A DNA stretch of 63,991 nucleotides, the filler included, from Porpidia crustulata (taxonomy: Eukaryota), in assembly GCA_964255105.1 (NCBI GenBank). It is 4 parts of 4 records of this genome, joined end to end, with 100 filler letters (N's around TTAATTAATTAA, not from the genome) between each part and the next. Parts side by side here need not be neighbours in the genome. Positions count along the whole stretch, not along the records: positions 1 to 16,454 come from CAXUWE010000256.1; 3 more parts are not named here. One strand, given 5' to 3'. How positions within the stretch are numbered: the first letter of the stretch is position 1; the number at the start of each line of letters is the position of its first letter. Shown piece after piece: positions 1-63,991 of the stretch. The position numbers and the translations under genes were made by a program. Under the pieces are notes generated by a model. It was given only the letters and a program-made list of their open reading frames with translations, searched no databases and was not told where the DNA came from.

Positions 1-1224
1 CTTTTCCCCCCCTCCCCGAGCAAACGATTACGCACTTGCCATGACGCTGTAATCTCTATCCACAAACGCCACAACATTCCCTCGCTCGTATCATCGCCCC
101 GCCCTTAGTGCGCAAGATAAATCTATTTCCTTTTTTGGTTCATTGTAACCTGACGAAATCTTACGGGCTTGAAAAGGTAAGGAAGAGGTTGGGAGGGATA
201 AAACAATAAGGTCGTCGACACATCTCTCATTGTGACAGCAAAAACCACTGCGGTAATTTTTCGGCCAGATATTCAACATTCATACTTCAACAAAAACGTT
301 TGCAAAATTCGAAGAGAGGGCTGAGAGATGATTACGAAAAACATCATTTCATCCTGTTCATTGACGACGATTATTGTGTACATTTATCTAACGTGTAGGT
401 AGGTACATGATAGTTGGATTTTAGGTGAATCGTGGTTTGGAATGACCAATGTTTATATAAAAAGGTCGTTGTCGTCGTACAACTTCGCTTCTGCATTCAT
501 GCGTAAAAGGTAAACACGTTCCGAAAATTGAAAGTAGCGAGATAGTATCTATATAATGTTTGATTTTACCACATTCGGAAGTTTCGCAGATATATATATA
601 TACATGAATTGTTAATTTTTGAGAAGTATTGGTTTTGGTGCGAAATGGGGGTGTGTTGGGGACTTGGATAGAAGCATTGAATGTAATCGGGCTGTTTATC
701 GAAAGGACAATAATTTGCATGGGTTTTTCATAGTTCACGGTATATAGACTTGAGGCTTTTGGTCTTCATGTTTAAGTAAACTCAAGATGGTAGCGCTTTA
801 ATTAAGAGCAGACCCTCCCACCCCCCAAAAAAGTTTCATCGGGTTTTTTCTTCCTTGGAGATATTTGGGGGTTAGATGTCTAGCTGATTCGCGGTTATTA
901 GACAGGTACTAGTTCCTGATAGGCTGATAGGCAGCAAAGTAGGAATGCACAGGGCCGGTTTAGGATGCTCCGGCGGCTGGAGGAGGGGTGGATCAGAGAT
1001 GTTTCGACGCGGATGTTGGCTTGTGAAAGAGCGGTGGTATAGCTTGGTTATATAGGTTAGGTGGTACAACAGTCCGCGCAAAGCATCGACGACGACAATA
1101 TCGCAAGGCAGCTAGCTAGCCTGTACTGGATCGATGAAATTTCGATTCATTTTTGATCGTTTGCATGATGTTGCCATGGTTCGATGCCAGTCTTGCCGAG
1201 GTGTTCTTCTTTTCGCCTAATATT

Positions 1225-3588
1225 CTACAGTGCCAATCCATAGTCACAGACAGTTTCAACGCAAGTCGAAGTCGAAACCGAGATGGATTTAGAGATTGAT
1301 TGCACCGGTGGAGCGATGCCATCCAAGATAGCATTACGAGCCACCTCGGCAAATGCAATTTCATCGTGGAAATCCGTGAAATGCACGCTTATGCTTTTGT
1401 ATTTACATCGGTTGAGTCTCAAGAATTTATCACTGATGTAGGATTTGGCTGCTTCGAAATCGTTTCCGCCACAATAATCCGGGAAATAATCTTCCAGAGG
1501 CCTCGTTCCCAGTTTGTCCTTCAGCAGGTCGACTTTGTGAAAGAACAGAACCATTCTTGCATTGACAAAACAGTCGGCAGCGCAAACAGATTCAAACAGC
1601 GTGAGTTGTTCCTCCATTCGATTTGCAGTCTCGTCCTCGACAAGGACCCGGTCATAAGCTGCTAGATCGACCATGAAAATAATGGTAGTCACACCCTCTG
1701 AGACCCGAATCCACTTCTTCCGCTCCGATCGCACTCCACCCGGGTCGCAGACCGAGTACGAGATTCCGTTCGTTGAGAAGGATGTTTCTGTAATTCCAGT
1801 GGTTTTGACACGAGTTTGTAGTATATCTTGATCGGTGGGTAAATAAGTCGCGCTGTTCAACCGTCGTCTAGCATCGAAAAAGCTTTGCAAAATCATTTAG
1901 CCGATGCCCATTAAAGACATGAGAAAAGTCATTGACCATCGGCTAGGTACTGGACTTGGTTTCCAGTGCGTGACTAAGGATAAATTTTCCGTACTTTTAT
2001 AAATCGAGGGAGACTTACTATCGTGCACAATCAGGCAATTGGTACTCTTGATATCTTTGGAAGCATGCCACAACCCCAGTATCTTGGCACAGAATTCTTA
2101 CAGAGTCTGCAATTAGTGGAGGAAGGTAATTAGGTGCCGAAGGATAGGGTTGCATGAAAATAACCTGGGCGGCCTCTTCGCTTTGCGAGCCATCTAAAGG
2201 CATCTCCATCTTTTCCATTGCCTCTAGAACTAGACGCATGCTTTCAGTCAAGTTGGCGAGAATGATATCTTTACAGGACCTTCGTTCTGACATCGTGTAA
2301 GGTCCATCCTGCAATAATTTCAACGACTTCAGAAGAGTGGACTTGCCACTCTCTGATATTCCCAACAGTAAAGCTTTGGGCTTTGAACTTTGCCAAGTCG
2401 CAGATTCGTCGAAATCGCCCTTGAAACCGCGCTGCACACAACAAACGTTGATCTTCCGGTTTAACATATGAGGTATATTGATGAGTCCACGACATATTTT
2501 GCTTTGCGTGCGGTTATAGGTATCTTCAAAAGTTCCAACCTTTACCTCGGGTAACGTGCACAGATTCGTTCCGAGCTTTGCGAGAGGGGTTGGAGCTAAA
2601 GTTATAGACCTCTGTCTGATTGCAAGCTGGGTATGATACGACGTAAGCCCGGAAATGACGCCCTGAGGTTGACCATTGACGGGATCCAAGGTGTCGGTTG
2701 CAAATCCATTATACGGAGGCGGAAGTTCCCTCGACTGTTTCTCGCCCACCTGCGGATTCGCGTCGCACACCTCAATAATGCTATGAGTCATCGCATTGTC
2801 AAAGAGTGCCATATCCTTGGTCAAGCGATGCCCGTGATCACGTTGTTGCATACATTTACTGGCGATCGCTCGCTTCATGTGCGATTTCGTGGCCTCTCTG
2901 TAGGCCCTGGAATTGAAAACCTCGCAGTCAAACGCAAAATCGGTATCAAATAGCTCACAATTGTCTACCAAAGTGGATCTTGGTGTGTAAGTTGAGTCGA
3001 CATCCCTGAGCCAAAGTAGAGACGAGGTATCATCTAAATTCTTCTGGAACAGATGGCGGTTTTCTTCACTTTGTAGCACATTCCTTTGCTCAAACAAAGA
3101 TCGACTAGAAATGCATTAGTGAGAGTAGGAGGGAATGGATGAGAATCTAACCATTGTAAAGCCGTAAGAAGGAGATTTAGAGCACTGATCTGATTGTCAA
3201 GCTGGTTCAGATACTCTTGCATGTCCTTCTCGCCCCATAGTAGTTGGCCTTTTCCCAAGGTATCGAGTGACGTGGTCGAGCTTCTCTTTAGACTATTTAA
3301 ACGCTCATTCAGCAGAAGAATTAACAATTCAGAGCCATCAAGAGAGGTCGTTAGATCCAACACAAGTTGTTCATGTTGGGTTACGTTTACAAGACTCGTA
3401 TTGATCCAAGCAGATATCTGATTTAAAGCAGCTTTGAGGGTAGAAAGCTGTCCGATGAGCAGGCTCACCGATAGATTTGCCTTTTTGTATCGTCCTTGCA
3501 GATCAAGTAAAGATTGTAAGCTTCCGGAAATAACCCCAACGATGGTGACAATTGAACCTGCAACACCAACCACCGAGACAGGATCCAT
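1225..3588 (-). CDS. HeLo-like/SesA N-terminal domain fused to a divergent group I G-protein alpha domain (~726 aa, 3 exons: 3588-3152, 3104-2019, 1882-1225)
   Basis: N-term MDPVSVVGVAGSIVTIV...LWGEKDMQEYLNQLDNQISALNLLL is typical of the fungal STAND N-terminal domain. C-term has G boxes GISESGKST, RVKTTGI, DPGGVRSERKKW, FFHKVD. GT-AG introns 3151-3105 and 2018-1883 join the three ORFs in frame (2181 nt). Confidence 0.85.
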
Positions 3589-4585
3589 CTCTTCAAATTC
3601 CTAGATAACGGTTGTACAAAAAATGTCCAGGGGCAAAGGTGTAAGCTCCATAATATGAAGCGCCTTCTGGCGCAAGGCTGTAGCCTTCTCGAATGTATTC
3701 AGGCCTCCCGCTTCAATGAAAGCCTTGCTGCGCCTTCTCCCCTCTTCCGCCAAGATTGATCTCCTCCTCTTGATTGCCTGTCGAGATTTATCACAAGAGC
3801 CAATTGATCGTAGTCTTGCCCTGCTCCCGATACCTTAAGCCATAGAATGAACGACATCTGTATCGTCGCGCCTTTGTCTTCCCAAACTCTTACCAGTTGG
3901 GCAGTCGATGTGCGACCAGGATTATCGGGCACCACACCTAGATAGGTAATCACTTTACCTATATTAGCTACTCTGATGAATCTGGGCTTACCAATATAGG
4001 TATAATCTCAGGGTTAGGGCAAGCCTGTACAGGTATGGTGCCCCATAATCCTGGTGGCACACCGACTGCCAGCTGAAGGGATACTGCCGTTATTTTGTTA
4101 GGCCTCCGCGGGAAACAATAGGGAGGAGCAGGCTTTAACGTACTTGACATGGAGAAATCTCGCGACATCAGGAAAAGTCGGAATCGACTTAGGTGACGAA
4201 TGCCGTGGAGGTAGAAATGTTAGAGTTGTGCAGATTAATACAAACGTCAAAGAAGCGTCAAGACAGTGCTACGAGTCAGATTACATTTTCGACCATTGAC
4301 TCTCAGCTTACAGGCGAACAGATCAAGACGGTAGAATCATATTCTAGTCGTCACTTTCGTAGAGCAATACGCCGTTGCTGATTAATGTACAAATCAAAGC
4401 TGTGGCTCTTCCTTGAGCAAACCCCGTAGTAATCAACCGGATCCATTTCCCCTATGCCATAAAAAACCTGCAGACGGAAACCAAAGTACTAGCCACAATT
4501 ATCTCCAAAGCATACTACCATATCCACCAAGGTGATCAAGTATCGATGCTATAGAGATAACTGTAACGAGCAATCACAGCTGCAT

Positions 4586-5229
4586 CTAAGAACGTTCGCC
4601 ACGGAGACGGCGGGCAAGCTGGATGTCCTTGGACTCTGTTTCGGTAGATTAGCGGAGTCGACGTCATAGACGCAATAGGTGCTTACGGATGGTTACACGC
4701 TTGGCATGAATGGCGCAAAGATTAGTGTCTTCGAAAAGAGAAACGAGATACGCTTCAACGGACTCCTGGAGAGCGCCGATGGCGGACGACTGAAAGCGCA
4801 AATCGGATTTGAAGTCTTGCGCAATTTCACGTACGAGACGCTGGAAAGGGAGTTTGCGAATGAGGAGCTCGGTAGATTTCTGGTAGCGACGAATCTCACG
4901 GAGAGCGACAGTTCCTGTCAAACACGTCAATAATTTATTATTTGCATAGGGTAATGTAAGATTAAACGTACCAGGCTTATATCGGTGGGGCTTCTTGACA
5001 CCACCCGTAGACGGCGCAGCTTTACGCGCGGCCTTGGATGCGAGCTGCTTTCGCGGAGCTTTGCCTCCAGTAGATTTACCTGGTGATTAATATTAGCGAT
5101 AATGTTCGGGAAGATGTGTCGTGATAATTGGAGTGAAGGTGGTGGCAAGGTGAAACGACGGTAATGTGCAAGATTGCGACAGTGCTAGATACTGGATGAC
5201 TTACGGGCTGTCTGCTTGGTACGAGCCAT
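4586..5229 (-). CDS. HHT1: Histone H3 (4 exons: 5229-5205, 5079-4972, 4914-4687, 4635-4586)
   Basis: Spliced 411 nt gives [28 protein letters not shown]...[30 protein letters not shown]...GERS, 136 aa. Confidence 0.99.
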
Positions 5230-6028
5230 TGCTAACGACTTTGATCTGAGTTATGGTGTAACTACGAACTTGTACTTGATGAAATGAGGTTGTAGTTGAT
5301 GGATTTGTCGATGATGTAGATGGTTGGTTGTTGATGGTGTGGATGTAGATGGAGTGCGGAAGAAGAAGCGAGGTGGGAATAAGTAGTTTATCGAAGAAAG
5401 CGTTGATTCCAGGCAGGCGCGAGCAGGAAGCACGCTAGTGATAATTCACGGTTTGATGTGTTGGAAAGCAGCCGTTACTTTCGCGACCTTTTGTTAGGCG
5501 AGAATAGATGCTGGAACATCAGAATAATAATCTGATCGACCAATCGCGAGCGAGATAATTGTTAGGCGAGATCAAATATCGCCAGCAAAGATAGGGCTGG
5601 CAGATCAGATGAGTGCGGTACTTCTAATTCCGACTTTCCAATCATTTATTCCAGGTATCATCGATGAAGGGCAGAGTCACTGCAAATTCACCTTTCATAA
5701 ATCAGATATCCATTACCTAGTCAATGTGTTGTAACTTGTAAAAATCTTTTGTAACTGTGCTCTCTCTATTCTGTAAATTTAGGTTCATCGCCGAGTTCGC
5801 GGGTAAAACACCTAATCTCAATTGTTATGGTCCATTTCGGTATTAGCGCGACTGGTGTGTGATGCACTTGGAAGCACGCCCTACTTGAAATACCTTCAAT
5901 CTCCATATACCCCAAATCATTCTACCCACATTTATCGCATCGGCAACAATTAAGTCATCAACCACTCTGCCATCTCATCTACATACCACAGCTTCTAAGC
6001 CTTACCTCATCACCTCACTACTATCAAC
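5230..6028. promoter_or_regulatory. Bidirectional H3-H4 promoter region
   Basis: About 800 bp between divergent start codons. Contains direct repeat TTGTTAGGCGAGA (5491-5503, 5559-5571), CCAAT (5540, 5638) and SCB-like CGCGAAA on the minus strand (5479-5485). Confidence 0.8.
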
Positions 6029-6530
6029 ATGACTGGACGTAAGTCATCCATACCCCACCTCATCCACTGCCTTAAGCTTTGTATGCTTTGAACATCACAC
6101 TAACATGTCTTTCTTACAGGTGGAAAAGGTGGCAAGGGTCTAGGCAAGGGTGGAGCCAAGCGTCACCGAAAGATTCTTCGTGACAACATCCAAGGCATAA
6201 CTAAGCCTGCTATCCGTCGTCTTGCGCGTCGTGGTGGTGTCAAGCGTATCTCAGCCAGTATGTGCTATCTTCTATCAGGATCTCTGCAACCGTTCTCTAA
6301 CGCGTTCCTTTAGTGATCTACGAAGAGACTCGTGGTGTTCTGAAAACCTTCCTTGAAGGTGTCATTCGTGATGCTGTCACTTACACCGAGCACGCCAAGC
6401 GCAAGACTGTCACCTCCCTCGACGTTGTCTATGCCCTCAAGAGACAAGGCCGTAAGTACTCTACCAAACCCATCTTTCCCATTAGATCACTAACAGTATC
6501 AAAGGTACTCTATACGGTTTCGGTGGCTAA
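6029..6530 (+). CDS. HHF1: Histone H4 (4 exons: 6029-6038, 6120-6257, 6314-6451, 6505-6530)
   Basis: Spliced 312 nt gives [59 protein letters not shown]...TLYGFGG, 103 aa. Confidence 0.99.
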
Positions 6531-7998
6531 ACGTATTCATGTCAACTACTTCTTACGACTTCTCTTTTGCTCGCCACCACTACTCATAAATACTCGAAGC
6601 ATTGGTGGGCTAGTGGTTGACGGAATGACTCGATGGGATATCGACATGGGACCAGTTTACGGTGTTACTATTGCTTTGTATCATAGGGTACCGGGGAGTC
6701 TGAGGTTAGCTTGGAATGATACCAGATAATTCCATCTTGATCCATATTTTACGTGTCATGCTAGTGACGCGTGTGACTCATTGCTGGTAGCGCTTGTTTG
6801 ATATGCCTTTTGGGGGGCCGGGTGGGGGATCTCTGCTCCTTGATCCCCGACTACGACTATCATACCCAACTGTCCACATGCTCTTCCAGGTTTCAACGTC
6901 TGGGATTACTGCGCCGGAAACTTGCATAGCAGCTGCGCGTCCCTTCCACCCAAACAACACAGGCATCACTCCGACGAATATCAAAATCATACGTAGCTTC
7001 CTCTTGCTTCCTCGTACAACCATGCCCAGTAAGGGTAGACTCGCGCATCGAAGAACTAACATTCAACGATGATAACAAACCTAGGCAACTACGCAATTGA
7101 TCAGGACAGAACTTGCAGGCTCTCATTCTAATCTTTAAATATCGCTTTTTTGATGCTTCAGACCTGAACTTACTCAAAGATCATATGCGCATAATACAGT
7201 CAACAACGACAAGTCAGAAATCTTTCGGAATAACGTAAAAATTGTGTTAAGTACCTGCGTGATGCTTCTTGAGTTTTACTAAGTTTGAGCTTGATGCCAA
7301 TGAAAAGTGTGCGCTACGAACCGTTTTCAGAAAGCGATTTTACTCCGTACTATCGAAGCAGTCGCTCTGCCTTTTGCAAAGCTGTAGATATGTTTATGAC
7401 AAGAATTGTTAATTAGATTGAAATCTTGATACAGATCAACCGACATATTCTAAAACCTGTGCGAATTTGGAGAACTCTAATCTATCTTTACTGACTACAA
7501 CTATTTCCCTTTGCTCGATATGGACTGCCGTATACAACCTATATATATAAAAGCGATGTTCAAAATTTACGAGCAAGCAACCTTAACAGGGGTGTGCAAA
7601 GCGTGGCGCCTGATTCCTGTTTTAGACTTGCTTTGCATAGGTATGCACTTCAACCGTCTTATCATTGCTCAATCTCCCTCAATCTCCCCAGGGCCGGTCA
7701 TATTGGATTGTTACTCATCAGCGCCAGTACATAACAAGTCATTGGCCGAGAGCTCATGTAGCATAGGTAACCTTGGCAGACAACGAGGCTGTCATGAGTT
7801 TGCTTCGCCTGGCGGGCATATCCCAAGGCTTCTGGTCAAATGAAGGAGATAGGCAAGCTCTTACATGTTTTGGTGCAGTCCTCAAATGCTCTCCATTTCG
7901 ACATCTGGAACTGTCGGACGCGCAGATCTCAGCATGGTAAAGCAGTGAAGTTTCTGTGCCTATGGTCATGACTGGCAACTCTATCAGCATTCAGTCTG

Positions 7999-10085
7999 AT
8001 GGCGGATCCCCTCAGCATCGCCGCCGGCGTTACTGGTATAGTGACAGCCGCTGCCAAGATATCCTCTCTCCTTGTCGATTTCATGGTGTCCACTAAACGC
8101 GCCCCAGAGCAAGCCCGAGTTATCTACGTCGAAATCAGCGACATTAACGGAATTATGTCGCAACTTCAGTCATTTTTGCTGGGCATAAAATCCTTGAAAA
8201 GTTCGCGAGCATCTCTGCTCCAAGTGGATCAGGTGATCACAACGATTACTAGCTGTGTCCACACGTTGTCAGAGCTAGAGAAGCTTCTTGATGATCTGAA
8301 GTTGGAGGGTATGGGCGTGCTCGAGTGCATAGCTTGGGCGAGGAAGGAAGCATCGATCGTAAAGGTTATCCAAAGGCTGCAGAATCACAAAGCATCGCTC
8401 TCATTGATGCTCAGTATTCTGAACGGGTACGGCGTTTCTCTGGATCATGAAAATTGGTGTCAATAGGCTGACAAGTCAAGTAACACAATGGTAGAAGCTG
8501 TGGATGCTGTAAATCAACTTTCCAAAGTTGTGAAGGACATGGAGGCCAAGGTAGAGGCACTAGAGCGACGTCAAGTCCGGTCCATATATGGCTCGATTTT
8601 GACAAATTCGCAATCCAATACATCATCGATACATACCGTGATACGCCCTTCTTCGCAGTGCCCAGGATCTGAAGTTGAAGCTCTACCATACGACTACATT
8701 AGTAGCTCTACATTCGACGAGGATTTGAAGAAGTCATGGGCGTACATGAGGATCGAAGCTTTCCGAAGATCGACTACCTCATTCTCGACTCTAGAGGCCG
8801 GCTCCACAGCGTGGTCCTGTCTCTCGGGCCTCAGTCTGTCACAAGTTTCAAGTATCGCCGTTATCGATCTTCCAATCACGATGGATGACGTATACTCCCC
8901 ACGGCATTTTGTCCAAGTGCCATTGGCTAGTCGAAAAGAGCCAGCCAGGCCTTTAAATTTGGATTTTGAAGTTTTGCAGCATGAAGCAAGACCTGCAATC
9001 CCCTGTGAAGATCCGCTGAAGGCGATGCCATGCCAAAAATGCATCAAGGTATAGAGGCTTTGTTCATACGCTTTTGCCCATTTCCTTCAATACATTTGAC
9101 TAACAAAACCGCTTTCCAGCTTTCAGGGCAAGGCCCATCTTTCGAGATAGGTACATAAGCATTCCACTACTTTCTTGATATCCAACAATCTAACACAAGT
9201 ACAGCCGACAGGCGTTGGCACAATGACTGCTTCAGATGCAAAACATGCGACCTCGCCATGAACTCGAATACGAAGGTGCTCATTCTCAGCGATGGATCTC
9301 TTCTCTGCGACGAGTGCTCCTGCCTTACCAGCGTACTTGGATATCAAGACTTTGGCACTGCCATTGGCGGTGAGCATTGGATTTGCGCATCCTGTCTTCA
9401 GTGCCGGTTTTGCGGAGCGGGTAGTAAACCTTTGACTTCGAAGAATCCACGCTACAAAGAATGGTTCGATACTCATGTGAGCAATGACAGATGCAAGGCA
9501 TGTTTAGCGGGATTAGTCTCGAATTCCAGAATTTGTGACTCTGCCGGAGACAGTCCACTCCTACAGCCTCTCCATAAACACAGCGACTTTGTCGATATCT
9601 CTGAACGCAAAAAAGACCCTGCTGAACCAAGGTGCAGAAATATCCTACGCGGTAGTGCCCGTAACCTACCGCCTCTTGAAGGTTTGCGAAAAGGTGATCC
9701 AGTGCACTTACAATACGACCACAGCCTTCAGTTCGGCAACTATTACTACCTTCCCAACCCCTCGAGCTCTTATCCTGGAAGAAGTAATGCTATTATCAAT
9801 AACGGTGCTGGTTCTTCGAGGGAAGTCGTCATCACAGACACGGAATCTATGAGTTTGAGTAAGCCCACTTTGTATTGCACAAACGCGTTCATGTGTACCT
9901 ACTGCGACCTCAAGCCCCAAGGGTTCCGCAGCCAACTTGAGCTCAGCCGCCACAATCAACGTATCCACAACAGCCTGCTTGACCTCTCCCATCTACCGGA
10001 TCTGTCTAAACGCTTTGCAGAGAAGAACCTCCGCTTCTCCGAATCGCTCGCGGTCGAGAATTGGGAGCAACATTCTTCGCGCTGA
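7999..10085 (+). CDS. HeLo-like/SesA N-terminal domain protein with LIM domain(s) and C-terminal C2H2 finger (~635 aa; exons 7999-8426, 8481-9048, 9120-9150, 9205-10085)
   Basis: N-term MADPLSIAAGVTGIVTAAAKISSLL...RLQNHKASLSLMLSIL. Splicing through a 31-nt micro-exon reconstitutes the LIM CQKC-x16-WHNDCFRCKTC-x17-CDEC. C2H2 CTYC...HNQRIH. 1908 nt in frame. Confidence 0.8.
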
Positions 10086-12170
10086 CTCTTCAAAAGAGAC
10101 ATGAGCGTTAGCCACTAATTGGAACAGCGCCTTATCATCTAAATTCGAAATTGCCATGCGACGAAACTTGTAATGACAAAGAGAAGGGGAATCCCATGCT
10201 ACTAAGTCTGAGGATTTCGGTGACGAGTAGCTTTGGACGATCGCCAAATTGGCTCAGGTACGCAATATCACTTCTCCAGAGGACATGTCGACGCAGTCTT
10301 TCGAATTTTTGAACATCGGTCAAGTCCTTGCGGATGAAGCCTCGCAACCTTGGAGAAGAAGGAAGGGTGTGAGGGTTTGATCTGGGACAGTTCTGGGAAT
10401 CGAGCATTTTGTCTCAAAAGGAGTTAGACAATTTATGATGAAAAAGAAATTCTTTTACTATTGTGTATATGATAGAAAATAAACATAATTACAGCTCGTA
10501 CTTAAGAATTTCAATTGCAAAGCACTTACAGATATTGAAGACGATGTGGTACAGGACTATCAGAACACTTGCCAAATTATTTAGTTTTAGTTTGTATATA
10601 AAGTCTATAAAGTATTAGTGTTAAACCGACTTCGAAATAAATTTGCAGCAAAGACGCTGACATGTCGTGAAAGCTATTCAATCCATAGTCGCCTCACGGG
10701 CATGACGCAAATATTAGAAGTCTAGCACCTCACGCCGTGGAATCTCCCATTGAACCGTTGAGATGGAACCAAAAACTGCTATTTTTAGACATCAACCCTA
10801 ACCCTTATATGATCATCTGTGTCGCAGTGATTCCCTTTGACAATCGCAGCTTACGCGTCAGAAGATATCGAGACCAGGACGCTCATGTAAATTATCGTGC
10901 TAAATACAATGTCATAGGGAGATTAGCGGAGACTTGGACTGTTGCTATTATAAGATATTACTCGGGATAGTTGTCGAGAATTAGCGACGGCGGAACGCTT
11001 GACATAGGATGGATTTCAGAGTCGACAGCCCGAGAGCATACTGGGATGGTGTTTGGATGTCGTGTAACTTCATGGCTCTCTGACAGTATTCGAGCTGAGG
11101 GAATCTTGAACGGAAAAATGTCGTCGTGGGAGCGAACCACTGCGCCTCCAGGAAACATCATGCCTTTGCAGACGCATCTCCAGACTTGTCTGCTTTGTGA
11201 AATAACCTTACGATCGCTCGAGGGTACGTGCAGCTAGAGGATTAAGCTTCAAGCTTTGAGCCGTGGCGGATTTTCATCAGCTCCCACGAACAAATATGCA
11301 GAAACTTGCACGCATGCTACACCGAACTTTCCGCCTCTGCTGGCTTGGTCTTCAGCTCTCATACATGAAAATCTCACTCGACGTCTGCAGTGGCTGGAAA
11401 GAATCTACCAGTTAGGAAGGGCAAAAAAATTCTGGATCATAGGACGAGATACGATGCAGACCGAATGGGGAAATGGCACGCGAAGCACCGCACCAGCGGA
11501 GGTTCCAATAAGCATGTGAGATTTGATGAACAAAGAAGCATGGAAGCTGAAATAAAGCTGACGTGGAGTGCCGCTGGTGCGAGTTGCATGCTCATCCTTA
11601 TAACCTTACAATCTCACAGCCAGGTCAATGTCATGACTGACCAGTCTCGATCGCTCGGTGACATTCTCTGATGCTCAGCCAGCGGTGACCAAGCTGTCGA
11701 TGAATGAGGCTGAGCACTTCAGTCAAGAAAGATGCAAGACAAGGAAAGCACATGGCACATCAGAAAAATGATCACCGTGTCGCTCACGAGTACGATGTGT
11801 TGTCACTAGGGATGGTTGATAGGTAATCACGACATGGTGGTAACGGTAGCATAGCATTCATGCATATGGACATGATAGAAATCATTGAGGCAGTGTCTAT
11901 TCAACGACACTCCTACTCTTCCATGTTGCTATGCTATTGAACCGATAGCGGTTGCGTTGCAGAGTCACAGAAGCATCTCGACTTACAGCCCGAATAGGTT
12001 GCTTATTGATGAGAAAATATCAACGGTCGGAGTCTGGGCGGCTCCGGCCGCGGTGCGCAAGGACTGCCTGTTTTGGGGTCAAGCTCCCTTTGCACTGCCA
12101 CCAGATCTGCCGCCTCGGATCATGCAGCTAAATAGCAAAGTTCTGACATCTCCCCGGGAATCTGGGGAAA

Positions 12171-12206
12171 CTGTGCCTTCTGTGCCTTCTGTGCCTTCTG
12201 TGCCTT
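12171..12206. repeat. 9-bp tandem repeat (CTGTGCCTT)x4
   Basis: Directly visible in the intergenic region upstream of the Rpn4-like gene. Confidence 0.9.
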
Positions 12207-13502
12207 CTTTGCTCTTCTTTCGTATGGGGGTCCCATCATCCTTACTGGCGGATTCGGTCCGTCAGTAGTCAGTCCCTTGCAGCTGGGTCGCGAGGACTTC
12301 TAGAACGTGGCAGGCACGCAGTCCACACGCCGAGAGACGCGGTGTGCTGTTCACACTCCAGCTTAACTCGTTTCCTAAGCCATCGGCCAGGTATACGGAC
12401 ATCAAACGAATATGAAGGTGATTTGTAATAATGAGATTGGGTCATTCTTACGACGTGGTTCGCGCCGTGGGAAGTCTGTGGAACCGAGCAAATGGTCTCG
12501 TGACTGAATAGAATTGGTCAAGTACTACCTGCTTCCTCAAATGCTCCGTGAGTCAAGACACGACTTGATTCCTAAGGAACATGGAGCGTATGACCAGGCT
12601 CCTACAATTACCCATTCGTCATCTGATGACATGTCCTCACGTGGCAACCGACGTGGTGATTAGGTTGAAACGAATGCGTATGTGAGGCTGAGTGTATTCG
12701 TTGCGAAGGAAGTCACACAGATGGCAGCTGCTAGGTAGTCAATATTGCTGACGTGTCCCGATTTATCGAGGTCTGAACTCGAAATCGCATTGCATTATTC
12801 TGTCGTACAAACAACCTCGGCAGTTGAATAGTGCCATAGAAGCCACATCAACAGCACAGTCGGTGTGGCTCAGCAGCTTTTGGTCAAGAAGTTCAGATCG
12901 CTTGGAAAGGAGTTACCGATATGGTAATTGCTAAATATGGAAGAGTTGAACCGTTAACGAATGGATTGCGGATTACGAGGAGATCAGGGTTGCCCTCGGG
13001 TGGACGCTGCTGAGACGGTTCTACCTTATTCGATACCTAATCAAGCTAATGCAACTAACAACGATAAAGCAGAGCCACAAGGAAAACTCAGTCTTAGGCC
13101 CGGCCAAGGGCGCCTCCGACAGTCTATATCCCAGCTGTGGTGAGGTTGTACCGAACTCTGCGCACGTAAAATAGTCATGTCGACGACGTCACTGTGCGTC
13201 GCTGTCCCCATCAAAGAATTCCTATCTCCGTTCGTTCATGGGCTCTTCTCTTTCATAAGGACATAGATACGTTCTTCCAGTTTTCATATCAACCCAATTC
13301 ACTATTCTCTATTCATTACGTGATAATCATTCTAAGCAATTCTAATAGTATCGATGAGTAATTGCTAAGCATACAGTCATATCATCCATCTGTTACTTTT
13401 ACGCCCTCGGCCAATTGCCACCGAGCATACAATTTGGTGCCGACGTTCCTTGTTTTTCCGACCACCGACACCTTTACACCCTATACACCCGAATTGGATA
13501 CC

Positions 13503-15662
13503 ATGTTAGTCCATGATCTCACCGAAACCTCAAATTATCTACAATCATCATCACCATTGCCAACATCTTTCAACACACAATTTGTTACTCCAGAATCCAC
13601 TTCTCTAAATCTATCAACTTTGAGCTTAGCATATATTCACCAATTGGGCGACGCATATTCCGAGTACAGATCTGCCTTAGACGCACGATACATGACGAGG
13701 AGTCCTTCGCAAAGCCCACACATTCCGTACCAGCAGTCCACTTTCGGGGGCATTACAACCTCTGAGAGCAGTCCTTCGCCGATGCTGGAGGAGAGCGCAC
13801 TTCCACGGTGGAACCAAATCAACAGCGCAAACCACCTGAGCCCGCAAACCGCCCAGCGGCTTTCCAACAACCAACATTACCGATCTCATAAGAGACTATC
13901 CTCCGGGTCATCAATCGCATCCGCTGGGCCCGACTCCCCATACCCTTCGACATCCGCCTACCCTCAAATTGTCGATTTAGATTCGACACATCTGTCATCT
14001 CCTCCGTTCGAGTCGTACGAAGGGGAATACCCGACACTCACGCAACCCTCCAAACCATTTTTCCCGCAGTCGAGCTCGGGCCTACACGAATCGTTCCTTG
14101 CACCAGTATTTGACAATTACAACCCATCAAGCTACAATGAAGAGTCTTTGATGGCCGTACAGACTGCAATGAGAGAGGCCTTGATGGAGGATCGAGGGAT
14201 AGATTACGGCAGCCATGGGCTTCCTGACCCAAGACCGCAATACGGGGAGCATTACGATCGAGAATCGAGGACATCCGACAGTCGCAGTACCGTTCCGAAG
14301 CTCGACCGCACCATGTCAGACATCTACCAGGACGAGCTGTACAATCCAAGTTTGGCCGCTTCTGCGTCATCAGCACAATCGCACCCATCGCCAAACCAGG
14401 CAAATCTTCGGTCGCAATACACGGAGGTGTTTATGAAGCGACTTGAAGACGCGAACAACAAACACTTGTCGGCCAAATCCTCTCCGTCCGGTACAGACAT
14501 CAACCGTGAGCGCTCGCCGTTCCGGCCAACTTCGGATTACGCATCCGAGGCATTTTCGCACCACCAGCCAGACTCGCCGATAACTCGCTTATCCTCGGCC
14601 GCGCGAATAAGGGAACAACAAAAACTCGAAGCGGATGCGTGTGCACAACTGGACCATCAACCGGGCAGGAATAACGAAGATGTGAGCCCGAGGACTATTT
14701 CGCCCAAAGAGGCTCAATTGGATTACATCGGGACTGAAGAAGACGCCAAGATGCCCCTCTTTCCGCAAGAGAACGTGCGCAAGCGCGGCACTGGGCTCCC
14801 AACCAATAATTCCAACAATAATCAACAACCCACTCGAAATGATGTGGATGGCAATGCTGAGAGAGGTTTCGATAGTCTCGCGTCGAGTAGACGGCAGAGT
14901 TCGTCCAATTATTCTACAGGTACTGCTACCCCTTCCGCATCGAATTTCACGTTCATGCCTCCGTCAGTCCCGGGCAATATCCAAATGCCTCAGCAATATC
15001 CATTCATTTCGCAACTGCGGCGCCAAAGCAGCAGCCTGCGCAGTACATCGGACCAGACACCCGAATTTCCAGCTCACCTGACTTCTATGGAATCCAGCAG
15101 AAGCGACAGTGGGCCAGACCAGGGAAGCAATGCGCGACAGTACCTTTCTGATGCAGAGTCGGCGAAAAGAAACTCCTCATCGTCCCCCGGCTTACGGCGT
15201 CCGTCCAACACCACAGCGGATTCGGGTAACTACACGTGTACGGAACCCGGTTGCACTCACCGCTTCGACACGGCCTTGAAACTCTTCAAGCACCGCCGCG
15301 AAGACCACCGCCGTTCTACCCCCAATCGGACAGCGGGCCCTCTGACACCCACGACCTCCTCCACGACTGCTGCCAGCAGCACCGCGAACATTTCCAGCGT
15401 CAACCGCAACAACCAAGTGGGCCCCCACAAATGCGAGCGCATCAACCCCTCAACGGGGAAACCGTGCAACACGGTGTTCTCGCGGAGCTACGATCTCACC
15501 AGACATGAAGACACGATACACAACGCGCGGAAACAAAAGGTCAGGTGTCACCTGTGCACGGAGGAGAAGACGTTCTCGAGGAACGACGCGTTGACGAGGC
15601 ACATGAGAGTCGTACACCCGGATGTGGATTTCCCGGGCAAGACAAAGAGGAGGGCGCCTTGA
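13503..15662 (+). CDS. RPN4: C2H2 zinc-finger transcription factor, Rpn4-like (start codon uncertain)
   Basis: C-terminal CERINPSTGKPCNTVFSRSYDLTRHEDTIH...CHLCTEEKTFSRNDALTRHMRVVH matches the Rpn4-type finger pair. Long Ser/Pro-rich region precedes it. Confidence 0.85.
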   Translation: MLVHDLTETSNYLQSSSPLPTSFNTQFVTPESTSLNLSTLSLAYIHQLGDAYSEYRSALDARYMTRSPSQSPHIPYQQSTFGGITTSESSPSPMLEESALPRWNQINSANHLSPQTAQRLSNNQHYRSHKRLSSGSSIASAGPDSPYPSTSAYPQIVDLDSTHLSSPPFESYEGEYPTLTQPSKPFFPQSSSGLHESFLAPVFDNYNPSSYNEESLMAVQTAMREALMEDRGIDYGSHGLPDPRPQYGEHYDRESRTSDSRSTVPKLDRTMSDIYQDELYNPSLAASASSAQSHPSPNQANLRSQYTEVFMKRLEDANNKHLSAKSSPSGTDINRERSPFRPTSDYASEAFSHHQPDSPITRLSSAARIREQQKLEADACAQLDHQPGRNNEDVSPRTISPKEAQLDYIGTEEDAKMPLFPQENVRKRGTGLPTNNSNNNQQPTRNDVDGNAERGFDSLASSRRQSSSNYSTGTATPSASNFTFMPPSVPGNIQMPQQYPFISQLRRQSSSLRSTSDQTPEFPAHLTSMESSRSDSGPDQGSNARQYLSDAESAKRNSSSSPGLRRPSNTTADSGNYTCTEPGCTHRFDTALKLFKHRREDHRRSTPNRTAGPLTPTTSSTTAASSTANISSVNRNNQVGPHKCERINPSTGKPCNTVFSRSYDLTRHEDTIHNARKQKVRCHLCTEEKTFSRNDALTRHMRVVHPDVDFPGKTKRRAP

Positions 15663-16106
15663 TGGTTTTTTGGCCTTGGGCGCGATGGGAGGAAGTGGGA
15701 TCCGAAGCAACAAAAGGCGGATTGGATAGTAATCAACAAAAGCACACTCAAGGGGTTTTGAGCGAAGGCTATAGCCATATAATGTTAAGGATCAAGGATA
15801 CTATTTACACGACATAATCAACGAAGTAAGAAAAGCAAGAGGACAATGTACCACCATCGACACCACCACCACTATTATCACACCTCTACAGAAACCCTCG
15901 AAAACCTCCATGGATTTAGCGACCAGCATCCCCACCGGCGCGCGGAGTCAGCCTTATATTCTAATTTCCTTTTCATCGTCTTTTTGCTTTTTGGCTGACG
16001 GAAGCGAATAATTAATATCACGAACATCACGAATTTTATTATCATTGTTATTGTTGTTGTTTTTGTTTTTTGTGGACTTACTGGCTTATGGGCCTAAGTC
16101 TCGGAG

Positions 16107-16140
16107 TGGGATGGAATGGGATGGAATGGGATGGGAAGGG
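16107..16140. repeat. Pentanucleotide microsatellite (TGGGA/TGGAA)n
   Basis: tgggatggaatgggatggaatgggatgggaaggg in the low-complexity contig end. Confidence 0.8.
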
Positions 16141-16454
16141 TTTCTTGTATGATATGATAGGGAAGCTGTGATGGATGAGCTTATCTAGCTTAATGTCTTT
16201 TTTGGTTTTGTTTTTTTATAAGAATGGGAAGGGGGTTAATGGGATTGGGATGGGAAGCAAGGGTTTTTTTGGAGAAGGATTGAGGACTTTTGAAAAAAGG
16301 AGAAAAGGTAGATAGATATCAAAACTCATTCAATAACATTAACATCAACATCAACATGATCATTATCAACTTCCATGCCTTGCTTATTGTATAACACCAT
16401 CATCAAGAACAAAAATATGGTTCATATTTTTTTCTTTTCTTCCCTCTCCCATCC

Positions 16455-16554
16455 NNNNNNNNNNNNNNNNNNNNNNNNNNNNNNNNNNNNNNNNNNNNTT
16501 AATTAATTAANNNNNNNNNNNNNNNNNNNNNNNNNNNNNNNNNNNNNNNNNNNN
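16455..16554. other. Artificial contig linker N44-TTAATTAATTAA-N44
   Basis: Exactly 100 nt with a six-frame stop core. Identical at three places. Confidence 0.98.
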
Positions 16555-17768
16555 CTCGCCGCAAATCAGGGGGGCGATGACGCGAATGTAATTTTCCAGT
16601 AGCCGGCCTTAGGAGTATTCAGGATTGGCCACAACACAAGACCGATATAAATTTACGGGAGATTTCCATGCACTCACTAAGTCAGAGTCGCTTGAAATCA
16701 AAGTACCTACAGTTTGTCTTGTAACAGAGTGCGTCTCTTGACCCAGGGACGGACATTACCCTAGTCCTAGAATCATATAGGGACGCTGAAAAGTTATTAT
16801 CAGCCTTGTGGCGGCTGTGAGGCGTTATGACATGCGGCGTCGCCGCATCGGTTGGTACCGCCAAGCCACGATGAAGGAGCCTTTGCCCCACTCGGCATAT
16901 CCCGCGTAATAGTTACTGTATTTTACAGCCCAATCTGTTTTGTGGCTGATAGACCTGTGGCTGCGAATTTTTTTATTGCGCCGAACTTCGACTAATTATA
17001 CAAGAAATTTACCTTAGTACAAGCCATGATAATTCATCAATACAAAGATAGACTAGGTCGGCAATGTGCGACATATCAGCATAGCTGTTGTCCACTCGTA
17101 ATACACTACTTGAGGAACGTTTACACAAAATTCCTGACGACCTCAATCGGATGATATATCTCCGCGAGGTGAGATCCTATTGCAGTAGGACTCGCGATAT
17201 TCGTCCTTGAACTCTGCTGATTTGTCATCTCTGCTGCGAGATCACCAAAAAAATACTCAAACATGAGCATTTGATATACACATGATACTCTTAAAAATAG
17301 ATCTCAACTTCTAAGCATTGCGTTTACTAAGAGCGTTATGCGAATTGTTGAAGCTTATGTAGAAGACTTGGCAGTTTATTTACTAGTACCCGAGGGACCG
17401 TGTGTGGTGCGTCACTGGCTTAGATAAAGACCGCAGACCTCCAGCACACAGGGCTGCTCAGCAGTCGAGAATCAAGACATCTATATTACTTGATATCTAC
17501 GAAAAACTCGAGCAGGACGTAAACTGTGTCACGTTCATTGACCAAATTAAGACTGGTTGCCCCTTGGAAACCACAGTCTACACAGTGGGAACGCCGATTC
17601 TCTATGCTCCACAGGCTGTTACAGGCTCTTTAAATCGTCAGTTTCACTGGTCACTAAGGTAGGACCGAAAACAACTGCCATCAACTATATACACCTTTCG
17701 GTCCTAGCTGCGCTATTGTAAGCTCGAGAGGTATCATATGGATCATCTGAAGCATCTCACTGTATCCA

Positions 17769-20419
17769 ATGATGCGGAACAAAGCCTCGTCTTCAATGCA
17801 GAAGACGTACGATGATTGCTATCTGATCTGCTCGACAGCGATATATTTCGAGGGACAGGTTGGTTTCCTAGCTCCATTGAGATGTGTGGAACTCCGTACT
17901 AAATACAGAATATAGAACAACGAAGACGAAGCTTTACGCTCATGGCGTTCTGCCCTCGATCAGATCTACTACCATAATGCGTACAAAATCCCGCCCAATC
18001 ACAAGCCTAAATCAGAAACCGAGAAGGCTCTCCAGGATTCGCTTCGTGATATGGAATTGCAGTGTAAGGAACGAGTAGATCTTCTTGAGGCACTGCGGAA
18101 AAGTAGGAAAGAGGCGACGGAAAGCGGTGACCGCTCTAGCGAAAGCTCTACCAGACGGAATGGTCCTGCAGTACCCGATAAGGCGGACTACCACAAATCG
18201 CGGTACTCATCAGCAAGTTCAATTGGGCAGAGCCCAGCTCCTGCTGCCAATTATCCTGATTTGTCGAAACCGCCTCCTTTGGCTCAGCGGCCAACTAGTT
18301 TGCAGCAATCCGCCACCGGTAACATGGCCGAGCGATCTTACAGCAGTCCTCAGATAAGCACTGTCGGATCTGGTTTGCCTTACTCACCACCAGCGCTTTT
18401 TCCAGTGACGAAACAGCCGTCGCGAGAACAGAGCCCCGAAAAGAGGAGTCGAATGTTGACTACTTTGCGTGTGGGTAAAGATGGGAAGAAGCCCTCAAAG
18501 TCACCCAGAACTTCAAATGGATTTAGGTCAGGCCCACCTCCTGCTTCCTCTAGAGCCGCAGGTCTGGCATGGGACTCTATAAGAGGGCCTGGACAGAAGT
18601 TTGGGCAGACACTTCCTGCACAGAATAGTAGCTCGACAACTGTGAACATTTTGAATCGTGACAGCCTCGGAGGTAGCTCTACCTTCCTCCCCGAGCCAAC
18701 GGTTGCAATTGATGGGCAGGACCTCGTTAGCGGGCGCATCAGCCCTGCGCGGCCACCTATTGGATCCAATTCACCATCTTCCAAAGACCAGCAAAGACCG
18801 AATAGCTTTCACTTAGGCGACCCACACTCAACCCAACATCTTACGAACGGAATATCGTATCCTCAGTTTCAGCTCAGCAGCAACCTAAACTCCTCGAAGT
18901 CTCTGACACCGCCGAAACCTGATCGCCCCGATACCGACTCTAACAGTACGCAAATCAAGAGTACTTCTCCAGTACGGCCCAAGGCCCAGGCTGATTATCT
19001 CTCTTACCGCAACGAGTATCCGGCTCCTGCCCCTATTTCTAAAGCAGCTCAAGCCTCGGCTGTACGACCAATTAGATCTCATGAAAGCTCGAACACTTCG
19101 GATTTGCCCACAAGACATAGATCTCCACAGAGGAAGGTTCGACCTCCTGTTTCTGGCGATGTCACACGGCGCGCTGTAGCTAACATATCCTCACCTCGTT
19201 CGACAACACAAAGTACGAGTGATTCTGGCAAGGCGGGCTCCTCAGAAAGCGCCGATGAGAATACCAGCAGTAGTCGGGATGAGAGACAAGACCAATATCA
19301 TCCCATCCGCAAAAAGGAGGCTAATTCTACCTCGAAACGCGTAGACTCGCAACAAAATCGTCCTGAAATATCAGATACCGCCCTGGCTTGGGACAAGCGT
19401 ATTAAGCAAATTAAGAAGAAACTTCCCAAGGGTGTCGATGAGGGTGCTGCAAATCAGATATTCAACGAGATTGTGGTCCAGGGTGACGAAGTACACTGGG
19501 ACGATGTGGCTGGCTTAGATGTAGCTAAGAAGGCCTTGAAAGAAGCTGTTGTCTACCCATTTCTGAGACCAGACCTTTTTATGGGTCTTCGAGAGCCTGC
19601 TAGGGGGATGTTGCTTTTCGGCCCTCCAGGCACTGGGAAGACGATGCTTGCGAGAGCTGTGGCCACTGAATCGCGGTCTACATTCTTTGCAATTTCAGCC
19701 AGCAGCTTGACTTCGAAATGGCTGGGTGAATCCGAGAAATTGGTTCGGGCTTTATTTGCTTTGGCAAAAGCACTTGCTCCATCTATCATCTTTGTCGACG
19801 AGATTGACTCGTTATTGTCGTCGCGCGGCGGATCGAGCGAGCATGAGTCGACCAGACGCATCAAGACCGAATTCTTGATCCAATGGTCGGACTTGCAACG
19901 AGCGGCTGCGGGAAAGCAGCAGAGTGACAAAGAGAAGACAGAAGGCGATGCTAGCAGAGTCTTGGTCCTTGCCGCTACCAACATGCCTTGGGCAATCGAT
20001 GAAGCAGCTCGGCGCCGTTTTGTACGCCGACAGTATATTCCATTGCCCGAAGCTGAGATTAGAGCGACTCAGCTTCGAACATTACTGGGCCATCAGAAGC
20101 ACAATTTAAATAAACAGGATATCCAAGTTCTAGTTGAACTAACAGACGGTATTACCACCTGCGACCGTTGTATTAAAGTTACTGACACCCAACTATAGGG
20201 TTCTCTGGATCTGATATTACAGCTCTGGCGAAGGATGCAGCTATGGGACCACTACGAAGCCTTGGGGAGGCATTGCTGTTCATGTCTATGGACGAGATTA
20301 GGCCGATACAGTTCGACGATTTCGAGACTAGTTTGATAAACATACGGCCCAGTGTGAGCAAGCTGGGTTTACAGCAATTCGAAGATTGGGCCAGGGAGTT
20401 TGGAGAACGAGGTGGCTGA
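17769..20419 (+). CDS. AAA+ ATPase, Sap1/Yta6 (spastin/fidgetin-like) family (exons 17769-17858, 17916-20148, 20199-20419)
   Basis: Walker A GPPGTGKT, Walker B IIFVDEID, pore loop [27 protein letters not shown]-terminal FEDWAREFG. Confidence 0.93.
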
Positions 20420-21409
20420 AGACAATTTGTACTCGATGGCTCTGAGGATTACAAATGGCTGCATGGTGTTTGGAACGGGGTTTGGGAAGCGATGTTCAGC
20501 GGAACGCCCATTTCCCTCTCTTAAGTCTATCAAATTTTGACGATTGAAGAACTATATGCAGGCTTCTGCTTCCATGTATGAACGAGGCCCTGGCTAATAC
20601 GTGGTCATATGCTCTCCGCAGTGCAATCTCACCGGACCAGGCCCCTCTGTCTAACCTTTCCAACGGACGCCACTCCGTTATACCTAATTTTGATAAGTCA
20701 CTCGTGTCTGCCGACCAGCTCGCTGACGTCCCGACACTTGTACGAGACTTCTACTCATTCATTAGTAAGCGTGGGAGTTGGTGAATCACATCATCGCAAA
20801 CACGGGCTTGATTTCTTAGTCATTGTTCTTGGTCTGAGGTACCTACTAAACTGATCGTCGCCAAGGACTTGACCAATTACCGAGGATTTGAGATCGAGGT
20901 GCCTATGTTCTTTGATCTCAAAGTTGTACTGACCACCGAAGAAGGGTGTGAGAAGGCACCAATGAGTCCAGGGTTATTCTTATTGCCAACGCACGCGCTA
21001 ATGCGAACCTGGCAATGGTTTACGGGCTACAGTACCTACAGGCGCTACAACACCCTTCCTGTAACCAGAGCTGGATCGTACGTATCTCCAGGATGATAGA
21101 CCAAGCCTAAGTAATGTACGCTGGGTCTTTGATCATTCAACCAGGGCAATATGAAGACAAGACTGGATGCCTACCTACCTACAAGCCTGAACCAAGCCCT
21201 AACATTCCTAACACTTTGAGTTACCCCAACGCTGCAGCAAACCGTTGTCTGGCTAGCGCCGTACAACCCTCCTTTAGGTGGGCACCTTACGTGTTATAAG
21301 ATAGCAGCAGCTTCCATTCATTCCACACATTCAAGCACAGCTTCCCAGTTGTTCAAACACTCAAGGTTAAATCAATGATCATTTTGAGGAACAACTAACT
21401 ACCCAAGCC

Positions 21410-23478
21410 ATGCCTTCTGTGCAGTCTTCGTTGTCTAAACTTATCTTTTCACGTACTGAATGTCAATCTGCAACGGACTATGTCCAGGCCGCTCGTAATT
21501 GGGCTGAGTCGAATGTACTTGCCACGTTATTTCTCCTTGTCTTCCTATATACTGCGACTCCAGCAGTATACCGGCTCTACTTAAGTCCACTGGCCAAGTT
21601 CCCAGGCAGAAAATTGGCTGCATCGACTCTGTGGTACGAGTTCTACCATGACTACTTCAGAAGAGGTAAATACACGTGGGAGATTGCCGCCATGCATGAG
21701 AAATATGGTATCCTATTTCACTCCAACCCCGACTAAGCACGTTGGAGCTCAGTGACATCGTAGGTCCCATTGTCCGTATCAGTCCTCATGAGCTTCATAT
21801 CAACGATGCAGACTACTATGAGCATCTCTATGGCCATGGTCTCAAGCTCGACAAGTACTGGTGGATAACAAGAATGTTTGGCGTCTCTGGCTCCACACAA
21901 GGCACCGTCCCCAATGATCTCCACCGCCTCCGTCGCAGCGCCCTCTCTCCGTTCTTTTCTGTCGCCAAAACCGTTCAGCTCGAAGGTCTCATCACCGCCA
22001 AGGTCGACAAACTCTGCCGGCTCATGCGGCAACATCAGGTGTCCAAATCCCCAATCAACCTGTATTCAGCGTATAGAGCGTTATCGATTGATGTCATTTC
22101 CGATTACGCTATGGCAAGATCCTTCAACTATTTGGATAGAGATGACTTGGGAAGACCATGGGTTGACATGATTAACAACGCCACCGAAGCTGGATACCTG
22201 ACTCGCCAATTCGGATGGTTCCTACCATTGATGAAGAGTTTGCCATACAAGCTGACGATGTGGCTGTTTCCTGCTGCGGCAGCTACCCTTGGAATACACA
22301 AGGTATCTGTCTTTCTGTACTTAAAAAATTCTCTTTTGAATCCTCAGCTGCCATCCTTTTTCTTGGTTCAACGTCCTGCTTGGAGGTATAATCCCAGCCT
22401 TGCAATTTGCAAGGAGCCCCTTCCAAATTTCCAATACTTTCAACAATAGCAAACAATGGGAATCGCAACTTTTACAACACATAAATTTTATATCGTAAAG
22501 GCATTCGAGTTCTTGTACTGATACGCATTTCCATCAAGCAAAATCTGGATCAGGTGACCGCTATCAAAAATGCCGGTCCCAATGCTCCCTACGATGAGAA
22601 GAATCATCCGACTATTTTCTACGAGCTCCTCTTTAGATCACGTCTCCCACCCCGCGAGCTCGATATCGACCGTGTAGCTCAAGAAGGCACCCTTGTTACA
22701 GTCGCCGGCTCCGAGACTGTTGGCAACTCAATGACCGCCTTGCATTATTATCTCCTTGCCAACCCCGCTAAGCTTGCGCGTCTTAGAACGGAGCTTGTCG
22801 AAGCAATGCCAGATCCAAATTGCATACCTACTTGGCAGGAGCTCAAGAAGCTACCATATTTGACCGCCTGCATCGAAGAGAACCTCAGGATATCAGCCGG
22901 TATACCGCATCGTCTGGCACGCATGGCTCCAAAACAAGGGTTGAAGTTTCACGGATGGTATATCCCTGCTGGCACACCCGTCAGTATGAGCATCTATATC
23001 TTGCAGAGAATGAACCCCAAAATATTCCCTCAGCCAGATGAATTCATACCCGAGCGGTGGATGGGACCTGACGCGAAAGAATTGAAGAAATATCTCGTGC
23101 CATTTTCTAAGGGGCCGAGGCAGTGTTTGGGAGTCGAGTAAGTACTAATCAATCCACTCTATTCTTACCATCTTCTTTGTCGTAATGGTCAATTCTTGCG
23201 AATTTGCGAAGATGGCATCAGGAACCGTATCAAAGAAGGAACTCCTCATGTCTCAGATTCCTTGGATGAAATCGTTGCAAATTTGTGCTGCTGTTACTTG
23301 CTGACCACCCTGCTGCAGTCTCGCATACGCGGAGCTATATCTTATCACGGCTCTGGTGCAGCGGCGCTTTGACACGCGACTCTTCGAAACCACTTTGGAA
23401 GACGTAGATATGGCACATGACTTCTTTGTCGCCTCGGCCAAGACAGATTCGAAAGGCGTAAGGGTCATTGTGCAATAG
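21410..23478 (+). CDS. Cytochrome P450, trichodiene oxygenase/CYP58-clan-like (exons 21410-21707, 21764-22302, 22539-23137, 23319-23478)
   Basis: N-terminal TM, PLAKFPG, HEKYGPIVRISPHELH, I-helix AGSETV, EENLR (ExxR), PERW, heme motif FSKGPRQCLG. Confidence 0.93.
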
Positions 23479-24394
23479 GACGAAGAGTTGACGATAATGA
23501 CTGAAGGAGAACATCAATCTCCGATGACTGCACGTCTATTCTGGTTCTGAGACTTTTTCGGGGGGTAAAGTCATAGGGCAGCAGGGGAGAAACGTACAGC
23601 CCGAAAGATCACTTCGTGGTCGATTGAAAAGCAGGAGGAGTGCTTCTTTACAACAGAAGTCTTTGAAAATTCCTAGCTACCGCATTTATTCTCCACATCA
23701 GATCCAGCTGCAACAGCTTCACGTCGCTAGTTACAAGTCCACACAGCTTTGACAACAAACTAAGTGTCTCGATGACCGGCTCCTCACAGACAGTCATGCA
23801 TAGAGAAGCATAGTAGATTTCAACAATGTCCGTTTTGTAGATGATGTTCAGTCCATGTATGAACCGGCCAGTGGAGTGCGTGAGTGCCTGATAGTTGCCA
23901 TAGCACCATAGGTCGCGTGGTGGTGAGCCGGCGAGTCAGGGCCGTGTTCCGCAGCTGGGAAAACGCCATTCTTAGTCAACCGACGCCTCGGCTCGAAGTC
24001 GCCTGAACTAGGTTGAGATGCCTGCCTTAGGTTTCTGAATGCCTTTTGGACTATGATCCAACAATCATATTCACGTTTTCTACTCCATGCGTGACTGTCA
24101 AGCTACTATTGCTAAGTAGTGTCAGTCTCTGAATCCTTAGTCACGGCTTTGGACATTACTGTCACCTTTTCACTCTAGCTCTACCACCATCACGAAGCTC
24201 TGTGTCTCGATCTCGTCTGCGCGAGATCAGCACTGAGCATCGTCTCATCTCTCACCACGTCTTCCCAGTCTCGAAAGAGGAAAGCCACCGAGAACATTGA
24301 CGTTGAGATCAAGAGCAAGAAGCAGCCCAAGACCACGCAAGCGAAGGGAGAACACCCATCAACAACAACTTTAAACACACCTCCACTAACCACT

Positions 24395-26118
24395 ATGGAT
24401 TCTGATGATGAGTTCATGAGTGGTGTGTCAAGCCAGGACGATGACTTTGGAGGAACACAAGATAGTGGGGACGAGCTGGGGGTTGGTGAGTCTATCCACT
24501 CCTGGCAGGCCTACTTGCAAAAGTGCGGGTGACTAATTCCTATTGCGATGACAGATTCGGAAGAAGAAGACCCTGACACCGGATTCTCACACGACAAAGA
24601 TATACTTAAGCCTGCGAAGAAATCGTATGAGGTGGATTACAAAGTCTATGGGCCTGGAGACATTCAAGCCCATCAGGACAAGCAGATCGAAGAAGTATCC
24701 ACCATATTAGGTCAGCCGTCGGAAGCTTCCGCAATCCTCCTGAGGTATCTCCGGTGGAATAAGGAAAGATTGATAGAGACTTACATGGATAAGTCGGAGG
24801 CTTTGCTTGAAAGTGCAGGGCTAGGTCCAGATAACGGGGGCACACCGAAAACGAAGATAGTGAAGGGATTCACTTGCAGCATCTGCTACGAAGACGAATC
24901 TAACACGGCGACCTATGCCATGAAATGTGGGCATCGCTATTGTGTCGATTGCTACAGGCAATACCTCGCTCAAAAGATCAAAGACGAAGGGGAGGCCGCT
25001 CGAATACAGTGCCCGACCACCGGCTGTAATAGAATAGTGGACTCGAAATCATTAGATTTGCTTGTTGCGGCCGAGCTGAAAGCTAGGTATATTCATCTGC
25101 AGCTTTGTCTTGAATATCAATTTTGATAGACCACACAGATACCAGACCTTATTAACCCGAACATATGTCGATGACAAAGACGAGCTAAAATGGTGTCCCG
25201 CTCCGAATTGCGAGTACGCTGTCGAATGTGGTGTGAAAAAGCGTGAGCTTGGCCGAATCGTTCCCACTGTCGCGTGCGCGTGTAATCACCACTTCTGTTT
25301 TGGGTGTGCTTTGAACGACCATCAGCCTGCCCCATGCTCGCTCGTCAAACAGTGGCTCAAAAAGTGTGAAGACGATTCTGAAACAGCTAACTGGATATCA
25401 GCAAATACTAAGGAGTGTCCTAAGTGTGCGTCAACGATCGAGAAGAATGGCGGGTGTAATCACATGACATGTCGCAAATGCAAACACGAATTTTGCTGGA
25501 TGTGTATGGGATTGTGGTCTGAACATGGGACGAGCTGGTATAATTGCAACCGCTTTGAAGAGAAATCGGGACTGGATGGTCGCGATGCCCAAGCGAAATC
25601 CCGGATATCGCTCGAGCGCTACCTGCATTACTACAACCGCTATGCCAACCATGAGCAGTCTGCAAAACTTGACAAAGATTTGTACATCAAGACTGAGAAG
25701 AAGATGATAAATCTACAAACAGCTTCGGGGATGTCATGGATCCAAGTCCAGTTCTTAGCGACCGCTTCGCAAGCTCTTCAACAATGCCGCCAAACGTTGA
25801 AGTGGACTTATGCCTTTGCGTACTATCTCGCCCGGAACAATTTGACGGAGATCTTCGAAGAAAACCAGAAGGACCTTGAGATGGCTGTGGAAAATTTGAG
25901 TGAAATGTTCGAAAAGCCAACCACAGAACTTGAAAACCTGCGGGTTGATATTCTAGACAAAACAACCTACTGCAACAAACGGCGGGTGATATTACTTGAC
26001 ACTACGGCCGACAATCTTAAGAACGGTGAGTAAATTCATTCAGCCATCAGACCAGCCTATACATTTCTGACTTCAAACAGGTGATTGGAAATTCAATGTC
26101 GAAGTAAAGGGATTATGA
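24395..26118 (+). CDS. HEL1: Ariadne-family RBR E3 ubiquitin ligase (Hel1/Ari1-like; exons 24395-24485, 24555-25086, 25139-26025, 26081-26118)
   Basis: Acidic N-term MDSDDEFMS, RING1 CSIC..CGH..CVDC, IBR WCPAPNC, RING2 CPKC..IEKNGGCNHMTC..FCWMC, Ariadne domain LERYLHYYNRYANH. Confidence 0.93.
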
Positions 26119-27077
26119 GGCTCTCCTATGAGCATGCATTATAGCGAGGGGCCTGGAGTATTTTCAATATGTGCCGAAACCGGACAGGGCTTGCAGGTTC
26201 TGGCGTTCATAAATAGGGCCTCACCCAGGAGTATTGCATTGTGCATTTGAGCAGTCATCGCAGGGACTGGCGTTCTCTCTAAGGCGTTAATATGTGTATG
26301 AGGCTACTAGATCCACAGCAGATATGGGCTGCGGTTGTCGCGATTGTACCAACAAGATTTTTAGGAACTAAACTTTTAAGTCTATCAAGTTGGGATCCTA
26401 TCTCACTTCGCAGTTTTCTTTGCCTTTCGATGCTTCTAGAATATCGATAACTTGGGGTTGCGTCGGCGACCCCTTTTTGCACGTGCTCGGCTTCGTTCGG
26501 GGCTAAACTCCATCCCTGTCACAATTATCTCCGGCTTTTTCGCGACTGAGCGTGCGTGGTAGGGCAGAGATATACCTAACCATCACCAAGTGATATCTCT
26601 CTAAACCCTCACTGCTGCGAGAGAATTACAACATCATGCGTTCGATCTAGAGCTGATTAATGCACCCTTTCTCGGTGCTCACCCTTGGGATTTTCATTGC
26701 CGGCTATATCACTGCTCGTTGGGATCTGGTAACAAGACTGTACGAGCTTGCAATATTTGCTGCAGAGCACGGCGTCGTGGTAATTCTGCTCTTCATTTAT
26801 GCGGGACCGTAACTTGTGTCCGACATGCAATTAGACTGACAAGTGATAGACTAGAGCAGCGAAAGGGTTCGCAATCTTGTCCCTGTTTTTCTTCCTTTTC
26901 ATCTTGCCTATTGAACGAATAGCAGCCCGAGAGACATATCTGGTATGAAGATTTCCCAAAGCTTCGAGTACGGTATTAAGCATCACGTCTAGCATCCACG
27001 ATCGCCTATCGTCGGGATATCCGCCCGCGAGCAACTGAGGCGGCGAGGCTCGTTTTGACCCCGACGAAAATGATATT

Positions 27078-29367
27078 ATGGTTACAGGAAATGGACTGTT
27101 ACGGATATTTTGGCCCTCAGATTGTCCGAGAAGTAAAGCCCAAGGGACAATAGTGGGATGGAAGAATTCTGATTTGGACATTTTCGTGGTGTCTATCCTA
27201 CCAGATGTGGAGGTGAGGCTGTCATTAAATTGTCTCGAGATGCTGAATAGCTGAAGCACGTTCTCGCAGCCCAATCGCGTCGATAATGCACTACGAGTTG
27301 GTACGCTCTTCAGGAAGAATCCTCATCCCATGAGCCAGTTATTCAAGCTATGTGGGAGTTCTCATATGCATGTACTCGGGATAGCCAATCCGACGACTCA
27401 AACCAAGTCATTCAGGTCCGATGAGCTCTTAGCCTACACAGATCCAGCATCTCCGTTCCCACAGATTTTTTGTCCAAAAGGTCATGGGATTAGCCTGCAG
27501 ATCATTCTATTCAACAGACCGTCCCCAACCCAAATGCAGTACATGTCCCTTAGCTCCATATCTTTAGCTTTAGGAGACCATGCTCTGGGCCAAAACCTTG
27601 CCTCTGACTTCGCGGATGCTGATGAAATTGAAACAGCCGATGAGAGAGCACAAAAAACAAAGTTGATTCGGAAGCTCCAGCTCCACAGTGTCATTAGACG
27701 CTCGCTGTCGCAGAAGGAAAAAATGCTACCAACCATTTTGAACCAGATCAATTGCTCGTCTGAGTTGGCACGGCTTCTCTTGAACAATGTGCATCTTCTT
27801 GGAACAAGGCCGAAGCGAAGCTTGAGTGTTGGGGAAAGAGTGGTAGAATCTGCATCCTCTGTGTGGGATCATGTATTCGTTGCCGCATGGCATCTTGTTA
27901 CGCTTTGGGCCTATCCGCTCTTGAAAAGAGCTTTTGTGATAGGTTTGATATGTCACCGAGTTGTGGCAGAAGCGATACTTTGCGTGCTCGAATGGCGACC
28001 TCGACCCGAATCCATGGCGTTGAAAGATGTATCAGCTACTGCTCAGCAGGTCGATATTCGATTGCAACAATTCTGCTACTGGCCAATACAGTATCTTACT
28101 CTGCGGAAGAGGAAAGACGACTGGGAGAGTATCACAGATAGACATCCGGATTACATTCGCTTCTACAACAGTCTCTGGCTTGTGGCGAACGATGTCATCA
28201 TTGGGATTGCGGTAGGCTCATATATCATCGACAATGCGGGTTGGGTAGTGTACCAGATCAATGAAGTGCTCATAGGGTGGACGGTCGAAGGTCTACGAGA
28301 TATGATTTCCTGGCTCATGGACTGGCCAGCCGGCCTCAAACTTAACAATGAGTTAGCTGTCTTCCTCGGCGATCTTTTCCTCTGGGTCATCGACTACTGG
28401 GCAGGTGAGCTTATACTCATCAGGGATCTCCATTGATACGCTGACACGCAAAGGTTGTGTGGGGAGTCTCCAACCATACCTGCCGCAAGTCATCTACTTC
28501 ATTGGCTTTTCTTCCTTTGCTGGGGCTAGCATGCCCATATCATTCTTCTCTGATCTCTTGTCTCTACTAACGATACACATCTATTGTTTCTACACGGCCT
28601 CGGCTCGCATATTCCATTGGCAGCTAACCATAATTTTCTCCCTGTTTCACCTATTCCGTGGCAAGAAGCACAATGTCCTACGAAACCGAATTGACTCATG
28701 CGATTACGACCTCGATCAGCTGCTACTAGGTACAATACTATTCACCCTACTGTTCTTCCTCTTACCGACTGTAATCGTCTTCTATCTTACGTTCGCCTTG
28801 GCTAGGGTGACTATAATATTTCTCAAAGCAGCTCTAGATACGCTGTTGGCTTGTCTCAATCACTTTCCCCTTTTTGCATTGATGCTTCGAGTGAAGGATT
28901 CCCGGCGTCTACCAAGTGAGTGCCACGTCAAGCAGTGGTATGGTCCTCATTAAGATGTCCCCTAGGTGGCATTTGCTTTGAATTACAAGATACCCCGAAA
29001 TCGCATGTGATCGACTCAATCAGTACACCTCCTACTTCCTACATCGTCCTCAAAGTAAGCCTTATGACTATCAGACCTAAATACCCCAGCTAATAAGCCA
29101 CCACAGTCTGTTCCCCTATCATTACGAGCAATGTTCGACCAATATTTCCAGCTTGGCCATCGTATTCGAAAACACTACCTCTCACCTAGCGTGGTCCTTT
29201 GCCTAGCGACAGGGCGCTTCGTTCCCCCAATCCACCGCAAGAGTCTCTATAGCCTCCAATATAGCATGCTACCAGCGCAGCGAGCGAGGATCCTTGAAGT
29301 GTGGAACCGGCTGACCGAGAGATTGCCGGCGGACAGCAACGGAGCCATTCCGACTCCTAACGCATGA
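27078..29367 (+). CDS. GPI1: GPI-GlcNAc transferase subunit Gpi1/PIG-Q (multi-exon)
   Basis: MVTGNGLLRIFWP start. WLMDWPAGLKLNNELAVFLG and LFRGKKHNVLRNRIDSCDYDLDQLLLGTILFTLL are Gpi1 signatures. Confidence 0.92.
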
Positions 29368-30223
29368 TCTTCTCCACTGACAGCTAAGAGACAGAGACAA
29401 TTCATACATAGCTAGAATATTTCCCTGGCAAAGGAAAGCAGAAGTGCGATAAGGCCAAGCCCATTCACTAATTAATAAGACCTGAATGCTTTTCATAACT
29501 TAAAGGACAGATTACCCCTTTCTCAAATCACCGAAATCTCCGGAACAACCCCTTTATAGAGATTGCGCCAACCCGTTTCCACGTCCATGGCTCGTGACTC
29601 TGGCTCTACACAATACTATTTCCTTGATCGCACACACTTTAACCTCCTAATTTCGTCATCATATGCACAATCTGAAAGATGTTGTAAGGTCTTGACCACA
29701 TGACTCGTGCTAGAAGTAGGTAGGTACCTACCTTTGGTACCTGGTCTTACTTTTCACATACTAAAACCCACGTTCCGCAATATAATTGCCACAGAATCCG
29801 AAAGACCTACAAGGAGTGGGAGGACGTCAACAGAAATAAAAGATTTCCATTCTATTTTCTGACGTGAATGCCTAATATGGCTATAATCGCTGGCACAGCT
29901 TGTCGCGTCAGCTAAGACACGCACAAATACAATTTCCTTCAACATCAATTTCGATCCACCTTCGAAGCACCCAACGGCATGCTGATATCCAATACCCCAT
30001 TCACTATCATCAAGTTCCTTACTTCATCTAGAGTTCTTCTCTTCCGCCCCGTATGTCCACACCATCAGTCTATTCATATCCATACCAATCGATCCCACCC
30101 TCCTCGAACTCAGCATTCCCAGCACCACCATCTTCGACTGCACTCTGCTCGACACAATCCGTGGAAATCGGTTGGTCCACCTTCTCCACGCCATCACATC
30201 CCACGCACACGGAATACGGCTCA

Positions 30224-31702
30224 CTATGCATCTCGTCCCCACAACATGAACCGCGTGTGTGCATCCGCGATCGCGCCACCCAAAATCGACCTTCGAAATG
30301 GCTTGTCCGCTTCGATGTGGGCAGCCCTCTTCTCATACACAGCAAGTTGGCATTGGTCACATAGCCATGCAGTCTCACAGCTACACCCCGCCCTTCCCAC
30401 TAGCTCTCCATTGTCTCCTATTATAACTTCAGCGTTCTGCATCGCGTTGCTGCCACATGTATTGCAGAGCCCAAATAGGTTGTTCCTTGTCAGGTTGGGT
30501 TGCTTTTGTCGGCGGAGTTCCATTGCACGATAACGACAATTTGCGCAGACGGAGTGGGGTTGAGGATGAGCGATATGATTAGCACACGGCCAGGCTGCTG
30601 TAGAATGCACCGTAAGCGGTGGTTTATCCATTGACAACGCTTCGACTAAATCCTCACAAGAGAAGAGGTTGGGGTTTTCTTCGCAGGTAATTGCGGGTGC
30701 CGGTTCTGGGGATGGTAGGCGTTTGAGCCGAGCTTCTCTTGCCGCCTGCTCTCTTATCCGTCTCTTAGCACACTTTTTTGGCTGTGGTTTCTTCCGACGG
30801 TGGCCGCCCCTTAGTCGAGCGTCGGGGTCTCCAGGTCCAGCAATTTCGAGCGGTTTTTCATAGAGATGTGAAAGCTGATCTTCAGTTGAGGATAAGCTAG
30901 CAACGGCTACTGGAATGTACAGATGCCCAACACTGCTGTTTAAAGAGCAACCAGGAGCACTCTTCCCTTTGCCTGGCCGTGGGATTTTGGGGTTTGGGGG
31001 GCGACCAGGACCGCGCTTCTTTTCTTCTAAGGCAGGTGATGAGGGAGTTTGAGTTGCGGCGATGTGTTTCGTTGATGATCGTCCTGGCTTCCTCTTCACT
31101 TTGCCTGATGCCGATGTTGAGGGGAGTTCAGGTCCGGCCAAACGGTTTTTGGGTGGCCGTCCACGCTTTTTAGGCGCTGCCATTGAGGATGGTGTTGAGA
31201 GTGTCTGCAATGAGGTGACGGAGCTAGGAGGGCTTTCGAGACGACGCTCCGCGGAAGATGGAGAGGAGGAGGAAGAGGGTGTGGCGGGAAAGCTTGGGTA
31301 GGCGTTTACTTGAGCGTCATTTAGGCTATTGGCGTAAGATCCTACTAACTGTGGATTGACTGGCTCAGGAGATGTTGCTCCGGTACTAGGTGTTACGAAT
31401 GTGACAGCAGACAGAGATGCTACTGCCTTGGTATTGGAGGCCAATGTGCTCGGAACGAAAAGCGTCGATCTCTCTAGAGACCGGATTGAAGTTGTGTTAC
31501 ATTGAGGAGGAGATGGCAGCGTGACTGAGCTTGCGACCAAATTATTCTGATTGACCGCTGCACCGCTGCCGACATGGTCTTGAAGTAACGAAAAATTGTG
31601 TGGAGCCTCGGGACCTGGGCACATCCTCGGGGGGTTGGCGACGGTGACATCGAGCGGCCGCCCAGGCAAGCTACCGACCTTGCGTCTGACAATGAACGCC
31701 AT
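30224..31702 (-). CDS. Hypothetical protein with AT-hook-like motifs and Cys-rich C-terminus (3' end may be frameshifted)
   Basis: Single 492-aa ORF. KKRGRPPK, RKPGRS, RGPGRPP motifs. CANH..CANC..CNTC..CSC..CDQC cluster. Confidence 0.65.
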   Translation of the reverse strand: MAFIVRRKVGSLPGRPLDVTVANPPRMCPGPEAPHNFSLLQDHVGSGAAVNQNNLVASSVTLPSPPQCNTTSIRSLERSTLFVPSTLASNTKAVASLSAVTFVTPSTGATSPEPVNPQLVGSYANSLNDAQVNAYPSFPATPSSSSSPSSAERRLESPPSSVTSLQTLSTPSSMAAPKKRGRPPKNRLAGPELPSTSASGKVKRKPGRSSTKHIAATQTPSSPALEEKKRGPGRPPNPKIPRPGKGKSAPGCSLNSSVGHLYIPVAVASLSSTEDQLSHLYEKPLEIAGPGDPDARLRGGHRRKKPQPKKCAKRRIREQAAREARLKRLPSPEPAPAITCEENPNLFSCEDLVEALSMDKPPLTVHSTAAWPCANHIAHPQPHSVCANCRYRAMELRRQKQPNLTRNNLFGLCNTCGSNAMQNAEVIIGDNGELVGRAGCSCETAWLCDQCQLAVYEKRAAHIEADKPFRRSILGGAIADAHTRFMLWGRDA

Positions 31703-32427
31703 CACTATTCGGCGATGGCAACAACAGTATCTCCTATCCTTCGTTTGCTTTCGCTTTTCTTCCGTTAGTCTCTTTTCCGGCCACGCACTTCTTACCAGAT
31801 GCTTGATTCTATCTCAAGCCGAATTTCCTGCAGACGATAGTTGTCCGAGGAAGCGAGGAGAAAAATATGAAGTTAACAATGAGCGCTGTAACAATGTAGA
31901 TAAGCAGAAAATGATGTTGAAGATCGGCTGTTTCGGAGACGAAAGACGCAATTGTTTTTCACACGAAATCAGGGACCTGGCTTTGCTAACAAAACCTCCA
32001 AGGGAACCTCCGACGTACCTTCTCTGCGAGATCTCCTCCTCGATGTTATCAAAGTAAGAACAACCGTCTACTTTACATCGGAAGTGATGCTTGTTCCCGG
32101 CGATTTCACGCCGGATGGATTCCCACTCTCCTGGGAAATTCGAAAATTCCCGACAGGGGGGTTTTCAAGTCACGGAACTAGTCCTTTTACGTTAGACATC
32201 AAATGGCGTTTTATGTGCTAGACTTTGACAATCTTCGACCTATCGGAGTCCAGCGCTCGATGAGCCATTGAATCCGTGGATCAAAGAGAAGAAGTCTTCG
32301 GCGCTTAAGGCTTGAAGTGTCTTCTCTGGATTCGAACTACTACGAATGATACGATGAATTCTTGTCACGCAAAGTACATCAGAGCTAGCTTCTCGATATC
32401 GTGAGTACGTTACTGCTACATGAACAT

Positions 32428-32945
32428 TCAATCCCTAACCCCAAAAACATCAAAGTCCAACGCTCAGCGAGCCATTTTATCCCGCAGATCAAAGAGAAGA
32501 ATCTTCAGAACCCAAAACTCAAAACCTCTCCTCTTCATTCAAGCTTCTACAAACAATACAATAATCTCCTGCCATACCCACCACAATTATCTCCTCAACA
32601 TCTAAACACATTCCTACATAAACATTATCATCATCAATCCCTAACCCCTAACCCCAAAAACCCCAAAACATCAAAATTCATCACTCGCATAATAATTCTA
32701 TCTCACAATCCTTCTTCTTTCTCTCTAAAAAAAAAAAACAGAATCTTCAACGCTCAGAACTCAAAACCTCTCCTCTTCATTCAAGCTCCTACAAACAATA
32801 TAATAATCTCCTATCATATCATCACAACTACTTCATCAACACTCTAAAACACATTCCTACATAAATATCATCATCAACCCCTAATTTCTCTCCTCAAAAA
32901 CATCAAACTTCAAACTTCATCACTCACATAATAATTCTATCCCTT
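32428..32945. repeat. Degenerate ~242-bp tandem repeat (~2.2 copies) with CCCTAA motifs
   Basis: ctcaaaacctctcctcttcattcaagct at 32518 and 32760. CCCTAA at 32433, 32639/32646 and 32879. Strongly G-poor on the + strand. Confidence 0.85.
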
Positions 32946-32948
32946 AAA

Positions 32949-33001
<53 letters not shown>

Positions 33002-33101
33002 NNNNNNNNNNNNNNNNNNNNNNNNNNNNNNNNNNNNNNNNNNNNTTAATTAATTAANNNNNNNNNNNNNNNNNNNNNNNNNNNNNNNNNNNNNNNNNNN
33101 N
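33002..33101. other. Artificial contig linker (preceded by a 52-nt poly-G run, 32950-33001)
   Basis: N44-TTAATTAATTAA-N44. Confidence 0.98.
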
Positions 33102-33296
33102 AGATATGCTAGATATGCTGAATCGAACTGACCAGAAAAGACGACCGAAAGAAGAAAAAAGAAAAGGAAAAACGCCGGTTGGAAATGCAAATCCTGCGGT
33201 CTAGAGATTCGTAATGTCAAATTGATTGTGCGCCCTAGGTGCCGACCAGCAACGCCTAGAATCCGGATAGATGGTCTGTGCTCAGGCGTCGCTGGG

Positions 33297-36200
33297 TTAG
33301 ACAGGAGCCGCCTGCGCCAAATCGGCGAGGGTCTGTGCGGCGGCCTCGTCGGCAGGGGAGCGGTGGGAAGAAGGTGAATTATCGTCATTGGCGACGACGG
33401 AGCGAAGTTCGAGCTTGAGGGACGAGATGAGACGCTCCTGTCTGCGGATTTTCGCCTCTTGCTCGCGCACGGTGCGGCGGTAGTCGGCGGCGTTGCTGTA
33501 CGAGGCGGAGCGCTTGAGACGGTCGATGAAGTCGAGCTTGATGCCTTTCTCGGGGGTCCGAGTGTTGTACGGATCTTCGTCGTCGGTGGGGTCGTTTTCG
33601 ATGTCGAGGAGGCCGTTGTTCCTGTGATGGTGACTGTGGATGTGTTTTCTGGACTTTCGGATTTTGGGACGGTGGACCTTGAGCTCGCGGCCGGGGTCTA
33701 CTTCATCGGGCAATGCACGTTCTGGAGCGGGTGGCAGTAGAGATGTTGTGCCGTATAATTCGTTTGCGTTGTGGAATTGAGGTCCGATAAAAGTCGCAGT
33801 CTCGACGGTATTATCGCCAAAGTCTGGCTTTGGAACGTACGTTTCTGTCATGTCAAATTCCAGGTGGATCGGACAGGTCCAGTTGCCTTTCAGCTTCGCC
33901 CTAGGCTTCTTGGCCATTGGTGGATCCAGGCAGTCCAGATGCCAATACGCACGACATAGGTCACAGTCAATGATTTCACGGCCACCCATCGAAGACAGGC
34001 CACACTGATGGCATAGAATAACATTTTCCTTACCGTCCTTGAGCTTCAGATTATCGGCCATTTCTTCATATCCACCGCGAGTCCTGAGTTCCGATTAGCA
34101 GCTAGCAGACGAGCGGAAGGAGACACGAAGACTCACTTCTTCTTCGCTGCAAGACTATCATCAGCGTAAACATCGAATTCTACAATTTCGTCACCCTCGA
34201 CAGTATTGGTAGTCTGAACACCTTCGAAGTAGTTCCTTGTCTCGCTGTTCAGTAGGTAGCGTTTGGTATTGATTGTCTTCAATTGAGAGGCCATTGTAGT
34301 CGCATCTCCAATGTCTTCCACAGGTGAGGGGTTTGCGCGTTCCAGACATGTATTGCAGTGCCATTCTCCTTCGTGAGTATCGGGATCCACAGGCATTTCG
34401 AGGCAATCGAAGGAGTGGAAGGCTTGGGGGCATGTGTCGCAGCAAATCAGCGCACCAGCATAGCCGCAAGCAGAGCAAACTTCGTAATTCCAATGGCCAC
34501 CCTTAAAGTGTATATCAGCCATCAGGTTATAATGTACGAAACAATTGCAAATAGTTCCAGCCCGACTTCGAAGAATCTAATGTACTGAAAATTTGGAGTG
34601 GACGGGGAAGTAATCACAAGGCATGACTGTAAATTCCGTTTTGCTTACATTTTCCTGTCCATCGCCAATTGGCCCCTCGCTGGTATTGTCTGTCTGAACC
34701 GCCTGAGCAGTGCCTGCAGTACGCTTTTTGGTGGGCCTATCGGACAATGGCTCCGTTAGTCCATGTTTCCTGGTCATGAGCGCCGTCTGACCGTAGTGCA
34801 TGCTGGATTTAGATCGACCAGCGATCTTTGGGGGGTCTGAAAGATTCTAAAACAGAAATACATCGACGGCTAGGGTGGCTAAAGTTTGTGGTTGGAAAAC
34901 GGAAGAAGTAGAGACGGGACGAGCTCAAGAACTGAGGGCATCGCACTAAAGTTGTCAATAAACAATGGAAAATGTTTACTCAACACAATAAAGGAATAAA
35001 GTAACTGTAGTGCACTACGTTGGCTGACAATAGGATAGAGCGACCATTAACACAGAATGCCATCCCACTAGCATGCACCAACACAAGCATCGCACGGGAA
35101 AATGGAAGACCTCAAACTTTCAACTTACGAGATCTTAACACGAGCGCCTTTCCTCGGCGGACGACCGAGCTGATTAGGAGTGCCGCTTCTAGAGAGAATC
35201 CTCGCATCTACTGCCGGCCGTACTACGAGATCTCGTGGGATGGACGAAGCTGGAGAGTGAAACCCTGAGAGCTCATCTCTATTGCCTCGTCGAGTAATCC
35301 CGTTACGTAATCGTTGCTGCTGCTGCTGCTGCTGCACAGTAGAAGGTGATAACTGTGTGGGAGCGATTGAAAAGTTAAGCTTGCTCTGCCTACTTAGAGC
35401 TGGAGCTATTCGCATCCCGCTCTCAGTAACGGTAAAATCTTCAAAGGTCTTCTGGAGCTTTCGGCGCTTTGCCGCGGATTCTTCAACAGATATATCAAGA
35501 GAACTACACGAGCCATTGGTGGATCGCTTGGGAACAGATGTGGTGGGATTGTGGTGTAACTTCGGTCCATGTGCAGACTGAGGCATGGAGGACTTGGTCA
35601 TTGGTTGAGCGGATGCATGGATGGTGGCCTGACCTATTTCTGGCGAAGGAACAAAATCCTGATCAATGGAAACTGAAGACAGCGAGGAAAGAGACGATGA
35701 ACTAGAAGCACTTGTCGAACGCTTGACACGTTTCGTGGGCCGCTCTTCTTTGAGGGTGACTCCGTTGGGTTCCATGATTTTGGTGTGTTGTTTCGGGGTT
35801 GGGGGCTTGGAATTTGGATTTTGGATTTTGTTAGTCCCGGTCGCTTCCGAAAGGTCATCCTTTGGTGAGCCAAATTGCCGTGCGACACTCAGCCGGGCGC
35901 TTTTGGACGGAGACTTTGAAGCGAAATTCGCTGGTAAGCTCAGATTCGATGAGGAATGCGAGTTTCTACGTTTCTCCGCTTTAATGTGCTTTCGTGCAAT
36001 TTTGATGTAGGCTTGAAAGTTGCTTTGCTGTTGTGGCGTAGTCTTTCCTGATAAGACCGAATTGAGGAGTTCCGCAAGGGTACGGTTGTTGAGGCTTTCT
36101 TCCCAAAGCTTCTTGATAGCAAGGCCGAGTACTGGATTTCCGAGGTGACGAGATCGTGCGACAGCTGAGTTGACAATTTCTTTGAGTCTTACTTGTGGGC

Positions 36201-36726
36201 TGGTCAGGTGTAAATTCAGTGTGCCAAGAGGCGAGGGTGGCGGAATGGCTTTTGAAGCCGCAGCCTTTGGGGTACTTTTTGGCTTGTAATCTTGATCATC
36301 CTCCCTCTCGCGAGACGAAGATAGCTTAGGAAGTCGGTCGTCTACTTTACGTGGCTCCGAGCGCCGGAATAAAAGAGGCACTGTCGGTTCCGGTGTGTTC
36401 ACTTTTTCCGTCGTTACTGGATCCCCATTCTTGACTTGTATCGCTCGCCTTGGAGGGTCATACGCTCTCAACCTCAGTTTGACCTTTTGACTTGGTAGGG
36501 TTCCTAAAGGGGCCATATGTTCCAAGACTCCATGACGCTCAAGCCCTTTGTAGTCTTCGAAGCTCGGTGCTGGTGCCCGTAGTGGTGGCTCAATCCATTG
36601 ACCCAGAACCGATCCTTGCTCTTTAAATGTTTGCGCTTCCTTTTTGACGGGTAGAGAATCTCTCGTGGAAGTGTCCATCGGGCTCGACATTCGAGAAGAC
36701 CTACGAATAGCCCTTAAGGAGGCCAT
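33297..36726 (-). CDS. Dual PHD-finger chromatin protein, Rco1 (Rpd3S)-like (exons 36726-35129, 34736-34649, 34501-34137, 34083-33297)
   Basis: PHD1 CSAC..LICCDTCPQAFH..C..WHCNTC and PHD2 CHQC..IIDCDLCRAYWHLDCLDPP..WTCPIH. GT-AG introns restore the frame. Confidence 0.8.
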
Positions 36727-37499
36727 CGGAGCGCCTCCTGTCTCGCGAGGGTTGCAACCACAATCTATTCAATGTTAGCTCGGAACAAAGATCTGAGGAG
36801 TCTAAAAGTTTCGCATCAACTCACTGCCACTACTCTGGTATATCACGAGCAGGAATCTACGTAGATGTCGCGGTTGGGATCGCGTGGTATTTGAAGGGTT
36901 GTAAGAAAACGGACTCTCGGCCTGCTCGCTTCGGGAAAGGCAGGGGGTCTGCCCAAAGAAATCCACGTCACGAGCTAGCAATTCTGCCACAGCCTACCTA
37001 GTTCGAGAATTGCAGATACTCTGAGCTTCTACCTGTCCCGATCTGACAGGAAATGTAAGGTATCACTTCTGGAAAGATGCTTCACTGACTGATCTTTGTT
37101 TTTAGAAAAAGTAAAGTTTAAGCGGCCGCGACGGATAAGGGGTAATTTTGTATAGAAAGCAGGAGGGCAAAGGCCAAGGTTTTATAGTTGATTTTTCACG
37201 GTTCAGAAATAAATAGTGTGAACAATTGCTCGCTGACTAAGACGAAAGGCAGCAACAGAGAAACGGTTGGTGAATAGGGTTTCATTTCCATTGTGACGTG
37301 TTGCCTGCTTCGTGCCAGGGGTCCATAGTAAGGCTTCGGGTTTACCCAGCCGAACCTCCTACAGAAGAACCCCCTATATAGCGAATCCCATGCTAGCTAC
37401 TCGCACTGGCTCTGATTCCTTCCATCATACATAGTAGATCCACTTTCCTGTCCATGCTCGATTCCAATGAGCTGCATATCGGCTCCCTGGGAAGGAGCT

Positions 37500-38971
37500 T
37501 CAATCCTCGTCACTTGAATCGTCTTCCTCGTCTTCCTCTTCGACGACCTTTTTCGTTGGCTTCTTCTTTTTCTTCTTGTTCTTACTCTTTGCACTGGCGG
37601 GCTTCGCTAGGGGCTGCTCAAGAATCTTCAAGATCTCCTCATCTGTGATCTTCTTGTCGGTATGGCATCTGGCCACGTCCAGAACTGGAGGAGTACTCAA
37701 TCGTATTAGCCCGTTTTTGGTGATAGCTATTATGTGTTAGCTTATTACTCATTTCTGGGTGGCGTAGTGAAGCCACTTGCCGATGGTGGTTAATAGCCTG
37801 GCGACAGGGGCAGCGTCTTTATCTGCTACCACCTCGTACTGACGAAGCACATTTTGACGAACACATTCCACGACTCCAACTTTCGCAGCTTTTTCGTCCT
37901 CAAGCTGCCGTAAGCTGAAGGGAAAGGTTCCAAACTTCTTGACAACCTCAGAAAGCGTTTGACGGGAACTCGGTCTTTTAAGTTGATAGGTAGTGGTTGT
38001 TCTTCGATGCAAAGTTGGACGATTGCTCAAGGTCTTGATTTTGCCCGTCCCAGCACTTACACCCATCTCGACTCCCCAGACATCACCAATTTCGGGAAGG
38101 CCTTCCCCTTTACTATGATCAGACGGAGCCAAGACGATTTTCTTCTTGCCTTCAATCTCGTTCCTCTCAAATAGCCATGAAGTAGTTCCCTCTACAATAT
38201 TGCAATCGTAGCTTTTGACAACCTTCTCTAGTAGCTGAGTCATCTTTGACTGTGTCACTGGCTTCAGCGCTGCCGCCTTCTTTTGCTCTTCATCTGAGCC
38301 CGAAGCAAGCAGCCCAGGGGGTATCATTAGTCTCAACAAGAGCTCATTAGCATAATGGGTAGCAAGCAAGAGATCGGCTTCACGACCAGACGGCTTGACT
38401 TCCTTGCCCTTACCTGCAGGGACAAGGATAGTATCGCATACTATGGTGCCCAGACCATCGATTTGAGCCCCTAGCTGAATTTTGATCGCTTCATTTGCCT
38501 TGAGCACCGTCGCTGCATCTTCTGCATCTGTCGATAGTGGGGTATATGGAGTGACGAAAGCGCTAGGGGAGACCGTTGTTGGATGAGAGATGCCTGAGTG
38601 GGTTCTTGAGCCAGAATTCCCCACTCTTGAGTCAGTTCCGACTAACCCTTGGAGATCTTTTTGCCCTTGAATACTTTTGCCACTTCTTCCTCCAGTAACT
38701 TATCTCCACGCTCACATATTGACAATATTTTTTCGCCCTCGACACACCAACCTAGTCACGTGGTCAAATCCCATCGTGAAACTCGAGAACATGGACATGT
38801 TGTTACCAGTAACCGTCTCTAAGACTTTGTGCGTAATTTGGGCGGCATTCTTGTACTTCGTAAGGGTATCAGGGTTGCTAATTGTGTAATCTGCCGAGTC
38901 ATCAGCGTCCATGTGGATGGCATCAAAGGCCTCCATGATTCCTTACCGACGATTTCGGCTTCTCCTGACAT
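37500..38971 (-). CDS. Curved DNA-binding protein Cdb4 / Ebp1 (PA2G4), M24 peptidase-like fold (multi-exon)
   Basis: MSGEAEIV|DYTISNPDTLTKYKNAAQI, GISHPTTVSP, KIQLGAQIDG, YQLKRPSSRQTLSEVVKKFGTFPFSLRQL, Lys-rich tail. Confidence 0.9.
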
Positions 38972-39292
38972 GATTTGAGCGTCGACAGCTTGCAGCTATC
39001 GAGATTTACAGACAAACCGTGCGAGAAGTAGAGACTTGATTCGTTACCAGTATAAGAGAAGCCTTTGAGAGGAAAAAGAGGGGTGTTGTTGTTGTTGGTG
39101 GGGCAGTCCATTTCGCCTAGGGTTAAGCATTGCCCTGCGTCAACAACAGGAGGTACGAGGCGTAGTGTGGTAGTGCATCTTCCGCTCCGCAAAATCACTA
39201 GGTATGACCTTCAACTGTAGACGCGTGGAGCTTTAGATTGACATCATCTCCGGTGCTAATATTTGCAAGACAGGAGACGTGCTGTCAGTGAC

Positions 39293-40201
39293 ATGAAATC
39301 CTTAGCGCCCCTTCCACTCCGTTTATTAACTCACAACATCCGCTATGCTACCTCCTCTCCCTTCATGAGCGAGCAAGATTGGAAAGTACGCAGGTCTCGC
39401 ATAATCAGCGAGCTCCGCTTCAACACAGCCCATTGCTCTGAATCCTTCATCTGTCTTCAAGAAGCACTACATCACCAGTTGATTGATATCATGTCCGGTC
39501 TCAACAAACCAGGGGAGACGTGGGCTTTCATCGGTGTTGGCCGTGATGACGGGCGAGACGCTGGTGAATACTCACCAATTATTTACCGGTCTAATGTCTG
39601 GGTGCTGAAGGACTACAAGAACGTCTGGCTGTCGGAGACTCCTGATCGGCCTTCGAAAAGCTGGGATGCAGCTAGTGTCCGGATCCTAACAATTGGGGTG
39701 TTCCAGCATCACGATTGCAAGAAGACCATTGTAGCTATGAATACACACCTAGATGATCAGGGTGCATACTCGAGATGGCAAGCCGCGAAGATTATCCTCC
39801 AACAAGTTGCATTGTTCTCGGAGAACGAAAAGGGGCAGGAGACCTTGCCAGTCTTTCTGGCTGGTGATTTCAATAGCGAACCAGATGGCAAAGCTTACAT
39901 GCTTATCACTGGTGATGGTTCTCCCATGTGCGACATACAATCGCGGGTGCCCGAGGATCAAAGGTACGGTAATCTAAATACTTTCACAGGCTTTGAGAAT
40001 GATCAAGGCTTGCTTTCAAGGATTGATTTTTTGTTTGTCAATCTCACGGACATGGACAATTACGGGGAACATGGTGCTCCCCGGAGAACGCATGTAAATC
40101 GATGGCTTGTGGAACATTATGGAGTTTTGGAAAACCGATTTGAGGACGGAGTGTTTACGTCCGATCATAGAGCTGTAATTGGTGATGTACTATTACAATA
40201 A
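39293..40201 (+). CDS. Endonuclease/exonuclease/phosphatase (EEP) family hydrolase
   Basis: THNIRY, CLQE, GVGRDDG..GEYSPI, NTHLDD, LAGDFNSEP, RIDFLF, SDH motifs. Confidence 0.9.
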   Translation: MKSLAPLPLRLLTHNIRYATSSPFMSEQDWKVRRSRIISELRFNTAHCSESFICLQEALHHQLIDIMSGLNKPGETWAFIGVGRDDGRDAGEYSPIIYRSNVWVLKDYKNVWLSETPDRPSKSWDAASVRILTIGVFQHHDCKKTIVAMNTHLDDQGAYSRWQAAKIILQQVALFSENEKGQETLPVFLAGDFNSEPDGKAYMLITGDGSPMCDIQSRVPEDQRYGNLNTFTGFENDQGLLSRIDFLFVNLTDMDNYGEHGAPRRTHVNRWLVEHYGVLENRFEDGVFTSDHRAVIGDVLLQ

Positions 40202-41111
40202 TCTTCATATCGTTGAGCGATTTTCTCAATCATAGAAGTGTTCCTAGTGAAAATAAGACTATAACACAGTCCCTTTCCAGCATATTCCTCCCGCGTTCAG
40301 CCCAGAGTATGATGACCTCGGCGGCTCCGACAATTGTCCAGTAGCATTTACTCTACGAAGGCTCACGGTGTCTTGCTCGAACAATGACATACCGATGATC
40401 CACGATAATGAAAGCGACTGTCATGGCGAATCCAATGCGGCGGCTTTTGCAAATCTCTGGCGCCAGAAATTGAGCTCGCAGCTTTCTATATGATTGTCCG
40501 TATGACAAAATTGTGGGGCATTTCTAAATCATAGTACTCATGTGATATGATGCTTTAGGCCGAGCTTGTGCAGGTTACCAGGCGAGGACAGACACTACTG
40601 TCAAGCCAAGTAGCGCACGATGTCCTCTCATATCTACACAAGGATCATCTTAAGGATCTACCTACCTACCGAGTCCTAGCATAAGGTCAAGCGTTATTGT
40701 CGACATATACACCTTAAGTTTAATCAACCAGATATGGATAAGATGGATCATAGACGCACTGAAACGCCTGTGCATCCATCTCTCAAGTGTCCGGGTTCGC
40801 GGGCCATTGGACATGAACACCAGAGACGAGACTGGCTTGACCTATTTGAACGCAATGGAGCAAATTTGAAGTTAATGATTCTGACATCCGTTGAAGCGTA
40901 ATAATCTGGGGTTGCGTAGCTTCGACATGGAAGGATCCGCCAAGGCTGTCGATGCCGTTCTTAATATTGAACCGTGAGAAAAGTAAGGCCAAGAGTTCAA
41001 GCTGGGCTCAAGGCTCGTAACGTTCGTACCTTACACGGCTGTGCCATTGTTTGAAAATGGGGTATTTGTACTCGACATAGAGTTAGATCTACAAGCTACT
41101 GGCTACTCAAA

Positions 41112-42422
41112 TTAAGGATCAGAAATTGGCGTGATCTTCCTTCTCGCGGCTTCATGTCCACTCATCGAGTCGTCATCCTCGTCGATCTTCCTCTTCGTGC
41201 TGAAGCTACCGTTACGAAAGCTAGCATTCTGCCCGCTTGTTGCCGATGGGTTTATCTGGGCCCTGCGGAATTCAATTTCATGTCTTGCCTTTATTTCTTC
41301 TGCAGCATGCCTCTTTTTCCAAGACTCCCTAATTTTGGGTGCAACCCTAAGAAGATCTTCTTTAGAGACCTTGTCTTGGATACTCTCCATAACGCTGTCG
41401 ACCGTACTTATGTGATTCGCTTCTTTTTTGTCATCTCTGAAGCGTAAGAATCTCCATCTGTCAAGTTGGTCTAGGTAGCACTCTACTATCCGATCATCTA
41501 GGGGTTGATTTAGGGATTTCATATCTTCCCATTCATGCGTTTCCATAAACATGGTGCCGTAGTGGAGTTCTTCACCATTTCCCCTATTCACTCCTAGATG
41601 AACTATTGGCACGGCCGCATAATTGGGGTAGGGACTGGTGAACCCATCCTCCATATCTTCGCCATCTGGTTCCACCATAGGCCAGTCGAAATGCATCCTA
41701 AAATCGATGGAATTTTCATCCTCGGATTTCCATTTTAGAATATGTTGATCTGTTCCGAATTGATACGGCGTCTTCGTGCATGTGAATATCAAGCCATCGT
41801 TGCCATGAGGTAAATTAGGCAGAATATCTTGAAACATCCTCGGAATCGCATAGCTGAATTCCATCGACTTGAATTCTGTGATGAATGGTAACTCGTGAAT
41901 CTCTTGTGGGTATTTCCTGTACAATGTCTTATGTGGATCGTGTACTCTCTCTTTGAAATATGCGAGCCGCTTATCCAAGGTGCGATGCATTAAGCTATTG
42001 CCATCGAGCGTCAAGCAATCAAATACCAGATATCTAAGTTCTACAGTACCATTCGGAAGTGTGTCGTTAACTAGTTCCCCATCAACCAAGGTGGCTATGT
42101 GGAAATCGACTTCTGACTCCACAAGCGGGAAGTGTAGGCCTGAAACCCAATAATAGTCATTCTTCCGATCGATCAGATAGGTAACCTCTCTGTCGCCTTC
42201 GCGAGTCAGATACATAAGGCATCGTATACCATCTGATTTCTCGCAAACATAGTAGTCATCCTTTTGTAGCTCCAGCTTATGTCGAGCAGCAAAGCTGACT
42301 GGTTGAGCACCCGGGAAAGCTGAAGATTGACGGTTCAGCAGATCCGCTACTTCGCGTTGAAAGCTGAGTAGAAGGTCTCCCTGGGCTTTGATACCCGGTA
42401 TCACGGGCACGGATCCCCCCAT
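41112..42422 (-). CDS. CEG1: mRNA capping enzyme alpha subunit (guanylyltransferase)
   Basis: FPGAQPVSF, motif I CEKSDGIR, TLVDGEL, YLVFD, HGNDGLIF, ILKWK, RFRDDKKEANH. Confidence 0.96.
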   Translation of the reverse strand: MGGSVPVIPGIKAQGDLLLSFQREVADLLNRQSSAFPGAQPVSFAARHKLELQKDDYYVCEKSDGIRCLMYLTREGDREVTYLIDRKNDYYWVSGLHFPLVESEVDFHIATLVDGELVNDTLPNGTVELRYLVFDCLTLDGNSLMHRTLDKRLAYFKERVHDPHKTLYRKYPQEIHELPFITEFKSMEFSYAIPRMFQDILPNLPHGNDGLIFTCTKTPYQFGTDQHILKWKSEDENSIDFRMHFDWPMVEPDGEDMEDGFTSPYPNYAAVPIVHLGVNRGNGEELHYGTMFMETHEWEDMKSLNQPLDDRIVECYLDQLDRWRFLRFRDDKKEANHISTVDSVMESIQDKVSKEDLLRVAPKIRESWKKRHAAEEIKARHEIEFRRAQINPSATSGQNASFRNGSFSTKRKIDEDDDSMSGHEAARRKITPISDP

Positions 42423-43205
42423 CCTGTCTATCAAGCAGGAGACTCAAAGGATAGAAATATGATTTTAATCACGGCAATTGTTTGTAGGTACCGTGATGGT
42501 ACAGGGATGACAATTCATTCTTATAGAACAACCGACGGATGGGTACTCAAGATTGAATTGCAGCATACGACGCCACTGATGCCCACTTCGAACATGCAAA
42601 TGATATGAATCATGATTGTCCTTGTGTATGTTTTGAATGCGAGCGGCTTTCGAACCCTTTGTTTGACGTGATGTGACCAAGTGGAAGCTACAGGTACCTA
42701 CGTGCTGGTTGGTCGGATAAACTTACACCCATGATCCGCAGCTAGTAGACTGACAGACTCACTTTTGGATTAGCGGTAAATAAGCGGAACCCGGCAAAAG
42801 TTGCAAGGCAAAGTACGTTGGCAATGCTTGCGACATGCCGAGGCCAATAATCATCCCAAAATTGACATCAAACGCGATCACCGCGCTTTGAATCCATAGT
42901 CTGGTATGTGTAATTCCTTCTCACCATCCTGCATTAAGTCTCGCGATGGTAGTGCGACTGGTCCCTTGTCTATCGGTCTACTACCTAGCAACCCCGAATG
43001 CGTACATCTTCTTGCTCTGGGACAGTAACTATTTCCATCGCGTGCATGCACATATCCTCAATCGCCATGGATGGAGACATCCTCTACTTGGAGATGTACC
43101 ATAGCTAACACAATTACTGGTCTAGGCATGTGTCCGCTTGATCATTTCAATGGTTGAACGTTATCGGCGCAGGAAGTCCGCGGCTACGTCCTCCTAACCT
43201 TGAGG

Positions 43206-45807
43206 ATGCCTTCTCCCGGTTCTAATCAAGTCAAAAACCATACTTCTTTACAACCAGAGTACTCTCATCAAGCCGCGCCTCCAATCAGATCTACTGAGAT
43301 ACAGGGGAGCAAGACCGGCAACGGGGAGCTTCAGAATGGAAATACGATGGAAACTCGACATACGGACCCTATCCAGGAAGGGAAGCAGAAGGCCAAGGCC
43401 GTGATGGCTGCTTCTGGCTTGCCGCTGGTTCCTGTGGCAGCTAAAGGAGATTCAAATGGAAGGAATGGGTCGGTTTCGACAGAAAAGGTGTTGCCCAATG
43501 GCGCCATTCAGAGCAGGAAGCGCTCAAGATCGGGAACGCGGATAGCTCGCACATCAGAAGCTCGAAACTTACACCGAAGAACAAAGGAAGTTGCTGAAAA
43601 AGTGCTCATGGAACAATATGTGAATCGCGACATGATGCATGCTGCGGCCAGAAAGTACGATGATATGGAGCATATGGACATGCAGGGTGGTAAACGTAAG
43701 GAGAAAGAAAAGTACCAAAGTGAAGAGTTCCAGCGAATGCTTCAAGCGGGATTTGTGTTCGGGCCTGGCTACGCAGGCTGGGGAAATAGCATTACCAAAA
43801 CTTCAAGTGGACGGTCGATGGTTATTTATCCACATCAGAGGAGGCGACCCGGAGGAAGAAGTGTAAGAGAATTGCGTATTCCAAAAAAAGAGCTTTCGAC
43901 CCAGGCAGAACAACTTGACGAACTTGTGCCCATACGGTTGGATATTGAGTGGGAGAAGATAAGATTACGCGATACCTTCACCTGGAATCTGCATGATCGT
44001 GTGGTGAACCCTGACCTCTTCGCCGACCAACTGATCGAGGATTTCAAGTTACCAATCGAGCAGTGTAAACCACTTGTCCATCTGGTACGTACAAGCATCA
44101 AGGAACAAATTCAGGACTACCATCCCCACATCTTTATTGACGAGGAAGCCCTGGACCCCCATCTGCCATATAATGCTTATAAAGACGATGAAATGCGAAT
44201 TACAATCAAACTTAATGTCACCATTGGTCAGTATACACTTGTGGATCAATTCGAATGGGAGATCAACAATCCATCAAATTCAGCAGAGGATTTTGCAAGA
44301 CAGATGACTCGAGATCTATCATTACCCGGGGAGTTCACCACCGCCATTGCGCATTCGATACGAGAACAAAGTCAGCTTTTCACGCGCAGTCTCTACGTAA
44401 CAGGTCACCCCTTTGATGGCCGGCCAGTGGAAGAACAGGAGCTCAAATCTAGTTTCCTGCCATCGCCACTACTATCATCCTTCCGCCCTTACCAGGCAGC
44501 AAAGGAATTTACGCCTTATTTGTATGAGCTCAACGAAATCGAGCTCGAGAAAACCGAATTGTCGCTATCGAGAGAAGAGCGTCGTCAAAAGCGTTCCGTC
44601 AACCGCCGTGGTGGGCCTACTCTTCCGGATCTCAAGGATCGTCGCCGAACAATACGTACGTTAGTATTATCCTCTGTACTCCCGGGTGCTGTAACAACCA
44701 TCGAAGACAGTCGGATTATGAAGCGTACGGCCACTGCCTCTGGTAGAGGGAAAAGGGCAGGACAAGTTCATAAGGATGGTATCGACGATTCCGACGAGTC
44801 GGAGAGTGAGGAGTCTGACGTGGACTCGGCTACCATCCCAGCCCACTTGCTTGCAGGTACTGCACGAACACGAGGCATGAGAGGTGCGGCTAGTGTGGCA
44901 CAGGCTGTCCTGCGGGGAAATCTTGGGCGCTCTGCAACCCCCGAAGCATCCACTCTTCATCACCACGAGACGAGAACGTCCGGTCGAAGATTCGGTGGCA
45001 AGGACTATCGCGAAGAGAGTGTAGACGATTCGCCCACATATATCATCAAACTTCGCCTACCTTCACAACGATACAAACAACTTCTGCGCGACCTTAAGAA
45101 CAAAGGCAGACCTGAACCTATCCAATCTGCAAACTCGTCATCTCATCTCTACTCACGTCGCTCTCAAAGTTCGGACCAAGGTCAAGGTACTCCGGCAGCG
45201 GGCTCCATGGGTCCACCTCCAACGACACCAGGTTCGCAGCCGCAGCCATCGCCGCGAAGCAACGATCGCGCTACCACGGGAGCCTCAGGAACCCCCTCAG
45301 TACCGATACAGTCAATTCATCCCCATGCCGCGCAAATTGGTAGGGTGGATGCTGTAGGCCCACCAAGTGTTGATAACCCCATTGTAAGCCACTCACTCTA
45401 CCTCCCATGGTTGCGAAATCGAACCTCCAATTCTGCACCCCCAGTCCCCAAATCTACGTCGCGTTTTTCAGACTGACCTTTCGCTGCAGCCGCAACCTCC
45501 GCAATGGCTTATACACGCTCTCAATCGCCTTCAGCAAAATTACCCGTCAGACGCATTTGAAGGTACAATGCGCTACACCGCGGTCAGCACCGTCACCGAT
45601 CTCCCCATCCCCGTACGTTCGGACGCGCCCACCCCGGACAACGTGAAATTCATGTATTACCCGCGCATCAAGTGTAAGGACTGCCCTGGGAAACTATATA
45701 CGCCGGGTCCGGAGATGGGAGTGAACAACTTCGAAGTACATTTGAAAAATCGACTGCATCGGGAGAAGGTAGAGACAAGGGTTAAAGCAGCAGGGAACGG
45801 TGTATGA
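43206..45807 (+). CDS. SNF5: SWI/SNF complex subunit Snf5 (exons 43206-45383, 45490-45807)
   Basis: LVPIRLDIEW..LRDTFTWN, LVDQFEWEIN..AEDFA..LSLPGEFTTAIAHSIREQ repeats. C-terminal CKDCPGKLY..FEVHL..H finger. Confidence 0.93.
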
Positions 45808-46607
45808 TAACGCGAGTTGGCTGGAGATGTCTCGGTGGGTAAAGGGGTGCACATGGAGTTTTTCCTGATGATAACGGCGCTTGGGGATTGGAGGGTCGGT
45901 GTTCAAGTCTTGGATGAGGTAGCTTTTTGTAGATTGGCTATGAGCGCAATTACATATTTCGCTTTCACGCAAGGGGAGTGCCCTTTACCAAACAGACACG
46001 GCAATTATTCTGATGATACGGCTGCGACCGCTGGCCGAGGGTTTGTCCCGGGAGAACAGCGATTAGTCCCCAGATCTAAGAAGTGCCGCCTGTTGGAACA
46101 GAGTTGTTGCGAGACTCACCCAAAACAGGTGAAACTGAAGTTAGATAGTCCTGGTGGCGGGAGACCGGGACAGCCCCTCATCGCATGACCGCTGTCCTCA
46201 CCTCCTAGACACATATCCTCATCCCCTTTACAGTCCACGAATCCTTTTTCAGTCGCATCTTGGACGCTGGTTGTCGCCTTACTTAGTCGGATTGTTACGT
46301 GGAGAATGGCTTTCGAAAAGGTTGGACGCTGGCCTCAGGCACGTAAGGAGCGAATTTGTGTCATGTCCGAATGGCTGCTTCAGACGGATTTGTCCTTTCC
46401 GTACAGACTTTATCTCCAATATGATCAAAAGAGCATTGGTTCCACTCGATGAGAGCTAGGATCTAGCAAGCTGAGCATGCCTTCACGCACCATTCTGATG
46501 ATTCGTTTGTTCACAGATGGGTTCACTTAGTCGTTGTACATGTTTACCCTGGTGTTTCATTACCGCCGTCTTCCGTCGGTCAAAGTCCTCGAGCGTGCTT
46601 TCTAGCC

Positions 46608-48896
46608 ATGCAAAATGTCACCTTGACGAATCGATATTTTCCACAGCCAGACGGCACATGGAACTATGCCATTTGGGACAAAGATCTCTGTGCCAAGTGC
46701 AATGAGATTGACTGGCAGGAGCTCTTTGGTGGATCCTGGCATGCCATTGATGTCTCTGGTTGGGGTCATGGTGCGATTTCTCCCAGATCTTTTGCTCATA
46801 TCAGAGATCACCAGAAGTGCGCCTTCTGCAGACTTACCTATCATGCCATGGTGAACGCTCAGACGTGGCACGACGTTGACGATCGCGCCGTGTGGCTTGA
46901 TCACAATGTTTACGCTTGGGTTTTCGATGGCCCGCCCCCAGCGTCCCCAGATAGATGGCGCGCTCGGGTGGAGAAGAGGATTTGGCTTCGTGTGCAACGT
47001 GGCACTCAGGGCATCGAGGTTACCGAGAAGTGGCCTACTTTTGATGAGAAGAAGGAAGTGATGATGACTCATGCCGCTTGCATTCAGCTGCTTGCTCCAG
47101 ATCCTGAATGTACCACCAGGGACAGTGATCTTGCTCATCTCATGAAATTGCATTCATCTGATAGTGAGAAAAATCTTTTCAACGATCCTAACCGTTATAA
47201 TACTGAAGAATTGAAGATCCTCGATCATGTATATGCTTCTGCATGTCAAGGGCGGCGGATGCCAGAAGAGCAAATAGACTATGATATGCTCAAACACTGG
47301 ATCTGGACATGTAGTATGTTCCATGAGCAGCAGTGCTCACCTTCAACATCGCTCCGCTCGGGTTATAAGACTTATCCTTCGAGGGTGATCGATGTTCGTC
47401 GGGGCTGCATTATCTTCACTCCCCCGAAAGCTGCGTATGTTTGCCTAAGCTACGTGTGGGGTTCCAAACCGCAGCTGAAACTCATCGACGAGACTATTGA
47501 ATCACTAACCCAGGAAGGTGGACTTTTCGACGAGGATATTGGTTTAGCCAAAACCATCCAGGACGCCATCTTTGTATGCGGTAAGCTTGAGCAAGATTAC
47601 CTTTGGGTTGACAGTATTTGTATCAAGCAGGATGACGCGAGCATCCGGCAGCCTGAGATTGAGAACATGGACCTAATCTATGGGGGGGCATCGTTGACGA
47701 TCATCGCTGCCTCTGGTCAGAACGCAGATGCTGGCTTGCCCTGCGCACGCCAGAATTCAAGAAAGGCCGCCCAACACATAGAAACCATTCGTGGTCGTCA
47801 GCTTATAGCTTCAACGCCCTCTCCAACTTATGATGCCAACATCTCGCTCTGGGAACGACGAGCATGGACCTTGCAGGAACGTGGGCTCTCGGGCCGTCGC
47901 CTGATTTTTACGGAGTCGCAGGTTTATTTACAGTGTAGAGCATCCTATTTCTATGAAGATGCAGTGTGCGAGATACCGGGCAAGATATCACTCACAACCT
48001 TTCCGAAAACAGCTTCCGCTTGGAAGGGAGCAATCCAACATGACTTCGATCGGAGTGATGGCTTTCCCCCGTACAAAGATATAGTCCGCAACATTACTAA
48101 GCGGATGCTCAGCTACGATAGCGATTCGCTGAACGCAGGTATTGGAATACTCAGGGTCGATCAGGAACGCCGGGCGGCGGACGGAGAGAATCCCAACCTT
48201 ACTTTTGGACTACCAATAGCAACTTTCTCCGAAGCATTATGCTGGATGTCAATGACTGGCTCGCCGGGTCGCCGACGAAGTGAGTTCCCCAGCTGGAGTT
48301 GGGCTGGTTGGGATACGGCTGCTTCATATGACATGCTGCAGTTCAGCATCATACACGACAATGGACATTACATGGCTAATGAGCATGACGAAGCCACAAT
48401 GGCCGCGGCTGCCTTTGAGCCCCGCGCTGCAGGAAAGAGTGAACTCGACAGCCCGACCCTTAAATGGTGGACCACCTCAGCGGTACTACGTGTGGATCGC
48501 GTCTCCCAAGATCCGGACTATCCGGATAAGTATGCCATGTGGTCCCTTTACAATCCTGGCCTTTGCCTAGGCCATATTCTGTTGGCCAAGGACGCGCGAG
48601 CTTCCCGACCGGATGAAATGGAGTTTATCGTGATCGCTATCGAATATCATGAGAACGGATGGCAGACCCACAACAGCGATGATCGATCCAAATGGACGCG
48701 TCCAGAACAATACTCGTATGGAGTCAAGTTGCTGTGTATCGAATGGATCGGGGATGTTGCTTATAGAGTGCAGATGTCATATCGTTCTCAAGTCGCACTC
48801 GCTAGTATTGAAGCGACAAAACCTTCGGAAGGGGCGCAAAGTATTGCGAATTGGAAAGCAGCCAGACCGGTCAAAAAATTTATTGTTCTTGGATAG
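46608..48896 (+). CDS. Heterokaryon incompatibility (HET) domain protein, TOL-like, intronless
   Basis: RVIDV, YVCLSYVWG, TIQDAI, YLWVDSICIKQDD, MDLIYGGASLTIIAA, WERRAWTLQER, FPSWSWAGW. N-terminal CAKC/CAFC. Confidence 0.93.
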   Translation: MQNVTLTNRYFPQPDGTWNYAIWDKDLCAKCNEIDWQELFGGSWHAIDVSGWGHGAISPRSFAHIRDHQKCAFCRLTYHAMVNAQTWHDVDDRAVWLDHNVYAWVFDGPPPASPDRWRARVEKRIWLRVQRGTQGIEVTEKWPTFDEKKEVMMTHAACIQLLAPDPECTTRDSDLAHLMKLHSSDSEKNLFNDPNRYNTEELKILDHVYASACQGRRMPEEQIDYDMLKHWIWTCSMFHEQQCSPSTSLRSGYKTYPSRVIDVRRGCIIFTPPKAAYVCLSYVWGSKPQLKLIDETIESLTQEGGLFDEDIGLAKTIQDAIFVCGKLEQDYLWVDSICIKQDDASIRQPEIENMDLIYGGASLTIIAASGQNADAGLPCARQNSRKAAQHIETIRGRQLIASTPSPTYDANISLWERRAWTLQERGLSGRRLIFTESQVYLQCRASYFYEDAVCEIPGKISLTTFPKTASAWKGAIQHDFDRSDGFPPYKDIVRNITKRMLSYDSDSLNAGIGILRVDQERRAADGENPNLTFGLPIATFSEALCWMSMTGSPGRRRSEFPSWSWAGWDTAASYDMLQFSIIHDNGHYMANEHDEATMAAAAFEPRAAGKSELDSPTLKWWTTSAVLRVDRVSQDPDYPDKYAMWSLYNPGLCLGHILLAKDARASRPDEMEFIVIAIEYHENGWQTHNSDDRSKWTRPEQYSYGVKLLCIEWIGDVAYRVQMSYRSQVALASIEATKPSEGAQSIANWKAARPVKKFIVLG

Positions 48897-49539
48897 AACA
48901 TGGACTCCGATCAAGAGATGTACGAATCAAGGCTGATCTTTGGCTCCGATATCGGTCGGCTTTGGCAGTCCAGGGCTTGTCTCGCTTCCTCCAGTCTGCC
49001 ATGGATAGGACTTGCTCGTAAATTTACCAGGAAGTGATCTCTGCCTCGGGAAATCATGATCTTGTGTTTTAGACCAAAATTTGGAATGGGTGCTGAGTGA
49101 CGATTAACGACTCGGCAACACAGTGCTACGAAGTGACGAGCGAGACAGTTGGATATTGAAGATGGCAAGATGGTGTATATCATCTCGCCCACTATCCTAT
49201 CCCCACTCAGCGACAGTTGTACTAGTATAACCGGACCAACGTCAGAATTGGAGATGTGAGGAGACGGTTGGTATAGATAGATAAGATTAGATAAGATATC
49301 GTCATGGAGAGTGTGGGGCTGTGATTAGCGCGGTTTTTATCCATGTTCTGAATCGATGACGCTACTCAGGGTCCCATTGAACGCGTTGAAATGGTGGCGA
49401 GCGCCATACAGAATCCTCAACATCCATTCCCCTCAATTAATTATTCACAACCTCTTAAGTAAAATATTAGTTATCTAAAACTATCTTCAAACTCAAGTAC
49501 CATGGACAACCCACCGCCGTACTCAGAAGCCACCAACTC

Positions 49540-49639
49540 NNNNNNNNNNNNNNNNNNNNNNNNNNNNNNNNNNNNNNNNNNNNTTAATTAATTAANNNNN
49601 NNNNNNNNNNNNNNNNNNNNNNNNNNNNNNNNNNNNNNN
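49540..49639. other. Artificial contig linker
   Basis: N44-TTAATTAATTAA-N44. Confidence 0.98.
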
Positions 49640-49653
49640 CTCCCTATCCTCTC

Positions 49654-49830
49654 TCACCCTCTCAAACTCTCCACCCACCCCGTCCCCACTTTATCGACCA
49701 TAGCCGGATACTGCGTCTCAAGCAGAATAATCGCACTTTTCGGCTCCTCCCCCTTGCGTAAGAGATCCTTGACGAACGCCGTCATCGCGGGCGTCCATCC
49801 GATGGGTTTGTTCGCCGAAGCGCTAGGCAT
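49654..49830 (-). CDS. Putative 58-aa small helical protein (not in ORF track)
   Basis: MPSASANKPIGWTPAMTAFVKDLLRKGEEPKSAIILLETQYPAMVDKVGTGWVESLRG*. Good start context (CACAACC ATG), amphipathic helical pattern. Confidence 0.5.
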   Translation of the reverse strand: MPSASANKPIGWTPAMTAFVKDLLRKGEEPKSAIILLETQYPAMVDKVGTGWVESLRG

Positions 49831-50692
49831 GGTTGTGGATGTGCTGTAGCGGCGCGGGTTTTCAGGTGGGGACGGATGCGTCCAGGAAGTTTCGAGAAAG
49901 GGTAGGGGATCGCGAGGACTGTTGGTCGGGATGGAATAGAATAGGACCTGAGAGAATCGACGGCAGGGAAGGTGCGATCGAACTTCGTAGTATTGAGTTT
50001 CCAGGGTCTGTTTGGAAGGGCTGATTGTCGACTGATGTTGTGTAATCGATGGGGTTTGATAGCCTTGCGTGGCAGTGTAGACGCCGTGGATTCGCTTTCG
50101 GGAGAAGCGAACAAGGAGTGGAAGCGTAGTGGGAGGATGTCGGACTCGCTCTTGGGTTTGGTCTCGTGGTAGCGTTAGCTTCTGTGGGCGGATGGCGAGA
50201 GGAATGTGTCACGAAGATGGGACGTGCGATGAAAGCTATATAGACGTTGTACGGAGGGGGTTTGCTTCTTCATCTTTGTTCGCCTCATTGCGCAGGGTGT
50301 GTTGTGACTTTGGATTTCATGAGGGAACAGGCATTGATGCCCAATGCGAAAGACCGTCGAGAATGAAGGCATAGACGAGAGGTGTGACAAACAACAAGCA
50401 CAACAATACGCTCTTTGTGGAGGTACGGCAACAAGAGTGTGAAATGTTTGGACGTAAAGGTAAAGGCTGTGTATGAGCAATTGGTACCTGAAATAGCCGC
50501 TATTGCTTTTGATTTGGTTTCTTCAATGCCAATACCCAAGATTGGACCACAAACGCCGAATGCGACCGTTATATGAGAACCCGTAAAGCCGGTCCAACCA
50601 TCCATGCATTACCCAAACCATGCCAAGTCAAGCAGTATCAAAGACGTGCAGGAAAAGATTTGGAAATTTCATTAGTCGATACCTTGGCGGGT

Positions 50693-51734
50693 CTAGAAGA
50701 GCCCACCGAACCCTCTAACAAACCAGGTGAAGGAGACTATAGTAACTGCACACATGCCGAACATGAACTTGATAGTCTGGCGTTCAACGTCGGAAAGGGC
50801 ACTGCTGCAGGTAGCACACGTCCAATCTATCCCATGCAAAGCTTAGCAACATCCAGAGATAGCGAGTGGGAGAGAATGGACATACCACTACGTGGAGTGT
50901 AGGCCTGGGGAATGTACATGCCAAAGGAGTATTGGTTATATGTGCCAAGATGCCCTGCCTCCGCAACTTGAGTCGTGTCTTTTGAGGCATCATGGATTAC
51001 TAATGTGTAGGTCTCTGTCAACAAGGGAGATGTTCCCGTCTCGTCTGGCTTGGTGTCCCACACAACACTGCCTGTTGAGGCAAAGCTCGCGTTGTTGGAG
51101 ATAGTGTATGTGGCGCTATTGGCAGTGCAAGTGACAAGGATGTCGACATTTGAAGGTGTTACTGATAGTGAAGTGTAGTTCCAAACGAATGACACAGGAT
51201 CTCCGATCTTGTAATATGTGGTTTGCGCGAGTGCAGATGGCGTCAGTAGATTGACTCCGCCCGCAGGCAGACGAGGATCTACTGGTGTGGTTTGTGCAGC
51301 ACTCGAAGTCTGCTTCGACGATCCTTGGGATGAAGAGGTCTTGGTGGCGCTAGATGACCCTGATTTTGACCCAGAGCCATTGGTGCTCGAAGAACCAGAA
51401 GTTCCGGAATTCGAAGATGTCGGCGTGGTTTTGGTAGAGTCAGTCTGTGATGTAGATTGTGAGGACGTATCGGAACCTATTGCAACCAACGAAGCTTAGC
51501 AATTGAGCCGTGATTGCGGGAGACTGTTCGAATAGCCAAATACTTACTTGTTTGCGAACTTGATTGTGAAGTACTTTGTGTATTGCTCTGTGAGCTACTT
51601 TGAGGACTTGATTGTTGTCTGGCTACCAGTCCTCTCATATTGTCTAATGATGGTGGCCAAGGCCACGCCAGAGTGAGGGAGGCCAAGAAGCAGATCATTA
51701 CAAGGACACGCCTTAGACACAACCTCTGCAACAT
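50693..51734 (-). CDS. Conserved fungal secreted/cell-surface Ser/Thr-rich protein with C-terminal TM segment (multi-exon)
   Basis: Signal peptide (VLVMICFLASLTLAWPW), S/T-rich stalk, DPRLPAGGV..YYKIG..WNYTSL domain. Last exon reads DWTCATCSSAL..FMFGMCAVTIVSFTWF. Confidence 0.8.
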
Positions 51735-52407
51735 GCTTGCGACAGGCTGCACCAATGAAGGAGACCAACCGTAAGTATCGTCTCTTTCTTGTCCAAATGA
51801 ATAGAATTGCTGACAGCTTTCTCCAACCTCGTGATCGTAAGGCTGGTGTTTATGTACGGCCCCTGCAGCCTGAGTGGACGGAGTAAGTGATGCACAGGCG
51901 GTGAGCCAAACAGTAATAGATGCAGCGAATGATGTGGAGATAAACGAAAGGTCTCCAATGAGGATACAGAGAAAGCTCCGTGGTACAGAAAACGTGAAGA
52001 AAATGAATTGTTGATGTTGCGATTTTGTTTTCTTGGGGCAATATTTGAAGGTATCATACGATGTGGTTAGCTTCCGTCACCAGGGTCGCCCTATGCCACG
52101 TCTATTTTTAGACCAGCCTCTCGTGCCTGTTGGCAAATTCATCGCCATACATTAATATCTAAGTCAGCCGAGTCAAATGCTTCTTCAAAATGTCGTGTTT
52201 GGATTCGATATCAACATCGAAAGAAATATGTAAAGAATTCTTATGGTACAATCCTCACTGATGAATCGTTATATTGCGGAATACCTCCAGCGCCAACGCT
52301 TGCTGAAACGCTCGACAGAAAATGCCATGAGAAACCACCTGATGAATAAATGAACCCAAGCCCCTCCATCATATAGCCAAATGCTGAAGTGACTTCTAGT
52401 CCGATGC

Positions 52408-55400
52408 TTAAGGCTTGTATTCATCTTTTAATATCCAGCTTCCTCGGCCCCTAGAGCCTTTCTCAAGCGTTGCTATTTCTTTCAACATTTCCTTGAATTC
52501 TACCGTCTTTTGTGGCGTATTACAATGTCTGTTGAAATGGTCAATCAGCATATGCGTATGCAATCTGCCGCCATGTGCGACGAGGTAGTCACGGATGAGT
52601 TCCATAAAGTCTGTGCTCTTTGGACCTGAAGGAGCGCTTTGATTTGATGCACGGCTTGTTTGGGTATTGGCTAGTGATCCAGTCACAGCTTGCCGATTTT
52701 GCAAACTTGCCAGTATACTTAACGAAGCAGGCCCACCTCGGCCACGACCAAATGCTCGGTGCTGCGAAGATTGTAGCTCCGGTCTTCCGGCTGTGCCAAA
52801 CTGGCCGGTCCAAGTGGGAGTACCAATAGGCACTGCCCTTGCAGCCTCACCCGCTTTCTTCAACTCGGCTGCAGCCTGAGCTGCCACTTTTTTGGCTTCC
52901 TTCTCAATGATCTTTGGATCAGCCTTTATGACTCGTTTTCCATTAACGATCTGGTCGTGTTCAAGTGCGGAGTGAACACCGGATCGGGCAAATATGCCCT
53001 CCATGAGTCGAGCTTCGGAATTTGTAGTGTCTTTAGAGGTGCCTCTAAGTTCATCATCTCCGTCGCCTTGAAATGGGACTAAAGAGACTACCCCAGTCAT
53101 ATTCTGAACCGCTAAATTGTTTTCGAGTTTGACGTTCGCAGTAGAAGAAGTACTTCCGTCAACCACTATCTGATCGTGCTGGTCCGCTGCTGGACTATTT
53201 TCATCGTTGAACTGGACTTCTGTACCTTTAAACATCTCATTGGTCTCTGTAGCGTGTCCACCAGCCTCTCCAAGACTGAATAAATCATGAAGGTCCTTTA
53301 TCTGAAATGTCTGACGCTGCTTAGGGTCCCTTAAGATCTTGTTGGTCAAAAATTGCTTGAATAATTGTCGATGGTAGATCTTCTCTTCTATAGTTCCAGC
53401 AGTCATTAGACGATAAATTTTGACCTCCCGCTTCTGCCCTAGCCTCCAAGCTCGTTCTCGAGCTTGAACATCGGTGGACGGATTCCAATCGGGATCATAT
53501 ATGATGACACGGTTTGCGCCTGTGAGATTGATACCCAAACCGCCAACCTTTGTGGTGAGGAGGAAAACGTGAAGTTCTGGGTTGTTGTTGAACTCGTCGA
53601 CCATACCCTGGCGGCTATGAATGGGTGTGTTACCATCCAAGCGGCGAAAATTAAAATTCTGTAGGGTTTTGATAAATTTTTCGAGTATATCAAGCATTAT
53701 GCGATGCTGGGCGAATAATAGCGTCTTCTGACCCTGTTCCTTCCACAACTCCAGCAATGCTTTCACGACTTGCATTTTCCCGGACTTAGCACCACTTCCA
53801 TAATTATATCCAGGTCTAATTGAAAGGGATTTATGCTCCACTAAATCCGGATGATTGCAGATTTTGCGCAATATGTCGACCCCGTATAAGACCTGACGTT
53901 TACCATTCATGATTGCCGTTAAATCATTAGAGCCCAAGAAATTCTCGTATGACTCGCGCTGAATTTTTGTTAATTTGCAAAACAGTACTTGCTCACTCTT
54001 CTTCGGCAGATCAGATGCAACGTCAACCTTGAATCGTTGCAGCAAGTAGGGGGATATGGTATCTTTCAAAGTCTCAGCACATCTCATTGCTGTCTGAACT
54101 TGGAGATTTGAGGCATTCGCATAACCTCCTTGTCTTATGGGGAATTCGAACTGCTGTCGAAAATTGACCAGGGTGCCCAACCGCATGGGAAAGACAAAGT
54201 CGAACAGCGACCATAATTCCACAAGATTATTTTGCATGGGCGTTCCCGATAAGATTATACGATTAGCGGTCCGTAGCTCTTTACAATAGATTGTAATCGC
54301 GGTGTTTGGATTACGGATCTTGTGCCCTTCGTCAAGAATTGCATACTCCCAATTGACCGGTATCAGCAAGTCGGCATGTGTCTGCAGGCCAGAATATGTT
54401 GTGACTAAGACGTGGCCGTTATTAATCACCCGGTCCACGATCTTCTTGGCCGCTTTTTGTCCCTTTGTCATTGATTTTCTTCTTGCGTCCGGTAGCTGTG
54501 ACATGAGTTCATCCTCGCGCCGGGCTTCTCGGCCTAAGTCAATCATACCGCTACCGGATGTGTGTAATATCGATACTCGGAAGGGAGGCCACCAAGTGTG
54601 AAACTCATTTACCCATTGCTTCATCACTGTTGCCGGAGCGACCACGATAACTGGCCTGGCGAGGATCTTGCTGTGATGAAGGCCAGCAAGAAAGGCAATG
54701 ACCTGGATCGTCTTACCAAGCCCCATCTCGTCGCCAACGATACCTCCAACTTGCTGAGAATAGAGCTCCCAAAGCCACTGCACGCCTGTCTTTTGATAAT
54801 CAAATAATGAAGGGTAGATGTCTCCGGGCATCCTATAGTTGCCTTCGAACTCTGTGTCTGGCCTTGTTGGATGTGATAAACACCATTCCTCGTCTGTCAA
54901 CCCATCGCCATGACTATCAACACTGTTTGCACGTTGCTCATTTTTGATTTCAGGGTCCATGACCGCGTTATCATCGCCGTGTACTGTCAAGGTTTTCTTA
55001 ACATTCGCCTTCCGGCGAGCCGCGCTCCTCCTGCTAATCCAGCTCCGCAGCCGATTTTGGTAAAGGTTTTCGTTCCCGTCATCAAAACTAGTCAGATCCT
55101 CAGTCGAGGCCACTCTTCCTTGCGAATTGCCTTTGCGCTTCCGATAAAGTGGCGAATTTGCCTCTGACATTGACGCATCGTCCGCAAAGTTCTCTTCGCT
55201 GTCATTCTCGGGGCTGCCTGATACCGCAGTTTCTTGGTCTTTGTGATATTTGTGGTCCGGAACAAAGGCAACATCTTCCTCTTCGGCACAAGGAATTGTG
55301 ATGTTGCGAGTTAATTCAATAGGGACTGTTTCATTTCCATCGATTGTGTTGCCGGTATTTTGAGTATATCTTTGACGTAGCCGCCGTCGCTTCGCTGGTC

Positions 55401-56226
55401 TACCGGAATCCGTGGCATCGGAGGTGAGCTCGCTCAAATCATTATCGGCAAAGCCAGGTTGGAGTAAATTGCGATGGGAAAGAGTTTCAGGGACAGATGA
55501 CTTATCCTGCGATTGCTCATCCTCGAGCTCGCCATACTCCGCATCAAGTAGAACATCTTGAAGATTAGACTCAGACCGTCCAAGAGAACGACCAGGTATC
55601 TTGGAGAATGGAGTAATTTTTCCTGTGCGAATAAGAAAATCGCGCTGGCTTTCGCTTGGCAGCTTGTGGTTTGTCGATTCCTCCAACAGGGATCCTCCAT
55701 AGCCATCCTCTTCTCCATGTCTCTTATCTATACGCTCCTGTATCTGGCCGAGGTCCTCGTCCAAAGCTCTAATGCTGGCTTCCAAGTGTGAGATCTCAGC
55801 TTGCAGCCGCGCAGTCCTTGCTGATCCTGCAGAATATTTCAGTTTTTCTTGTAATTTCCGTACTTGGGCCCGAAGCTTCCTGTGTTGTCTAAATTAGCTA
55901 TCATTGGGCGAAGCGGCGGAATTGTTGTCAGCCGTCCCATACTCTTTATCCGCTTGCGACTTTTCCAACCGCTTTTCGTCCCTCTCATTGGCTTGCTCAA
56001 AAAGTAAGTGGCTTGCCTATGAGCGTTTGTGAGCATATTAGCTAAAAATTATCGAAGGTGATCGATGTCACACCTGACGGCCAATGTCCCGTTCAAGATC
56101 ATCTTGGTCTCTCACGCCCGTAGCCAAATTTTTAAGACGGCTGGCTTCATCTTGAGCTTGGGCAATATCGCGACCAGTATTCGCCTCAGAGCCATCGATG
56201 AGCTCTTCGCTAATTGACTCATCCAT
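52408..56226 (-). CDS. RAD26: Transcription-coupled repair SNF2-family ATPase Rad26/CSB
   Basis: ESQRDFLIRTGKITPF, GDEMGLGKT, DEGH, LSGTP, ARERAWRLGQ, C-terminal winged-helix-like segment. Upstream exon MDESISEE..ERDIGRQ. Confidence 0.95.
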
Positions 56227-57475
56227 CGCCGGCGATGATAACGAATTCAGTATTTTGACCGTTGACGGTTACTAAATGGTCCATTGCATCCTACCCGTAT
56301 CGCCTTCTTCTAGTTCAACCGTTGACAGGAGATACTCAGTTCGGCGATTGTGTCCGAGCTAGGCTGTGGGTGTACATCATGATCGCACTGCAATAAATAT
56401 TAGCTTAATGTAAGCTGTAGAAGTGTGATGAAGCTGATGCTTACTGACCCTATCCAGAGCCCTATCTAGGGATGAGTTCGTTTTCGCAACCCAAAGATTG
56501 TATAGTACCATCACACGAGTTTATTCGTTGAAGCTTAGGGCGATCGACGTTGGATTCGGTTGGGCAGTAGCAAATGGAGGGAAGGGAGTATGGCTTTTGC
56601 CCTGAAGTAAAGGTTACGATACTCAGTCGTTTACACCGCGGGACTGATTAAAGAAATTGTGAGTTCGATCAAAGACCTCGTTGCCGCAATCTATAGTGTG
56701 GTAGTGTACTCAAGTACGTCAGTGAATGACTCACGGAAGGTCTAACTAGCAAAGGCATAGGTGGCTGGCCTCCTTAGAGTCGGGAGCGGACTTAGTAACA
56801 ATCCCCTGCGGCGAGGTTTGGTGGTGCGCATGGGGGGGTACCTACATTCAACATTATATAACATTGTAAATCAGTTGCTGCCCATCAGATATCGCTTAGT
56901 CTGGTATTAAGTATGCTTTGCTTGCTGTCTTACAGTTGGTGAGTGCTCATTGTTAAGTATAGTCGCTGTGGCTGGTTCCGAGCCATTGTCCGGCCCCCGT
57001 AGAGTACGACGGATCCTCAATCACATCTTTGACGAGTTTCATTGCTGTGCTGGCAGACCCGCCAGACTTACTTTCAACTCCACGCCCTGGACATCACAGC
57101 CCAAGTACTAGGGACGCCTTTCGTTGTCGTCTGATTGGCTTCCAGAGATAATCGGCTTTCGAGCCTCCTGAGTCACAGCTTTTCTCTAGTCTCAAGACCA
57201 CCCCAGATCAGTACCGTATACCTCGACTGGGTTAGGGAGGAACTCAAACAAAAATTCTAAGCTTCAACTTAACCAAGGTCTTTTCAGTAATTCAATCGTG
57301 CAACTGCTACAAAGCATATCTGGACGCCTAGTTCATGATCCGGTGTCCAAAAAGGGCTGAGTCGCCCTCAGTTTTGACGCCGAGCCTTCCTCGTACCGCT
57401 GAGTGGTTTTGATCACAACACCACTGACGGACGTGGATGTTCAAATTGACATAACGTTGATTTCGGAAAGCTGCA

Positions 57476-60558
<3,083 letters not shown>

Positions 60559-61405
60559 GATCCAGAAGCCAAGCCATGCATAGGTGTCCTATCTCGCATT
60601 TGGTCTTCTTGCGAACCGATGCTATTAGCGAAAGTATAGAGTCGCCATTCGACGGCAACTCTATGACCAATCACAAACGACGAAACGAAATGCCGATAAC
60701 CCACCCTGGGCCCGAGTACCTTGATACTCAAAACGGTGTAACAGTGCTGAGCACTTCCGCGTGGATGCCTTGGAGTGCTTACTGATGTACTCCCATGACT
60801 GCCGGCACCAACTATAGCAAAATAGTGACAGGCTTTTGTAATCAACTGCCGTACTTCTCCAACCCACCCACAAGCGTACTAGCATCTGATCGAGTTGTTG
60901 TGCATTCTGCTTTCGTTCAAATCAACGGGAAAGAAGCTCAGCTTCAATGCGTGGTGGCTTGACCTATGCGATACCTTAGTAGCCTGGTCACGAAACGTCA
61001 CAGGCTGCTCTTACGTAGGTAGATAGCCCTTCGTACTCGATACGGAGCAACTCCTAAGATTGGAACCGTAGATATATCATTATAGTAGATAGTTCACCGG
61101 AAGTTATCTTTGCTCGAGTATTCTCGAAAGCTTAAGATTCTTTATTATCAACACCTTTCTAGCAAAGCGGGTTTTGAACGAGGCTCTACTTTACAGTCGC
61201 AGCGACCTTGTTTGTGACTCACGGACTTAAATCGCGTATCACCTTTTCGCTTAAAGTTCCACCACACAGTTGTGACAGTGTCGCCCAAAAGATCGAACCT
61301 CACACGTTATATATCCATAACCCATAATTCGTACGAAGCCGCTGTATCAAGCCTTTGAAGGTCTATCGTCTTCGAACACTCAAATTTGTTCGTTTGGAAG
61401 CCGCC

Positions 61406-63991
61406 ATGTCACGATTTTTTACCGCGGGTGACAGCTCCAGCGAGAGCAGCTCCTCAGATGAGGAAGAACTCTATAGCGGAGATGAGGCGGAGGCAAAGTC
61501 AGAAGAACAGTCAAGCAGTGAAGGGGAATCCTCGGAGGATGTAGATGACGCTTCTTCTGATGAGGAAGGTGGAAAAGGAGGAGTATCGAAATTTTTGCGA
61601 GATGCTGCGTCAAGTGACGAAAGTGAAGATGAGGACAGGCACACGGTCGTAAAGAGTGCAAAGGATAAGAGACTGGAGGAATTGGAGGCTGTCGTGAGGT
61701 TGATCGACAATGCTAGGAAGATTAATGACTGGAGCTCGATATCGTCAGGTCAGCCTGCGTTACTCTAAGCTAGTACATCACGATCTGCTGACGTTCTATT
61801 CTTTAGAATTTGATAAGCTTAATCGTCAAATAACTAAGATGACCGCTCAGGATAAGGTGCCCAAGATCTATATACAGACAATAGCCGACATGGAGGACTT
61901 CATGAATGAGGCTATAGCGAAGCAGAAGGTTTCTACGAAGAAAATGAACGCTACGAATGCAAAAGGCCTCAATGCGATGAAGCAGAAAATCAAGAGAAAC
62001 AACAAAGACTACCTGACGGAGATCGAAAAATTCAGGGATGACAAAGGTGGCTACATGATGTCGGATGAGGAGGAAGAACCCGCCCCAGTTGAGAAACCAA
62101 AGAGAGCAAAGGTCGCGTATACCGATGGCACTGACGCCGGGGACGACGAAGGATTCTCGACTGTGGGCCGGGGAGGAAAGACGCTACAATACACTCCAGA
62201 GAGTATCTTGAAGCATCTGCGCTCAATTGTCGAATCTCGTGGGAAGAAGAACACAGACCGGGCAGAGCAGATCAGGATAATGGAGAAACTGCTAGAAGTG
62301 GCTACCACACCCTACCAGATAATTCGAGTGCTATTGACAATTATCTCGACACGGTTTGATCTGACATCAGGGTCATCCGCAACCTTTATGTCGCAGGAGC
62401 AATGGAAAATGTAAGAGTTCCAGCAGTGACTATGATTGGGTAATGACCGATTAATTCTGATTCCTACATTTAGGGCTGATCGCGAATACGGCACGCTCCT
62501 TGAGACGCTTGAAGGCAATCGTAACATCGTTGTACTTGAGCATGCTGAAGAATGGGAAGACGATGAGAAGCCGCCGCAACCTGTAGCTGGCGAGACGATC
62601 CGAGTTCCTGGGAGTATTGTGTCAATTGTGGAGCGCCTCGACGATGAGCTTACGCGGTCACTGCAGCATATAGACCCTCACACTGCTGAGTACATCGAGC
62701 GGCTAAGTGATGAGCAAGCTCTCCATACTAATATGATATGTGCTTTGCTCTACATTGAAAATCTCGCCAAGGACACAAAATTAGAGATATCCCAGGAAAA
62801 CGCAAACAGGATAGTCATGAGAAGGCTAGAGCATATCTACTTCAAACCGGCACAAGTCGTCAACATCCTTGAGCAGAAGGCTTGGGAAGGCATTCCATCT
62901 AAACTCGACTCTGAGATCACTCCTCGTGGTAATGCGACTGACACGGCCATTCTTGTCCAGACTCTGAGCACTTACCTCTTCAAGAACAGTGTTGACATAA
63001 TTCGAGCGCGGGCGTACCTTTGCCAAGTGTACTACTTCGCTCTGCACGATCAATATTACCGAGCTCGCGACATGCTGTTAATGTCTCACTTGCAAGAAAC
63101 TATCGGCAACTTCAATATCAACACCCAGATCTTGTTCAATCGTACCCTCGTACAAGTCGGTCTATGTGCTTTCAGAGCCAATCTCGTTTACGAATCACAG
63201 AACACCTTGCAGGAGATTTGCGGTAGTGGTAGACAAAAAGAACTCCTCGCTCAAGGCGTTATGATCCAGAGATATTCACAAGTGACCCCTGAACAAGAGC
63301 GTTTGGAAAGACAACGCCAGTTGCCCTTCCACATGCACATCAACCTCGAACTCCTCGAATGTGTCTATCTCACATGCTCTATGCTTCTGGAAATCCCATT
63401 ACTTGCGCAGACGGGCTCATCACCGGATATCAAGAAGCGCATTATTAGCAAAACCTACCGACGTCTCTTGGAATTCCACGAGCGTCAAATATTTACTGGA
63501 CCTCCTGAGAATACTCGGGATCACGTTATGCAAGCCTCTAGAGCACTAGCTGCTGGGGAGTGGAAAAAGGCGGCGGAGCTGATTAATTCGATCAAGATTT
63601 GGGAATTAATGGCAGAGTGTGACAAGACCAAGGCCATGCTCTCGGCGCAAATTCAGGAGGAAGGTTTAAGGACTTACCTCTTCACATACGCTCCTTTCTA
63701 CGACACACTCTCTGTCAATACTCTTGCATCGATGTTTGAGCTGTCTGAGCGGAAAGTTGCAGCAGTGGTTAGTAAGATGATATCGCACGAGGAACTAGCG
63801 GCTGCCATGGACCAAGTCAACAGTGCCATCATATTTCGAAAGGGTGTTGAGCTGTCACGATTGCAGAGCCTGGCGCTCACACTTAGCGATAAAGCTAGTG
63901 GGTTGATTGAGGCAAACGAGAGGACATTAGAGCAGAGGACTCAAGGGACTGCCAATGCTTTCGAGCGACAAGGTGGGCAAGGGGGTAGAGG
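61406..63991 (+). CDS. NIP1: Translation initiation factor eIF3 subunit c (partial; runs off window)
   Basis: MSRFF..acidic Ser-rich N-term, [48 protein letters not shown] domain. Confidence 0.96.

Follow-up and report, generated by a model that had tools for sequence, protein, structure and literature searches.

A HeLo-like-headed, putatively hydrolysis-dead G-alpha protein in the fungus Porpidia crustulata and its patchily distributed family in Pezizomycotina, very probably including GaoC

Reviews of fungal G-protein signalling recognise three groups of G-alpha subunits, with a fourth, GaoC, treated as a probably inactive and never studied oddity of Aspergillus oryzae and A. flavus. In A. 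flavus/oryzae, GaoC carries Ser in place of the catalytic Gln and is predicted to be inactive, and its gene was not deleted (PMC5869405). It is a protein of 690 aa (AFLA_124830 / KAB8243555) with no function assigned in the table of PMC13267034, and the sections on GaoC in PMC5869405 and PMC3100592 portray it as limited to A. flavus/oryzae and as possessing 'only' a G_alpha domain. Another atypical 'fourth' fungal G-alpha, Gpa4 of Ustilago maydis, is described as having evolved dysfunctionally (PMC5869405) and as phylogenetically distinct from GaoC (PMC3100592). Gpa4 is fourth and atypical like GaoC but belongs to a basidiomycete, and it is compared here by description only. In plants, the N-terminal region of the extra-large G proteins (XLGs) is Cys-rich and carries a nuclear localisation signal. 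The G-alpha-like domain of XLG1-3 lacks residues required to bind and hydrolyse nucleotide and has been proposed to act independently of nucleotide, and XLG2 is reported to show strongly lowered nucleotide binding with retention of its RGS and G-beta-gamma interactions (bioRxiv 10.1101/795088). The third point of comparison is provided by the HeLo-like domains, among which PF17111 is classed in the fungal NLR literature and which are coupled to C-terminal amyloid motifs or to NACHT/NB-ARC plus repeats; a G-alpha or GTPase partner has no occurrence in the available text of that source (PMC9815663). In the literature searched, no paper paired 'HeLo-like' with 'heterotrimeric G', and no account was found of a HeLo-like/G-alpha fusion or of the broad distribution of the family described below.

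The gene considered here lies on the minus strand (3588..1225) of the window, i.e., the whole stretch of 63,991 nucleotides (filler included) analysed from P. crustulata (GCA_964255105.1), and its three predicted exons encode a product of 726 aa. Our main reading, with a probability of roughly 0.8, is that this three-exon gene joins a HeLo-like head to a hydrolysis-dead G-alpha derived from group I, and represents a conserved but patchy Pezizomycotina family that very probably includes GaoC. The gene model was read directly from the DNA. Exon 1 (3152..3588; ATG at 3588-3586) encodes residues 1-145 plus two bases of codon 146 and covers an N-terminal helical bundle, exon 2 (2019..3104) covers a post-bundle motif region, a variable linker and, with the P-loop and helical domain, the opening half of the G-alpha domain, and exon 3 (1225..1882; stop at 1227-1225) covers the Ras-like half with switch I, switch II, G4, G5, a diverged alpha-5 and the C-terminal tail, all on the minus strand. 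The intervening minus-strand introns, intron 1 (3105..3151; 47 nt, GTTAGA...CTAG) and intron 2 (1883..2018; 136 nt, GTAAGT...AAAG), are both of the GT..AG type and of phase 2, splitting a Cys codon (TG|T) and a Tyr codon (TA|C), respectively, and their removal restores the open frame. In alignments, splicing of intron 1 yields an LQ-C-RS junction that is family-conserved in annotated relatives, and splicing of intron 2 yields ...DCARYFFDA..., which is collinear with canonical G-alpha. Two other models were rejected: read-through of intron 1, since 47 nt is not divisible by three, and a start within exon 2, since the models annotated in relatives and conservation of the LQ-C-RS junction favour three exons.

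The predicted protein begins with MDPVS and ends in CDYGLAL. The conserved motif region of exon 2 extends from DDTSSLLWLRD to FAFDCEVFNSRAY (the latter at 2938..2900) and is followed by a variable, poorly conserved linker that is probably disordered; its counterpart in a relative, P0001, has a pLDDT below 50 in the AF2 model. A preliminary description of this DNA had presented positions 1225-2380 as a G-alpha domain with the catalytic Gln replaced. Judged by the gene model, this segment is the G-alpha domain only, with the open frame continuing upstream into the larger gene; it is not a separate G-alpha with a single striking change but the predicted C-terminal domain of a HeLo-like-headed protein. 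The same description was right that a myristoylation Gly is lacking, although the true N-terminus lies about 375 residues upstream of the G-alpha domain. As for read support of the altered codon, which it had asked for, the Logan contig of the sole public run with this DNA, no RNA run being listed, is identical over 1100-3700 with zero alternative letters at a depth of 9.3, but it does not constitute independent support because the window was probably drawn from that very run.

The G-alpha identity proposed earlier is borne out by PF00503 (cut-off 48.8 bits), which matches the exon 3 product at E 1.1e-61 (209.3 bits, profile positions 142-327) and the exon 2 part at E 7.5e-22 (78.3 bits, positions 19-141). 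With both the Ras-like and the helical part above the cut-off, the domain is complete at the level of the profile. Among solved chains, the exon 3 product comes nearest to G(o)/G(i) alpha (E 3.6e-47), and the G-alpha fold of P0001 is modelled by AF2 at pLDDT 73-95 over residues 330-650. Each alteration reported for the nucleotide pocket was found again on the minus strand: in G1 (GISESGKST, 2362..2336), GKST is intact, with Ser where the canonical GAGES has its second Gly; in G3/switch II (DPGGVRSERKKW, 1746..1711), a GTG codon at 1734-1732 places Val at the position of the catalytic Gln; G4 reads FHKVD (1542..1528; canonical NKxD); and G5 reads FTDFHD (1380..1363; canonical FTCATD), whereas switch I (RVKTTGI, 1812..1792) retains the Arg finger and the Mg-binding Thr. 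Among the defining G-alpha features, the GxxxxGKS/T P-loop and the switch I Arg and Thr are thus present in this protein, and the Gln of DxxGQ, NKxD and TCAT are all absent. The Ala position of TCAT is occupied by a bulky residue, F here and I in Xylographa. The protein further lacks the MGCxxS lipidation start and the C-terminal CxLx tail, the canonical rows of the alignment beginning with MGCGMS.

The G-alpha domain is best read as derived from fungal group I (FadA/GNA-1 type), as its sequence resemblance and its position in the trees suggest. The top identity is 49% over 287 columns to a Pezizomycotina group I protein, in keeping with the resemblance noted earlier, and the helical-domain motifs and switch II are nearly identical to those of group I (FadA, GNA-1 and MagB). 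In contrast to group I, the MGCxxS start, the alpha-N helix and the catalytic Gln are missing, G1, G4 and G5 are altered, the C-terminal tail has diverged and a 375-aa N-terminal extension is present. The phylogeny that had been suggested as a check, likewise read directly, recovers the family as one clade, with SH-aLRT 100 in a tree with 15 family rows and 100/100 in a tree with 16 family rows that include the Aspergillus members. This clade joins beside Pezizomycotina group I in both trees, and the nearest rows to the window's protein by path are group I; the tree with 16 family rows is unrooted and does not resolve the group I rows as one clade (53/0). Labels of groups I and II follow source-given names and N-terminal signatures, and none of the references in the tree is a named group III protein. 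The terminal branches of the family (0.04-2.1) compared with those of group I (0.01-0.13) indicate that the family evolves much faster.

Searches with the exon 2 product among 2514 candidates returned five proteins of 656-737 aa, all with an MDPxS head and PF00503, and a profile built from these five returned 71 proteins at E<=1e-5, the full-length ones being from Xylographa, Calogaya, Lasallia and Xylaria. When the N-terminal 230 aa of P0001 served as the query, 33 proteins were obtained, 28 of them with PF00503, from sources that include Sclerotinia, Stromatinia, Cudoniella, Aspergillus nomiae, A. pseudonomiae and A. karnatakaensis; the same layout also occurs in lichen fungi and Talaromyces. 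Members are 612-737 aa long and are distributed patchily over four Pezizomycotina classes (Lecanoromycetes, Eurotiomycetes, Leotiomycetes and Sordariomycetes).

Two Aspergillus members, P0225 and P0226, fall inside the 100/100 clade together with the window's protein. P0225, from A. nomiae, has 689 aa and Ser at the catalytic Gln site, and the section Flavi proteins of this length share HKVD and the same N-terminal domain with the window's protein in addition to their place in its clade. The Aspergillus members are therefore probably GaoC, an assignment drawn from the species group, the protein length and a single residue. Set against the published picture of GaoC, the family spans four classes instead of one species group and carries a HeLo-like head, and the protein of P. 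crustulata bears Val in place of Ser and resembles the Aspergillus members only distantly.

The residue pattern of the family was tabulated directly for 25 distinct rows together with 10 near-copies of P0006, three rows being without the Gln site. Gln occurs in none of the 22 rows that cover its site, where Val (six), Ala and Thr (four each), Met and Leu (two each) and Ser, Cys, Arg and Asp (one each) are found instead; as aligned, the Val of P. crustulata is part of a family-wide loss of Gln and not a one-off substitution. The Arg finger, to which importance had been attached as a retained feature, is absent in 8 of 22 relatives, the closest ones included. The second P-loop Gly is retained in 2 of 21 rows, and the whole family has a degenerate G5 box. 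On the other hand, GK[ST][ST] of the P-loop is retained in 20 rows, as are the Lys and Asp of G4 in 21 (TKxD in 16, HKxD in four, namely the window's protein, P0006 and two Aspergillus members, and NKxD in one), the Mg-binding Thr and DxxG are retained in most rows, and switch II is mostly kept. The switch regions are badly degraded in P0004, P0169, P0195, P0221 and P0231, as expected if constraint is relaxed over the nucleotide pocket as a whole, and not if a GTP-locked state is conserved. In the closest relatives, the exon 3 product is an intact frame of 209 aa on dozens of contigs.

The N-terminal domain of about 145 aa appears to be a helical bundle of the PF17111 type (PigL_N, formerly Helo_like_N), to which it is weakly related. 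Its own match has E 0.018 and 14.9 bits, under the Pfam cut-off of 27.2; across the family, 16 of 24 proteins reach E<=0.05, with a best value of 6e-07. The closest ESM Atlas clusters are 'Fungal N-terminal domain'/PigL_N (score 0.95, 200 of 256 features in common). A LIM-domain gene neighbouring in the window also carries PF17111. The family profile of the N-domain aligns collinearly with the bona fide PF17111 domain of a neighbouring gene over 133 columns (hhalign, E 0.0031), the corresponding BLASTP comparison with the window's N-domain giving E 0.16. In the AF2 model (mean pLDDT 69.5), helices span residues 3-33, 40-68, 70-105, 110-118 and 120-144. The first is hydrophobic and rich in small residues (MDPVSVVGVAGSIVTIVGVISG), and of all 19-aa segments of the protein, its residues 4-22 are the most hydrophobic (KD 2.11, zero charged residues). 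A helical bundle with a hydrophobic first helix is likewise the likeness to HeLo-like (HELL)/PF17111 proteins, such as HELLP and the N-termini of fungal NLRs. A Foldseek search of the model against the PDB gave no match at E<=0.001, the best being the IncA soluble domain (E 4.6e-03), and the wide VIA-align search gave many helical bundles at Z 8-13.7. The bundles of MLKL, Rx, MLA13 and NRG1 are in that list at Z 9.7-10.7, and as they do not stand above unrelated helical bundles, the fold search is non-discriminating. In the full-length AF2 model of P0001, only the G-alpha domain is confident; the N-domain and linker have low pLDDT and the inter-domain geometry is therefore unreadable. A complex prediction of the P0001 G-alpha domain (325-658) with its own N-terminal 230 aa scored 0.15 (mark 0.34), which counts neither way.

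Under the main reading, the protein is best regarded as something other than a receptor-cycled G protein, judging by features that the family lacks (an N-terminal lipidation motif, a conserved alpha-N helix and a conserved receptor-contacting tail). The switch II surface RSERKKWIH is retained. As to nucleotide state, partners and activity of the N-domain, we infer that the G-alpha part would have given up the timing of signals by hydrolysis and would serve as a module that binds nucleotide without hydrolysing it, or else works independently of nucleotide. Its switch II/helical-domain surface would be available either to group I pathway partners or to the N-terminal domain of the same protein, and the HeLo-like head would replace the lipid anchors, providing membrane association, oligomerisation or an output activity. 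Within this main reading, a GTP-loaded and locked state is given slightly less than even odds and weak or no nucleotide binding, as in an XLG2-like scaffold, about one chance in three, other states taking the remainder. The locked-on state raised by the preliminary description is one possibility; given the degenerate G5 box and the bulky residues at canonical Ala positions, it is about equally likely that nucleotide is bound weakly or not at all.

The strongest competing explanation is that of a pseudo-GTPase scaffold, which would bind little or no guanine nucleotide and would offer a surface to G-beta-gamma, RGS and other proteins, as reported for plant XLG2; by analogy it is tenable, though on balance unlikely. 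It accommodates the G5 box degenerate throughout the family, the bulky residues at the Ala of TCAT, the altered G4 and the eroded switches I and II of several members, and it has a precedent in the reduced nucleotide binding and preserved interactions reported for XLG2 (bioRxiv 10.1101/795088). Yet it is difficult to account for the continued presence of GK[ST][ST], of the Lys and Asp of G4 and, mostly, of the Thr and DxxG unless nucleotide is bound. TKxD is a functional G4 motif in Rho-family GTPases, and the prevailing TKxD of this family matches it. The likeness to XLG1-3, i.e., a big non-G-alpha N-terminal region ahead of a G-alpha-like domain, is an analogy of layout and not shared membership, as the fusion is independent, occurs in another kingdom and has a PF17111-like bundle for a head, which is not homologous to the Cys-rich region.

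It is rather improbable that the HeLo-like head attacks membranes or causes cell death and is restrained or fired by a G-alpha-derived switch, the protein then being NOD-less and NLR-like, or an integrated decoy guarding the group I pathway. The relationship of the N-domain to PF17111, which is HeLo-like according to PMC9815663, points in this direction, as do the uncharged hydrophobic first helix, the patchy distribution and fast evolution, as in fungal non-self recognition genes, and the presence of MLKL, Rx, MLA13 and NRG1 among the structural matches. These matches nevertheless lie within the range of unrelated bundles in the same list, PF17111 is also joined to many non-immune domains (for example, in the LIM-domain neighbour), a repeat or sensor domain is absent and any toxicity or membrane action is purely putative. 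It would be similarly speculative to regard the G-alpha-derived switch as a replacement of NACHT/NB-ARC over a potentially membrane-attacking HeLo-like domain, having arisen via duplication of a group I G-alpha in parallel to the plant XLGs.

More doubtful is the original proposal of a stand-alone G-alpha locked 'on' by the Gln-to-Val change and acting as bait for RGS proteins, effectors or G-protein-modifying toxins. Mutation of this Gln to Leu renders G-alpha GTPase-deficient, and in the window's protein the loss of Gln is accompanied by a kept switch II and Arg finger, but the protein does not stand alone. Since nine residues are tolerated at the Gln site and the Arg finger is so often lost, a precise 'locked-on' geometry is not what the family conserves. 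Toxins usually target the catalytic Gln or a Cys four residues from the C-terminus, and a toxin-bait role is less likely because these residues are absent from a protein that lacks the Gln and ends in CDYGLAL. Finally, decay into a pseudogene or misassembly of the GTG codon, which the fast evolution of the family and the eroded motifs of some relatives might suggest, is very improbable in view of 726 open codons across three exons with canonical splice sites, an identical second assembly of the reads (though probably of the same sample), a layout intact in four classes and the intact exon 3 frame of the closest relatives.

The comparison as a whole suggests a fourth, conserved G-alpha class in four Pezizomycotina classes which, in the sequences aligned, stems from group I, invariably lacks the catalytic Gln and is in every case joined to a HeLo-like domain. 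This raises the question of what role a hydrolysis-dead G-alpha plays when joined to a type of domain otherwise tied to regulated cell death. In fungi, the family parallels the extra-large G proteins of plants and, if its HeLo-like head is active, would link G-protein signalling with the fungal cell-death machinery. Should the reading of a switch placed over a HeLo-like domain be true, the family would represent a class of NOD-less fungal executors of cell death or immunity, or an integrated decoy guarding the FadA-type pathway.

The gene is larger than the stretch 1225..2380 singled out in the preliminary description, and the frame carrying the P-loop is open far upstream of it. The coding sequence comprises 2181 nt (726 codons) on the minus strand, from the ATG at 3588 to the stop codon at 1227-1225, with two canonical introns (intron 1, 3151..3105, 47 nt, GTTAGA..CTAG; intron 2, 2018..1883, 136 nt, GTAAGT..AAAG). 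Intron removal restores the Cys codon at LQ-C-RS and the Tyr codon at ..DCARYFFDA.., and both splice junctions align collinearly with annotated full-length relatives and canonical G-alpha. In the product, a helical domain occupies the N-terminus up to about residue 145. A conserved motif region (DDTSSLLWLRD ... FAFDCEVFNSRAY) and a variable linker come next, and the G-alpha domain extends from about residue 385 to the C-terminal end. Since the true N-terminus reads MDPVS, the MGxxxS lipidation motif is absent, in keeping with the lack of a myristoylation Gly remarked on earlier. The C-terminal tail (1225-1300, minus strand) holds about 20 Ser-rich residues, absent from canonical proteins, followed by a terminal CDYGLAL, apparently a vestige of the group I C-G-L tail; the C-termini of Xylographa and Aspergillus relatives differ from it.

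Translation of the minus strand reproduces exactly the boxes read previously: G1 GISESGKST (2362..2336), switch I RVKTTGI (1812..1792), G3 DPGGVRSERKKW (1746..1711, with the Val codon GTG at 1734-1732), G4 FHKVD (1542..1528) and G5 FTDFHD (1380..1363). In the Pfam scan, PF00503 (G-alpha) matches exon 3 (209.3 bits, E 1.1e-61) and part of exon 2 (78.3 bits, E 7.5e-22), both halves scoring far above the cut-off of 48.8 bits. Among solved chains, mammalian G(o)/G(i) alpha come closest (E 3.6e-47). The observation is real and the Val codon is sound. A separately assembled contig from the one public run containing this DNA, identical to the window over 1100-3700 (depth 9.3, zero variant letters), speaks against an assembler slip, though the window was probably derived from this run and the agreement is not independent confirmation.

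Searching with the exon 2 product yielded, among 2514 candidates, five long proteins (656-737 aa; Xylographa, Calogaya and one JGI record), all of which share the head and PF00503. A profile built from these five matched 71 proteins at E<=1e-5, adding full-length members from Xylographa, Calogaya, Lasallia pustulata and Xylaria. On their own, residues 1-230 of P0001, a full-length member, matched 33 proteins, from species including Sclerotinia nivalis, Stromatinia cepivora, Cudoniella acicularis, Aspergillus nomiae, A. pseudonomiae and A. karnatakaensis. As PF00503 is present in 28/33 and at least two of the other five (P0213, P0219) are short gene models still possessing a P-loop, the head is paired with a G-alpha domain almost invariably. 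In one long G-alpha-containing gene model (P0207, Paramyrothecium foliicola, 1184 aa), the family head occurs together with a short-chain dehydrogenase, and separate genes may have been merged in it.

At E<=0.001 the exon 3 search matched 10,366 proteins; among the matches listed (best 150 of 10,366), the switch II motifs detected by pattern search have Gln except in P0006, P0104, P0119 and P0154. The top match, P0006 (209 aa), is 60% identical and represents the corresponding exon product in a close relative. Its cluster (P0232-P0241) comprises the closest relatives of exon 3, and the 209-aa product begins with MILQS, the same read-through residues as in the window's open frame. These proteins have Ala at the Gln site and either Cys or Arg as the Arg finger, a residue that, judged from these sequences, is polymorphic among close relatives. 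Another long gene model, a kinase-G-alpha fusion from Mycena sanguinolenta (P0216, 875 aa), has Glu at the Gln site.

Alignment of 25 distinct family rows and 10 near-copies of P0006 against a canonical group I protein found Gln at the catalytic site in 0/22 rows (V 6, A 4, T 4, M 2, L 2, and S, C, R and D 1 each), three further rows (P0164, P0208, P0222) having no residue there; by this comparison, Val at the site belongs to a family trait and is not peculiar to the window's protein. Of 22 well-aligned rows, eight have lost the Arg finger; the nearest relatives of the window's protein are among them, most of the P0006 cluster having Cys. The second Gly of canonical GAGES, which we take to be the equivalent of Ras G12, is retained in 2/21 rows; replacement of the Gly at this position slows hydrolysis. 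G4 reads TKxD in 16 rows, HKxD in four (the window, P0006 and two Aspergillus) and NKxD in one, and G5 is degenerate throughout. Twenty rows retain GK[ST][ST], most keep the Mg-binding Thr and DxxG, and switch II (RSERKKWIH) is almost unaltered in most, with eroded switch regions in a minority (P0004, P0169, P0195, P0221, P0231).

The family forms one clade in both the quick tree (46 rows, 323 columns, LG+G4; SH-aLRT 100) and the careful tree (ultrafast bootstrap and SH-aLRT, 100/100, Aspergillus members included), P0195 and P0207, the longest two rows of the family, having been excluded from the latter after a long-branch warning. In the unrooted tree it adjoins Pezizomycotina sequences that begin with MGCGMS and whose sources name them G-alpha. 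By path, the rows closest to the window's protein are these group I-type proteins, which also give its top identity (49% over 287 columns), with group I and II labels following source names and N-terminal signatures in trees without a named group III reference. This attachment beside Pezizomycotina group I agrees with the resemblance to FadA/GNA-1 proposed in the preliminary description, the group I rows themselves being unresolved as a clade (53/0, careful tree, unrooted). End branches span 0.04-2.1 changes per column in the family versus 0.01-0.13 in Pezizomycotina group I; as long-branch attraction would draw a fast family away from short group I branches, the placement is taken as real, and we read the family as being of group I origin.

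The head is probably HeLo-like. PF17111 (PigL_N), given as 'Helo_like_N' or HeLo-like in the literature on fungal NLRs (PMC9815663), matches the window's exon 1 product at E 0.018, under the cut-off, and 16/24 family members scanned singly at E<=0.05 (best 6e-07). In the ESM Atlas, the first 230 aa of P0001 fall nearest to 'Fungal N-terminal domain', PigL_N and SesA clusters (0.95; 200/256 features common). AF2 (24-row alignment) predicts four long helices and one short (mean pLDDT 69.5). No other 19-aa stretch of the protein is as hydrophobic as residues 4-22 (KD 2.11), which are free of charge; HeLo and HeLo-like domains typically begin with such an uncharged hydrophobic helix. Fold searches (MLKL Z 10.7, Rx CC 10.3, MLA13 10.2, NRG1.1 9.7; unrelated bundles up to 13.7) discriminate no further than 'helical bundle'. 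A second predicted gene (7999-10085, plus strand), 4.4 kb away in divergent orientation, has a bona fide N-terminal PF17111 domain that passes the cut-off (E 1.6e-06, 28.1 bits), and hhalign aligns the family profile with this domain collinearly over 133 columns (E 0.0031, probability only 10%). A later open frame downstream of that domain encodes a LIM domain (E 1.8e-07). Between the two genes lie open frames resembling, by their translations, a divergent histone H3/H4 pair (4664-5086, minus; 6301-6729, plus). The HET (heterokaryon incompatibility) domain matches an 809-aa frame (46467-48896, plus) at E 1.2e-30, and the other large frames over 13362-63989 are housekeeping-like (AAA ATPase, IBR/Ariadne E3 ligase, Gpi1, mRNA capping enzyme, SNF5, SNF2 helicase, eIF3c).

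GaoC, reportedly first described by Lafon et al. in 2006, is the fourth G-alpha of A. oryzae and A. flavus. A 2018 A. flavus study (PMC5869405) notes Gln replaced by Ser in GaoC, calls the domain probably inactive and leaves the gene undeleted; a 2025 review table (PMC13267034) lists 690 aa and function unknown, and older reviews confine GaoC to A. oryzae and hold that there is no conserved fourth class (PMC3100592, PMC2566311). The A. nomiae protein P0225, from the same section of the genus, is 689 aa long, with Ser at the Gln site, HKVD at G4, an MDPLS head and a place in the family clade; with P0225 standing in for GaoC, known here by its description, we infer that GaoC belongs to the family. 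Within the open-access literature searched, no report linking a HeLo-like domain with G-alpha was found and no paper contained 'HeLo-like' and 'heterotrimeric G' together; G-alpha and GTPase have zero occurrences in the text of PMC9815663. The fungal 'fourth G-alpha' lineage is known, though unstudied, and the present analysis adds the full gene model, the putative HeLo-like fusion, the proposed group I origin and a spread over four Pezizomycotina classes.

On the architecture, family, residue pattern and origin established by this analysis, the G-alpha part would be unable to serve as a receptor-started, hydrolysis-timed switch, because the catalytic Gln is absent, the Arg finger is not selected and the P-loop Gly is altered, and because a lipid anchor motif and a conserved alpha-N helix for G-beta-gamma are lacking and the alpha-5 helix and tail have diverged. 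Retention of the P-loop, Mg site and switch II argues for continuing selection on an interaction that depends on nucleotide or at least is mediated by switch II. A GTP-loaded, locked domain is the leading candidate, at a probability of roughly 45%. Somewhat less probable is a weakly binding or nucleotide-free scaffold, by analogy with plant XLG2 as reported in bioRxiv 10.1101/795088, and the remainder falls to other nucleotide states. The HeLo-like head would probably give membrane association or oligomerisation; that it acts as a cell-death or membrane-active output under the control of the G-alpha-like domain is unlikely. The Gln-to-Val substitution on which the preliminary description centred stands as an observation, but as one symptom of a wider change: the family as a whole, within the 'fourth G-alpha' lineage, has probably lost GTPase function.
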